Origin: Mobula hypostoma
Lineage: Eukaryota
DNA: 60,000 nucleotides
Assembly (NCBI RefSeq): GCF_963921235.1
Contig: NC_086097.1
Location: forward strand, 172,610,001-172,670,000
Reading direction: 5' to 3'
Position numbers and translations under genes: made by a program. Shown in pieces: positions 1 through 60,000 of the stretch (positions are counted from its first letter, which is position 1; each line of letters begins with the position of its first letter). The notes beneath the pieces were generated by a model. It was not told the DNA's origin. It was given only the letters and a program-made list of their open reading frames with translations, and did no database searches.

Positions 1-250
1 GTACAGTGAAAAGCTTTGTTTTGCTTGCTATCCATACAGATTATTTCATCACAACCGTATATTGAGGCAGTACAAGAGAAAAGCAATAACAGAATGCAGA
101 ACGAAGTATTCAGAGCAGGCAGACAATAAGGTGCAAGGGTATGACAAGGTAGGTTGTGAGGTCAAGAGTCCACTTTTTCATATAGAGGACAGTTCAATAG
201 TCTTATAAAAGCCGTCCTTGAGCCTGATGCTCTGTGTTTTCAGGCTTTTG
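1..250 (-). mobile_element. Decayed 3' end/UTR of a Rex1/Babar-type LINE
   Basis: Resembles the other copies at ~56260-56730, ~35520-35700 and 59580-59860 (the last in opposite orientation); shared motif 'aagcaataacagaatgcaga...aaggtgcaa'. Confidence 0.55.
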
Positions 251-299
251 CATTGCCAGGAATATGTTGATCAGGTGACTGTATGACAAGTATCCTGAG

Positions 300-570
300 G
301 TCTACTACTTTGAGTTAGTGATACGAGTTTGATTCCTACCACAATGGTTGAGAAATTAACTTTGAATAAATCAAAACATCTGCTATAAAATGCTGATGAA
401 ATTGTTATACAGACTAATGCCCTGAGGAGAAAGAAATCTGGTACAGTATTTCATTCTGTCTGACCTAAATGCAATCTACAGCAATGAAGCTGACCCATTA
501 AAAAGGCCCAGCAAGCCATCCAGTCCAAGGGCAAATAGGGATGATGATAACTGCTGTCCTGGCCAATGAA
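300..570 (+). mobile_element. Ancient LF-SINE-like element, decayed
   Basis: 'actaatgccctgagg..gaaatctg...cagcaagcc...aagggcaaatagggatg...tgctgtcctggcca'; related copies at ~11510-11700, ~26920-27260 and ~37410-37880. Family name recalled from the consensus, not searched. Confidence 0.5.
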
Positions 571-1130
571 ACACATCAGCTCCTGCCTGAGAATCGAATT
601 GGATCCACTCCAACTGGCCCACTGCAGCAACAGGTCCACAGCAGATGCCATCTCATCAGCTCCTCACTCAACCCTGGAGCACCTGAACAGCAGCAACGCA
701 TACATCAGGATACTCTTCACCAACTACAGCTCAGCATTTAGTACCATCATCTCCTCAACACTAACCAATAAGCTCAAGTCCCTGGCCTCAATACTTCCTT
801 CTGCAATTGGATGCTTGATTTCGTCACTTGCAGACCCCAGCAAGTTTGGATTGGCAAAAGCATCTCCCCTACAGTCTCCATCAGCACAGGTGCACCACAA
901 GGCGGTGTGCTTAGCCCCTGCTCTATTCACTTTACACTAATAACTGTGTGTCTATATTCAGCTCCAATGCCATATTTAAGTTTTCTGATGATACCACTAC
1001 CGCCGATGAATCAGCATATAAGAGAGAGACTGAAAAACTGGCTGAGTGGTGTCATAACAGCAATCTCATACTCAATGTCAGCAAGACCAGGGGGTTGATT
1101 ATTGACTTTGGGGGGAGCAAACCTGAAGTC

Positions 1131-1671
1131 TGTCATGATTGTAAATGAAGCCACCGGAAAGACATAGCTAGTAGATATAAACATCTTTATTCAGGACACA
1201 CACAAGCTGACAGCCTTTGGAGTCACTTGAGACAGAGAGAGAGAGAGAGAGAGAGGCTCTCCAACCAACATTACAGCGCTTTTTTATATGTTAAACAAAG
1301 GTAACATTACAATTTATATAGCTACAATGCTTTCATAATGCTCCTTTTGAGTTACATGTAATATTTCAAATGTCTGGATCTTCCCACCAACACGCACAAA
1401 ATGAATGTTAATTACTGTGATCTCAGAGTCAAATTCATGACCATGCAGAATCTCAGGTCATAGGGATGTCATTTGCATTCATGCATACGCAGACATCTCA
1501 GTCAATTGGGTACTTCCTGATCTGCCATTTATTCTAAAATGAAGCTTCAGGAAGTCTATTGTTCTGAGCTACATTTTAAATTCAATCTACAATCCATATT
1601 CAGATCTGAAGACTGGTAGCTGTTGAAATTAATATTTCCAATCTTGCATATCTCCAGAATACGCTCTGATA
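1131..1671 (-). mobile_element. Solo LTR related to the ERV at 29285-34533
   Basis: 5-bp TSD AAGTC (1126-1130, 1672-1676); ends TGTCA...TGATA; minus-strand TATAAAA (~1283) followed by AATAAA (~1188); the reverse complement aligns with blocks of the LTR at 29285-29704. Confidence 0.9.
1229..1255. repeat. (GA)n microsatellite inside the solo LTR
   Basis: Read directly from the sequence. Confidence 0.9.
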
Positions 1672-3427
1672 AAGTCTATGAGGCAGTCCTCATTGGAGGA
1701 TCAGTGTTAGAGAGGGTCAGCAACTTTAAATTTCTTGATGTTATTGTTCAGAGGACCTGTCCTGGGACTTGTACGTAAATGCAACTATACAGAAAGCACA
1801 GTAGCTCCTCTACTTCCTCAGGAGTTTGCAAAGATTTGTCATGTCATCTAAAATTTTGACAAACTTCTGTAGATGTATAGTGGAAAGTATATTAACTGCA
1901 TGAATCACAGTCTACCATGGAAATACCAGTGACCTTGAATAGAAAATCCTACAAAAAGTAACAGAAATGGCCCAATCCATCAAGAGGAAAGAACCTCCCC
2001 CCAGCCATTGAGCACATCTACATGGATTGTTGTCACAGGAAAGAAGCATACATCATCAGGGACCCCCACCACCCAGGTCGTGCTATCGTCTCACTGTTGC
2101 CATCTGGAACAGTTATTACCCCTCACCATCAGGCTCTTTAACCAAAGGGAATAACTTCACTCAGCTTCACTTACCCCATTATTAAAACGTCCCAACAACC
2201 TATGAACTCACTTTCAAGAACTCTCCATCTCATGTTCTCGATACTTATTGCTTATTTATTAATTGAAATTATTTCTTTGTTTTTGTATTTGCACAGTTTG
2301 TTGTCTTGCACACTGTTTGAATGCCCAAATTGGTGCGGTCTTTATTGATTCTGTTATGCTTATAATTCTATTATGGATTTATTGAGTATGCCCGCAAGAA
2401 AATGAATCTCAGGATTGTATATAGTAACATATATGTACTTTGATAATAAATTTACTTCGAACTTTGCACTTTGAACTGATTAGTCACGTGTTGGTAACTG
2501 GTAGATTCTCAGGGAGGCTGACAAGAATTTTGCAACAACAACAAAAAAGGTAAGATTGGTGTAAATGGATGGTTGATAGCATGGATTCAGGGGCTAAGGT
2601 GATTGATTCTGATCTGTATAATTCTATAAGTATTACTGAGACTCTTTTTTTAATTCAAATGTTAACTAAATTTTAATCCAAGCTGGAAAAAATTTCAAGT
2701 GTCTATGTAAAGGATGACTCACTCATTTATGTAACCACAATGCCATGACACCCACTTTAAATGACGTACAAATAACCTGTGTCTGCCTCAGTCAGGTGTT
2801 GCTGCTTTTGCATTATGGATCAATTCAGAGTATGGATTTTGTCTTTAAGGGATTGCTGTAATATTTCATTGGGCATTTTTCTTTTCAATAAAACAGAAAG
2901 CACCTCAGAGCATTTTATACACCCACAAGGTCATGCTCTCAGTCAATTGACTGTTTATGGAGCCGCCACTGAACCTATGATGGACAGGTACCAATATATC
3001 ACGGAGCTACCGTTCAGACCAAGGGTCAGTGCTGTTGCTATGGGACTGATTGAAGACAGATTGATCAGCAGAGTAGATGTAGATCAGGTTAATTTGTTTG
3101 ACATACGTGTACTTAACATGATGATGTGACAGGAGATTTTGATAATGATATCAGGGGCACTTGTTTGCCGAAAGATGGTGGGAGCAATTTGACGATTTTC
3201 TTTGACTCATAGAACTTAATAAGGCAGGAGAAGGACATTCAGATCATTGTATCCATGCCAACTAAAAACAGACTTTAGAGTAACCTCACATCCCAGCTCT
3301 TTGTCCGTAGCCATGGAGATCATGGTTCATGAAGCCCACACTCAACTCAGCTATAATGAGAGTTCCCCACTCCACCAGCCATCAAAAGCAATGTGTTCCC
3401 AAAACCCAACTCCCAGAGTGGAGGCCA

Positions 3428-3670
3428 ATCACAAACAAGAGAAAATCTGCAGATGCTGGAAATCCAAGAAACACCCACAAAATGCTGGAGGATCTCAGCA
3501 AGCCAGGTAGCATCAATGGAAAAGAGCAAACAGCCAACGTTTCGGGCCGAGACCCTTCGTTAAACCCTTTTCCAGTTCTGATGAGGGGTGTCAGCCCAAA
3601 ACATCAACTGTTACTCTTTTCCACAGATGCTGCCTGGCCTGCTGAGTTCCTCACATTTTGTGTGTGTTTC
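3428..3670. mobile_element. Palindromic pair of Penelope-like element termini
   Basis: The arm at ~3468-3563 is the reverse complement of ~3578-3670; the same sequence caps the GIY-YIG-coding fragment at 20554-21437. Confidence 0.8.
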
Positions 3671-3728
3671 ATTGAGTGAAGCATTGTTTCATTCATCTCT
3701 CCATCAAACCAGGGCAGAGAATTTAGTC

Positions 3729-5514
3729 TCAGAATCAAAATCAGCATCAGGTTTAATCACCAGTATGTCATGGAATTTGTTAACTTTGCTGCAGCAATAC
3801 ATGATAAACATAGAAAATAAACTAAATTACAGTAAGTGCAGTAAATTTCATTGGCTTTGTATTTGTACTCGGCACCATGACAATAAAGTTGAATCTAATC
3901 TAACCTATATATATATATAGTTTATAATTAAAATAGTGTAAAATCAGAAATTTTTAAAAGTAGTGGTGTTCATGGGTTCAATGTCTGTTTAGAAACTGGA
4001 TGGCTGAGGAAAAGAAGCTATTCCTGAATCACTGAGTGTGTGCCTTCAGGCTTCTGTACTTCCTTCCTGATGGTAACAACGAGAAGAAGGCATATCCTGG
4101 GTGGTGAGGGTCCTTAATGATGGATGCCACCTTGCTGAAGCCCCGCTCCTTGAAGATGTCTTGGATACTACAGAGGCTAGTACCCATCATGGATCTGTCT
4201 AATTTTATAGCTCTCTGCATTTTACTTTGATCTCGTGCAGTAGCCACCCCACCACCCACCACCTTACCAGATGGTGATTCAGCCATTTAGAATACTCTCC
4301 ATGGTGCGTCCGGAGAAGTCTTTGAGTGTTCCACCTGATACACCAAATCTCCTCAAATTCCTAATGAAATATAGCTGTTGTTTTGCCATCTTTAAAGCAG
4401 CATCCATATGTTGGGACCAGGCTAAGTCCTCTGAGATATTGACACCGAGGAACTTGAAATTGCTCACTTTCTCCACTTCTGATCCATCTATGAAGATTGG
4501 CTTGTGTTCCCTCGTCCTATCCTTTCTGAAGTCCACAGTCAGCTCTTTGGTCTTACGGACGTTGAGTGTAAAGCTGTTGCTGCGACACCACTCAACTAGC
4601 TGGTATATCTCACTCCTGTATGCCCTCTCATCTCCATCTGAGATTCTGCCAACAATGGTTATATCATCAGCAAATTAATAGATGATATTTAACCTATGCC
4701 TAGCCACACAGTCATGGGTGAAGAGAGAGAAGAACAGTGGGCTAAGCATAGATCCTTGAGGTGCACCAACGTTGATTGTCAGCGAGGTGGAGATGTTATT
4801 ACCAATTCACTCAGAGTGTGGTCTTCCAGTTAGGAAGTCAAAGATCCAGTTGCAAAGGGAGGTACAGAGGCTCAGGCTCCATAGCTTTTCAATCAGGACT
4901 GTAGGACTGATGTGATAAACATTGAACTATCGTCAATAAACAGCATCCTGACATAGGTATTTGTGCTGTCCAGATGATCTAAGACCGCATAGAGAGCCAT
5001 TGAGATCACATCTGCTATAGACCTATTGGGCAATACAAAAATTGCAGTGGGTCCTGGTGCTTGCTGAGGCAGCAGTTGATACTAGCCTTGTCCAACTTCT
5101 CAAGGAATTTCGTCGTAGATACAAGTGCTACTAGACGATAGTTGTTGAGGCAATTCACACTGCTCTTCTTGGGCACTGAATTGTTGCCCTTTTGATGCCG
5201 ATAGGACCTTCCAACTGTAGCAGTGAGAGAATGAGAATGTCCTTGCATAACCCCGTCAGTTGGTTGGTACAAGTTTTCAGAGCTTTACCAGGTACTCCAT
5301 CAGGGTTCACCCTCCTGAAAGACAGACAGGGTTCAGCCTCCAAGACAGAGATCTCGGGGCCACCAGGCACTGCAGGGATCGTCACAGCTGTAGTTTTATT
5401 CTCCCTTTCAAAGCAAGCATAAAAGGCACTGAGCTCATCTGGTAGAGACACATCACTGTCATTCATGATGTTGGGTTTCACCTTGTAGAAAGAAACAGCC
5501 TGCAAGCCCTGCCA
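3729..5514 (-). mobile_element. 5'-truncated Rex1/Babar LINE
   Basis: Minus-strand peptides LPDELSAFYACFE, PDGVPGKALKTC, CLNNYRLVAL, FKFLGVNISEDLAW and KAKQQLYFIRNLRRF-like; (GATTCT)-like tail at ~3730. Confidence 0.9.
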
Positions 5515-5739
5515 GTCTGCCCTGGGGAAAGATTTAGAAAGAAACTTAGGCTACGTCCACACTACGCCGGATAATTTTGAAAACGCCAGTTTCAAGTAAA
5601 AACAACAGGCGTACACACTAAGCGTTTTTCAAAATATCTCTGTCCACACTAACACAGATATTTGGGCGAATTTGCTGAGGAAAAAAGGTAAGGTCGGTAG
5701 GTACTTTTTCATTTATTCTGATTAATCTGGGATCAGGTA

Positions 5740-6682
5740 ATGGGGGAGATAGTTATAGCAGTGGTGTGCTCCGTATGCAGTATGTGGGAGGTTAGGGTCA
5801 ACGCAGTTGTCCCTGATGACCACACCTGCAGAAGGTGCATCCAGCTGCAGCTCCTATCAGAGTGAGTTAGGGAACTGGAGCTGGAGCTGGATGAACTACG
5901 GATCATTCGGGAGGCAGAGACAGAGATAGATAAGAGTTATCGGGAGGTAGTCACACCAAAAAGACGGGAGGTAGGCAACTGGGTGACTGTCAGGAGATGG
6001 AGGGGGAGCAGGCAGAGAGAGCAGAGCACCCCTGTGGCCATTCCCATCAACAATAAGTATACCGTTTTGGATACTGTTGGTGGAGATGACCTACCAGGAA
6101 CAAGTTGCAGTGGTCCTGTCTCTGGCACTGAGGTTGGACCCTCGACTCAGAAGGGGAGGAGGAAAGAGAGGACAGCGGTAGTGATAGGGGATTCTATAGT
6201 CAGGGGGGCAGATAGGAGTTTTGTGGGGCAGATCGGGAGTCTCGGATGGTATGTTGCCTCCCTGGTGCCGGGGTCCGGGACACCTCAGATCGGATGCAGG
6301 TTATTCTCGAGAGGGAGGGCAAGAATCCAGATGTTGTGGTCCATGTAGGGACCAACGATGTGGGTGGAAGAGTGAGGGGGTCCTGCGTAGTGAGTTCAGG
6401 GAGTTAGGTGCAAAGCTGAAGGGCAGGACCTCCAGGATGACAATCTCAGGATTGCTATCTGTGCCACATGCGAGTGAAGCGAGGAACAGAAGGATTATAC
6501 AGATCAATACGTGGCTGAGAGGATGGTGTAGGAGGGAGGGCTTCAGGTTTTTAGATAATTGGGCTTTGTTCCAGGGAGGGTGGGATCTGTTCCGATGGGA
6601 CGGTTTACACCTGAACTGGAGGGGTACTAACATTCTTGCAGGAAAGTTTTCTAGTGCTGCTTGGGGGGGGGGTTTAAACTAA
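5740..6682 (+). pseudogene. CR1 ORF1 (zinc finger, coiled coil, SGNH esterase), disrupted
   Basis: MGEIVIAVVCSVCSMW...TCRRC...RELELELDELR, VIGDSIVRG and DGLHLN; one in-frame stop and frameshifts. Confidence 0.88.
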
Positions 6683-9600
6683 ATTTGCAGGGGGCAGGGA
6701 TCCAGAATGTGAGAGAGGATAGCAAGATGAAGTATAAAGGACAGGTGGGGACTATACGGTTCCGGAATATTAAGTGTGAAGTAGAGAAAGGTGAGGCGGA
6801 ACGAGTGATAAGGAGAATACATGTGCAGAGGGATGGTCTGACGGAGCATGGAGTTAAATGTGCAGAAAGAGTAAGTAAATTTAAGAAGGACAACAAAATT
6901 CAAGGGGCGTATAGCCCAGTGAGAGTTCGGGGAGCTGGATTATGCACAATAGGCAGTGATTTAAACAGAGAGAGGAGAAATGGGTTAAAAATTCTATATC
7001 TGAATGCACGAAGTGTCAGAAATAAGGTGGATGAGCTTGAAGCTCAGGTGCAAATGGGTAACTGTGATGTTGTTGGGATAACGGAGACATGGCTGCAGGG
7101 GGATCAGACCTGGGAATTGAACGTACAAGGGTATGCGTGCTATCGAAGGGACAGAAAGGTGGGCAGAGGGGGTGGGGTGGCCCTGTTGGTGAGGAATGAG
7201 ATTCAGTCCCTTGCAAGGGGGGACATAGAATCAGGAGAAGTAGAGTCAGTGTGGATAGAACTGAGGAACAGTAAGGCCAAAAAGACCCTAATAGGTGTTA
7301 TCTACAGGCCCCCAAACAGTAGCATGGATATTGGGTGCAAGTTGAATAGGGAGTTAACAATGGCATGTGGCAAAGGAAATGTCGCAGTAGTTATGGGGGA
7401 TTTCAACATGCAGGTGAACTGGGAAAATCAGGTTGGTACTGGACCCCAGGATAGGGAGTTCGTAGAGTGCCTACGGGATGCATTTTTGGAGCAGCTTGTA
7501 CGAGAGCTGACCAGGGATAAGGCTATTCTGGATTTAGTGTTGTGCAATGAACAGGATTTGATAAGTAATCTTGAAGTAAAGGAGCCATTAGGAGGTAGTG
7601 ACCATAATATGATAAGTTTTTATCTGCAAGTTGAGAGGGATAAGGGCAGATCAGAAGTGTCAATATTGCAGTTGAACAAAGGAGACTATGGAGCCATGAG
7701 GGAGGAGCTGGCCAAAGTTGACTGGTCGGATATCCTAGCAGAAAAGACAGTGGAACAGCAATGGCAGGTATTCTTGGGAATAATGCACAAGGTGCAAACT
7801 CAGTTCATCCCCCGGAGAAGGAAGGATTCAAAGGGGGAAAAGTGGCCACAGTGGTTGACAAAGGAAGTCAGAGATAGCATAGCATTAAAAAAGAAGTATA
7901 ACAGAGCTAAGGTGAGTGGGAAGACGGATGATTGGGAAATTTTTAGGGAGCAACAGAACTTAACTAAAAAGACAATACGGGGAGAAAAAATGAGGTATGA
8001 ACGCAAGCTAGCTAGGAATATAAAGGAGGATAGCAAAAGTTTTTTTAGGTATGTGAAGAGAAGGAAGATAGTTAATAACAATTTTGGGCCCTTGAAGAAT
8101 GAATTGGGAGAAATTGTTATGGGAAACAGAGAAATGGCAGACGAATTTAGTAAGTACTTTGGATCTGTCTTCACTAGGGAAGACACAAGCAATCTCCCAG
8201 ATGTATGGATGGGCCAAGGACATAGGGTAACAGAGGAACTGAAACAGATTGACATTAGGAAGGAAATGGTGATGAGTAGACTGATGGGACTGAAGGCTAA
8301 CAAATCCCCAGGTCCAGATGGTCTGCATCCTAGGGTACTAAAGGAGGTGGCTCTGGAAATTGCGGATGCATTGGTGATCATTTTCCAATGTTCCTTAGAT
8401 TCAGGATCAGTTCCTTAGGATTGGCGAATGGCTAATGTTATCCCACTTTTTAAGAAAGGAGGGAGGGAGAAAACAGAGAACTATCACCCTATTAGCCTAA
8501 CATCAGTAGTGGGGAAGATGCTAAAGATGAAATAGCGGCATATCTTGATAGCAGTGATTAAGATTGGGCCGAGCCAGCATGGATTCACCAAGGGCAAATC
8601 ATGCTTGACTAATCTATTGGAGATTTTCGAGGATGTAACCAGGAAGATAGACATGGGAGATCCAGTGGATGTGGTATACCTTGACTTTCAGAAGGCATTC
8701 GATAAGGTACCACATAGGAGATTGGTGGGTAAAATCAGAGCTCATGGCATTGGGGGGAGGATATTGACATGGATAGAAAACTGATTGGCAGATAGAAAGC
8801 AAAGGGTAGCAGTGAATGGGTGTTTCTCGGAATGGCAAGTGGTGACTAGTGGGGTGCCACAGGGCTCGGTATTGGGACCGCAGCTGTTTACGATTTACGT
8901 CAATGATTTAGAGGAAGGCATTGTGAATAACATCAGCAAGTTTGCTGATGATACTAAGCTGGGTGGCAGTGTGACATGTAGTGAGGATGTTAGGAGAATT
9001 CAAGGTGACTTGGATAGGCTGGGTGAGTGGGCAGAAACTTGGCAGATGGCATTTAATGTGAATAAGTGTGAGGTTATTCACTTTGGGAGCAAGAACAGGA
9101 AGGCAGATTATTATCTGAACGGTGTGGAGTTAGGTAAGGAAGAAATACAAAGAGATCTAGGAGTACTTGTTCATCAGTCTCTGAAGGTGAATGAGCAAGT
9201 GCAGCAGGCAGTGAAGAAGGCTAATGGAATGTTGGCCTTTACTACAAAGGGAATTGAGTACAAGAGCAAGGAAATTCTTTTGCATTTGTACAGGGCCCTG
9301 GTGAGACCACACCTGGAGTATTGTGTGCAGTTTTGGTCTCCAGGGTTAAGGAAGGACATCCTGGCTGTGGAGGAGGTGCAGCATAGGTTCACTAGGTTAA
9401 TTCCTGGGATGTCCAGACTGTCTTACGCAGAGAGGTTAGAGAGACCGGGCTTGTACACGCTGGAATTAAGGAGATTGAGGGGGGATCTGATTGAGACATA
9501 TAAGATTATTAAGAGATTGGACAAGATAGAGGCAGGAAATATGTTCCAGATGCTGGGAGAGTCCAGTACCAGAGGGCATGGTTTAAGATTAAGGGGTAGG

Positions 9601-9780
9601 TCATTTAGGACAGAGTTGAGGAGGAACTTCTTCTCCCAGAGAGTTATGGAGGTTTGGAACGCGCTGCCTCAGAAGGCAGTGGAGGCCAATTCTCTGGATG
9701 CTTTCAAGAAGGAGCTAGGTAGGTATCTTATGGATAGGGGAATCAAGGGTTATGGGGACAAGGCAGGAACCGGGTATTGA
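6661..9780 (+). pseudogene. CR1 ORF2 (AP endonuclease plus reverse transcriptase), disrupted; true start probably nearer 6930-6990
   Basis: YLNARS, GITETWL, MGDFN, SDHN, KSPGPDG, LDFQKAFDKV, GVPQGSVLGP and KFADDTK; stops at 8416 and 8782 and a deletion near 8525. Confidence 0.93.
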
Positions 9781-10810
9781 TAGTAGATGATCAGCCATGA
9801 TCTCAGAATGGCGGTGCAGGCTCGAAGGGCCGAATGGTCTACTTCTGCACCTATTGTCTATTGTCTATTGTCTGTTGAATCTCCTCTACTGGGCACGCGC
9901 AGGACACACAGAAAACAAGCGAAAAGGAAACGGTATACTTAGTGCGCGTTTGTGCAGTTATTGACTAGAAAAACTTCAAAGGAATTGCTCTTGGCTCTCG
10001 CGCAGGAGGACTTAAAACTAAAAAAAAACAAATACTGGAGCGTATGGAGGCAACCGACAGGGAGTTCACGGACAGTATGACCCGGCTGATGACGAACATT
10101 GAAAAACTGACTAACTCTGTTGCATTAATAAAGCACCTTGTTAAATGTATAAAACATGTCTGCATCAGTGTTATCTTGTATCTCCATACAATGTTACATT
10201 AGGCTGTTACACATCTATTGTCAGAGAAGTACTTGCATAAATAGGTAAACCACCTCCATACAAGCAAGGACAGAAAGCAGGGCAAAGTGAGTATACTTAT
10301 TTATTCAGTAAGCTATGGGTTAAAGTATTTGGTGAGTACATTTCTAACTCTTCTGGCTTCAGTCTCGTTGCCGTCTGTTCTGAAATTGTTAGGTTATGTG
10401 GGGGTTGCGTTCAAGAAAACAACGAAATACCGCGCTGTGGCCATCTGTTCCGGCACGTCATGACAGCGTTTTTAAATAGTCAAAAAAGCTCACTTTACAA
10501 TTTAACTCTCACGCCGTTCACACCGACTGTGCTTTATAACAGCCGTACGGCACTGCTTGCGCAGTACCAAGCAGAAGCAGAAAAAGCATTGTTGTTGTGG
10601 TGTTGTCATGACAGCGTTTTTAAATCTCTCCATTTACCCTGTACACACCACAACGGATATTAGGCGTTTTCAGATTTATTCACTCTGGAGACCGTTTCTG
10701 AAAATCTTCATTTTCGGGGGATGAAAACGCCACTTTAGTGTGGATGGAGGGTCAAAACGAAGAGAAAAGGCTTTGTTTTCAAAATTATCCGGCATAGTGT
10801 GGACATAGCC

Positions 10811-11000
10811 TTAGGGGAAATACTTTACACACAGAGGGGAGTAAGTATATTGAACGAGCTGCCAGAGCAGCTAGAGGTGAGTACAATTACAATGCTAAAA
10901 AGGTGTTTAGACATGTACACCAATTAAAAAGGTTTACAGGAATATGGACCAAACACAGGCAACTGGGACAAACTGGTATAGACAACTTGGTCAGCATGTA
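10811..11000 (+). mobile_element. Old CR1 3' fragment (target of the Harbinger; left part at ~5525-5548)
   Basis: 'tttagaaagaaactta|ggggaaatactttacacacagag...gaacgagctgccagag' is a CR1 ORF2 C-terminal sequence. Confidence 0.7.
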
Positions 11001-11509
11001 GCAGTTCAAGAAAGCTAATCACCATCGTCTTCTCATGGGCAATTAGCAATTAGCAATAAACACTGCACATGAACTACTAGAAAGAAAGAGGAAGTTTCTA
11101 CTTGTAAAATATTTAGATTCTTAGAGTCTTCAGACCAACTCATCCACACCAAGCAAGTTGCCTACCTGAGCTAGTTCCAATTTCCTTTAAACCTTTTCAA
11201 TTGACTGTATGTACCTGTCTAAATTTAAATTGTCTTTTGAATTGTCTAATTGTTGTAAATTACAAAGGCTCCAAGTTCTATGTAAATGCAAATTAGTTTT
11301 GTTGTTCCACACCCACCCACTGTGTAGAGCATAGGTTCAGATAGGAATGGCCCAGTCTGTATCTTGCTATTGATACCGTGATAATTTGCACAAGACTTTT
11401 GAAAGAATACTTCTGCTTCTGATATAGAATCTTATCTTCCAGTAATAAAATAAATTGAAAATTATGACCTCATCCTCATAACGTTGACCACAAAATTACA
11501 AAGACATCA

Positions 11510-11700
11510 GAATTAGGTGCCTGGTTCACACAGCAGGGACATGTCTTCCTGACCCACTCTCTTTTCTATGTGACACCAGACCAACAGCGAGTCATTGGCT
11601 TTTAACTACTCTCTAAAGTGGCTCAGCAAGCTACCAGTTCAGTGGTGAATGTAGGTTGGGAAAGAAATGCTGTTCTTGCCAATAATATTTACATCTTGCA
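11510..11700 (+). mobile_element. LF-SINE-like fragment
   Basis: 'ctggttcac...atgtgacaccagacc...ttaactactctctaaagtggctcagcaagc'; similar to 300-570. Confidence 0.5.
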
Positions 11701-12235
11701 AACAAATAAATAAAAATAAATGTTAAATTTATGTCTTTTCCAGAATCTGCATTTGCATTCCCACAAATTATTTGAAATTGGCTTTCTGTAAGACATCAAC
11801 TCAACTCCCAGGTGGAGAGTGGGTGTACAGTATGTGTGTGGTGTGTGGGGTGTGGGGTGTGGGGTGAGTGTGCCAGAAATACCATCCAGAAAACGCACAC
11901 CTCTTGAAATGCAAAACACATCTAGAACTATGTTAACAATCTGTCCTCGGGACCCAAAATGGCAACTTCTATTTCCCTCCACAGATATTGCTCAATCTAC
12001 TGAGTTCCTCCAATAGTTTTTTAGTTACGCAAGATTTCAGCATCTGCAATGTCTCATGTTTCTGCTAAAATTCTATTCCGTCCTGAATCCAGCCACATAA
12101 ATTGCCAGAACGGTTCAGAATAGTGGATATCCACAGGCACAAGCCAGCACTATGCTACAGTATAATGGACTTCTATTGTTCTAGTTGTGTTTTTATTTAT
12201 AAAAATTATATATAATTTACTAAATGTTTACTTTA

Positions 12236-12450
12236 GCAACACACATAAAATGCAGAGATGCAGCAAGTCAGGCAGCATCTTTGAAAGGGAAAAAAGAGAT
12301 GATGTTCAAACTGAGACCCTTCATCAAGTCTCAGTCTGAAACATCAACCGTTTATTCCTCTCCATAGATGCTGCCTGACTTGTTGAGTTCTTCCAGCATT
12401 TTGTGTGTGTGTTGCTTAAGATTTCCAGAATCTGCAGAATCTCTTTTGTT
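12236..12450. mobile_element. Palindromic Penelope-like termini
   Basis: Inverted arms meet at 'tgagacccttcatcaagtctca'. Confidence 0.75.
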
Positions 12451-12609
12451 TCAGTTTACTGTTTTTGTGCGAACGTTGTGCTTCTGATGCTCTGTGCCTG
12501 TGATTCTGCTGCGACTAAGTTTTTCATTGCTCCTGTGCAGTCGTGTACTTCCGCATATGTGCCACTGGCCTCGACAAGTACAGGTCCAGCGACACGTAAA
12601 AGCTTCTGA

Positions 12610-12975
12610 ACAAAGCTGCCTGAAAGATTGGCATCACATCCACCACTCTATCTGTCCGTTCCCTCCAACACTGGCACGGTGCCTGCAGTGTGCACCATCT
12701 GCGCTCCAGCAGCACCTGGCAAACCCATGACCTCTGCCACAGAGAAGGATGAGGACATCAGATGCATTGGAGTGCCACCACCTGCAGGCTCCCCTCCAAA
12801 TCACATAGCATCATGATTTTGGAAATAATGCCTGTTCCTCCACCAACACCTGGTCAACACCCTAATAGTTCCTGACCAACTAGACCATGGGCTTCACTTG
12901 TTGGACTACAGCGATTCTAGATGGTGGCTCAACACTAGATCTCAGTGGTAATTAGGGGTGGGCAATAACTGATCT
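12610..12975 (+). mobile_element. Ancient CR1/L3-type LINE 3' end
   Basis: Ends in 'aattaggggtgggcaataact', the tail shared with the LF-SINE-like copies. Confidence 0.5.
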
Positions 12976-12979
12976 TAAT

Positions 12980-14785
12980 GGGATGATTTGGAAGCTTTTA
13001 AAATCCAGCAAAAGGCAACTAAAAAGCTGTAAGAAGGGAAAAGATGAAATATGAGGGAAACTAGCCAGTAATATAAAGCAGGATACAAAAGTTATTTCAG
13101 TTGCATAAAGAGCAAGAGTTCATATGAGACCTCCGAAAAATGATGCTGGTGAGGTAGTAATCGGGGACAAAGAAATGGCAGATGAACTTAATGTGTACTT
13201 TGCATCAGTCTTCACTGTGGAAGACCTAGCAATGTGCCAAAGGTCTGTGAGTGTCAGGGAGCATGAGTGAGTGCTATAACGGATGCATTGGTCATGATCT
13301 TTCAAGAATCATTTGATTCTGGCATGGTCCCAGAGGACTGGAAAATTGCAAATGTCACTCCACTCTTTAAGAAGGGAAGAAGACAAAAGAAAGGAAATTA
13401 TTGGTCAATTGTTGGGAAAGTGTTGGAGTCTATTATTGGTCAGTTGTTGGGAAAGTGTTGGAGTCTATTATTAAAGATGAGGTTTCGGGGTACTTGGAGA
13501 CTAATGATAAAATAAGTCAAAGTTAGCATAGTTTCTGTAAAGGGAAATCTTGCCTGACAATTCTATTAAGAGTTCTTCAAGGAAGTTACAAGCAGAGTGG
13601 ACAAAGGAGAGGCAGTGGATGTCATTTACTTGGATTTTCAGAAGACATTTGATGAGGTGCCACACATGAGGCTGCTTAACAAGATAAAATCCTGTGGCAT
13701 TACAGGAAAGATACTGTCGTGGATAGCAGAATGGCTGACAGGCAGGAGGCAGCGAGTGGGAATAAAAGGGTTTTTTCTCTGGTTGGCTGCCAGGGTCCAG
13801 TGGTGCTCCTCAGGGGTCAGTATTGGGACTGCTATTTTTCACATTGTGTGTCAATGATTTTGGATAATGGAATTGATAGTTTTGTGGCAAAGTTTGCAGT
13901 GGAGGGATAGGAAGTACTGAGGAAGCAACGGGATTGCAGCAGGACTTAGACAAATTGGAAGAATGGACAAAAAGTGGCAGCGGAATACAGTGTTGGGAAA
14001 TGTATGATAATACATTTTGATAAAAGGAACAATAGTGCAGACTATTATCAAATGGGGGGGGGGAGAAGTTTCAAACATCAGATGTGCAGAGGGACGTAAG
14101 AGACCTCGTGCAAGACTCCCAGAAGGTTAATTTACAGGTTGAGTCTGTGGTAAAGAAGGCAAATGCAATGTTGGCATTTATTTCAAGGGAAATAGAATAT
14201 AAAGCAAGGAGATAATGCTGAGCCTTTATAAGACACTAGTCAGGCCACACTTGGAGTACTGTCAACAGTTTTGGGCCCCATATTTCAGAAAGGATGTGTT
14301 GTCATTAGAGAGAGTCCAGAGGAGGTTCATGAGGATGATTCCAGGAATTAAGGGGTTAGCATATGAGAAGCATTTGGCAGCTTTGGGCCTGTACTCACTG
14401 GACTTTAGAAAAATGCAGAAGGATTTCATTGAAACCTGCTGAATGTTGAAAGGATTAGATGGGGTAGATGGGGAGAGAATGTTTCCAATGGTGGTGATAT
14501 CCAGAACTAGAAACACAGCCTCAAAATTGAGGGATGATCTCTTAGAGTTATAGAGCCAGAATCCGTGGAATGCTCTGCCACAAACTGTGGTGGGGGCTAG
14601 GTCTGTAGGCATATTTAAGGCGGAAGTTTATAGCTTCCTGATCAGTCAAGGCATCAAAGGATATGTATGGCGAGAAGGCAGGTGTATGGGGTTCATTGGG
14701 GTCTGGGATCAGCCATGGTAGAATGATAGATCAGATTCAATGGGCTGAATGGCCTAATTCTGCTCCTACGTCTTACGGTCTTACC
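12980..14785 (+). mobile_element. 5'-truncated, internally deleted CR1 LINE
   Basis: PEDWKIANVTPLFKKG, VIYLDFQK and YKTLVRPHLEYC; 3' UTR ending 'tcttacggtctta'. Confidence 0.93.
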
Positions 14786-15444
14786 TAACAGTACAACATA
14801 TTACTGATCCTGCAGTCTGCGATGTTGTGCTGACTTTTTAACCTACTCCACGATCAATCTAACTTTTCTCTCTTACAGAGCCCATTACCCTCCACTTTTC
14901 TTCCATCTATGTGCTATTTAAGAGTCTCTTAAATGTCCCTTTTGTATCAGCATCTACAACCAGCCCTGGCAGTGCATTCCAGGCATTTACCACTCTCTGT
15001 GTAAAAACATCTCCTCCAAACTTTCCTTCACTCGCTTTAAAAGGACATCTTAATAAATACAGTATGTAAAAAAAATACAACTTATTTCCAACTGAATTTT
15101 GCTGATAAGTCCAATTTCTGCCTTGGATGGAGCGTTGCCTCAGAATTTCTTCGTAAGTATGCTTAATTTGTTATGAGACTGCTGTGTTCCTATTTGAACC
15201 TTATGGTGATTTGACACAAACTAGGTTAATTTGCATCCATCAACACACTAAGGGAAAGCAAAAGTAGAGCATTCGATCGGAATAAGAAAGCAGGACACCT
15301 CATGACCACTAGAGTGAATACCTAGTGTCAGCAATGAGTGCAGCACATAACTCAGGTACCTGGATGAGGTTCCTGTAGGCACCTAATAGATTTGTAAATG
15401 GGAGAAATAATTATTGTTGTTGTTTCCTCTATTCACCCCAATAA

Positions 15445-15590
15445 ACAACAAACAAGATTCTGGAGGAAGTCAGCAGGTCAGGCAGGATCTGTAAAGGGCA
15501 ATGGACAAACAATGTTTCAAGTTGAAACCCTTCATCTGAACAGATTGTTTGTTGCTCCAAATTCCAGTATCTGCAGTCTCTGGTATCTCA
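15445..15590. mobile_element. Degenerate Penelope-like terminal palindrome
   Basis: 'ctggaggaagtcagcaggtcaggcag...gaaacccttcatc' followed by inverted 'ccagtatctgcag'. Confidence 0.6.
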
Positions 15591-16549
15591 ATTCACCTCC
15601 ATAACTTTGTTCAACTCCTTCTAAGCATCAGTTTATCTGCTGCTGAAACAGTAAACCTTGCCTTAGTTTCTTTGGGACTTTTATATTGCTGCCCAACTTC
15701 TCTGTAAACCTGAAGTAAAACTCTGCTGTTTTCATCCTAACTGGCAGCACTGCACAGTCCTGGGCTCCCTGAGTTCAGGATTAAATCTCTCATCTTGGTT
15801 TTTAAATACCCTCCTTTTTGTTGTTTGTTTTCTCCATCCCTATCAGTTCTACTGTCCACTGACGAGATCCGCACCCCTCTTATGCTGGCCTATTGAATAT
15901 TCTCAAAGATAATTGTGGGCAATGGTAACTATCAACAGTCTCTTTCCCGCTCATCAACACTTCCACCTTTCCTCAATAGAGAGGTTGCTGATAATAAGGT
16001 TTTCCATCATCTCTCCTAATTTTTTATTATGCAAACTAAGATCAACTGTGGCTGATTATCGAGCTATTCAGCATGAATTCACAGCATCCATCAGCCACCC
16101 AGTCACACTAACATTAATCCTACTTTTTATTCTCTCCACAGAGCAAGCAGAGTGTGAAGCTCACAGCCACAGGGAGTGGTGAGGGGAGTCACACTAATGC
16201 ACTTTAGGGAAGAACATGTGAGATATGATAGGAGTTTTCAAAATTATGAGAGGCATAGATAGACAACCAGTATCTTTTTTATTCCAGGGCTGAAAGGTCT
16301 GATTCTGTAGGGCATACATTTAGGGTGAGAGGGGTAAATTCAAAGGAGTTGTGTGGCGCAAGTTTTTTTTACACAGAGAGATGTGGGTCTCTGAAATGTG
16401 CTGCCAGGGGTAAGCAGATAAGATAGAAACAATGAAGAGACTTTTAGATAAGGACATGCTTATGCAGAGAATGGAGGGATATGAACCATGTGCATGTGCA
16501 GGCAGAGGGTATTAGGTGTCATTACCTTAATTAGTTCGACGAAACGTCA

Positions 16550-18962
16550 TTCAAGATTCAAGATTGTTCAAGTAAGTATAAAAAGTGATGAAATAATTGT
16601 TACTCCAGATCTGATGCAGCATATAAAAACACACTAAAATAAAGAACAGAACAATAGGAGATTAGTGGGCAACATTAGGGCACATGGTATTGGGGACAGA
16701 GTACTGACATGGATTGAAAATTGGCTTGCTGACAGGAAAAAAGAATAGCGATTAACGGGTCTCTTTCGGAATGGCGGTCGGTGACCAGTGGGGTACCGCA
16801 GGGTTTAGTACTGGGACCGCAGCTGTTTACAATATATATGAATGATTTAGATGAAGGGATTAAAAGTAACATCAGCAAATTTGCAGATGATACAAAGCTG
16901 GGTGGCAGTGTGAAATGTGAGGAGGATGTTATAAGAATGCAGGGTGACTTGGACAGGCTGGGTGAGTGGGCGGATGCATGGCAGATGCAGTTTAATGTGG
17001 ATAAATGTGAGGTTATCCACTTTGGTGGTAAGAACAGGAAGGGAGATTATTATCTAAATTAAATTAAATTAAATCTAAATTAAAGTCAAATTAGGAAATG
17101 GGGAAGTACAACGAGCTCTAGGTGTTCTTATACATCAGTCACTGAAAGCAAGCATACAGGTACAGCAGGCAGTGAAGAAAGCTAATGGCATGCTGGCCTT
17201 CATAACAAGGGGAATTGAGTATAGGAGCAAAGAGGTCCTTCTGCAGTTGTACAGGGCCCAGGTGAGACCACACCTGGAGTACTGTGTGCAGTTTTGGTCT
17301 CCAAATTTGAGGAAGGACATTCTTGCTATTGAGAGAGTGCAGCATAGGTTCACAAGGTTAATTCCCGGGATGGCGGGACTGTCATATAGCGACTGGGCTT
17401 GTATGCTCTGGAATTTAGAAGGATGAAAGGGGATCTGATTGAAACACAAGATTATAAAGGGATTGGACACGCTGGAGGCAGGAAGCATGTTCCAGCTGAT
17501 GGGTGAGTCCAGAAGCACAGGCCACAGTTTAAGAATAAGGGGTAGGCCATTTAGAACGGAGCTGAGGAAAAACTTTTTAACCCAGAGAATGGCGGATATG
17601 TGGAATACTCTTCCCAGAAGGCAGTGGAGGCCAAGTCTCTGGATGTTTTCAAGAAAGAGATGGATAGAGCTCTTCAAGATAGTGGAATCAAAGGTTATGG
17701 GGCTAAGGCAGGAACTGGATCCTGATTGTGGATGATCAGGCATGATCACAGTGAATGGCGGTGCTGACTCAAAGGGCCAAATGGCCTACTCCTGCACCTA
17801 TTGTCTATTGTCTATAATATAAAACAACACAAATACATAAAATAGCTTATATCCATAGATTGATTTTATGGCCATAAAGTGGCACTATGTACAGAAGTGT
17901 CCGTACATAAGGTGACTCTGACAGGAAATGATAAAATCGTGGAGGTGGGGTTGTAGTGTCACCAGTGAACTTAACAATGTGATTACTTGGGTGTTTGGCC
18001 GTACAGTTGTGTGTGAGCGGAGTGTACAGTAGTGGGCTCAGCTCACAGCCCTGGGAGGAAGCCTGTGTTGAAGATGATGGAGAAAAAGTGGCCGTGCATC
18101 TTGATTATCTGAGTTCTGCTTATTAGGAAGTCCAACACTCATTGAAGCAGGTGTTTCATAGTGGAGTATTTAGACTGAGGAATAGGAGTTTGTTCACCAA
18201 GGTCTGTGGGACAATAGTGTTAAATGCAGGGCTGAAATCCAGCAACACCATTCTGACATAAGTGTTGTTGTTTTCTAGGTGTGTCAGGGCCAGGTATGTG
18301 ACAGGTACTATGGCATAGAGCAGTTCTGTTTGTAGCCAGGATGTGTGAAGCCTGTGTGTTTAAATTGTTGAGGATGTCTGTGAAGACATCAGTGAACTGG
18401 TGTGCACATTCCCTGAGTATTCAGCCTGGGATATTGCCTTTCAAGGGTTGACTCTTTGCAGAGTCCTTCTCATGTCTACTGCTGTTACAGACAGTGGTGC
18501 TCACTTGCAAGGGGTATAGCTTTCGTAGCTGGCATTGTTTTGCATGCCTCAGTGTGCATAAGTGAGCATCGGGGAAGGAGGCATCACTGGTACAGACAAC
18601 ACTGTTTTCCCTGCATCATCAGTACTGCCCTTGATGCCCAGCCACATACGCTGAGGATTGTTATCTGACAGCTTTTCTTGAATTATTGTGCATAAGCGGT
18701 CTTTGCCTTCTTGATGCCTGAGATGAAATTTCTCCTGGCTGCTTTGAGAGCTGTTTTGTCACTAGGCTTGAAGGCAGCATACCAGGCTTTCAGTAGGGAG
18801 CATACCTGTGCATTCAGCCAGGGCTCCTGGTTGGGTTATGAAATTACCTTTCTTGAGGTATAGACATTGTCTACACACTTAATAGATGTAGCTGGTGACA
18901 GATGAGGTATATTCCTCAAGGTCTGTGTCTTCTCGGTTTGTGGCAGCCTCCTTGAACATCAT
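16550..18962 (-). mobile_element. Rex1/Babar-type LINE fragment, interrupted by a CR1
   Basis: Tail 'caagattcaagatt' at 16552; minus-strand RT-region sequence (SQGCELSPLLY-like at ~18020-18055; NQEPWLN at ~18820). Confidence 0.75.
16656..17815 (+). mobile_element. 5'-truncated CR1 LINE
   Basis: GVPQGLVLGP, KFADDTK and VRPHLEYC; (CTATTGT)n tail. Confidence 0.95.
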
Positions 18963-18999
18963 GAGCCAGAGGGCTTGTTCCTGTGTTGAACTGTTCTTT

Positions 19000-19260
19000 T
19001 TGGGTCAATCCTGAACTCTGGTGTTGTCTATATAGTGTTTGCATGTTCTCCTGTGACTGGGAAGCCTCCCCCCAATTGCTATGTTTTCCTCCTACATTGG
19101 GAGATTAATTGGCTACTGTAAATTGTCCCTGGTGTTTGGGTAAATGATAGAATCTGGAGGGAGTTGATGGGAATGAGAGAATAAAATATCGTTAGTGCAG
19201 GGTATAAGTGATCTGCATGGGCTCTAGTGGGTTGAAAGGCTGTTTTCCTGTTACACATTG
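19000..19260 (+). mobile_element. V-SINE (HE1-like), decayed
   Basis: V-domain-like 'tagtgtttgcatgttctcctgtgact...ttaattggctactgtaaattgtccct'. Confidence 0.7.
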
Positions 19261-19524
19261 TAAGAATCCATGTTCAACGTTCTAAGAATAGGTACACTGA
19301 ATGGAGAAAGGAGAGGTGGGAAGAACTAGTGTGGAGCCAACAAAGGCTACAAGGGAACTCAGCCAGTCGAACAGCATCTGGTGGAGAAGTGGAGGACAAA
19401 GGATTTGTCAACGTTCTGGGTCGATAAGCAGCATCAGGCCAAGTGCCTATTCAGCTAATAATGCAGGAAACAGAAGGACTAGGTTATTCAGCCTCCTTGT
19501 ATCCACTCCATTTCTCAATGACAA

Positions 19525-22500
19525 TTTGACAGACGAGCTGCTAAGGGATTGCTTTGAGTTGGTGGACTGGGCCGTGTTCAAGGACTCATCTGTAGATCTG
19601 AATGAATACACCATGGTTGTCACGGGTTTTATTAAAACAGTTATAGATGAGTGTGTCTCCACAAACGAGTGTACCAGAAGCCCTGGATGAACCATGAGAT
19701 CCACAACCTGCTGAGGGCCAGATCAGAGGCATTCAAGTCTGGTAACCAAGAAAGTTACAAGAAGTTCAGGTATGATCACCAGAAAGCCATTTCACAGGTG
19801 CAGTGGCAATTTTGAATTAAACTTGAATCAACGAAGGATGCTGGACAGTTGTGGCAGAGCTTGAATTCTATCACCTCTTATAAAGTTAAATCAAGAGGCA
19901 CAGACGAATACAAAGGCCTTTGCTTCTAGATGAGTTCAATGCCTTCTATTCCTGCTTTCACTGTCAATCATCATGAACTTACTCAGGCCCTGAAGATCCT
20001 GTGATTTCAGTCTCTGAGGCAGACATGTGATCATCCTTTAAGAGGGTGAACCCATGAAAGGCATGCAGCCCAGACAAGGTACCTAGCTGCGTACTAAAGA
20101 CCTGTGCTGCTCAACAGGCTGGAGTGTTCACTGAGATCTTTAATGTCTTGCTTCGACAGCCCGAGGTATCCACCTACTTCAAGCAGGCTTCAATTATACC
20201 AGTGCCTAAGAAGAACATGGTAACCTGTCTCAATGACTACCGTCCAGTATCTGCTCCAACTTCAATTCAACCCAAATTTAATTGTTATTTATCCAGATAT
20301 GAATCTTCATGAATACTGCCAAACAAGACAGCATTACTACGGGGTCAAGGTGCAAGGACACGTTGCCAACTGTCACACACAGTAAGCACACACAAGATCA
20401 CAATCATGTAGTAAGAGTCCTGAGGCCCACCTCACCCACCCGCCTCTTCCCACCGATGATGCTATGGCTGAAGGCATTTAAGCCAACAAACTCATATAGA
20501 ATATCAGTGAAAAATACAATTGCCTACCAGAGCAACAGTTCCACAGCAGATGGTACAAGCACAAGAAAGTCTGCAGATGCTGGAAATCCAAGCAACACAC
20601 AACATACTGAAGGAACTCAGCAGGCCAGGCAGCATCTGTGGAAAAGAGTAAACAGTCGATGTCTTGGGCTGAGACCCTTCATCAGGATTGGAAAAAACAA
20701 TGAGACATCAGAGCAAGAAGGTGTGGGGAGGGGAGGAAGAAGTACGTAGTGGTACGTGATAGGTGAAACCAGGAGGGAAGGAGGGATGAAGTAAAGAGCT
20801 GGGAAGCTGATTGGTTATAGAGATAAAGGGCTGGAGAAGGAGGAATTGATAGAACAGGACAGAAGCCCGTGTAAGAAAGAGAAGGGGGAGGAGCACCAGA
20901 TAAAAGTAATGAGCAGTTAAGGAGATAAGGTAAAAGAGGGAAAAAGGAATGGGGGAACAGTGAAGGGGGGAGATTGCTGGAAGATTGAGCGATCAATGTT
21001 CATGCCATCAGGTTGGAGGTTACTCAGATGGAATATAAGGTTTTGCTCCTCCAACATAGGTGCTCGGTGAAGCAGTCTCCCAATCTATGTTGGGTCTCAC
21101 TTTTATACTGTAGGCCACACCTGGAGCATAGGATACAGTAAATGTCCCCAACAGACTTACAGGTGAAGAATCTCCTCACCTGACAGGACTGTTTGGGGCC
21201 CTGAGTGGTAGTGAGGGAGGAGGTGTAGGGGCAGGTATGGCACTTGTTTCACTTGCAAGGATAAGTGCCAGGAGGGAGATCAGTGGGGACGGATGAATGG
21301 ACAAAGGAGTCGCATAGGGAGCGATCCCTGTGGAAAGGGAGAAGGAACGATGTGCTTGGTGGTGGATCCCATTGGAGATGGTGAAATTACGGAGAATTAT
21401 GTGCTGGACGTGGAGGCTAGGGGGTGGTAGGTGAAGTAGATGGCATCTCACTGGCTATTCATTCAACCTTGGCATATCTAGACAGCAATGATGCACACAT
21501 CAGGGCCCTTTTTATTAACTACAGTTGAGCACTCATTACCATCATCTCCTCAGAACTAATCAATTAGTTCCAGAAACTTGGCCTCAGTACCTTCTTGTGC
21601 AACTGGATTTTTGATTTCCCAACTTGCAGACCTCAGTCAGTTTGGATTGGCAACAGCAGTTCGTCCACAATCTCCATCAGCATAGCTGTACCACAAGGCT
21701 GTGTGCTTAGCCCCCTGCTCTGCTCACTTTACACTCATGACTGTGTGGTTGATCACAGCTCCAATGGCATATTCAAGTTTGCTGATGGCACCACTGTGGT
21801 AGGTCGAATCAAAGGTGGTGATGAATCAGCGTATAGGAGTGAGTTTGAAAATCTGATTGAGTGGTGCCATAACAACAACTTCTTACTCAATGTCAACAAG
21901 ACCAAAGAGCTAATTATTGACTTCAGTAGGAGGATGGTGCCAGAGGTTCATGAACCAGTCCTCATCGGAGGATCAGAGGTGGAGAGGGTCAGCAACTTTA
22001 AATTCTTCAGTGATATTATACCAAAGGATCCGTCCTAGACCCAGCACATGAGTGCAATTACGAAAGAAGCCTGGCAGCGCCTCTACTTCCTTAGGAATTT
22101 GCGAAGATTCCGCATGACATCTAAAACTTTGACAAACCTCTACAAATGTGTAGTGGAGCGTATATTGACTGGCTGCATCATGGCCTGGGTATGGAAACAC
22201 TAATGCCCTTGAAGGGAAAATCCTCCAAAAAGTAGTAGATACAGCTGAGTCAATCATGGGTAAAGCCCTCCCCTCAACTGAGCACAACTACACAAAACGT
22301 CGTCACAGGAAAGCAGCATCGTCACTAGGGAGCCTCACTACCCAGGGTATGCTCTCTTTTTTTTTAACTGCCATCAGGAAGAAGGTACAGGAGCCTTGGG
22401 ACCCACACCACCAGGTTCAGGAACAGTTATTACCCCTCATCCATAAGGCTCTTCAACAAAAGTACATAGCTTCATTCAACTTCACTTCATCATTGAAATG

Positions 22501-22570
22501 TTCCCACAACCTATGAATTCACTTTCAGAGACTCTTCATCTCATATTCTCAATTTTTATTGCTTATTTAT
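19525..22570 (+). mobile_element. Rex1/Babar LINE with two nested insertions (~20260-20519 and 20554-21437)
   Basis: [39 protein letters not shown] and [11 protein letters not shown]. Confidence 0.9.
20554..21437 (-). mobile_element. Penelope-like element 3' fragment (zinc finger plus GIY-YIG endonuclease pseudogene and terminal repeat)
   Basis: The minus strand translates PGTYPCK*NKCHTCPY...FTCKSVGDIYCILCSRCGLQYKSETQHRLGDCFTEH...LQPDGMNID; AGATGG is duplicated at 20548-20553 and 21438-21443. Confidence 0.88.
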
Positions 22571-23164
22571 TCCTGGTGCTGACCCAGATCTACTCCCCAC
22601 ATTCAGCACAATTCCAGCAAGATCAACAAAAAGCCATGAACAATGTCAACCTCCCCATAAAGATTTAGTGCAGCCATTCTCTGTGCCACAGGCTCACCCC
22701 ACTTTCTCAATGGAAGGAGCTATGAGACACAATCAACACAGGGAAAAGACACTTCATCGTTGATCCCACACCTGACCTCTCTGCCTTCAACCTCCATTAA
22801 AGACCACGAACAGCCTTTACCAGAATCCACACAAGCAAAGGGCAATGTGGTCACCTGCTCCTCATATAGCCAATTGTAAATAACCCACCGTCAAGTTATT
22901 TCAAGAGAAGTCAAATTTATTGCTATGTACACAATACGGTGAGGTTCAAGTGCACTTCTACACTCATTCTACACTAAGCATCTCCTGTGGGTGTACTGGT
23001 ACACTGGACTTCCAAGTGTGAGACTAATTGGTAACTGATTTATTATTATCACATGCATGGATGTTTTGCATGCCCCATCCATCACAACGTAAGTACATCG
23101 AGGTAGTACAAGGGGAAAGCAATAATCTGGTGCAGAATATAGCATTATAATTACACAGAAATTA

Positions 23165-24985
23165 CAACAATTTTTAAAAACCAACAGAAGGCAACTAAAA
23201 AAGTCATTAAGAAGGCAAAGATCGAATATGAAAGTAAGCTAGCAAATAATATTAAAGAGGATACCAAAAGTTTCTTCAGATACATAAAGTGTAAAAGTGA
23301 GGTATCAAACCACTAGAAAACAGTGCTAGAGAAATAGTAATGGGGGACAATGAAATGGTGGACAAACTGAACAAGTATAATGCCAGTCTTCACTGTGGAA
23401 GACACAAGCAGTATCGTGGAAGTTCCAGGTGTCAGGGGTTATGAAGTGTGTGAAGATACCACAGAGAAGGTTCTTGGGAAACTGAAAGATCTGAAGATAG
23501 ATAAGTCACCTGGACCAGGTGGTGTACACCCCAGGGTCTGAAAGAGGTGGCTGAAGGGATCATGGAAGCATTAGTAAAGACCTTTCAAGAATAATTAGAT
23601 TCTGGAATGGTTCCAGAAGACTGGAAATTGCAAATGTTATTCCACTCTTTAATAAGGGAGAGAGGCATCAGAAAGGAAACTATGGGCCAGTTAGTCTGAC
23701 CTCAGTTGAAGATGAGGAATCGATTATTAAGGGTGAGTCTCAGAGTACTTGGAGGCACATGATAAAATAGACCGTAGTCAGCATGGAGATTCCTCAAGGG
23801 AAAATCTTGTCTGACAGATCTGTTGGAATTCTTTGAAGAAATAACAAGCAGGATAGACAAAAGAGAATCGGTTGATGTTGCGTACTTGGATTTTCAGAAG
23901 GCCTTTGACAAGGAGTCACACATGAGGCTGCTTAACAAGCTATGAGACCATGGTATTACAGGAAAGATTCTGTCATGGGTAAAGCAGTGGGTGATTGGCA
24001 GTAGGCAAAGAGTAGGAATTAAGGGAGCCTTTCCTGGTTGACTGCTGATGACTAGTAGTGTTCCAGTGGGGTCTGTGCTGGGACCGATTCTTTATATGTT
24101 ATATGTCAATGATTTGGATGATGGAATTGATGGCTTTGTTGAAAAGTTTGCAGACGATATGAAGATAGGTTGAGGGCCTGATAGTTTAGAGGAAGTAGAG
24201 AGGTTATAAAGGATTTAGACAGATTAGGAGAATGGGCAAAGAAATGCAGATGGAATACAGTGTTGGAAAGTGTGTTGTAGAAGAAATGAAAGGGATAACT
24301 ATTTTCTAAATGGAGAGAATATACAAAAAACTGTGTTACAAAGGGACTTCATTGTCCAGGATTCCCTATAGGTTAAATTTGCAGATTAAGTCTGTGGTGA
24401 GGAAGGCAAATGTAATGTTAGCATTCATTTCAAGAGGATGGATTATAAAAGCAAGGGCATAATTTTGAAACTTTATATCGCATTGGTGAGCCCTCACTTG
24501 GAGCATTGTGAGCAGTTTTGGGTCCCCTATTTTAGAAAGGATGTGCTAAAACTGGAGAGAGTTCAAAGGAAGTTCACAAAAATGATTCCAGGATTAAGTG
24601 GCTTGTCATATGAAGCGTGTTTGATGGTTCTGGGCCTGTGTTCACTAGAACTTAGAAGAACAAGGGTTGACGTCATTGAAACCTATCAAACGGTTTAAAG
24701 CAGAGGTCACATCCTCAGAATTGAGAGGCGTCCTTTTAGAACAGAGATGAGGAGGAGTTTCTTTAGCTAGAGAGTGGTGAACCTGTGGAATTTTTTGCAA
24801 CAGGCAGCTGTGGAGACCAAGTCTTTATAGATCCTTGATTGGTCAGGGCATGAAGGGATATGGGGAGAAGGTAGGAGATTGGAGCTGAGAGGAAAATTGG
24901 ATCAGCCATGATGAAATGGCAGCACAGACCTGATGGGCCAAATGGCTTAATTCTGCCCCTATATCTTATGGTCTCATGGTCTTGT
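23165..24985 (+). mobile_element. 5'-truncated, decayed CR1 LINE
   Basis: RT-region sequence matching the other CR1 copies; LYIALVSPHLEHC; tail 'tcttatggtctcatggtctt'. Confidence 0.92.
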
Positions 24986-25505
24986 AACAGTGAGATAGAA
25001 GCTGTCTTTGAGCCAAGTGATGGTTGTTTTCAAGTTTTCTGTCTCTGCCTGATATGGGCTGGAGTGGCAGCTGGCGAGAGAGAGAGAAAATATCAAGGTG
25101 GTAGTGGTAATTGATTATGTTGGCTCCTTTCCTAAAGCAGTGAGAAGTGTAGCTGGTTTTTGTAATTATCTGGGATGTGTCCACAAATCTTTGCAATTTC
25201 CTGCGGTCTTGCATAGACCAGTTGCTATACTAATTATATCATTCAAAAAGGAAATGTGGCTCTAAACCTTTCAATTAACTCCTAGCTGAGTGAAGAAATG
25301 TCCTGGGTACCCACAGAATTAGGTGAGCATGCTTTCAAAATCTATGTGTACACTTTTGTGCGGTTTGAAAGCAGCGATACACCTTCCCTAACAGGTACCA
25401 TTTTACCTCATTCCAGACTGTGGTTTGACCATGCAAACTTAACATAATGAAGTCTCAATGAGACTCATCACAGCAATTCTGGAACTTATAATTTAAAGAA
25501 TTAAT

Positions 25506-26868
25506 AAGATGTTAATAAGAATAACAGCAGATTTGGAAAGTGGTGAAATCATCGGACAAAGTCAGCATGGAATTGTGAAAGGAAAATCATGTCTGAAGAA
25601 TCTCATAGAATTTTTTGAGGATGTAACTAGTAGAGTGGATAGGGGAGAACCAGTGGATGTGGTATACTTGGATTTTCAAAAGGCTTTTGACAAGGTCCCA
25701 CACAGGAGATTAGTGTGCAAACTTAAAGCACACAGTATTGGGGGTATGGTATTGATGTGGATAGGGAATTGGTTGGCAGACAGGAAGCAAAGAGTGGGAA
25801 TAAACGGGACCTTTTCAGAATGGCAGGCAGTGACTAGTAGGGTACCACAAGGCTCAGTGCTGGGACCCCAGTTGTTTACAATATATATTAATGACTTGGA
25901 TGAGGAAATTAAATGCAGCATCTCCAAGTTTGTGGATGACACGAAGCTGGGCGGCAATGTTAGCTCTGAGGAGGATGCTATAAGGATGCAGGGTGACTTG
26001 GATAGGTTAGGTGAGTGAGCAAATTCATGGCAGATGCAATTTAATGTGGATAAATGTGAGGTTATCCACTTTGGTGGCAAAAACAGGAAAACAGATTATT
26101 ATCTGAATGGTGCCCGATTAGGAAAAGGGGAGGTACAACAAGACCTGGGTGTCATTATACACCAGTCATTGAAAGTGGGCATGCAGGTACAGCACGCGGT
26201 GAAAAAGGCGAATGGTATGCTGGCATTTATAGCGAGAGGATTCGAGTACAGGAGCAGGGAGGTACTACTGCAGTTGTACAAGGCCTTGGTGAGACCACAC
26301 CTGGAGTACTGTGTGCAGTTTTGGTCCCCTAATCTGAGGAAAGACATTCTTGCCATAGAGGGAGTACAAAGAAGGTTCACCAGATTGATTCCTGGGATGG
26401 CAGGACTTTCATATGATGAAAGACTGGATCGACTTGGCTTATACTCGTTGGAATTTAGAAGATTGAGGGGGGATCTTATTGAAACGTATAAAATCCTAAA
26501 GGGATTGGACAGGCTAGATGCAGGAAGATTGCTCCCAATGTTGGGGAAGTCCAAAATGAGGGGTCACAGTTTGAGGATAAAGGGGAAGCCTTTTAGGACC
26601 GAGATGAGGAAAAACTTCTTCACACAGAGACTGGTGAATCTGTGGAATTCTCTGCCACAGGAAACAGTTGAGGCCAGTTCATTGGCTATATTTAAGAGGG
26701 AGTTAGATATGGCCATTGTGGCTATGGGGATCAGGGAGTATGGAGGGAAGGCTGGTACAGGGTTCTGAGTTGGATGATCAGCCATGATCATACTGAATGG
26801 CAGTGCAGGCTCGAAGGGCCAAATGGCCTACTCCTGCACCTATTTTCTATGTTTCTATGTTTCTATGT
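25506..26868 (+). mobile_element. 5'-truncated CR1 LINE, little decayed
   Basis: RT reading frame 25509-26768 with a single stop at 26016; (TTTCTATG)n tail. Confidence 0.95.
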
Positions 26869-27639
26869 TGAGTGTAATTTATGTCATTTTTTAAATAAGC
26901 AATAGGATTGTTTTTAACAACCTTAGCTGCTCATTAATGTCCTTCACAGAGGGCAATCTATCGTCCTTACTTGGTTTACACTGGAGTCATAGAGTCATGC
27001 AGCAGGGAAACAGGTCCATACCAATGAAGATGCCCATTTAAGCTAGTCTATTTTGCCCATATTTGGCCCATGTCCCTCTAATCCATTCCTATCCAAGAAT
27101 CCACCTTTGCCTCAACCACTTTCTTTGTCATCTCACTCCATATACTGATTGCATGTGACTGTGGACCCATATTTGTGTCTTAAGTGGTATCAGGTTACTT
27201 CAAGGGACAATTAGGGAAGGCTGATGTTTTATCATCTAGGCAGTGAAATCTACATCCCCTGAATAAGTAGAGGAACAGCCCATAAACCCTGACTTGGCCA
27301 ATGCATGTAGGACTGCAGTGATATTAATTTTGTAATAGACACATGGAATGAGTGTACGGTGTGTGCTGTCAAAGAGATGCATGGTGCCTGCCAACGCTCT
27401 GGCAGCTGTTCTGAGTATTGCGACAAATCTATCGAAAACTCAGCTGGGTTCACATGGGAACCACTGAAGCCCAGTCATTACTTCACTCTCCACTGTTCCA
27501 ATACTGGGCTGTGGTCGTGCACCTTAATTGAAGGAGACATTAAAACAAATGAGTATTAATTTACACCACATTAATAGGCTATTTTCTGTCCCAGAGCCTT
27601 TGGGACTGAAAATACCAAATAGGTTTAAGATTAAAGGAA

Positions 27640-28170
27640 AGTACTGCATTCTATCACAACCTTCAGGTGTCCCAAATCATTTTGCGCTAATAAAAGTATT
27701 TTGAAAATGTTATAATGTAGTTAAGTAATGATGGTCATTTTGAAAACACACATTCTCATGAACAGTGATGGGACAATGGTCTGATGTACTGATTTTCAGG
27801 AGAGTTAGTGAAAGGGTAAACTTTGGCCAGTATACTGGTGGTTACACAAGGGTTTTGAGATGTTGACAGTTCCTTTCAACCTTCTGTTTGCTGCTGCTAA
27901 TGAGATTCTCCAGCAGGATTGTTTCTTCTCCAGATTGCAGTATCTGCAGTCTCTTGTGTGTCTACTAGAGTAATTCGCTTAATGTTCTCTGAAATAGTTT
28001 TATGGGCTCTTCAGGCAATCATGTCTCATCCAATGAGTGGAACTTCCAATAGTGCAGTTCCTCAGTGCTATAGTATGTGTGAGAGTCTTGATTTACATTA
28101 TCAACTCTCTGGAATGGAACTTGAACCCAGACCAATCTGACTCAGAGACAGCAGCTCTATCATCTGATGT
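27640..28170 (-). mobile_element. DeuSINE (SacSINE1/AmnSINE1-like), decayed
   Basis: The reverse complement reads 'ctctgagtcagattggtctgggttcaagttccattccagag...agcactgaggaactgcactattgga' (B box plus Deu-like domain); tail at ~27640-27720. Family recalled, not searched. Confidence 0.6.
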
Positions 28171-28271
28171 AATTCCTCAAAGGGTGATGGAGCCAAGGAA
28201 CTTCCAGGTGGTAACCGAACATGTAATTGTCTTTTTCTCTGCTAAAAGGCTTTCAAGCTGAGACGTTTGTT

Positions 28272-28450
28272 AAACAGAAGACATTCGGCAGATGCTGGAA
28301 ATCCAGAGTAACACACATAAAATGCTGGAGGAACTCAACAAGTCAGGCAGCATCTATGGAAATGAACGGTTGACATTTGTTGTTTGTTGTTGTCTCTTAC
28401 CACAGATATGACTTGACTGATCAAGTTCTTCCAGCATTTCTGTTTTGGTC
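28272..28450. mobile_element. Penelope-like terminal palindrome
   Basis: 'gcagatgctggaaatcc...aatgctggaggaactc' with inverted 'gttcttccagcattt'. Confidence 0.7.
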
Positions 28451-28902
28451 ATAATTGATCCTGGGCAAATTGCAGGAAAGTAAGACAATCACAGTGCTTA
28501 ATTTCACTTGGCATAAGATAAAGTGGTGATGGAGAGGGCACGAAGAAGTAGTTATTTTTTTCCCACCAAACCATTATGGGAAATGCACAGAATGTAAAGA
28601 ACTACTGTATTCAAATAGTCTTACACTGAATTTCTCTTCCCTGAGAGATATCTGAGATTTCGAAGTTGTGAAGATTTTAAAACAAACTTTTTAATGCTCC
28701 CTTGAAGAAAGCTGGAATACTTTCATGCATTGAAGACGTTATATAAATGCAAATCTTTGTAGCCTCATTGGTCAATAACATTCACCATTGTTAAGGAGAG
28801 TATCAGTCAATCAAATTAAGAGCAGAAATGTAATCTTTATTGCAATATATTTCATTGGAAGTCTGACATTTGTATTTTGTCAGCCAAGTTACTAATGATA
28901 TC

Positions 28903-29200
28903 AGCATCATGGTAACATAGCAGTTATGCAACACTATTACAGCTTGGGCCGTTCCGTATCTCAGAGTTCAATTCTTTTGCCATCTGAAAGGAGTTTGTAA
29001 GTCCTCCCTGTGAATCACGTAGGTTTTCTCTGGGAATTCCGGTTTCATACCACAGTCCACAGCCTTCCCCTTTAGTAGGTTAACTGGTTATTGTAAGTTG
29101 TCCTGTGATTAGGCTAGTGTTAAGTTGGTAGGTTGCTGAGTGATGTGGCTTGTTAGCCTGGAAGGTCCTGTTCCGCAAAGAATCTCTAAGAAAAATAAAA
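28903..29200 (+). mobile_element. V-SINE (HE1-like)
   Basis: A box-like 'tggtaacatagcag', B box-like 'gagttcaattc', then the V domain 'ggagtttgta..cctccctgtg...ccggtttcataccacagtcc'. Confidence 0.75.
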
Positions 29201-29284
29201 CTGCATGTTATCGAGACTTGTTTGGGGTATTAGAAAACTAACACAGATCAGAAATATTCTTCCAGAAAAATTAGTGTTTATTGC

Positions 29285-29704
29285 TGTTGGAGTGATTTTT
29301 GGGTTTAGCACATCTAGCAAATAACTTCAGCCACCAAACTTCAAATCTGAATATAGATTGTAGATTTAATTTGAAATGCAGCTCTGAACTATAGATTCCT
29401 AAAAGCCTTGAAGCACAGACCAGACAATGCTGTTCAAAATTTACTTAGATGTCTGTGGTGTGGGTGCAAATTGGGAAGCATGAAGTTTGTGTATAGTTTC
29501 AAAGAAAGCATTGTTGAGGCATTGTAAATATAGATTGTCCTTTGATATTTAGCACATAAAATACTGAGCCCTCCATCAGGCCAGCCTGACCTTTTCATCA
29601 AATGCATCTCAATATGATGCCTGTTGTATCTTGTTTTGTCAGATAAAGAGACTGCTTCATACCTACCTGTACTTTTCTCCAGTGACTTCATTCATGCAGC
29701 AACA
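29285..29704 (+). repeat. ERV 5' LTR
   Basis: Begins TGTTG, ends CAACA; aligns with 34156-34533. Confidence 0.92.
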
Positions 29705-29706
29705 TT

Positions 29707-29727
29707 TGCAGTCAGAAGTGGCAGATT
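29707..29727 (+). promoter_or_regulatory. Primer-binding site, tRNA-Leu-like (degenerate)
   Basis: tgcaGTCAGAAGTGGcagatt versus the expected tRNA-Leu complement TGGTGTCAGAAGTGGGATT; starts 2 nt after the LTR. Confidence 0.7.
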
Positions 29728-29849
29728 GCTGAGTACGTTTTCTGCTGTTTTAAGTATATACTAGTACCCATTATTTATATTTTGTTTAGTGTGGAAATTA
29801 GTGTGGAGATATTTCAGGGAGAGGGTTTACAAAATAAATCTGTCAGGAT

Positions 29850-30700
29850 GACACCTATTGAGGTCAGGCAACATCAGGTAAAGAACTCTGATGGTCCGAG
29901 CCAGCCTTGACCTTGATTACTACTATTCATAAGCCCTTCAGCTCAGGGGAGAAACAGAGTATTTTGTCAGAGCTGCCCTCACTTAAAGTCACATATGTGA
30001 ATTCAGAATTCTGGCACAAGCTCAAAGAAATGATTGAAATTCACCAGATGCACCCCGAAGATATATATGTGTTGATAAAAGCAAGGGGCCCAAGGAATAT
30101 GTGGGACATTTTGACCAGTGGGTACAGGATAGTAAATGGGAAACTACCGGGAACAGCAGCAATGAAGAAAGATATTTCTCTTTTAAAGGGGAAATGAGGC
30201 AGCGACTGGGGGGAGGTGAGAGTAACTGGGGAACAATGATGGCAGTGATTCAAAGAGCTGATGAGACAGCCATGGATTATGAAGAACGTAAATATCGAGC
30301 ATATGAGGAGTATTCAGGGTTGGATAATCCAGGAAGGGATGACACAGTCTTCCTGAAAATGATGAAGGAAGGACTGACTTCAGCCCACCAGTTGCTATAG
30401 ATTTAGGGATAGCAGTGGGATCGAGCTACTCTGCAATAGTTCCATGGGCCAGTGGGATAGACCAAAGGAAGTACAAGAGAAATTGTAAAGTGGCTATAGT
30501 GCATGTAGCTGCTGAGACATCACAGAGGGCTTGCTTTGTGTGCTGGCAGGACTGCTGGAATAGACATTGGAGGATTAAGGAGTTGTATGCTGCAGCTGTG
30601 GCCTATCGGGACACGGATAGAGGCAGTGTTCCAAAAAGAGTGAAAAAAAGCAGTTGAAAGTCATGGCAGCACACAATCTTTCACCCCATCATCACCCAGT
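29850..30700 (+). pseudogene. gag: ERV gag remnant
   Basis: MHR-like QRADETAMDYEER; degenerate knuckle CFVC at ~30532; CX2CX4HX4C (CCSCGLSGHG*RQC) at 30588-30629. Confidence 0.75.
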
Positions 30701-30789
30701 CTGGCCAATCTGACTGTCAATCAGATCATAGAGCTGGTGAAGTCAGCTTTTAGGCCAGAAAACGATGTGGCAACAGCCCCACTTCTAGC

Positions 30790-31480
30790 GCTGGTGACCC
30801 ACGGATGTACACAACAGCATTATTAGGGGGCCAGCAATGTGGTATATTATAGGCCGGTGATGTTGTGGGGATGGAACTGGACTCTCTGACGGTGGTGTCT
30901 GAAAAGAGGATGCTGTCCAAGTTGCATGCCATCTTGGACAATGTCTCCCATCCACTACATAATGTACTGGTTGGGTACAGGAGTACATTCAGCCAGAGAC
31001 CCATTCCACCGAGATGCAGCACAGAGCGTCATAGGAAGTCATTCCTGCCTGTGGCCATCAAACTTTACAACTCCTCCCTTGGAGGGTCAGACACCCTGAG
31101 CCAATAGGCTGTCCTGGACTTATTTCCTGGCATAATTTACATATTACTATTTAACTATTTATGGTTTTATTACTATTTAGTTATTTATGGTGCAATTGTA
31201 ATGAAAACCAATTTCCCCCGGGATCAATAAAGTATGACTATGACTATTGACAGAGGGGCATTGTTATCAATAACTGACCTACCCTTGCCAAAAACAGGAC
31301 AGGCTATTTATATTACAGGTGTAGGAGGAGAAACAATGAAAGCAGAAAGAAGTGAGTCGTAGATATTTGAAATTGGTGGAATGCAGTTTTCAGTGTAGTT
31401 GCAGTCTGTCCAAGTAATGAGGGAAGCATGGGCCATTATAGGTTCAGGAGAGGGAGAAATAATATGGTCAAGCCAGAGGC
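30790..31480 (+). pseudogene. pro: ERV protease remnant, split by a LINE insertion
   Basis: GDPRMYTTALLGGQQCGIL | IDRGALLSITDLPLPKTGQAIYITGVGG: a DTGA-like active site plus flap glycines. Confidence 0.72.
30851..31247 (+). mobile_element. Short 3' fragment of a distinct Rex1-type LINE inserted in the ERV protease
   Basis: Open peptide GMELDSL...ILDNVSHPLH...TERHRKSFLPVAIKLYN; AATAAA followed by a (TATGAC)n tail. Confidence 0.85.
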
Positions 31481-31589
31481 AGTGAACACGTATAACAAAC
31501 AGAGAACACAACATAGCTAGTGTAGCCACACTGACAGCTGTTCACAAAACAGTAATGATGGTTAAGGACACTGGAATGAATCATGTGGG

Positions 31590-33250
31590 GGAGGGGAGGC
31601 ACATGAGTGCCAAACAGAAATAAAACAGGAAGAAGCTATTAGTGTGAAGGAAGGGGCAGAAGAGGAAATTTTTATTGATGGGTCTCAGCAGTACATAAAT
31701 GGGAAGCCACGGACTGGCTGGGTTGTGATGAAGGAAACAGATGAAGAATTAGGTTCAGGAGCTCTACCTGGGGGTGGCTCAGCTCAGGTGGTGGAGCTGG
31801 TGGCCCTGGTAGAGGCACTGCATTACAGTAAAGGCAGATGAGCAAATATATATATAGACAGCCGGTATGCCTTCGGGTGGTGCATGATTATCTGATGAAT
31901 ATGATGTACCCAAATGACATGGGCACAGTGTGGATTTGTAACTTCAACAGGGACGGGTATTCAGCACAGGCGCCTAATACAACAATTGCTGGAAGCAGTG
32001 AGTCTGCCAGCAGAGGTGACAGTAATTAAAGTAAAAGCTCACCAGAAAGGGGAGAGTGTGGAGCAGAAAGGAGATGAGTGGACAGACATCACTGTGAAGA
32101 AGGCAGCAGAGAAACAAGAGGCAATTGAAAGTACGTACAGGAAGAAACAATGGAAAGCCAGTTTAATAAAATTATATGAAGAGGTGGTGGCAGAAGGGAA
32201 GGAGAAAGGGAGCAAAGGAGAGACCAGGTAGGAGTTGGACCCAGGGGGAGAAAGGAGTCGTGGTGGCCCCACCATGTATTAGGCAGATACTGCTGAAGTT
32301 ATATCATGGGTTGATGCATCAGGGAAGGCAGAGCGTGATCACAATCATCCAGCAGGATTGGTGGTGGCCGGGGATGGGCAGAGATGTTGAGAAATTCTGC
32401 CACCATTGTATCATGTGTGCTCAGCATAACCCTGGTAAGGGCGTAAAGCTACAGCTGGCAAACCAGCCACGGCTGAGGGGACCCTGGGAAAACATTCAGA
32501 TAGATTTCACGGGGCCCCTACCCAAAAGCAGGGGGAAAAGCTACTGTCTAGTAACTATGGATCACTTCACCCAGCGGGTAGTGGCTTCCCAACGAGGGAC
32601 TGCACCGCCAGCACCACTGTACGGATTCTATTTCAGGAAATTCTCCAGGTGGACTCGGATTAGGAACACATTTCACGGGGAAAGTGATAAAGGAAATGTG
32701 CTGACTGTTAGGGATTCGACAATGTTTCCACGTACCTTACCTCTCTCAGAGGTCAGGAATGGTAGAATGGATGAACCGAACAATCAAGAATACCTTAACC
32801 CAAGCTGTAGCTGAGACGGGAGAGATATGGGTTGATGTATTACTTGGAATCCTGACGAGATTGCAAACAACCCCAAACTGCACTCTGGATCTCAGCCCCA
32901 ACCAATTATTGAAGGGGCGAGCAACGTGACTCCCTTATGAGGTAATTATGAGTTGCGGTGAACCTGGGATTTACAGGGATAGAATATGACACAGTGTGTG
33001 AGAGACCTTTGTAACCAACATAAAGTGCTGAAGGACCGAGCAAAACAACAGCAGCACATTGCAGATCAGAGAGAGCCAGAGGGAAAGGAGATAGTCCTCC
33101 CACAGCCTGGTGACCAGGTCATGGTGAGGGTGATGCCTGAAAGGGCAGGGTATGAGGGGACCATGGATGGTACTTTTAACAAGTGATACTTGTGTCCATA
33201 TGCAGACTCGGTGAGGTAGCCAGTGGAAACACTGGAATAGGGCTAAATTG
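31590..33250 (+). pseudogene. pol: ERV pol remnant: RNase H plus integrase
   Basis: GEAHEC, FIDGS, SAQVVELVAL, IYIDSRYAF and IKVKAHQ; integrase HHCC (H..MH...WWWPGM...CIMCAQHN) and GPWENIQIDFTGPLP. Confidence 0.9.
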
Positions 33251-34143
33251 TATGACTCACCTTCTTGTTGCCCCCACAGAGAGAGCAGAGGATCAAGTGT
33301 TCCCAGTAACCGTGTTATTACAGAAAATCTAAGAGAGGAACACCAACCAGCCACACCAGACCTGAGCTCGGTTGATAGAAAAACACCCACAGCAAATGTG
33401 AAGGCAGAGGATACTGAAAGCATGATAGAAACCTATGCTAAAGTGTGATGGTAATGGTACTCTGTAATGAAGGCTGGTTGCTGAAAGTGGGTGATCAGTT
33501 GAATAGCATAGAGTAGAAAAGATATTGGGAAAAATAGATGGGGATGGATTTAAGTAACAGCAGGTTTCACAACTTCAATGGCATGGCAGACTGAGAAAGA
33601 GTGCCCACAGCATCAGAAGGCAGTCACCCCCAGCCTGAATGGGGAGTGAATACAAATGAGCTGGGCCTTTTCAGCAGTCAGGCCAGTGATTGACTGGACA
33701 GTTTGGAAGGGGGCGCCACAGGGGAGAGGTCCTTGCAGTCATTCAAGTAGAGACCACCCCAACCCCTTCCTGTACATCGATGAGAGGGCCTGTGAGCCTG
33801 ACACACTTACTTTGCTGGTGCCGCTGGAAAGAGAGAGTTTCAGCCATCAGAGATTGAAGGGATGAAGACAAGGAATGTGATTAAGCTGCAATTGGCCAGC
33901 AGGGAAAGAGCAACAGACACACAAACGAAGCTGCATTTCTAAAGACTGTTGTTCATATTTCTGGACAATCTCTCTGATTAGCATTTTGTAGGTAGCTGTT
34001 AGGGATGAAAGGGTAGATGTACATAATGTAATGGTTGTGGCGGGGGGTAATTTCGAGGCAGGGCATTTCTGCTGCCCAGTTTGAGTTGATCCTCCTTAAC
34101 GTTGGCCTTTCCTTGTACAAATTAATTTTTGTCCGGGAGGGCT

Positions 34144-34154
34144 GAGAAGAGGGA
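34144..34154 (+). promoter_or_regulatory. Polypurine tract
   Basis: GAGAAGAGGGA lies 1 nt before the 3' LTR. Confidence 0.75.
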
Positions 34155-34155
34155 C

Positions 34156-34533
34156 TATTAGAGCGATTTTTTGGGTTTAGCACATCTCTGAATATAGATT
34201 ATAGATTCAATTTAAAATGCAATAGGTTCCTAAAAGCCTTGAAGCACAGTCCAGACAATACTGATTAAAATTCACTTAGATGTCTGTAGAGTGGGTGTGA
34301 ATCAGGTGTGAAGTTTGTGTATAGTTTCAAAGAAAGCATTGTGGATGCATTGCAAATATAGAATTGTCCTTTGATGTTTAGCACATAAGATATCAAGCCT
34401 CACATTGGGCCAGCCAGACCATTCCACCAAAAGCATCTCAATATGATGCCTGCTGTGTATTGTTTTGTCAAATAAGGAGGCTAATTTATAGCTACCAGTA
34501 CTTTTCTCTGGTGACTTCATTCGTGCAACAGCA
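34156..34533 (+). repeat. ERV 3' LTR
   Basis: Diverged copy of 29285-29704 with small deletions; followed by the TSD ATTGC. Confidence 0.92.
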
Positions 34534-34929
34534 ATTGCAATAAATTTTGGGAGATGCAGAGTAAGTGGAATGTTGTTAACATCTTACTGATGAAATGTCC
34601 ATCAGTTAAATGTAAGTGGCAGTGAGGAATCCAATGCTTCATGACAGGTTTCTCCTCAGAAGCTGCAGCTGCCCTTGTCACTCATTCTGTTACCTAGCAT
34701 GCCTAAAGGCCTCAGAATCAATTACCTGTGGGCTCCTGGTAATGAAGATATCAGTCTTGACCCTAGTGCTTCAGACTCAATGTTCATGGGCAAGGCTGTC
34801 CAGTGGGACCATGCTTGACTTTGGCCTTGCTCTTGTCACTAGGGTCTTCAAGTCTAAGCTCATACTTATTGTTGTAAAAGTACTTATGGTATCCAGGGTA
34901 TAAATGCTTTTTACAACAGCAGCACAATA

Positions 34930-35270
34930 CATTACAAACATGACAGCAGAAGCTACGTTATCTTCAATTAATATAAATGATATATAATTTACACAACTTA
35001 ATAAACAAAAATAATGTAATGATATTAGTGCAAGTTAAGGAAAGCATAGTCCAAGATCGGTTCAAAAACCTGATTGCAGTGGGAAAGAAGCTATTCTTGA
35101 ACCTTGGGTTGTGGGTCTTCAGACTCCTGTACCTCCTGCTTAATGGCAGCTGCGAGCCAAGGGCATGGCCCGGATGGATATTGTTTTCCTGAGACATCAC
35201 CTCACACGGATATCCACCATAATGAGGAGAGCTGTACCCATGATGAAACTGGCTGAGTCCAGCACTGCTT
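34930..35270 (-). mobile_element. Rex1/Babar 3' fragment
   Basis: HPGHAL..LPLSRRYRSLKT...RFKNSFFPTAIRFLN. Confidence 0.8.
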
Positions 35271-35789
35271 TGACTTTAGGGCACAGTCTTTGACAGATGG
35301 TTATCAAGCTAGCAGAGTCTGCAGGAATATGGCACAGTCTAGAGCTAGAGGAGAGGTTTGACATGCAGGCAACAGAGAAACTGTCCTTCTATCTTCAAGA
35401 TGTAGGGCATCCTTGTACACATTGAGCTTGCTACATTCATTGCATTCATTATACTTTACCTGGAAGAATATTTCTTGGCCAAATTAGCTTGCAAATACCC
35501 CAAATATGCCCCATAATATTTATTGTATTGTGTTGGCTTATTATTGTCATACGTAGATATGGTAAAAAGCTTTTGTTTAGTATGTCAATCAGACAGATCT
35601 TACCATCCATATTTTTGTACATTGAGGAAGTAAGCAGAAAACAGAATGCTGAATGCAGTTGCAATGAAAATGCAGTTGCAAAGAAAATGCAGTGTAATGT
35701 TATAGTAACATGTCTGACAATATTATTATTGGGGATGATAAAAAGAAAAACTACAGATGCTTGAAATCTGAAACAAAAGAAGGAAAAAT

Positions 35790-36300
35790 GCCGACTAAAG
35801 ATGAACTAGTCCCAGCTCTCATTTAGGCCATATCCTTCTAAATCGTTCCTATCCATGTACCTATACAAATGCCTTTTGTACATTGTAATTGTATCCATCT
35901 CTACAACTTCCCCTGGTAGATCGTTCCATCTTTGTATGAAACATTTACCTCTCAAGTCCTTTTTAACTCCATTGCTTTTTACCCTAAATCTATGTCCTCT
36001 AGTCCAGGAAAATGACTGTGGTGTTTCACCTTTTCTACCCCACTCATGATTTTATAAGCCTCTCAGGTCATTTCTCAACTTCCTGTGCTCCAGGGAAAAA
36101 GCCCCAGCCTATCCAGGCACCTTCTCAAGCTGTCCAGTCCTGGTAACATCCTTGTAATCTTTTTCTGCAGCCTTTCCAACTTAATGACATCCTCCCTACA
36201 GTTGAGTGGCCAGAACGGAGCACAATATTCCAAGGATGGTTCACCAATGACTTGAACAGATGCAACATGACAATCCAACCTCTGTACCTAATGCCCTTGG
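35790..36300 (-). mobile_element. Old CR1 3' fragment
   Basis: LEYCAPFW...IKLERLQKKITRMLPGL. Confidence 0.8.
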
Positions 36301-36419
36301 CATTGGACTTTTACCAGTGCAGGAGGCATAATTATTACCAGTCCTCTGGTCCCAAGAATGCCTAAGGATCATTCCAGGGCAGCAAATTTAGAAACCATTC
36401 ATCCTCCTCTCCTAATCAA

Positions 36420-36720
36420 TTCTCACAAAATGCTGGAGGAACTCAGCAGGTCAGGCAGCATCTCTGGAAATGGATCAACAGTCGTGGCTTTGGTCCAAGA
36501 CACTTCTTCAGGAATGTTTTCCTCATATATTCTGGGTTGAGATTTAAGTAGAAGGTAGTCAGTTACATACATACAGATTTATTTAGAAATCCTGAAGAAG
36601 CGTCTTGGTCCGAAAAGTCAACTGTTCCTTCATTTCCATAGGTGCTGCCTGACCTGCTGAGTTCCAGCATTTTGTGTGTGTTGCTTCGGATTTCTAGAAT
36701 CTGCAGCCTTTCTCGTCTTT
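36420..36720. mobile_element. Inverted Penelope-like termini with a short spacer
   Basis: Arms at ~36423-36512 and ~36590-36718 are inverted; CTGAAGA...GAAA core at ~36592-36615. Confidence 0.75.
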
Positions 36721-37462
36721 ATGATTTGTTGCATGCTTGATCCGTGTGACTTTTGGGTATCAAGGAAACAGGGTTGATAGATAGACAACTCAACATAAGT
36801 AGGGCATTCTTGCAGAATCCAGAAGAGTCTGGACAAAATCGTCAAGATATTTAGCGAATGTCATTTAGACACTGAAATCAAGCCAGATTTATGCAGTGAC
36901 TGCCTTCTAATTAAATCTCAACCGAGAATATACGAGGCAAGCTGTTTTGTCAATTTACTGTAATGGGAGGAAAAGGATACAATTTATCTGAGATTGGGAA
37001 TATATCGGCATCAGTAACACAGATAATTACTGTGGTTAAGGACATCTTTATTAACAATGGGGCTCAGTAATAACACAGCCACTTTATCTCAGTAATTGAC
37101 AAGGATAAGAACAGAGTAGCTGCAGGGGTATATAATAGGAACAGCTTGACTTAAAATTTAACAATTCCAAAAAAAATCTCAGTTCATTCAGATCTTTGGC
37201 AAATGATAGAGAGATCCAATAAAGAAAGAGGCCATTTAGCTCAAGTACATTAAGGGGATGATAGCACAGTTTTTAGGCTATAAGATTATTCGCCAGAGTC
37301 CTGAAGTGTTGATATACGGTAACTGGAGAAATTAAATTTAATTAACTAAATATACCAGAAATACAAAACAGAAAAATGCAAGTTTCAGTCATGATAACTA
37401 CAAACCTTGTGAGTCAAAGCAACCCAATGTCCTACAGGGAAGAAAATCTGTTGCTCTTATTT

Positions 37463-37762
37463 TAGTTATTTAGGGATACAACGTGGAATAGGCATTTCTG
37501 TCCCTTCGAGCTGCACCGTCCCAGCAAACCCCAACAAACCAGATTAACCCTAAGCTGATCATGGGACAATTTACAGCAACCAATTAACCTACTCAGTACA
37601 TCCTCAGACTGTGAGAGGAAACTGGAACACCTGGAAACAACGCACGCATTCCTTGTCAAGGACGAAAAGCCTCCTTACAGACGGTGCCTGAGTTGAACTC
37701 CAAGCTCTGAATACCCCATGCTATAATAGTGTTGTGCTATCCATTGCACTACCATGGCTCCC
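37463..37762 (-). mobile_element. V-SINE (HE1-like) inserted into an LF-SINE-like element
   Basis: 'gggacaatttacagcaaccaattaacctac...ctgtgagaggaaactggaacacctgg' is the reverse complement of the V domain. Confidence 0.8.
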
Positions 37763-38180
37763 CTGGTTTCGTCAGTATGTGACTGTAGACCAACCGATGT
37801 GATTGACTTGCATTTGCCCTCTACGTTCAGAGACAGTTATCAATGGACAATAAATGCCAGCAGTGCCCACATCCTGTGTACAAACAACACTTGAAAATCC
37901 TCTTTGTGTCTTTGCTGGATCTTTGAAATAAACTTTCTAAACAAATTCCACTCCCTGCACTTTCTACGTGGATCTGGATTAATTTCCTTTTCATGTGTTT
38001 CTTCCATTTCTTTGAGGGTGTTACTTTTTAATCTGCTTTGGTCAGTTTTGTGGATGCTCCAGAATCCAGTTCAGTGAATCAAACAATTTCTGCCATTGCT
38101 TCACTGGCTTTGAGCTATTGTTTAATATCTGCTTCCCTCAAACATGGTTTCCTGTTCTGTCACTGGGATAACTTTACATT

Positions 38181-41100
38181 TAGACCTTAAGACCATAAGA
38201 CAAAGGAGCAGAAGTCAGCCATTCAGCCCATCGACTCTGCTCCGCCATTTTATCATGAGCTGATCCATTCTCCCATTTAGCCCCACTCCCTCACCTTCTC
38301 ACCATAACCTTTGATGCCCTGGCTACTCAGATACCTATCAATCTCTGCCTTAAATACACCCAATGTCTGGGCCTCCACTGCCACCTGTGGCAACAAATTC
38401 CATAGATTCACCACCCTCTGGCTAAAAAAATTTCTTCGCATTTCTGTTCTGAATGGGTGCCCTTCAATCCTTAAGTCATGCCCTCTCATACTAGACTCCC
38501 CCATCATGGGAAACAACTTTGCCACATCCACTCTGTCCATGCCTTTCAACATTCGAAATGTTTCTATAAGGTCTCCTCTCATTCTTCTAAACTCCAAGGA
38601 ATGCAGTCCAAGAGCGGATAAACGTTCCTCATATGTTAACCCTCTCATTCCCGGAATCATTCTAGTGAATCTTCTCTGTACCCTCTCCAACGTCAGCACA
38701 TCCTTTCTTAAATAAAGAGACCAAAACAGCCCACAGTACTCCAAGTGAGGACTCACCAGCGCCTTATAGAGCCTCAACATCACATCCCTGCTCCTATACT
38801 CAATTCCTCTAGAAATGAATGCCAACATTGCATTCGCCTTCTTCACCACCGACTCAACCTGGAGGTTAACCTGAAGGGTACCCTGTACAAGGACTCCCAA
38901 GTCCCGTTGCATCTCAGAACTTTGAATTCTTTCCCTATTTAAGTAATAGTCTGCCCCTTTATTTCTTCTGCCAAAGTGCATAACCATACACTTTCCAACA
39001 TTGTATTTCATTTGACACTTCTTTGCCCATTCTTCCAATCTATCCAAGTCTCTCTGCAGACTCTCTGTTTCCTCAGCACTACCAGCCCCTCCACCTATCT
39101 TTGAATTGTCAGCAAACTTAGCCACAAAGCCATCGATTCCATAATCCAAATCGTTCATGTACAATGTAAAAAGAAGCGGCCCCAACACGAACCCCTGTGG
39201 AACACCACTGGTAACCCGCAGCCAACCAGAACAGGATCCCTTTATTCCCACTCTCTGTTTCCTGCCAATCAGCCAATGCTCTATCCACGTATGTAACTTT
39301 CCCGTAATTCCATGAGCTCTTATCTTGTTAAGTAGCCTCATGTGTGGCACCTTGTCAAAGGCCTTCTGAAAATCCAAATATACAACATCCACTACATCTC
39401 CCTTGTCTAGCCTACTTGTAATTTCCTCAAAAAATTGTAACAGGTTTGTCAGGCAGGGTTTTCCTTTAAGGAATCCATGCTGAGTTCTGCCTATCTTGTC
39501 ATATGCCTCCAGGTACTCTGTAACTTCATCCTTGACAATCGACTCCAACAACTTCCCAACCACCGATGTCAAGCTAACAGGTCTATAATTTCCTTTTTGA
39601 TTCCTTGCCCCCTTCTTAAAATAGCGGAATGATATTTGCAATCTTCCAGTCCTCCGGAACCATGCCAGAATCTATCGACTTTTGAAAGATCATTGCTAAT
39701 GCCTCCACAATCTCCACAGCTACTTCCTTCAGAACATGAGGGTGCATTCCATCTGGTCCGGGAGATTTATCTACCTTTAGACTATTCAGTTTCCTGGGTA
39801 CTTTCTCTGTCGTAATTGTGACTGCGCACACTTCTCTTCCCTGCCACCCTTGAGTGTCTGGTACACTGCTGATGTCTTCCTCAGTGAAGACTGATGCAAA
39901 ATACTCGTTCAGTTCCTCCGCCATCTCCTTATCTCCCATTACAATTTCTCCAGCATCACTTTCAATCAGTCTTATATCTACTCTCACCTGTCTTTTACTC
40001 CTTATATACTTGAAAAAGCTTTTAGTATCCTCTTTGATATTATTTGCCAGCTTCCTTTCATAGTTAATCTTTTCCCTCTTAATCACCTTCTTAGTTTCCT
40101 TCTGTAAGGTTTTAAAAACTTCCCAATCCTCTGTCTTCCCACCAATTTTTGCTTCCTTGTATGCCCTCTCCTTTGCTTTAACTTTGGCTTTGACTTCTCT
40201 TGTCAGCCACAGTTGCATCCTTTTTTCATTCAAAAATTCTTTCTTTTTTGGAATATACCTTTCTTGCAGCTTCCTCACTTCTCGCATAAACTCCAGCCAC
40301 TGCTGCTCTGCCATCCTTCCCACCACTGTCCCTCTCCAGTCAACTTTGGCCAGTTCCTCTCTCATGCCACTATAATTTCCTTTACTCCACTGGAATACCG
40401 ACACATCAGATTTTGGCTTCTCTTTTTCAAATTTCATAGTGAACTCAATCATGTTATGATCACTGCCTCCTAAGGGTTCCTTCACCTCAATCACTCTAAT
40501 CACCTCTGGGTCATTACACAATACCCAATCTAGTACAGCCGATCCCTTTGTGGGCTCAACAACAAGCTGTTCTAAAAAGCCACCTCACAGACATTCTACA
40601 AATTCTCTCTCTTGAGATCCAGTGCTGACCTGATTTTTCCTTTCTACTCGCATGTTAAAATCCCCCACAATTATCATAACACTGCCCTTCTGACAAGCCT
40701 TTTCTATTTCCAGTTGTAATTTGTAGTCCACATCCCTGCAGCTGTTTGGAGGCCTATAAATAACTGCCATCAGGGTACTTTTACCCCTGCTATTTCTTAG
40801 CTCAACCCATAAAAATTCTGCACCTTCCAATCCTATGTCACCTTCTTCTAATGATTTAATATAATTTCTTACCAATAAAGCCACGCCTCCCCCTCTGCCT
40901 ACCTTCCTATCCTTCTGATACACCGTGTATCCTTGGACATTCAGCTCCCAGAGACATGCATCCTTTAGCCACATCTCAGTGATGGCCACAATATCACACC
41001 TGCCAATCTGTAGCTGTACGACAAGATCATCTTATTCCTTATGCTGCGTGCATTTAAGTATAACACCTTAGGACCAGTATTTGGTATTTTTCACTTTGAT

Positions 41101-42600
41101 TTCACTGTAACTTTATTGCACTGCATCTCACCCCAATGGCTACAAATTTGCCCCATCACCTGCCTGTCTTTCCTGACATCTTTACTGCTCACTATCTTAG
41201 ATTTATTTCTGTTTTTCCCTTCCTCTGCTCTATCATTCCGGTTCCCATCCCAATGCCAAATTAGTTTAAACCCTCCCTAACAGCTCTATTAAACCTTCCC
41301 GCCAGGATATTGGTCCCCTTCGGGTTCAGATGTAACCTGTCATTTTGAACAGGTCATACTTCCCCCAGGCGAGATCCCAATTATCCAAGAATCTGAAGCC
41401 CTGCCCCCTGCACCAGTCTCTCAGCCACGCATTCATCTGCCTGATCCTACTATTCTTGTCCTCGCTAGCACGTGGCACAGGTAGCAATCCCGAGATTACT
41501 ACCCTGGAGGTCCTGCTTCTCAGCTTCCTTCTTCACTCCCAGAAATCTCTCTTCAGGACCTCCTCCTTTGTCCTATCTATGTCATTGGTACCAACATGTA
41601 CCAAGACAACTGGCTGCTCACCCTCCCCCTTCAGAATATTCTGGACCCGATCCGAGGCGTCCCGTACCCTGGCACCTGGGAGGCAACACACCATGCGGGT
41701 ATCTCTATCAAGCTCACAGAATCTCCTGTCTGTTCCCCTGACTGTGGAATCCCCTATGACTACCGCATTCCTCTTCTTCCTCCTTCCCTCCTGCACAACA
41801 GCGGCAGGCTCAGTGCCAGAGACCCGGTCACCATGGGTGTCCCCTGTCAGGTCATCCCCCTCAACAGCATCTAGAACAAGATACTTGTTGCTGAGGGGGA
41901 CAGCCACAGGTGTACTCTCCACTATCCAAGCATTTTCCTTCCCTGTCCTGACAGTCACCCAGTTTTCTGACCCCTATAGCCTAGGGATGACTACCTCCCT
42001 GTAGCTCCTGTCTATCGCTTCTTCACTTTCCCTGATAAGCAGTAGGTCATCAAGCTCCAGCTCCAGATCCCTAACACGGTCTCTGAGAAGCTGCAACTCG
42101 GTGCACCTGGAGCAGATGCGGCCATCAGGGAGGCTGGAGGTCTCCCAGGATTCCCACATCTGACACCCTGAACAAAGCACTAACCCTGCAGGCATGCTAT
42201 CTAATTCTACAGGAATGAAACAGGAAAAATAAGTCTACTCACCCACTTACCTCGCCAAACAGATGAACTTTTTAAACCGTTAGCTCATACCATTAGCTGT
42301 GTGAGCCCTGCTGTTCCTGTCTGTCCGGGTCGATTCACCAAGGGAGGGGGGGAAGAGTTGGTACTTCGCTCTCGCCTCTTCCTGTTTACCACCGAAGCCC
42401 GTTGAAGCCAAAGCCCTACACTCTGCTACCACTCACTCTGCTGTCCGCTCTGACAGCTGCCTGCTGTATAGGGTGGTCTCCTTTTTAAACTCTCTGCGCT
42501 GTCCTGTTACGTCACGTGCCTGCGCAGTCTCGTCCTTCTTGCACTCAAAGAAGTTTTTTAAAAAACTGCCTTCCTTCAGAATTCAGCTCCCACGCCGCTC
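38181..42600 (-). mobile_element. Near-full-length CR1 LINE with 5' UTR
   Basis: ORF1 (~42195-41278; CSGC..CSRC, VIGDS, HVGTND) and ORF2 (~41060-38277; APE plus RT); (TCTTATGG)-type tail at ~38181. Confidence 0.95.
38277..41060 (-). pseudogene. CR1 ORF2 (APE-RT), disrupted
   Basis: ORF pieces of 134, 301 and 454 aa; stop at 40585 and frameshift near 39620-39640. Confidence 0.92.
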
Positions 42601-42649
42601 TGTTGTCCCGAGCCAAAAGTTTATAGTCAAGTTGGATTATTCTTTAGTC

Positions 42650-42970
42650 CAGCCAACTCCATTGTCTTCTATCCTCTCCTGTCAGATTCCCCCTTCTCCA
42701 GCCCTTGATCTCTTTCACCAGTTAACCTACAATCTCTTTACTTCACTCCTATTCCTCCTTCTGGTTTCATCTATCGCCTGCCACTTCTTCCTCCCCTCCC
42801 CCCACCTTCTTATTCTGACTTCTCCCTTTCCTTTCCAGTCCTGAAGAAGGGTCTTTCCCCAAGAAGTTGACCATTTACTCTTTTCCATAGATGCTGCCTG
42901 GCCTGTTGAGCTCTTCCAGCATCTTGTGTGTGTTGCTTTGGATATTCAGCATCTGCAGATATTCTCATAT
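42650..42970 (+). mobile_element. Penelope-like 3' UTR and terminal repeat
   Basis: Pyrimidine-rich UTR matching the reverse complement of 20560-20880. Confidence 0.8.
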
Positions 42971-45005
42971 CTATTAAAAACTTACTTCTCCACTCCCCAG
43001 ACTCTCCAGAAAACCCCTGTCCCATGGTGATCTCCTATACCCCTCTCTAAGACGTCCTTCCTGAATTATAGTGGCAACGTTCCACTGACAGCCAAACTGA
43101 GAAACTTATAAATATCTTGCACAACTTTCCTGTGACCTGCTGAGTTCCTCCAGCAGTTTGTCTTTAGCACTGATAAGAGAGTCAGTGAAGACAGAAAAGG
43201 AATTTGCTTCATATCAAAATATGTGTTTCTTCTATTTATAAGTCTCTCAAGTAAATGTGAACATATATTTATTATCAACCAGCCACAGGGGTACTCTGTA
43301 CTGGCTGTCCATTTTCCTTTCCTCTCACAGTCACCCAGTTGCCTACCTCCTGCAAACTAGGGGCAACTACCTCCCTGTAATATTACCATAATTAATAACT
43401 AATAGGATGCATTTAAAAAACACAAATTAACATGTAAAAAGTATAACACTACTGACACTTCATACATGATGAAACCTGGGTATTGGAAGGGAGTTCAGTA
43501 ATTCCACAGCCTGGGGAAAGAAGTTGTTTCACAGCAAACCCCATTCGTGTAGGCACAAGGAGGAAAAGGCATAATTTGATTATGAAGACTATTGGAAGGA
43601 CTGGCCAGGTTTTCTCCATGTGTAAAGAGTAAAGAAGCCAGTGGCCTTCTTACTCATTTTTTGATTTTCTGTTGCGGTTATACATTCAGAAAGTTTGAGG
43701 AAGGAATTGGGCAATTTTCCAATTTTTCGGCAGCCCATCCTTTTGTGAAGCACTATTCCAGCTGCTTGACTTTCCACCTGGGGATTATGCTGTCATCAGC
43801 AGATGGATGCTGGTACCTCGTGTGTGCAGTTCTGCTCAGTCTTTAGAGGAAGGAGGTGAAGGCTTTGAAGAGGTGCAGAAGAGATTGGCCACGACGCTGC
43901 CTGGATTATCAGTTATAAGGAGAAGTTGGACAAACTTTGTCGTAGTTTTGAATGAAAAGTGAAATATTTAGGAGGGATCTGAGGGGGAACTTCATCACTC
44001 GGAGGGCGTGGAATGAACTGCCAGTGGAAGTGGTTCAAGTAGAACCTTTAAGAGACATATAAAATGAAGCAGTCCCAATGCAGAACCTGTGGAACACTAG
44101 CATTAACTGGCAGCCAGGCAGGAAAAGGTCCCTTTATTCCTACTCTTTGCCTCCTGCGAATCAGCCAATGCTCTGACGATGCTAATATCTTTCCTTTAAT
44201 ACCATTGGCTCTTTACTTGTTAACTAGCCTCATGTGAGGCACCTTGTCAAAGGCCTTCTGAAAATCCAAGTACACAACATCCATCAATTCTTCTTTGTCT
44301 ACCCTGCTTGTTATTTCCTCAAATAATTCCAACTGATTTGCCAAGCATGATTTTCCCTCAAGGCAACCATGCTGACTTCGGCCTATTTTATCATGTGTCT
44401 CCAAGTACTCCAAAACAACACCTTTAACAATCGACTCCAACTTCTTCCCAACCCTCTGTTGGTTTTCAAAAGCTTCCCAATCCTCTATCTTCCCATTAAT
44501 TTTTGCTCTATTATATGTCCTCTCTTTGAATTTTATATTGGCTTTGACTTTCATTGTCAGCGGCGGTAGCATCATCCTGCCTTTAGAGTATTACTTCTTC
44601 TTTGGGATGTATCTATCCTGCATCTTCCAAATTGTTCCCAGAGACTCCAGCCATTTCTGTTCTGCTGTTGTTCCTGCTTGTGACCCATTCCAATCAATTT
44701 TGGCCAGCTCCTCTCTCATGGCTCTGTAGTTCCCATTACTCGACTGTAATACGGATACATCTGACTTTAGCTTCTCCTTCTCAAATTTCAGGATGAATTC
44801 TTTTATATTATGATCACTTGCCCTAAGGTTTTTCTTACCTTAAGCTCTCTAATCAATTCCAGTTCATTTCACAACACCCAATCCTGAATAGCTGATCCCC
44901 TGTGAGCTACTCTATCAAGCAATCTTGTAGGTGTTCTACAAATTGTCCCTCTGGGAATCTAGCACTAACCTTATTTTACCAATCTACCTACATATTGAAA
45001 TTCCC

Positions 45006-45105
45006 GCAACACACATCAAAGTTGCTGGTGAACGCAGCAGGCCAGGCAGCATCTCTAGGAAGAGGTGCAGTCGACATTTCAGGCTGAGACCCTTCGTCAG
45101 GTTTT
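45006..45105 (-). mobile_element. 100-bp Penelope-like terminal insertion with a hammerhead motif
   Basis: 13-bp TSD TATTGAAATTCCC at 44993-45005 and 45106-45118. Confidence 0.88.
45070..45101 (-). ncRNA. Minimal type I hammerhead ribozyme core
   Basis: The minus strand reads c-CTGACGA-a-ggg-tctcag-cct-GAAA-t-GTC-gac: CUGANGA, stem II, GAAA, GUC. Confidence 0.65.
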
Positions 45106-48100
45106 TATTGAAATTCCCCATGGCTCTCATAACATTGCCCTTATGACATGCTTTTCATATCTCCCATTATAATTTGTATCCTACATCTTTGCTAATGTTC
45201 AGAGGTCAGTATATAACTCCAATCAGGGTTTTTTAAACTTGCAGTTTCTTAGTTCCACTCACAACGATTTTACACCTTCCAATCCTATGTCACCTCTTTC
45301 TAAGGATTTGATCTGATTTTTTTTTACCAAAAGAGCCACACCATCCCCTTTCCCTACTTGCCTGTCCTTCCAATAGAATGTGTATCCTTTTGATGTTAAG
45401 CTCCCAGCTATAATTTTCTTTCAGCCACAATTCAGTGATGCCCATAATGTCATACATGCCAATTTGTAACTGTGCAACTTCATCTACCTTATTCCATACT
45501 GCATGCATTCAAATATAACACAATTTTGCTCTCCTTTAACATTGCAACTCATCCCATTGACTGCAATGTTGCCCTATCACCATCCTCTTCTTCCTAGCAG
45601 TCTCATTCCACACTGCCTCTGTTTGTAAACCAAATATCCCATCCTCAACCCTTTCACTTTGATTCCCATTCCCTGCCAAATTAGTTTAAGTTCTCTTGAA
45701 CGGTTCTAGCAAACCTACCAGCAAGGACGTTGGTCCTCCTCGGGTTCAAGTACAACCCGTCCTTTTTTTACAGGTTGTAGCTTCCCTAGATGAGATTCCA
45801 ATGATCCAGAAATCTGAAACCCTGTCCCCTCCACCAATTCCTCAGCCATGCATTCATCTAGCAAATCATGCTATTCTTACCCTCACTGGTGTATGGCACA
45901 GGCAGCAATCCGGAGATTACTACCCTGGAGGACCTGCTTTTCAGCTTTCTACCTAATTCCTTAAAAGCTCTCTTCAGGACCTCCTTACCTTTCCTGCCTA
46001 TGTCATTGGTACCAATATGTACCAAGACTTTTGGCTGCTCATCTTCTCCCTTTACAATGCCATGTACCAGATCCGAGACATTCCTAACCCTAGCATCTGA
46101 GAGGCAACATTCTATCTGGGTGTTTCTATTGCGCCCACCGAATCTCGTCTTTATTCCTCTCACTATGGAATCTCCTGTCACTACTGCAGTCTTCTTTACC
46201 TCTCTTCTCTTCTGAGCCGTGGCACCACAGCCCGGTCACTGTGGCTCTTCTTCCCATCCCCGGTAGGATGTCCCCCTGAACAGTATCCAAAATGTAAGCT
46301 TCTATTGACCAGCCACAGGGGTACTCTGTACTGGCTATCCATTTCCCCTTCTTTTCCTAACAGTCACCTGTTGCCTGCCTCCTGCAAGCTAGGGGTGATT
46401 ATCTCCCTGTAATAGTACCACAAATAAAATAATAACTGATAAGATACATTAAAAAAAAACACAGGTTAAAATGTAAGCAGTATAACACTACTGATGCTTC
46501 ATATGTGATGTAACCTGGGTATTGGAAAGGAGTTCAGTAATTTCACAGCCTGGGGGAAGAAGTTGTTTCACATCCTAACAGTCCTTGCACTAATGCTATA
46601 TCACCTCCTGAATGATGGTAGATGTAAAAGAGATTCAAAGAGAGGGATCATTGATAATGCTAAGGGCCATGCGTATGCAATGCTCATGATAAATATCTCA
46701 GATGGGTGGAAGAAAGGCTCCAGATGATCCTCTCAGCAGTCCTGGCAATCCTTTGTAGAGTCTTGCAGTCAGATGCCTTGTAATTCCCTTTCAAATCATT
46801 GCAAGGAACTTCAATCCAGCTTGTTCAAAGAAATATCAGACCAATTATCATCAATATATCAACTACAGCACCAGGGCCCCAACACACTGGACCAATGTAC
46901 CTATATTAGGAATTCCTACCACTCTATCCCTAGACCATATTTCATGAAATCTGTTTATCTGATTGTCTTCCTCTTACCTGCATACAGGCAGAGGCTAAAG
47001 AGTAAGGCTACAGAAGTAAGGAAAACAAAGGAGTGGTCGTGGGAAGCAGCAGAGTGGCTATGGGATTGCTTTGAGTCAGTAAACTGGGCCATAATCTAAG
47101 ACTCATTGTGACAACATCACTATCACTGGCGGAACCAAACGTGGTGACAAATCAGCATATAGGAAGGAGATTGAAAATCTGACTGAGAACAACATCTCAC
47201 TCAATATCAGCAAGACCAATGAACAGATTATTTACTTCAGGAGGAAGAAACTAGAGGTCCATGATCCAGTTCTCATTGGAGGATCAGAGGTGAAGAAGAT
47301 CAGCAGTTTTAATTTCCTTGGTGTTATCATTTCAGAGGACCTGTCGTGTGACCAGGGTGTAAGTGCCATTGAAAAAGCACAACAGTGCCTCCACTTTCTT
47401 AGAAGTTTGTGAAGATCCATCACGTCATCAAAAACTTTGACAAACTTCTACAGATGTGTGGTGGAGAAGATATTGACTAGTTGCATCACAGCCTGGTATG
47501 GAAACACCAATGCCCTTGAATAGAAAATCCTGCAAAAGGTAGTGGATACATCCTAGTCCATCATGGATGAAGTCCTTCCACCAGTGATCACATCTTCATG
47601 GAGCACTGTCACAGGAAAGCAGCATCCATCATTGAGGACCCCCACTATTCAGGCCATGTTCTTTTCTCACTGCTACTATCAATAGAAGGTACAGAAGTCT
47701 CAGCACCCACATCACCTGGTTCAGGAACAGTTATTATCCCTCAACCATCAGGTTCTTGAACTGTGGTGTAAAATTCAAAGTTCAGAGTAAATTCATTCTC
47801 AATGTACATATATGTATACTACAGTTGCCCTGGACTTTATGAAGTCAGTCGTGGACAAGTGTGTTTCCACAAAGTCATTCAGAGTCTTCACCAACAAGAA
47901 GCCCTGGATGATCCAAGTGATCTGCATTCTGCTGAGGGCTAGATTAGTGGCGTTCAGGTTTGGTGACTAAGTTAAAAAACAAGAGGTTTAGGTATGACCT
48001 CTGGAAAGTCATCTCACATGCAAAGTGGCAATCTGGACCAAACTTGAATCACAGAAGGATGCTGAACAGCTGTGGCAAGGTTTGAACGCCATCACCTCCT

Positions 48101-49425
48101 ACAGAGTGAAACTAAACAACATATGTGATAATAAGGGTTCACTACAGATGAGCTCAATGCCTTTTATGCTCACTTTGACTGTCAGAACAGGGAGGGACCT
48201 TCACATACTCCCACACTCCCTGATGACACCGTGATTTCAGTCTCTGAGGCCAACGTGAGAGCATCCTTCAAGAGGGTGAACTCACGGAAAGCTTCTAGCC
48301 TAGATACGGTACCTGGCCTAGTAGTGAAAGACCTATGTTGATCAACTGGCTGGAGGGGTCACTGATATATTTAACCTCTTGATTCGGCAGTCTGGGGAAC
48401 CCACGTGTTTCAAGTAGGCTTGAAATATACCGGTGCTCAGAAAGAATATAGTAACCTCCCTCAATGACTATCACCTATTTGTACTTCCATCCACTCTGAT
48501 GAAGTTCTTTGAAAGGTTGGTGATGAAACACATCAACTCTTGCCTGAGAAGTGACTTGGATCCTCTCCAATTTGCCTACCGGCACAACAGATCCACAGTA
48601 GATGCCATTTCATTAGCTTTTCATTCAAGTTTGGAACATCTAGACAGTGAAGCTGCATACATCAGGATGTTCTTTATTGACTACAGCTCTGCATTCAATG
48701 CTATCATCCCCTCAAAACTAATCAATAAGCTGCAAGACCTAAGCCTCAATAACTACTTATGCAACTGGATCCTCGGAGCTGATTATTAACTTCAGGAGGA
48801 AGAAACCAGAGGCCCATGAATCAGTCCTCACCAGAGGATCAGGGGTGGAGGGGGTCAGCAGTTTTAAATTCCCTGATATTATCATTTCAGAGGACCTGCT
48901 CTGGATCCAGCACGTAAGTGTTATTACAAAGAAAGTATGGCAGCACCTGTACTTCCTTAGAAGTTTGCGAAGATTCAGCATGTCATCTAAATTTTTGAAA
49001 AACTTCTTTAAATGTGTAGTGGAGAGTATATTGAGTAGTTGCATCACAGCCTGGTTTGGAAACACCAATGCCCTTGAACAGAAAATCTGACCGAAAGTAA
49101 TAGATACATCCCAGTCCATCACAGGTAAAGCCCTCCCCAGCATTGAGCACATCTGTAAGTAGTGATGACACAGGAAAGCAGCATCCATCACCAGGGACTC
49201 CCACCTCTCTTCTCACTGCTGCCATCAGGAAGGAGGTCCAAGAGCCTCAGGACCCACACCACCAGGTTCACCGATATCTTGAACAGTTATTACCCCTCAA
49301 CCATCAGGCTCTTGGATCAATGGGGATAATTTCACTCAATTTCACTCACCCCAACATTGAACGGTTCCCACAACCAATTAACTCACTTTCAAGGACTCTT
49401 CATCTCACGTTCTTAATATTTATTG

Positions 49426-49426
<1 letters not shown>

Positions 49427-49471
<45 letters not shown>
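49427..49471. repeat. (TAT)n microsatellite in a Rex 3' UTR
   Basis: Read directly from the sequence. Confidence 0.95.
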
Positions 49472-49474
<3 letters not shown>

Positions 49475-49606
49475 GTACTTGTACAGTTTCTTGTCTTTTG
49501 CACCTTGGTTCCTTTTCCATCCTGTTGGGTGTGTTTTTTCATTGATACTATTGTGTTTCTTTATATTTACTGTGAATGTCTGAAAGAAAACGTATATGGT
49601 GACATA

Positions 49607-49927
49607 CGAGGGGTAATTGATAAGTCCATGGCATAAGGTAGAAGGAGGTGCGTTATACAGCTCTCGTTACATGCACGTGCAGTTCAACTCTTTGAGTGAT
49701 TATGCAGAAAGTTTGAAGTTAATAACTCACCTCCTTCTACCTTAGGCCACGAACTTATCAATCACCCCGGCTGTGGACACTTTCTGGAGGTCCAAGATCC
49801 GTATGCTCCATGACTGCTGGACTAAGTGTGTAAATGGAGGAGGGGACTATGTTGAAAAATATATGTGCTAGGTTTTCTAAAATTGACTCCTTCTACCTTA
49901 GGCCATGAACTTATCAATCACCCCTCC
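49607..49927 (+). mobile_element. Mariner-derived MITE
   Basis: TA TSD (49605-49606, 49928-49929); ~40-bp TIRs CGAGGGGTAATTGATAAGT..AAGGTAGAAGGAG; transposase C-terminal remnant WTKCVNGGGDYVEK. Confidence 0.9.
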
Positions 49928-49959
49928 TATCTGTGCTTTGATAATAAATTTAGTTTGAA

Positions 49960-51235
49960 TTCCTGTACCAGACAGTGATGCAGCTGGTCAGGACACTCTT
50001 AATAATATCGACCGGGGGGGGGGGCGGGGGGAGGTGGGGAGTCTAATTCATTTCAATCTCCTTAGGAAGTGGAGATGCTGCTGTGCTTCCTTGACTAAAG
50101 CGATGTTGTTGATGGATTAGGTGAGGTCATCGATTATGTACACTCCAAAAAACATGGTGTTCCTAACTCTCTCCATGCTGTGTATGTGCAGTGAGGAGCT
50201 GTCAGCTTGCATCTTCCTAAAGTCCACAATCACCTCGTTAGTCTCGTCCATGCTGAGAGCCAAGTTGCACCGTTCCACCAGCCACTCTGCCTCCTCTCTG
50301 TATGCTGTCTCGTTTTCATTCTTCTTGCCATCCTAACCGAGATGGCATGCTTCATTTTTTCTTACATCTCAGAATCAGAATCAGGTTTCAGCTGTTCCTG
50401 AATCACTGAGTGTTTGCCTTTAGGCTTCTGTACCACCTTCCTGACAGTCACAATGTGAAGAGGGCATGCCCTAGGTGATGGGGGTCCTGACTAATGTATG
50501 CCACCTTTCTGAGGCACCACTCCTTAGATAATATGGAGGCTAGTACCAAAGATTGAGCTAACTCTTCTTACAACTTTCTGTAGCTTCTTTCAATCCTGTG
50601 CAGTACTAGACGGTGATGCAGCCTGTCAGAATGCTGTCCATAGTACATCCATAGAAGTTTTCAAGTGTTTTAGGTGACAAACCAAATCTCCTCAAACACC
50701 TAATGAAATATAGCCACTGTCTTGCCTTTTTATAACTGCGTCAATATGTTGGGACCAGGTTTGATCCTCAGAGATCTTGACACCCAGGAACTTGAAATCT
50801 CTCCACTTCTGACCCCTCTACGAGGATTGGTTTGTGTTTCCTCATCGTTCTCTTTCTGAGATCCACAATCAGCTCTTTGGTCTTTCTGACGTTGAGTGTA
50901 AGGTTGCTGCTGCAACACCACTCAACTAGCTGGTATATCTCACTCCTGTACGCCCTCTCGTCTCCAACTCAGATTCTGCCAACAACGGTAGCATCATCAG
51001 CAAATGTATAGATGCTGTTTGAGCTGTGCCTAGCCACACGGTCATGGGTATAAAGAAAGCGGAGCAGTGAGCTAAGCACATACCTCTGTAGTATGTCAGT
51101 GTTGATCGTCAGTGAAGAGGAGATATTATTACCACAATCCACACAGATTGTGGTCTTGTGGTTAGGAAGTCGAGGATCCAATTGCAGAGGGAGGTACAGA
51201 GGCCCAAGTTCTGTAGTTTATTGATCAGGACTGTA
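49960..51235 (-). mobile_element. Two adjacent Rex1/Babar fragments
   Basis: YTFADDATVVGRI; the tail 'cagaatcagaatcagg' at ~50370 marks the second copy. Confidence 0.85.
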
Positions 51236-52024
51236 CATCTGCTGAGAGTATACGAATTTCAGCAGAGTACGGTAACAAAGTGGTTACATTACCCGAGCAG
51301 ATTACTGAATCTCACTCTTACAATTGGCTCTAGTTTTGCCAAAAGCCAAAAGCATTTCAGGGATGGAATTAATTTATTTTATCACCTGAGGCTCCGGTGT
51401 TGCTGAAAGTATGCTGAGGGATTCTGGGAAGCTGGAGGACCAGCAAACTAAACCAACCGCATGTAGATCTGGCTAACATAGTGAGGTTATACCCCAGGCT
51501 ATAATTCCATTTAAAGGAACTGGGTCAGACAGTTTCAGAAGAGCAATGAAACTGGTATCAGTTTCAAGGGGAATCTACTCATACAGGCTAATGAATGATC
51601 GGCATGTTCCTGAAATTTCATACCAATTTTAATAGATGTGCCACAGAAAGCATCCTGTGCAGATGGGTCACCGCTTGGTAAGGCAACTGTATTGCTCGTA
51701 ACTACAACAAACTGCAGAGTGTGAACGCAGCCCTGTCCTTCATGCTAACCAGCCACCCCTCCATGGATTCTGTCTACATATTCTGCTGCCTCAGGGAAAG
51801 CATCTGGCATTAGCAAACTCCACTCTTTCAGTCGAAATGAAAGGTCTCAAACTGAAATGCTCATTTCCCTCTACAAATGCTGCCTGATCCACTGAGTTCC
51901 TCCAGAAGCTGTTTTCTTCTATTTGCTCTGCACACATTTCTAGATATGGTTATCTATGCACAATTAATTTCTCATGGGATCATTTACATGGAACATAGGA
52001 CAATACAGCACAGTACAGTCCTTT

Positions 52025-53515
52025 AAATCTTTTTTTTTTTTTTTTTTTAAATCTTTTTATTGAGTAAGTATACAAAAAAGGTAAGCCATATAAACATTAA
52101 TACAATGTTAAAGTACAATAAAATTCCAAAAGATAACAATACCAAAAAGAAAATACTACAAACAATGTAATTTAAGCATAAGAAACCAAGATAACATAAT
52201 AGTATACTAGATTTTATATATATCAATGGAAAAAAAAAAGAAAAAAAAACCCCCAAAAAAAAACCCACCGTGCAACTACCTAAAAGCAAAGCAAAGCAAT
52301 GGGCTAACTTGAAACCAAACAGAGTTAAACTTAAAATCACGTCCTCAATCCCGACCTCCATTAAAACAGTGAAAAAAAAACAAGAAGGGTAAATATTACA
52401 TTAAATGAAAATATCGAATAAAAGGTCCCCAAATCTGTTCAAATTTAAATGAAGAATCATAAAGGTTACTTCTAATTTTCTCCAGATTCAAACATAAAAT
52501 CGTCTGAGAAAACCAAAAAAAGGTAGTTGGAGCATTAAGCTCTTTCCAATGTTGTAAAATACATCTTTTCGCCATTAAAGTAAGAAATGCAATCATTCTA
52601 CGGGCTGAAGGGGAAAGATTACTAGAAATTTTAGGTAGTCCAAAGATAGCAGTAATAGGGTGAGGAGAGATATCTATATTTAATACCTTAGAAATAATAT
52701 TGAAAATATCTCTCCAAAAAGTTTCCAAAGTAGGGCAAGACCAAAACATATGAGTTAAAGAGGCTATCTGCCCCGAACATCTATCACAGAAAGGATTAAT
52801 ATGCGAGTAAAAACGCGCTAACTTATCTTTGGACATATGTGCTCTATGAACCACTTTAAATTGAATTAGGGAATGTTTAGCACAAATAGAGGAAGTATTA
52901 ACTAATTGTAAAATCTGCCCCCAATCATCCACAGAAATGGTAAGCCCCAATTCCTGTTCCCAATCTACCCTAATCTTATCAAATGGAGCTTTCCTAAGTT
53001 TCATAATAATATTATAAATCATAGCCGATGCACCTTTCTGACATGGATTAAGGTTAATTATCGAATCTAAAATATATATAGGAGGAAGCATTGGAAAGGA
53101 AGAAAGTATAGTACTTAGGAAATTTCTAACTTGTAAATATCTAAAAAAATGTATTCTTGATAAGTTATATTTATTAGATAATTGTTCAAAAGACATAAGG
53201 GAACCATCTAAAAATAAATCCAAAAACCGTAAAATACCCTTAGTCTTCCAAGTTTGAAAAGCGCGATCCGTAAAAGAGGGAGGAAAAAATATGTTGCCTA
53301 AAATAGGAATCGCTAACCCGAATTGATTAAGATCAAAAAATTTTCTGAATTGAAACCAAATGCGCAAAGCATATTTAACTATCGGGTTAGAGACCTGCTT
53401 AAGGCGTTTCGAATCAAAAGGAAGAGAGGAACCTAAAATAGAACCAAGTGTATAACCCTGAACAGATTGTAATTCCAATGCTACCCATTTAGGAATAGAT
53501 AGTATGTCCCGGTCA
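52025..53515 (-). mobile_element. 5'-truncated L1-clade LINE, apparently young
   Basis: Uninterrupted ORF2 C-terminus to the stop at 52396 (FFRYLQVR, CDRC...HMFWSC); poly(A) at ~52030-52048; 13-bp TSD AGTACAGTCCTTT at 52012-52024 and 53516-53528. Confidence 0.92.
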
Positions 53516-53544
53516 AGTACAGTCCTTTGGCCCACAATATTGTT

Positions 53545-54045
53545 CAAGTTCATTGTCATTCAGCCATGTACATGTATACTCCAAATGAAACAACATTCTT
53601 CTGGACCAAGGTGCACAGCACAGTACATATAACTTCCATTCAACACATAAAGTAACGTTACCACAAATAAATTAACAATTAATAAAATATACTCCAGAAG
53701 ATTGATATTTAGCATAAGGTGTATTTAAGAGACTAGTTAAAAAGTGAACAGTATAATGCTACTGGTGCCACTTCATATGTGATAAGACCTGAGAGGCGAT
53801 GGAGTCCAGGAGGCTCATGGCCTGGAGGATGAAACTATTTCCCATCCGAATGCTGTGGTATCTCATTGCTGATGGTGAGGGGGCTGCAGTCAAAGAGATT
53901 ATGGGATGGATGGGAAGGATCATCGACAATGTGTACACAGCGCTCCTGATAAATATCTTGGAAAATGATCCTCTCAGCAGTTCTCACAATCCTTTGTAGG
54001 GTCTTGCAGCAATTCACATACCAGGCGATGATGCAGTTGTGCCAT
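53545..54045 (-). mobile_element. Rex1/Babar 3' fragment
   Basis: CIIAWYVNC-KTLQRIVRTAERII...DDPSHPSHNLF. Confidence 0.8.
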
Positions 54046-54747
54046 TGCACCAATGTGCCAACCTTTTTGTCCAAAATCAATCTAATATAGATACATAGCC
54101 CATATAACCCTCCATTTTCCATCTATGTGCCGAGATATGAGACTGTTAAATGCCTCTAATGTTTTTGCCTCTACCATCAACCCTGGCAGTGCATTCCATG
54201 CACTCACCACTCTATGTAAAAACCCTATCATTGTCATCTCCCTTATGCATTCCTCTAATCAACTTAAAATTATGCCCACTTGTATTAGCCATTGCTGCCC
54301 TGGGAAGAAGGGACAGACTGTCTATTCTGTCTAAGTTGCTTATCATCTTATACACCTCCATCAAGTTGTCTTCATCCTCCTTCACTCCAAAGAGAAAAGC
54401 TCTAGTCCTTGGCCCATTTTTATTCCATCCTTCATGGCTACACCAACACAGAGTGATTTTTCCCTTATTTCAAAGTCTTTGATGTTATTGTGCTGCAAAT
54501 CAACTTGACAGCCCCTTCAGATCAAAATAACAAGTTGAATGTGAAACTACAAAGTCTGTGAAAGTCCAAGAAGAATGAAAGAACAGGGCATGTAACCTGA
54601 AACAAAAATGCTAAAACCACTCAGCAGGTCAGACAGCAACCATAGACAGAGAAACAGAGTTAATGTTTTTGGTCAAAAACCATTTGTCAGCTGTTTGCTA
54701 AAAATAATTTCACAGCTGGCATCAAAAAGAGGTTGGTAAATATGTTC

Positions 54748-54875
54748 GCAAATACAAGGAAATCTGCAGATGCTGGAAAGTCAAGCAGCACACACAAAAT
54801 GCTGGTGGAACGCAGCCAGCCAGGCAGAATCTACAGGAAGAAGTACAGTCGACATTTCCGGCCGAGACCCTTGGT
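54748..54875 (-). mobile_element. Penelope-like terminal fragment
   Basis: 'aaatctgcagatgctgg...gtcgacatttccggccgagaccctt'. Confidence 0.75.
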
Positions 54876-54899
54876 CTGATAACATCTTGGTCTGATACC

Positions 54900-55575
54900 A
54901 ATCTGGAAAATTTACAATAAAAAATAAAAACTGAAATGTCAAATTTTAGATAACATTATGTACACATGAATGCACCTAGATTAACACTACCCAGGTCAGG
55001 AGGAAGAGGATTAACAGACATAAAAGATTCACACAATAGTCATATAAAACTGCTAAGGATATACTTTAATCAATGAAAACAGAATTCAGCACTCCAGATA
55101 AGCATATGCAATTCTGATAAGAAGTACACATCACTAAATTTAAAGGAAAGTTCAACTCAGAAAAATGAAGAAATTATCACTCCAGAAGGAAAAGTTAACC
55201 GATGGAAGAGTATTACCCTCCATGGAAGGCATCCCCACAATCTGAGCAAACTAGATGTCAACAAGGAAGTGTTGAATGCCTGGTGCAGAGTTGGGGAACT
55301 CTTTCCAGAAGTATAGGGGTTCCTTGTGGCAATACAGGACCAGGTAGTTAACATTAAAAATGATCAAAAATACAGAATGAAAGTCCAGCAAATTCAAGAC
55401 AGTAAATGCAGAAAATGTCAAAAGAAATCAGAAGCAACCCAACACATTCATGGATCCTACAACAGTTTAACTCAATCTAATTGCTTACATCAACACAATC
55501 AAGTAGCAAAAATCATTCACCAAAATCTTGCTTTAAAATACAAACTCATAAAAGATACCATACTTTACAAAAAGT
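54900..55575 (+). mobile_element. R4/Dong-clade (restriction-like endonuclease) non-LTR fragment
   Basis: RLTLPRSGGRGL, WKSITLHGR, AIQDQVVN, CRKC...E..QHI and HNQVAKIIHQNLA. Confidence 0.78.
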
Positions 55576-56326
55576 GATTATGTTGTCTGCTTTATCAAGG
55601 CAGTGAGAAGTGTAAATATATATTGTCCAACAGTAATTGTCCTTGAGAAGGTGGTAGGAGCTATTTTCACGAACCATTGCAGTGATAGCATCCCACAGTG
55701 CCGGAAGAGAAGGAGTTTCTGGATTTCAAAATAGTGGGGAATTATTTCCAAGTTGGGACATTGTGTGCCTGCAGCTATTGTGCTCATACACTTGCTGTCC
55801 TCTATTGTCAGGTGTAGAAGCGCAGTGGGGTACAGGTATAATGAAATTTGCCTGAAGCAGCATCACAGGTACATAAGTTACAGACAACACGCAGAAAATA
55901 AATTATATATAAAAATACTACACAGTATAAGACCTTGGGGTGCAAAAAAACAAAGATACAATCAAAGATAAGTTCATGGGAGACTATAGTGTTTTTTTGT
56001 TGCAGTACTGTACACATGACAATAACCTCGACTTGACATGAAGAGTTTGTGGGCTTTAGGAGCTACTGTAAGGGTAATTTGAGCAAGTAAATGCAGGCAG
56101 TTTTGCAGATAGTAGGTACCATAGCCATAAAACTCTGGTGTAGGAAAGAATGAATGTTTAGGGTGGTACATGGGATTCCAAGCAAGTCCAGAATGGTGTT
56201 GAGGTTCTTGAGAATTGCTGGTGTTGCACTTAACTTGGCACGTGTACAGTGTTGATAATTAGTCATTGGTAATTTATTTATTATTGTTACATGCACAATG
56301 AAAAATATTGTTTTTGCATGCCATCC

Positions 56327-56547
56327 TGCCGGCTGGTGGCATAGTGGCATCAGCGCCGGACTTCGGAGCGAAGGCTCCCAAGTTCGAATCCAGCCAGCTC
56401 CCTTGGCACACTTTCCATCCGTGCTGGGGTTAAGCGTCGAGCTAGCAACTCGACTTCATAAAAAAGAAATTGCCTGCTACAGAAACATCAACAGCAAAAA
56501 GTTGATGGTCTGTGCTCTCTCGTGGGTTTAAAAGGCAATTTCCTTTC
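56327..56547 (+). mobile_element. tRNA-derived SINE
   Basis: A box TGGCATAGTGG, B box GTTCGAATCC; 10-bp TSD CATGCCATCC at 56317-56326 and 56548-56557. Confidence 0.85.
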
Positions 56548-57224
56548 CATGCCATCCATTTCACAACATCAGTACATTGAAGTAATACAAGGGAAAGCAA
56601 TAACAGAGTGCAGAATAAGATGTTAGAGGTGCAGAGACAGTGCCATGCAGATAGCCGGTAAGGTGCAAAGTCATAATGAGCTAGACTGTGAGATGAAGAC
56701 ACTATCTTATCCTATAAGAGGTTCATTAAATAGCCTTTCGGTCAAACTTTTAGGTCAATGAGTTCCTGAATCGGAAGACTGTGCGAATTGGAGCACATGA
56801 GCAGGTGTGTTCGAGGCCTGGAGTTAGGAATCCCATCATCTGTTAGTCTGTGGGTCCATACCAAAAATCAAAGCCCAAAGGTCAACTGGAGTACCAGAAA
56901 CCTGATGGCCAAAGTCTGAAGACTGGAAGCTAGAAGCCCAGAGCCCTGTCCTTGTGTGTGGGTGGGAGGGAGGAAAGAGCCATGTCTTGCTATTTTTTTT
57001 ATTGCTTGTTGTGATCTGTCTCATGTTCTGTGTTGTTCTGCCAAGCGTTGTGAACATGTTATGTTAGGGCCGGAATGTATGACAACATTTGTGGGCTACC
57101 CAGCACATCCTTAAGTTGTTTTGAGAAGTAGCCAAAATAATCAAAGACCGCACCCTAAACATTCTCTCTTCTGCCCTCTCCTTTTGGGCAAAAGCCGGTA
57201 AGCACATAACACCATCATTGTCCA

Positions 57225-59583
57225 GGACTTCAGTCAGCTTGTTTGAAGAAAACTCTGCCTGATTATTATCGGCAAATCACCTGCAGCACCTGGGGTCCTA
57301 ACATACCCGACCACTGTCTACCATTGCCTAATATTCCATGCCTAAAATACATTTCGGGATATCTGGTCAGCTGGCTGTCCTTCTGCTACCTTCAAACTGG
57401 CAGAAGCTGAAGAGCAAGGCTGCAGAGATAAGGACAACAAAGAAGTGGTTGCAGGAAGCTGAAGAGTGGCAACAGGATTGTTTCGAGTCTGTATACTGGG
57501 CCATATCTAAGTAATCATCAGTGGATATAAACAAAAACAACACAGTTGTCACCAGCTTTATAAAAACAGTTATAGACGAGTGTGTCCCGAAATCATTCAG
57601 AGTCATCCTAATGCAGAAGTAATGATGAACTATGAGATCTGCAATCAACTGAGGGCCAAATCAGTGGCATTCAGGTCTGGCAACCAAGTTAAATACAAAA
57701 GGTCCAGGTACAATCGCGAGGAACCCAACTCACGTGCAAAGTGGCAAATCCAGACCAAACTTGAATCACAGGAGGATGTTCAACAGCTGTGGCATGGCTT
57801 GAATGTTATCACCTCCTACAAAGTGAAACCAAGTGACATAATTGGCACTACAGCTTCGCTCTCAGATTAGCTCAATGTCTTTTATGCTCAATTTGATCAT
57901 CAAACCATGGAGGCACCATCACGAACTTCCACATCTCGCACAGCCTCTGTGATTTCAGTCTCTGAGGCCAACTTGAGAGCATCTTTCAGGAGGGTGAACC
58001 CACGGAAAGCACTCAGCCCAGACGGGGTACCTGGCCAAATACAAAAGACCCATTTTGATCAACTGAGTGTTCACTGATATTACTAACCTCTCACTTCAGC
58101 AGTCTGAATTATCTACCTACTTCAAGCAGGCTTCAATTTTACCGGTGCCTAAGAAGAACATGGTAACATTTCTCAATCATTGTCGTCCAGTGGCACTTAC
58201 TTCCACTGAGATGAAGCGCATTGAGACGTTAGTGATGGAAAATATCAAATCCTGCCTGAGGACAGACTTGGATCCCCTCCAATTTGCCTGCCAGCATAGC
58301 AGGTCAACTGCAGAAGCCATTTTATTGGCTCTTCACTCAGTCCTGGAACATCAGGTCAGTGAAAGCACATACATCAGGATGCTCTTCATTGACTATGGCT
58401 CAGCATTGAATATTATCATCCCCTCAATACTAATCAATAAGCTTCAAGTCCTAGGTCTCAGTACCTCCTTTTGCAATTGGATCTTTGACTTCCTCACTTG
58501 CAGATCCCAGTCAGTGTGAATTGTCAACAACATCTCCTCCATGATCTCCCTCAGTACAGGTGCACCACAAGACTATATGCTTCACTCCCCTGCTCGACCC
58601 GCTTTACACTTATAACTGTAGGGCTAAGCACAGCTCCAATGCCATATTTAAGTTTGCTAACAACACCACTGTTGTTTGCCATATCAAGGGTGGTAATGAA
58701 TCAGTATATAGGAGGGAGATTGGAAATCTGGCTGAGTGGTGTCACAACAACAACCTCTCACTCAATGCCAGCAACACCAAGGAGCTGGTTATTGACCACA
58801 GGAGGAGGAAACCGAAAGTCCATGACTCAGTCCTCATCAGAAGATCAGGGATGGAGAAGGTCTGTAACTTTAAATTCTTCAGTGTTATCATTTCAGAGGA
58901 TCTGTCCTGCTAACATTCTTAGAAGTCTGCAAAAATTTGGCATGTCATTTAAAACTTTGACAACTTTCTGTAGATGTGTGGTGGAGAGAGTATTGACTGG
59001 TTGTGTAACATCTGGTATGGGAACTCCAATGCCCTTGTATGGAAAAGCCTACTAAACGTAGTGGATACAGCCCAGTCCATCACAGGTAAAGCCCTCCCCA
59101 CCATTCAACACATCTACATGGAGCACTGTTGCAGAAAAGCATCATCCATCATCAAGGACCTCCCACCATCCATACCATGCTCTCTTCTCACTGCTGCCAT
59201 CAGAAAGTGCCCCAGGGTCTGCACTAACGGGTTCAGGAACAGTTTCACCCCTCAACCATTGGGTTCTTGAACCAGGGGGGATAACTTCACTCAACTTCAC
59301 TTGCCCTATCACAGAACTGGATTCACTTTCAAGGATTCTTCATCTCACGTTCTCAATATTTATCGCTTATATATTGATTATTATAATTTTTTTCTCTCTT
59401 TGTTTTTGTATTTGCACAGTTTGTTGTTTTATTTTGCACATTGGTTTTTGTCCGCCCTATTGGATGTGGTCTTTCACTGATTATATTGTGTTTCTTGTAT
59501 TTATTGTGATTGCCCACAAGAAAATGAATCTCATGGTTATACAAATATGTACTTTGGTAATAAGTTTATTTTGAACTTTTGAA
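57225..59583 (+). mobile_element. Rex1/Babar LINE (end of APE, RT, 3' UTR), decayed
   Basis: ILPVPKKN, RPVALTS, LDPLQFA, FIDYGSALN and FKFANNTTVV; tail 'taataagtttattttgaactttt'. Confidence 0.92.
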
Positions 59584-60000
59584 ACAGGCTCAAGGACAGT
59601 GTCTATACCACTATAATAAAAGTATTGAATGGTCTCCTCAGACAATTAACTGGACTCGTGTCCTCATGATCAACCTCATCATTGTTTGCCTGCACTGCAC
59701 TTTCTCCATAACTGTAACACTTTTATCCTGCATTTTGTTATTGTTTTAACTTGTATTACCTCAATGCACTGTTGCAGTAAATTGATCTGTATGAAAATTA
59801 TGCAAGACAAGTTGTTCACCATGTCTCTGTATGTGTCAAAAACAAACCAATTTAGCAATTACCAGTTTAATTTGTCCTATCCTCTTGGGTTCTGATAGAG
59901 GCTGCAAAGAATGAATGCAAACATATTCTTGACTTCTGAGTGTAGCGTTGTCCCTTTATGAACAAACAAAATATTAGTTTCTCTTTGCAACATATTCTGC

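Follow-up and report, generated by a model that had tools for sequence, protein, structure and literature searches.

An inert provirus in the ray Mobula hypostoma that probably belongs to an aquatic retroviral lineage just outside core class I

Results

The element lies on the plus strand of Mobula hypostoma contig NC_086097.1, and all positions given here are those of the window, the stretch of 60,000 nucleotides that was analysed. It is bounded by two copies of the 5-mer ATTGC (29280..29284 and 34534..34538), between which a 420-bp 5′ LTR with TG...CA ends (29285..29704) is paired with a 378-bp 3′ LTR that has TA...CA ends and internal deletions (34156..34533). The two LTRs are 85.6% identical (322 of 376 aligned columns; K2P 0.163), and the target-site duplication (TSD) is 5 bp long, as extension to a 6-base duplication fails. 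A solo LTR of a related family on the minus strand (1131..1671) has its own 5-bp TSD, GACTT, at 1672-1676 and 1126-1130, so that a 5-bp duplication is seen at two sites; it is 74.5% identical to the 5′ LTR of the element, with an alignment score of 124.5, where 100 shuffles reached no more than -2. Contig comparison places the 3′ junction of the insertion in three organisms. The insertion is old and common to two further organisms, and the element is multi-copy. An age of ~370 My, obtained with a rate of 2.2e-10, was dismissed as implausible, the rate itself being uncertain and flagged as such by the study that assumes it (Han 2015, PMC4422223).

Downstream of the 5′ LTR lies a degenerate primer-binding site (PBS; 29705..29727) whose 11-nt tRNA-Leu-like core (29711-29721) starts 6 nt past the LTR and lacks the canonical TGG start. 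Chance predicts 0.04 occurrences of the 11-mer per window, and two are present, of which the one at 50803 falls within a stretch that is repeated elsewhere in the window; the 11-mer is also included in a published fly pre-tRNA-Leu primer. No tRNA gene was found in the window, an Rfam search at the leader returned chance matches only, and the 11-mer was not found in 392,035 characters of the 3.56-million-byte supplement of Xu 2018 (PMC6001957). Self-priming was ruled out, since the site has no complementarity of at least 7 nt to its own LTR. The first-pass annotation had treated a Leu primer, together with a 5-bp TSD, as typical of class III; the 11-nt Leu match stands, but its value for assigning a lineage does not, PBS type being rated a weak taxonomic marker in the published literature.

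The gag remnant (29892..30815, start approximate) is spread over several frames and is 87% identical to the Mobula relative P0256 in the 43% of a 120-aa query that aligned. Its capsid region contains an MHR-like stretch at 30263-30280. Knuckle 1 (30532-30570) is degenerate, knuckle 2 (30588-30629) retains the full CX2CX4HX4C spacing with one stop, and both are complete in P0256, whose predicted model comes closest to Gag_p30 clusters (TM 0.58).

The protease is divided by a 5′-truncated LINE-like insertion with an AATAAA and a short tandem tail (30850..31245), which we take to be of Rex1/Babar type and over which contig depth reaches about 10^6, compared with about 10 on the flanks. Ahead of it lies a short protease segment (30796..30849), placed by P0256, whose residues to 210 end at 30849, and by P0222, whose aa 3-13 fall at 30817-30849. 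The main part of the protease follows the LINE (31246..31536), with a decayed active-site motif, three stops and 35% identity to aa 12-121 of P0221 from a shark cluster. At the junction that comes next (31537..31580), P0221 aa about 122-574 have no counterpart: the element has lost RT and tether, a stretch of about 450 codons, and contigs from runs X1 and X9 span the deletion.

RNase H and its linker (31581..32190; motifs at 31671, 31779, 31851, 32028 and 32070) carry four stops in the matching frame, and the integrase (32191..33262; Pfam Integrase_H2C2, E 1e-14) is again spread over several frames, with HHCC at 32305-32418, IDFTGPLP at 32500-32523, VDSD at 32649, GMVE at 32756 and, after the core, a decayed GPY/F-type motif at 33155-33172. 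All four RNase H motifs and the IDFTGPLP motif reported in the first-pass annotation were recovered where it had placed them. The best PDB match of the RNase H is XMRV/MLV RNase H (E 3.5e-22), with no foamy or Ty3 chain among its 11 matches at E<=1. The integrase instead matches foamy virus IN best (E 6e-15), and of the viral structures compared, both solved and predicted, that of foamy virus is closest to its N-part. A fold search with the predicted integrase piece (pLDDT 78) put foamy viruses at the top and WDSV in eighth place, with a TM of about 0.44 and large rmsd, a modelled match that is too poor for classification. MLVIN_C is present in the eel protein P0166, and in P0233 below cut-off. 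No dUTPase was found in the window frames or in P0221 and P0219, both of which end before the end of pol. Sequence search with the integrase recovered relatives in eels, cyprinids and a tortoise. The integrase piece drew no match in a word-based protein search, scans of viral contigs with P0006 and P0219 gave no relative, and the two loci that came up in a metagenome scan were weak, at 39%, and were left out of the analysis.

Contig depth drops across RNase H and the end of the protease, compared with gag and integrase. Many copies might lack this stretch, although copies lie near the 85% cut-off and the dip is not evidence for it. The contigs of run X14, guessed to be RNA, are mostly diverged pieces and have no bearing on expression.

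The 0.9 kb in the expected position of env (33263..34134) has no env or host-gene signature. Across 33260-34155, the three forward frames gave no Pfam match at E<=0.05, ten further pieces including reverse frames gave best values of 0.011 and 0.039, which were below cut-off and taken as chance, and a PDB search of three frames gave one match at E 0.53; neither a CX6CC nor a furin motif occurs in the 0.9 kb past the integrase. A captured host gene was considered here and rejected, with no signature in the Pfam or PDB searches. A polypurine tract (34135..34155; 18 purines in 21 positions) precedes the 3′ LTR. The paired LTRs, ATTGC TSD, Leu-like PBS, polypurine tract, two-knuckle gag remnant, protease, RNase H and integrase of the first-pass annotation were thus all confirmed, and the structure is that of a real retrovirus copy, long dead and now without any functional product. 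The RT-tether deletion, the LINE insertion and the missing env signature do not appear in that annotation.

Trees place the element beside a shark Pol. Its partner in the RNase H tree is P0168 (95/88); the integrase tree joins it to P0168, P0001 and P0006 (99/96), and the tree of both domains combined joins it to P0168 and P0001 (98/96). The P0168 cluster includes Mustelus asterias XP_078069418.1, an intact Pol with RT, tether and RNase H, and its Pol matches MLV RT-RNase H at E 1e-108, compared with 4e-51 for foamy virus and 1e-44 for Ty3. Because the element has no RT of its own, its RT placement is by proxy, through this shark Pol. In RT trees, the shark and eel rows join class I-like rows (99/94 in one tree, 99/97 in another) and fall outside a core of 15 class I-like rows (99/94), where hosts and Pfam domains are the basis for the class labels and the taxon set is without snakehead, foamy, loki or class II sequences and without named exogenous references. 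A tree of RT, tether and RNase H (635 columns) puts them on the class I side at 100/100, and an AU test under LG+G4 without a mixture model rejects a union with class III (p=0.004), whereas on RT alone this union is not rejected (p=0.10). A further caveat on the p=0.004 test is the published exchange of RNase H between retrovirus groups. In the combined RNase H and integrase tree, P0011, P0013 and P0019, which resemble an_ro_ERV5, fall on the class III side; Xu 2018 (PMC6001957) lists an_ro_ERV5 in the same group as rh_ty_ERV4.

Discussion

Our work here describes a fixed, inert provirus of a canonical retrovirus, which we assign, with a probability of roughly 0.6, to an aquatic lineage of sharks, rays, eels, cyprinids and turtles whose branch point falls immediately outside the class I (gamma/epsilon-like) ERV core. 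This reading builds on what is observed at the locus and in the trees, namely the anatomy, the deletion, the grouping with the shark Pol, the position of that Pol in the present taxon set, and the 3′ junction in three organisms. As the first-pass annotation had remarked, the mix of a 5-bp TSD, two knuckles and a foamy-like integrase motif does not correspond to any textbook ERV class: two knuckles with GPY/F are class I/epsilon traits in the literature, including Chong 2014, and a 5-bp TSD is not the ERV1 norm, though TSD length is inconsistent within ERV classes (Chong 2014). Going further, we tentatively suggest, at somewhat below even odds, that the shark-ray-eel-carp-turtle group stands outside clade Huo, as a sister lineage or grade, so far without a name, to the gamma-/epsilon-like retroviruses as a whole. 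It would have kept an ancestral combination in which two knuckles and a 5-bp stagger go together with an RT and RNase H of MLV type and an integrase whose N-part is foamy-like, and its many ray copies are possibly RT-less passengers of a helper.

The history of the locus can be sketched accordingly only in conditional terms. Reverse transcription of a tRNA-Leu-primed genome would have been followed by insertion through a DDE integrase that cuts the target with a 5-bp stagger. The loss of RT, tether and most, if not all, of env would either predate integration, with a helper having mobilised an already defective copy, or postdate it; a LINE may later have inserted into the protease, and the two LTRs would then have diverged to 16%.

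The competing placement that we take most seriously, while considering it unlikely, keeps the same element and group and makes them the earliest branch of clade Huo, related to snakehead retrovirus and class III, with the class I-like traits being ancestral. The 5-bp TSD fits it, as does the AU result on RT, and the label order of S2 Fig in Xu 2018, a tree with full reference sampling, sets Rh_ty_ERV4, Ch_my_ERV12, Ma_te_ERV13, Ch_pi_ERV20 and the An_ eel ERVs between SnRV and clade Tu, so that the group would sit, by label order, at the foot of clade Huo. Unclassified ERVs related to SnRV and Ovex1 can moreover have knuckles and GPY/F (Chong 2014). Against these points, three of our trees favour the class I side, the 635-column test rejects the class III union, and a later review calls some RT positions unstable. 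A class III element of the ERV-L, ERV3 or ERV4 kind, the direction in which the first-pass annotation leaned, is very improbable. ERV-L elements use a Leu primer, and both the Leu-like PBS and the 5-bp TSD would suit such an element, but the defining features do not fit: ERV-L/ERV3 and ERV4 are without knuckles and GPY/F (Chong 2014 for ERV3 and ERV4) while our element has both, dUTPase is missing from the window and from P0221 and P0219, and the trees do not join the element to P0216, a row with a dUTPase.

An element of the lokiretrovirus or Odin-like kind, for which there would be no precedent in cartilaginous fish, is equally improbable and already largely refuted. Many of the integrase relatives are labelled NYNRIN-like, and a published passage puts the loki integrase near CGIN1; the same label, however, is also found on class I-like rows, the proxy RT adjoins class I rows, and loki RNase H is described in that literature as grouping with foamy viruses, in contrast to the MLV match found here. 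Lokiretroviruses are further marked by an Env that resembles the paramyxovirus F protein and by an RT sister to those of canonical retroviruses. Least probable of all is a Ty3/Gypsy retrotransposon. Leu primers and two knuckles also occur in Gypsy elements, and a feature search with the capsid piece recovers Retrotrans_gag clusters at 0.93, on few shared features. This reading is refuted by the retroviral type of the RNase H and by the RT trees, in all of which the Gypsy outgroups separate at 100/100 from the shark proxy, whose cluster members P0221 and P0219 also carry a tether and a second RNase H. The view of the first-pass annotation that this is a vertebrate retrovirus and not Ty3/Gypsy holds, by its MLV-type RNase H and, through the proxy, by RT.

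Its further suggestion of a poorly sampled or undescribed chondrichthyan lineage survives in part. The group is poorly sampled, with no name and a tree position in conflict, but it is neither undescribed nor restricted to cartilaginous fish, given relatives in eels, cyprinids and a tortoise and published whale-shark and turtle ERVs that match by eye. The element is thus a new ray member of a group that was sampled earlier, is poorly characterised and is without a name; neither a name nor a structural description of the shark-eel-carp-turtle group was found in the literature searched. The locus is now a dead repeat with part of its sequence deleted, and what makes it useful is that it points to a group sampled in 2018, to which the 5-bp TSD at two sites, the two knuckles and the Leu-like PBS make a small, real addition. 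Should the group be sister to class I, it would show traits of the ancestor of gamma- and epsilonretroviruses, no other outgroup would serve as well in tracing how class I arose, and the change of the integration stagger from 5 bp to 4 bp could be dated from it.

Among known systems, the closest published counterparts are whale-shark and turtle ERVs of Xu 2018, compared by eye over the first 400 characters of each supplement record. The protease start of rh_ty_ERV4 (whale shark) shares 23 of 26 residues with Mobula P0256 and 11 of 15 with the window; a gag stretch that stands just before the ch_my_ERV12 header, translated by hand, shares ~25 of 50 with the window capsid; and rh_ty_ERV4, ch_my_ERV12, ma_te_ERV13 and ch_pi_ERV20 have an RT and tether closely like those of Mustelus P0219. 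These are RT-bearing family consensus sequences, some of ~10 kb, whereas the ray copy is 5.2 kb without RT or env, and as far as comparison by eye shows they are not the same family at high identity. With them, the ray family joins a shark-turtle-fish pattern of host switching. The nearest Pol is that of the Mustelus asterias cluster (P0168, P0219, P0221; 35% in protease, 39% in RNase H, 50-51% in integrase), sister of the element in three trees, which differs in its intact RT and tether and is an automatic gene model rather than a described ERV. An eel ERV of an_ja_ERV1 type (P0166, from Anguilla NYNRIN-like models and matching the an_ja_ERV1 text by eye) belongs to the same RT-tree grade, with 46% identity in integrase and 37% in RNase H, but branches off on its own, nearer to the class I core, in the RT and RT-tether-RNase H trees. 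Two kinds of aquatic retrovirus that sit between class I and class III, SnRV and the CmiERV lineage I of Han 2015, are similar to the element by description rather than by sequence comparison; the latter comes from a cartilaginous fish, and SnRV differs in having one knuckle. The class I/ERV1 elements of clades Jin and Mu share with the ray element the MLV-type RNase H and tether, two knuckles, a GPY/F-like motif, a predicted Gag_p30-like capsid and the lack of dUTPase, and are set apart from it by their 4-bp TSD, by its place outside their core clade and by its integrase N-part, which is nearer to that of foamy viruses.

Results

The element (29285-34533, plus strand) is a real, ordinary-looking dead provirus, whose LTRs of 420 bp (5', 29285-29704) and 378 bp (3', 34156-34533) agree at 322 of 376 aligned positions and differ by 40 transitions and 14 transversions (K2P 0.163). 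ATTGC stands at both ends and the sixth base is mismatched, giving a 5-bp duplication, so that the paired LTRs and perfect target duplication proposed in the first-pass annotation hold. A solo LTR of a related family (1131-1671, minus strand; 74.5% identity to the 5' LTR) is flanked on each side by its own 5-mer, GACTT, and the stagger is therefore 5 bp at both of the two sites examined. This solo LTR starts with TA where TG is expected, as does the 3' LTR of the provirus.

The polypurine tract and the protein motifs quoted at first pass were all found in place, while the Leu-like primer-binding site stood only in part: its 11-nt core, 6 nt past the LTR, is present (0.04 occurrences expected per window, 2 observed) and, in the accessible part of the source, is contained in a Drosophila pre-tRNA-Leu primer, a fly rather than a vertebrate tRNA (PMC11495624), but the site is decayed and the usual TGG start is missing. 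By standard retroviral biology, tRNA-Leu would have primed reverse transcription and the polypurine tract the plus strand, and integrase would have made the 5-bp duplication.

The surrounding window (1-60000) consists mostly of decayed LINEs, CR1-like and Rex1-like by their ORF patterns, together with short interspersed repeats. A 53-nt inverted repeat (29221-29273 and 35452-35504, 75% complementary) straddles the provirus, possibly an older DNA element that hosted the insertion, or a product of chance.

The claimed pair of zinc knuckles is confirmed by the Mobula gag-protease gene model P0256, which has two complete CCHC knuckles and a predicted structure closest to Gag_p30 clusters (TM 0.58; model pLDDT 0.59). 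The window capsid piece aligns to a Mobula hypostoma gene model at 87% identity, with 43% of the query covered, which makes a myliobatiform ray the most likely host; a feature search with this piece returned generic retrotransposon gag only. Gag and protease occupy separate frames at 30770-30830 in the window; P0256 reads through both in one frame with no stop.

Protease is interrupted by the 396-bp 3' end of a LINE (30850-31245; boundaries 30849/31246). Contig depth across 31112-31412 is about 13-fold lower in sequencing run X9 than in run X1, and one X9 contig match begins only at 31250; the LINE insertion is consistent with an event younger than the X1/X9 split.

Against the nearest full Pol, the shark protein P0221, residues 12-121 align with 31240-31536 and residues 575-782 with 31581-32207, and the entire reverse transcriptase (RT) and tether, about 450 codons, are absent from the element. 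This junction is no assembly error, because it is crossed by a contig of organism C and also, without any difference, by a contig of X1, which may itself be the source sample. RT may have been lost before integration, the copy then being moved by a helper, or after it. Pol shows at least four frame changes relative to P0221 and nine stops in its matching frames. This copy is inert at present. The 0.9 kb after integrase holds no env or host-gene signature, and a test for gene capture in the element found nothing.

Contigs of organisms B and C cross the 3' LTR end into the flank, reaching 39 and 33 letters into the LTR, and their flanks are about 2% and 7-8% divergent from the window. Since the LTRs diverge by 16% against 7-8% for the flank of organism C, the insertion is roughly double the age of the split from that organism. 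In one run as many as 79 different contigs overlap a single gag position, and summed contig depth in gag and integrase reaches thousands against about 10 in the flanks, which shows that the family is multi-copy in each of the three DNA runs, although contig depths give no copy number.

Queried with the integrase piece, 1.84 billion representatives produced 10,890 matches at E<=0.001, of which the best 150 were taken; among ten looked up, six clusters carried names (Leuciscus/Pimephales, three Anguilla, Synaphobranchus and Gopherus). A further search, this time with an eel protein as query, yielded 53 long Pols, the best of which against the window, P0168, clusters with Mustelus asterias XP_078069418.1. 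P0168 pairs with the window in the RNase H tree (95/88; 31 rows, made up of the window plus the 30 matching proteins out of 50 chosen), and the window falls within the P0168/Mustelus cluster group in the integrase tree (51 rows, 99/96) and the combined tree (37 rows, 98/96). In Heterodontus francisci, the gene model P0199, annotated as zinc finger protein 850-like, carries the remains of an ERV (protease, RNase H end, integrase start); these likewise lack RT and fall in another fish ERV branch.

Discussion

Because the window element lacks RT, its placement runs through the shark Pol as a proxy. Across RT-RNase H, P0168 is matched much more strongly by MLV than by foamy or Ty3, and both RT trees (79 of 95 RT-bearing proteins in one; 42 of 43 chosen proteins in the other, P0241 dropped) split retroviral from Gypsy rows at 100/100, bearing out, by this proxy, the initial view of a vertebrate retrovirus rather than Gypsy.

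Shark and eel rows unite with class I-like rows, below their core, at 99/94 and 99/97 in these trees, in which a row's class is inferred from its host and domain content (Gag_p30 for lizards, dUTPase for Bombina) and from which snakehead retrovirus (SnRV), foamy, loki and class II sequences are absent. In the RT-tether-RNase H tree (635 columns, 29 rows) support is 100/100 and a union with class III-like rows is rejected (p=0.004), under a simpler model and with RNase H included, a domain swapped between retroviruses according to the available part of one report (PMC7947760); with RT alone, that union is not rejected (p=0.10). The label order of S2 Fig in Xu et al. 2018, a partial view giving labels rather than branches, has the group's ERVs following snakehead retrovirus and preceding the foamy clade (PMC6001957), which would put the group at the foot of clade Huo, on the class III side. 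A bolder reading, in which the group is a lineage without a name and sister to class I retroviruses as a whole, has a probability of roughly 0.4, and the element is of interest mostly through this conflict over its group's position in the tree.

The suggestion that the lineage might be undescribed does not survive comparison with the literature: the group is aquatic and unnamed but known, its shark, eel and turtle members being already contained in the available portion of Xu et al. 2018 (PMC6001957). By eye, the eel Pol P0166 matches their an_ja_ERV1, the protease start of the whale-shark rh_ty_ERV4 is identical to P0256 at 23 of 26 residues, and their turtle ERVs look similar to the window in capsid and to Mustelus in RT and tether (PMC6001957). 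Other excerpts report that the elephant shark carries SnRV-like and epsilon-like ERVs (Han 2015, PMC4422223) and that RT loci of clades I and III number in the thousands in six chondrichthyan genomes (PMC11089739).

In the accessible sections of Chong 2014, ERV1 has knuckles, GPY/F and a 4-bp duplication, and ERV3 and ERV4 lack the first two features and have 5-bp duplications, with duplication length variable inside classes (PMC4299795); those of Jern 2005 give two knuckles in epsilon, one in SnRV and none in ERV-L, and describe PBS-based grouping as inconsistent (PMC1224870). Set against these class traits, as far as the excerpts go, the element has class I, ERV1-like proteins but a target duplication of class III length, 5 bp.
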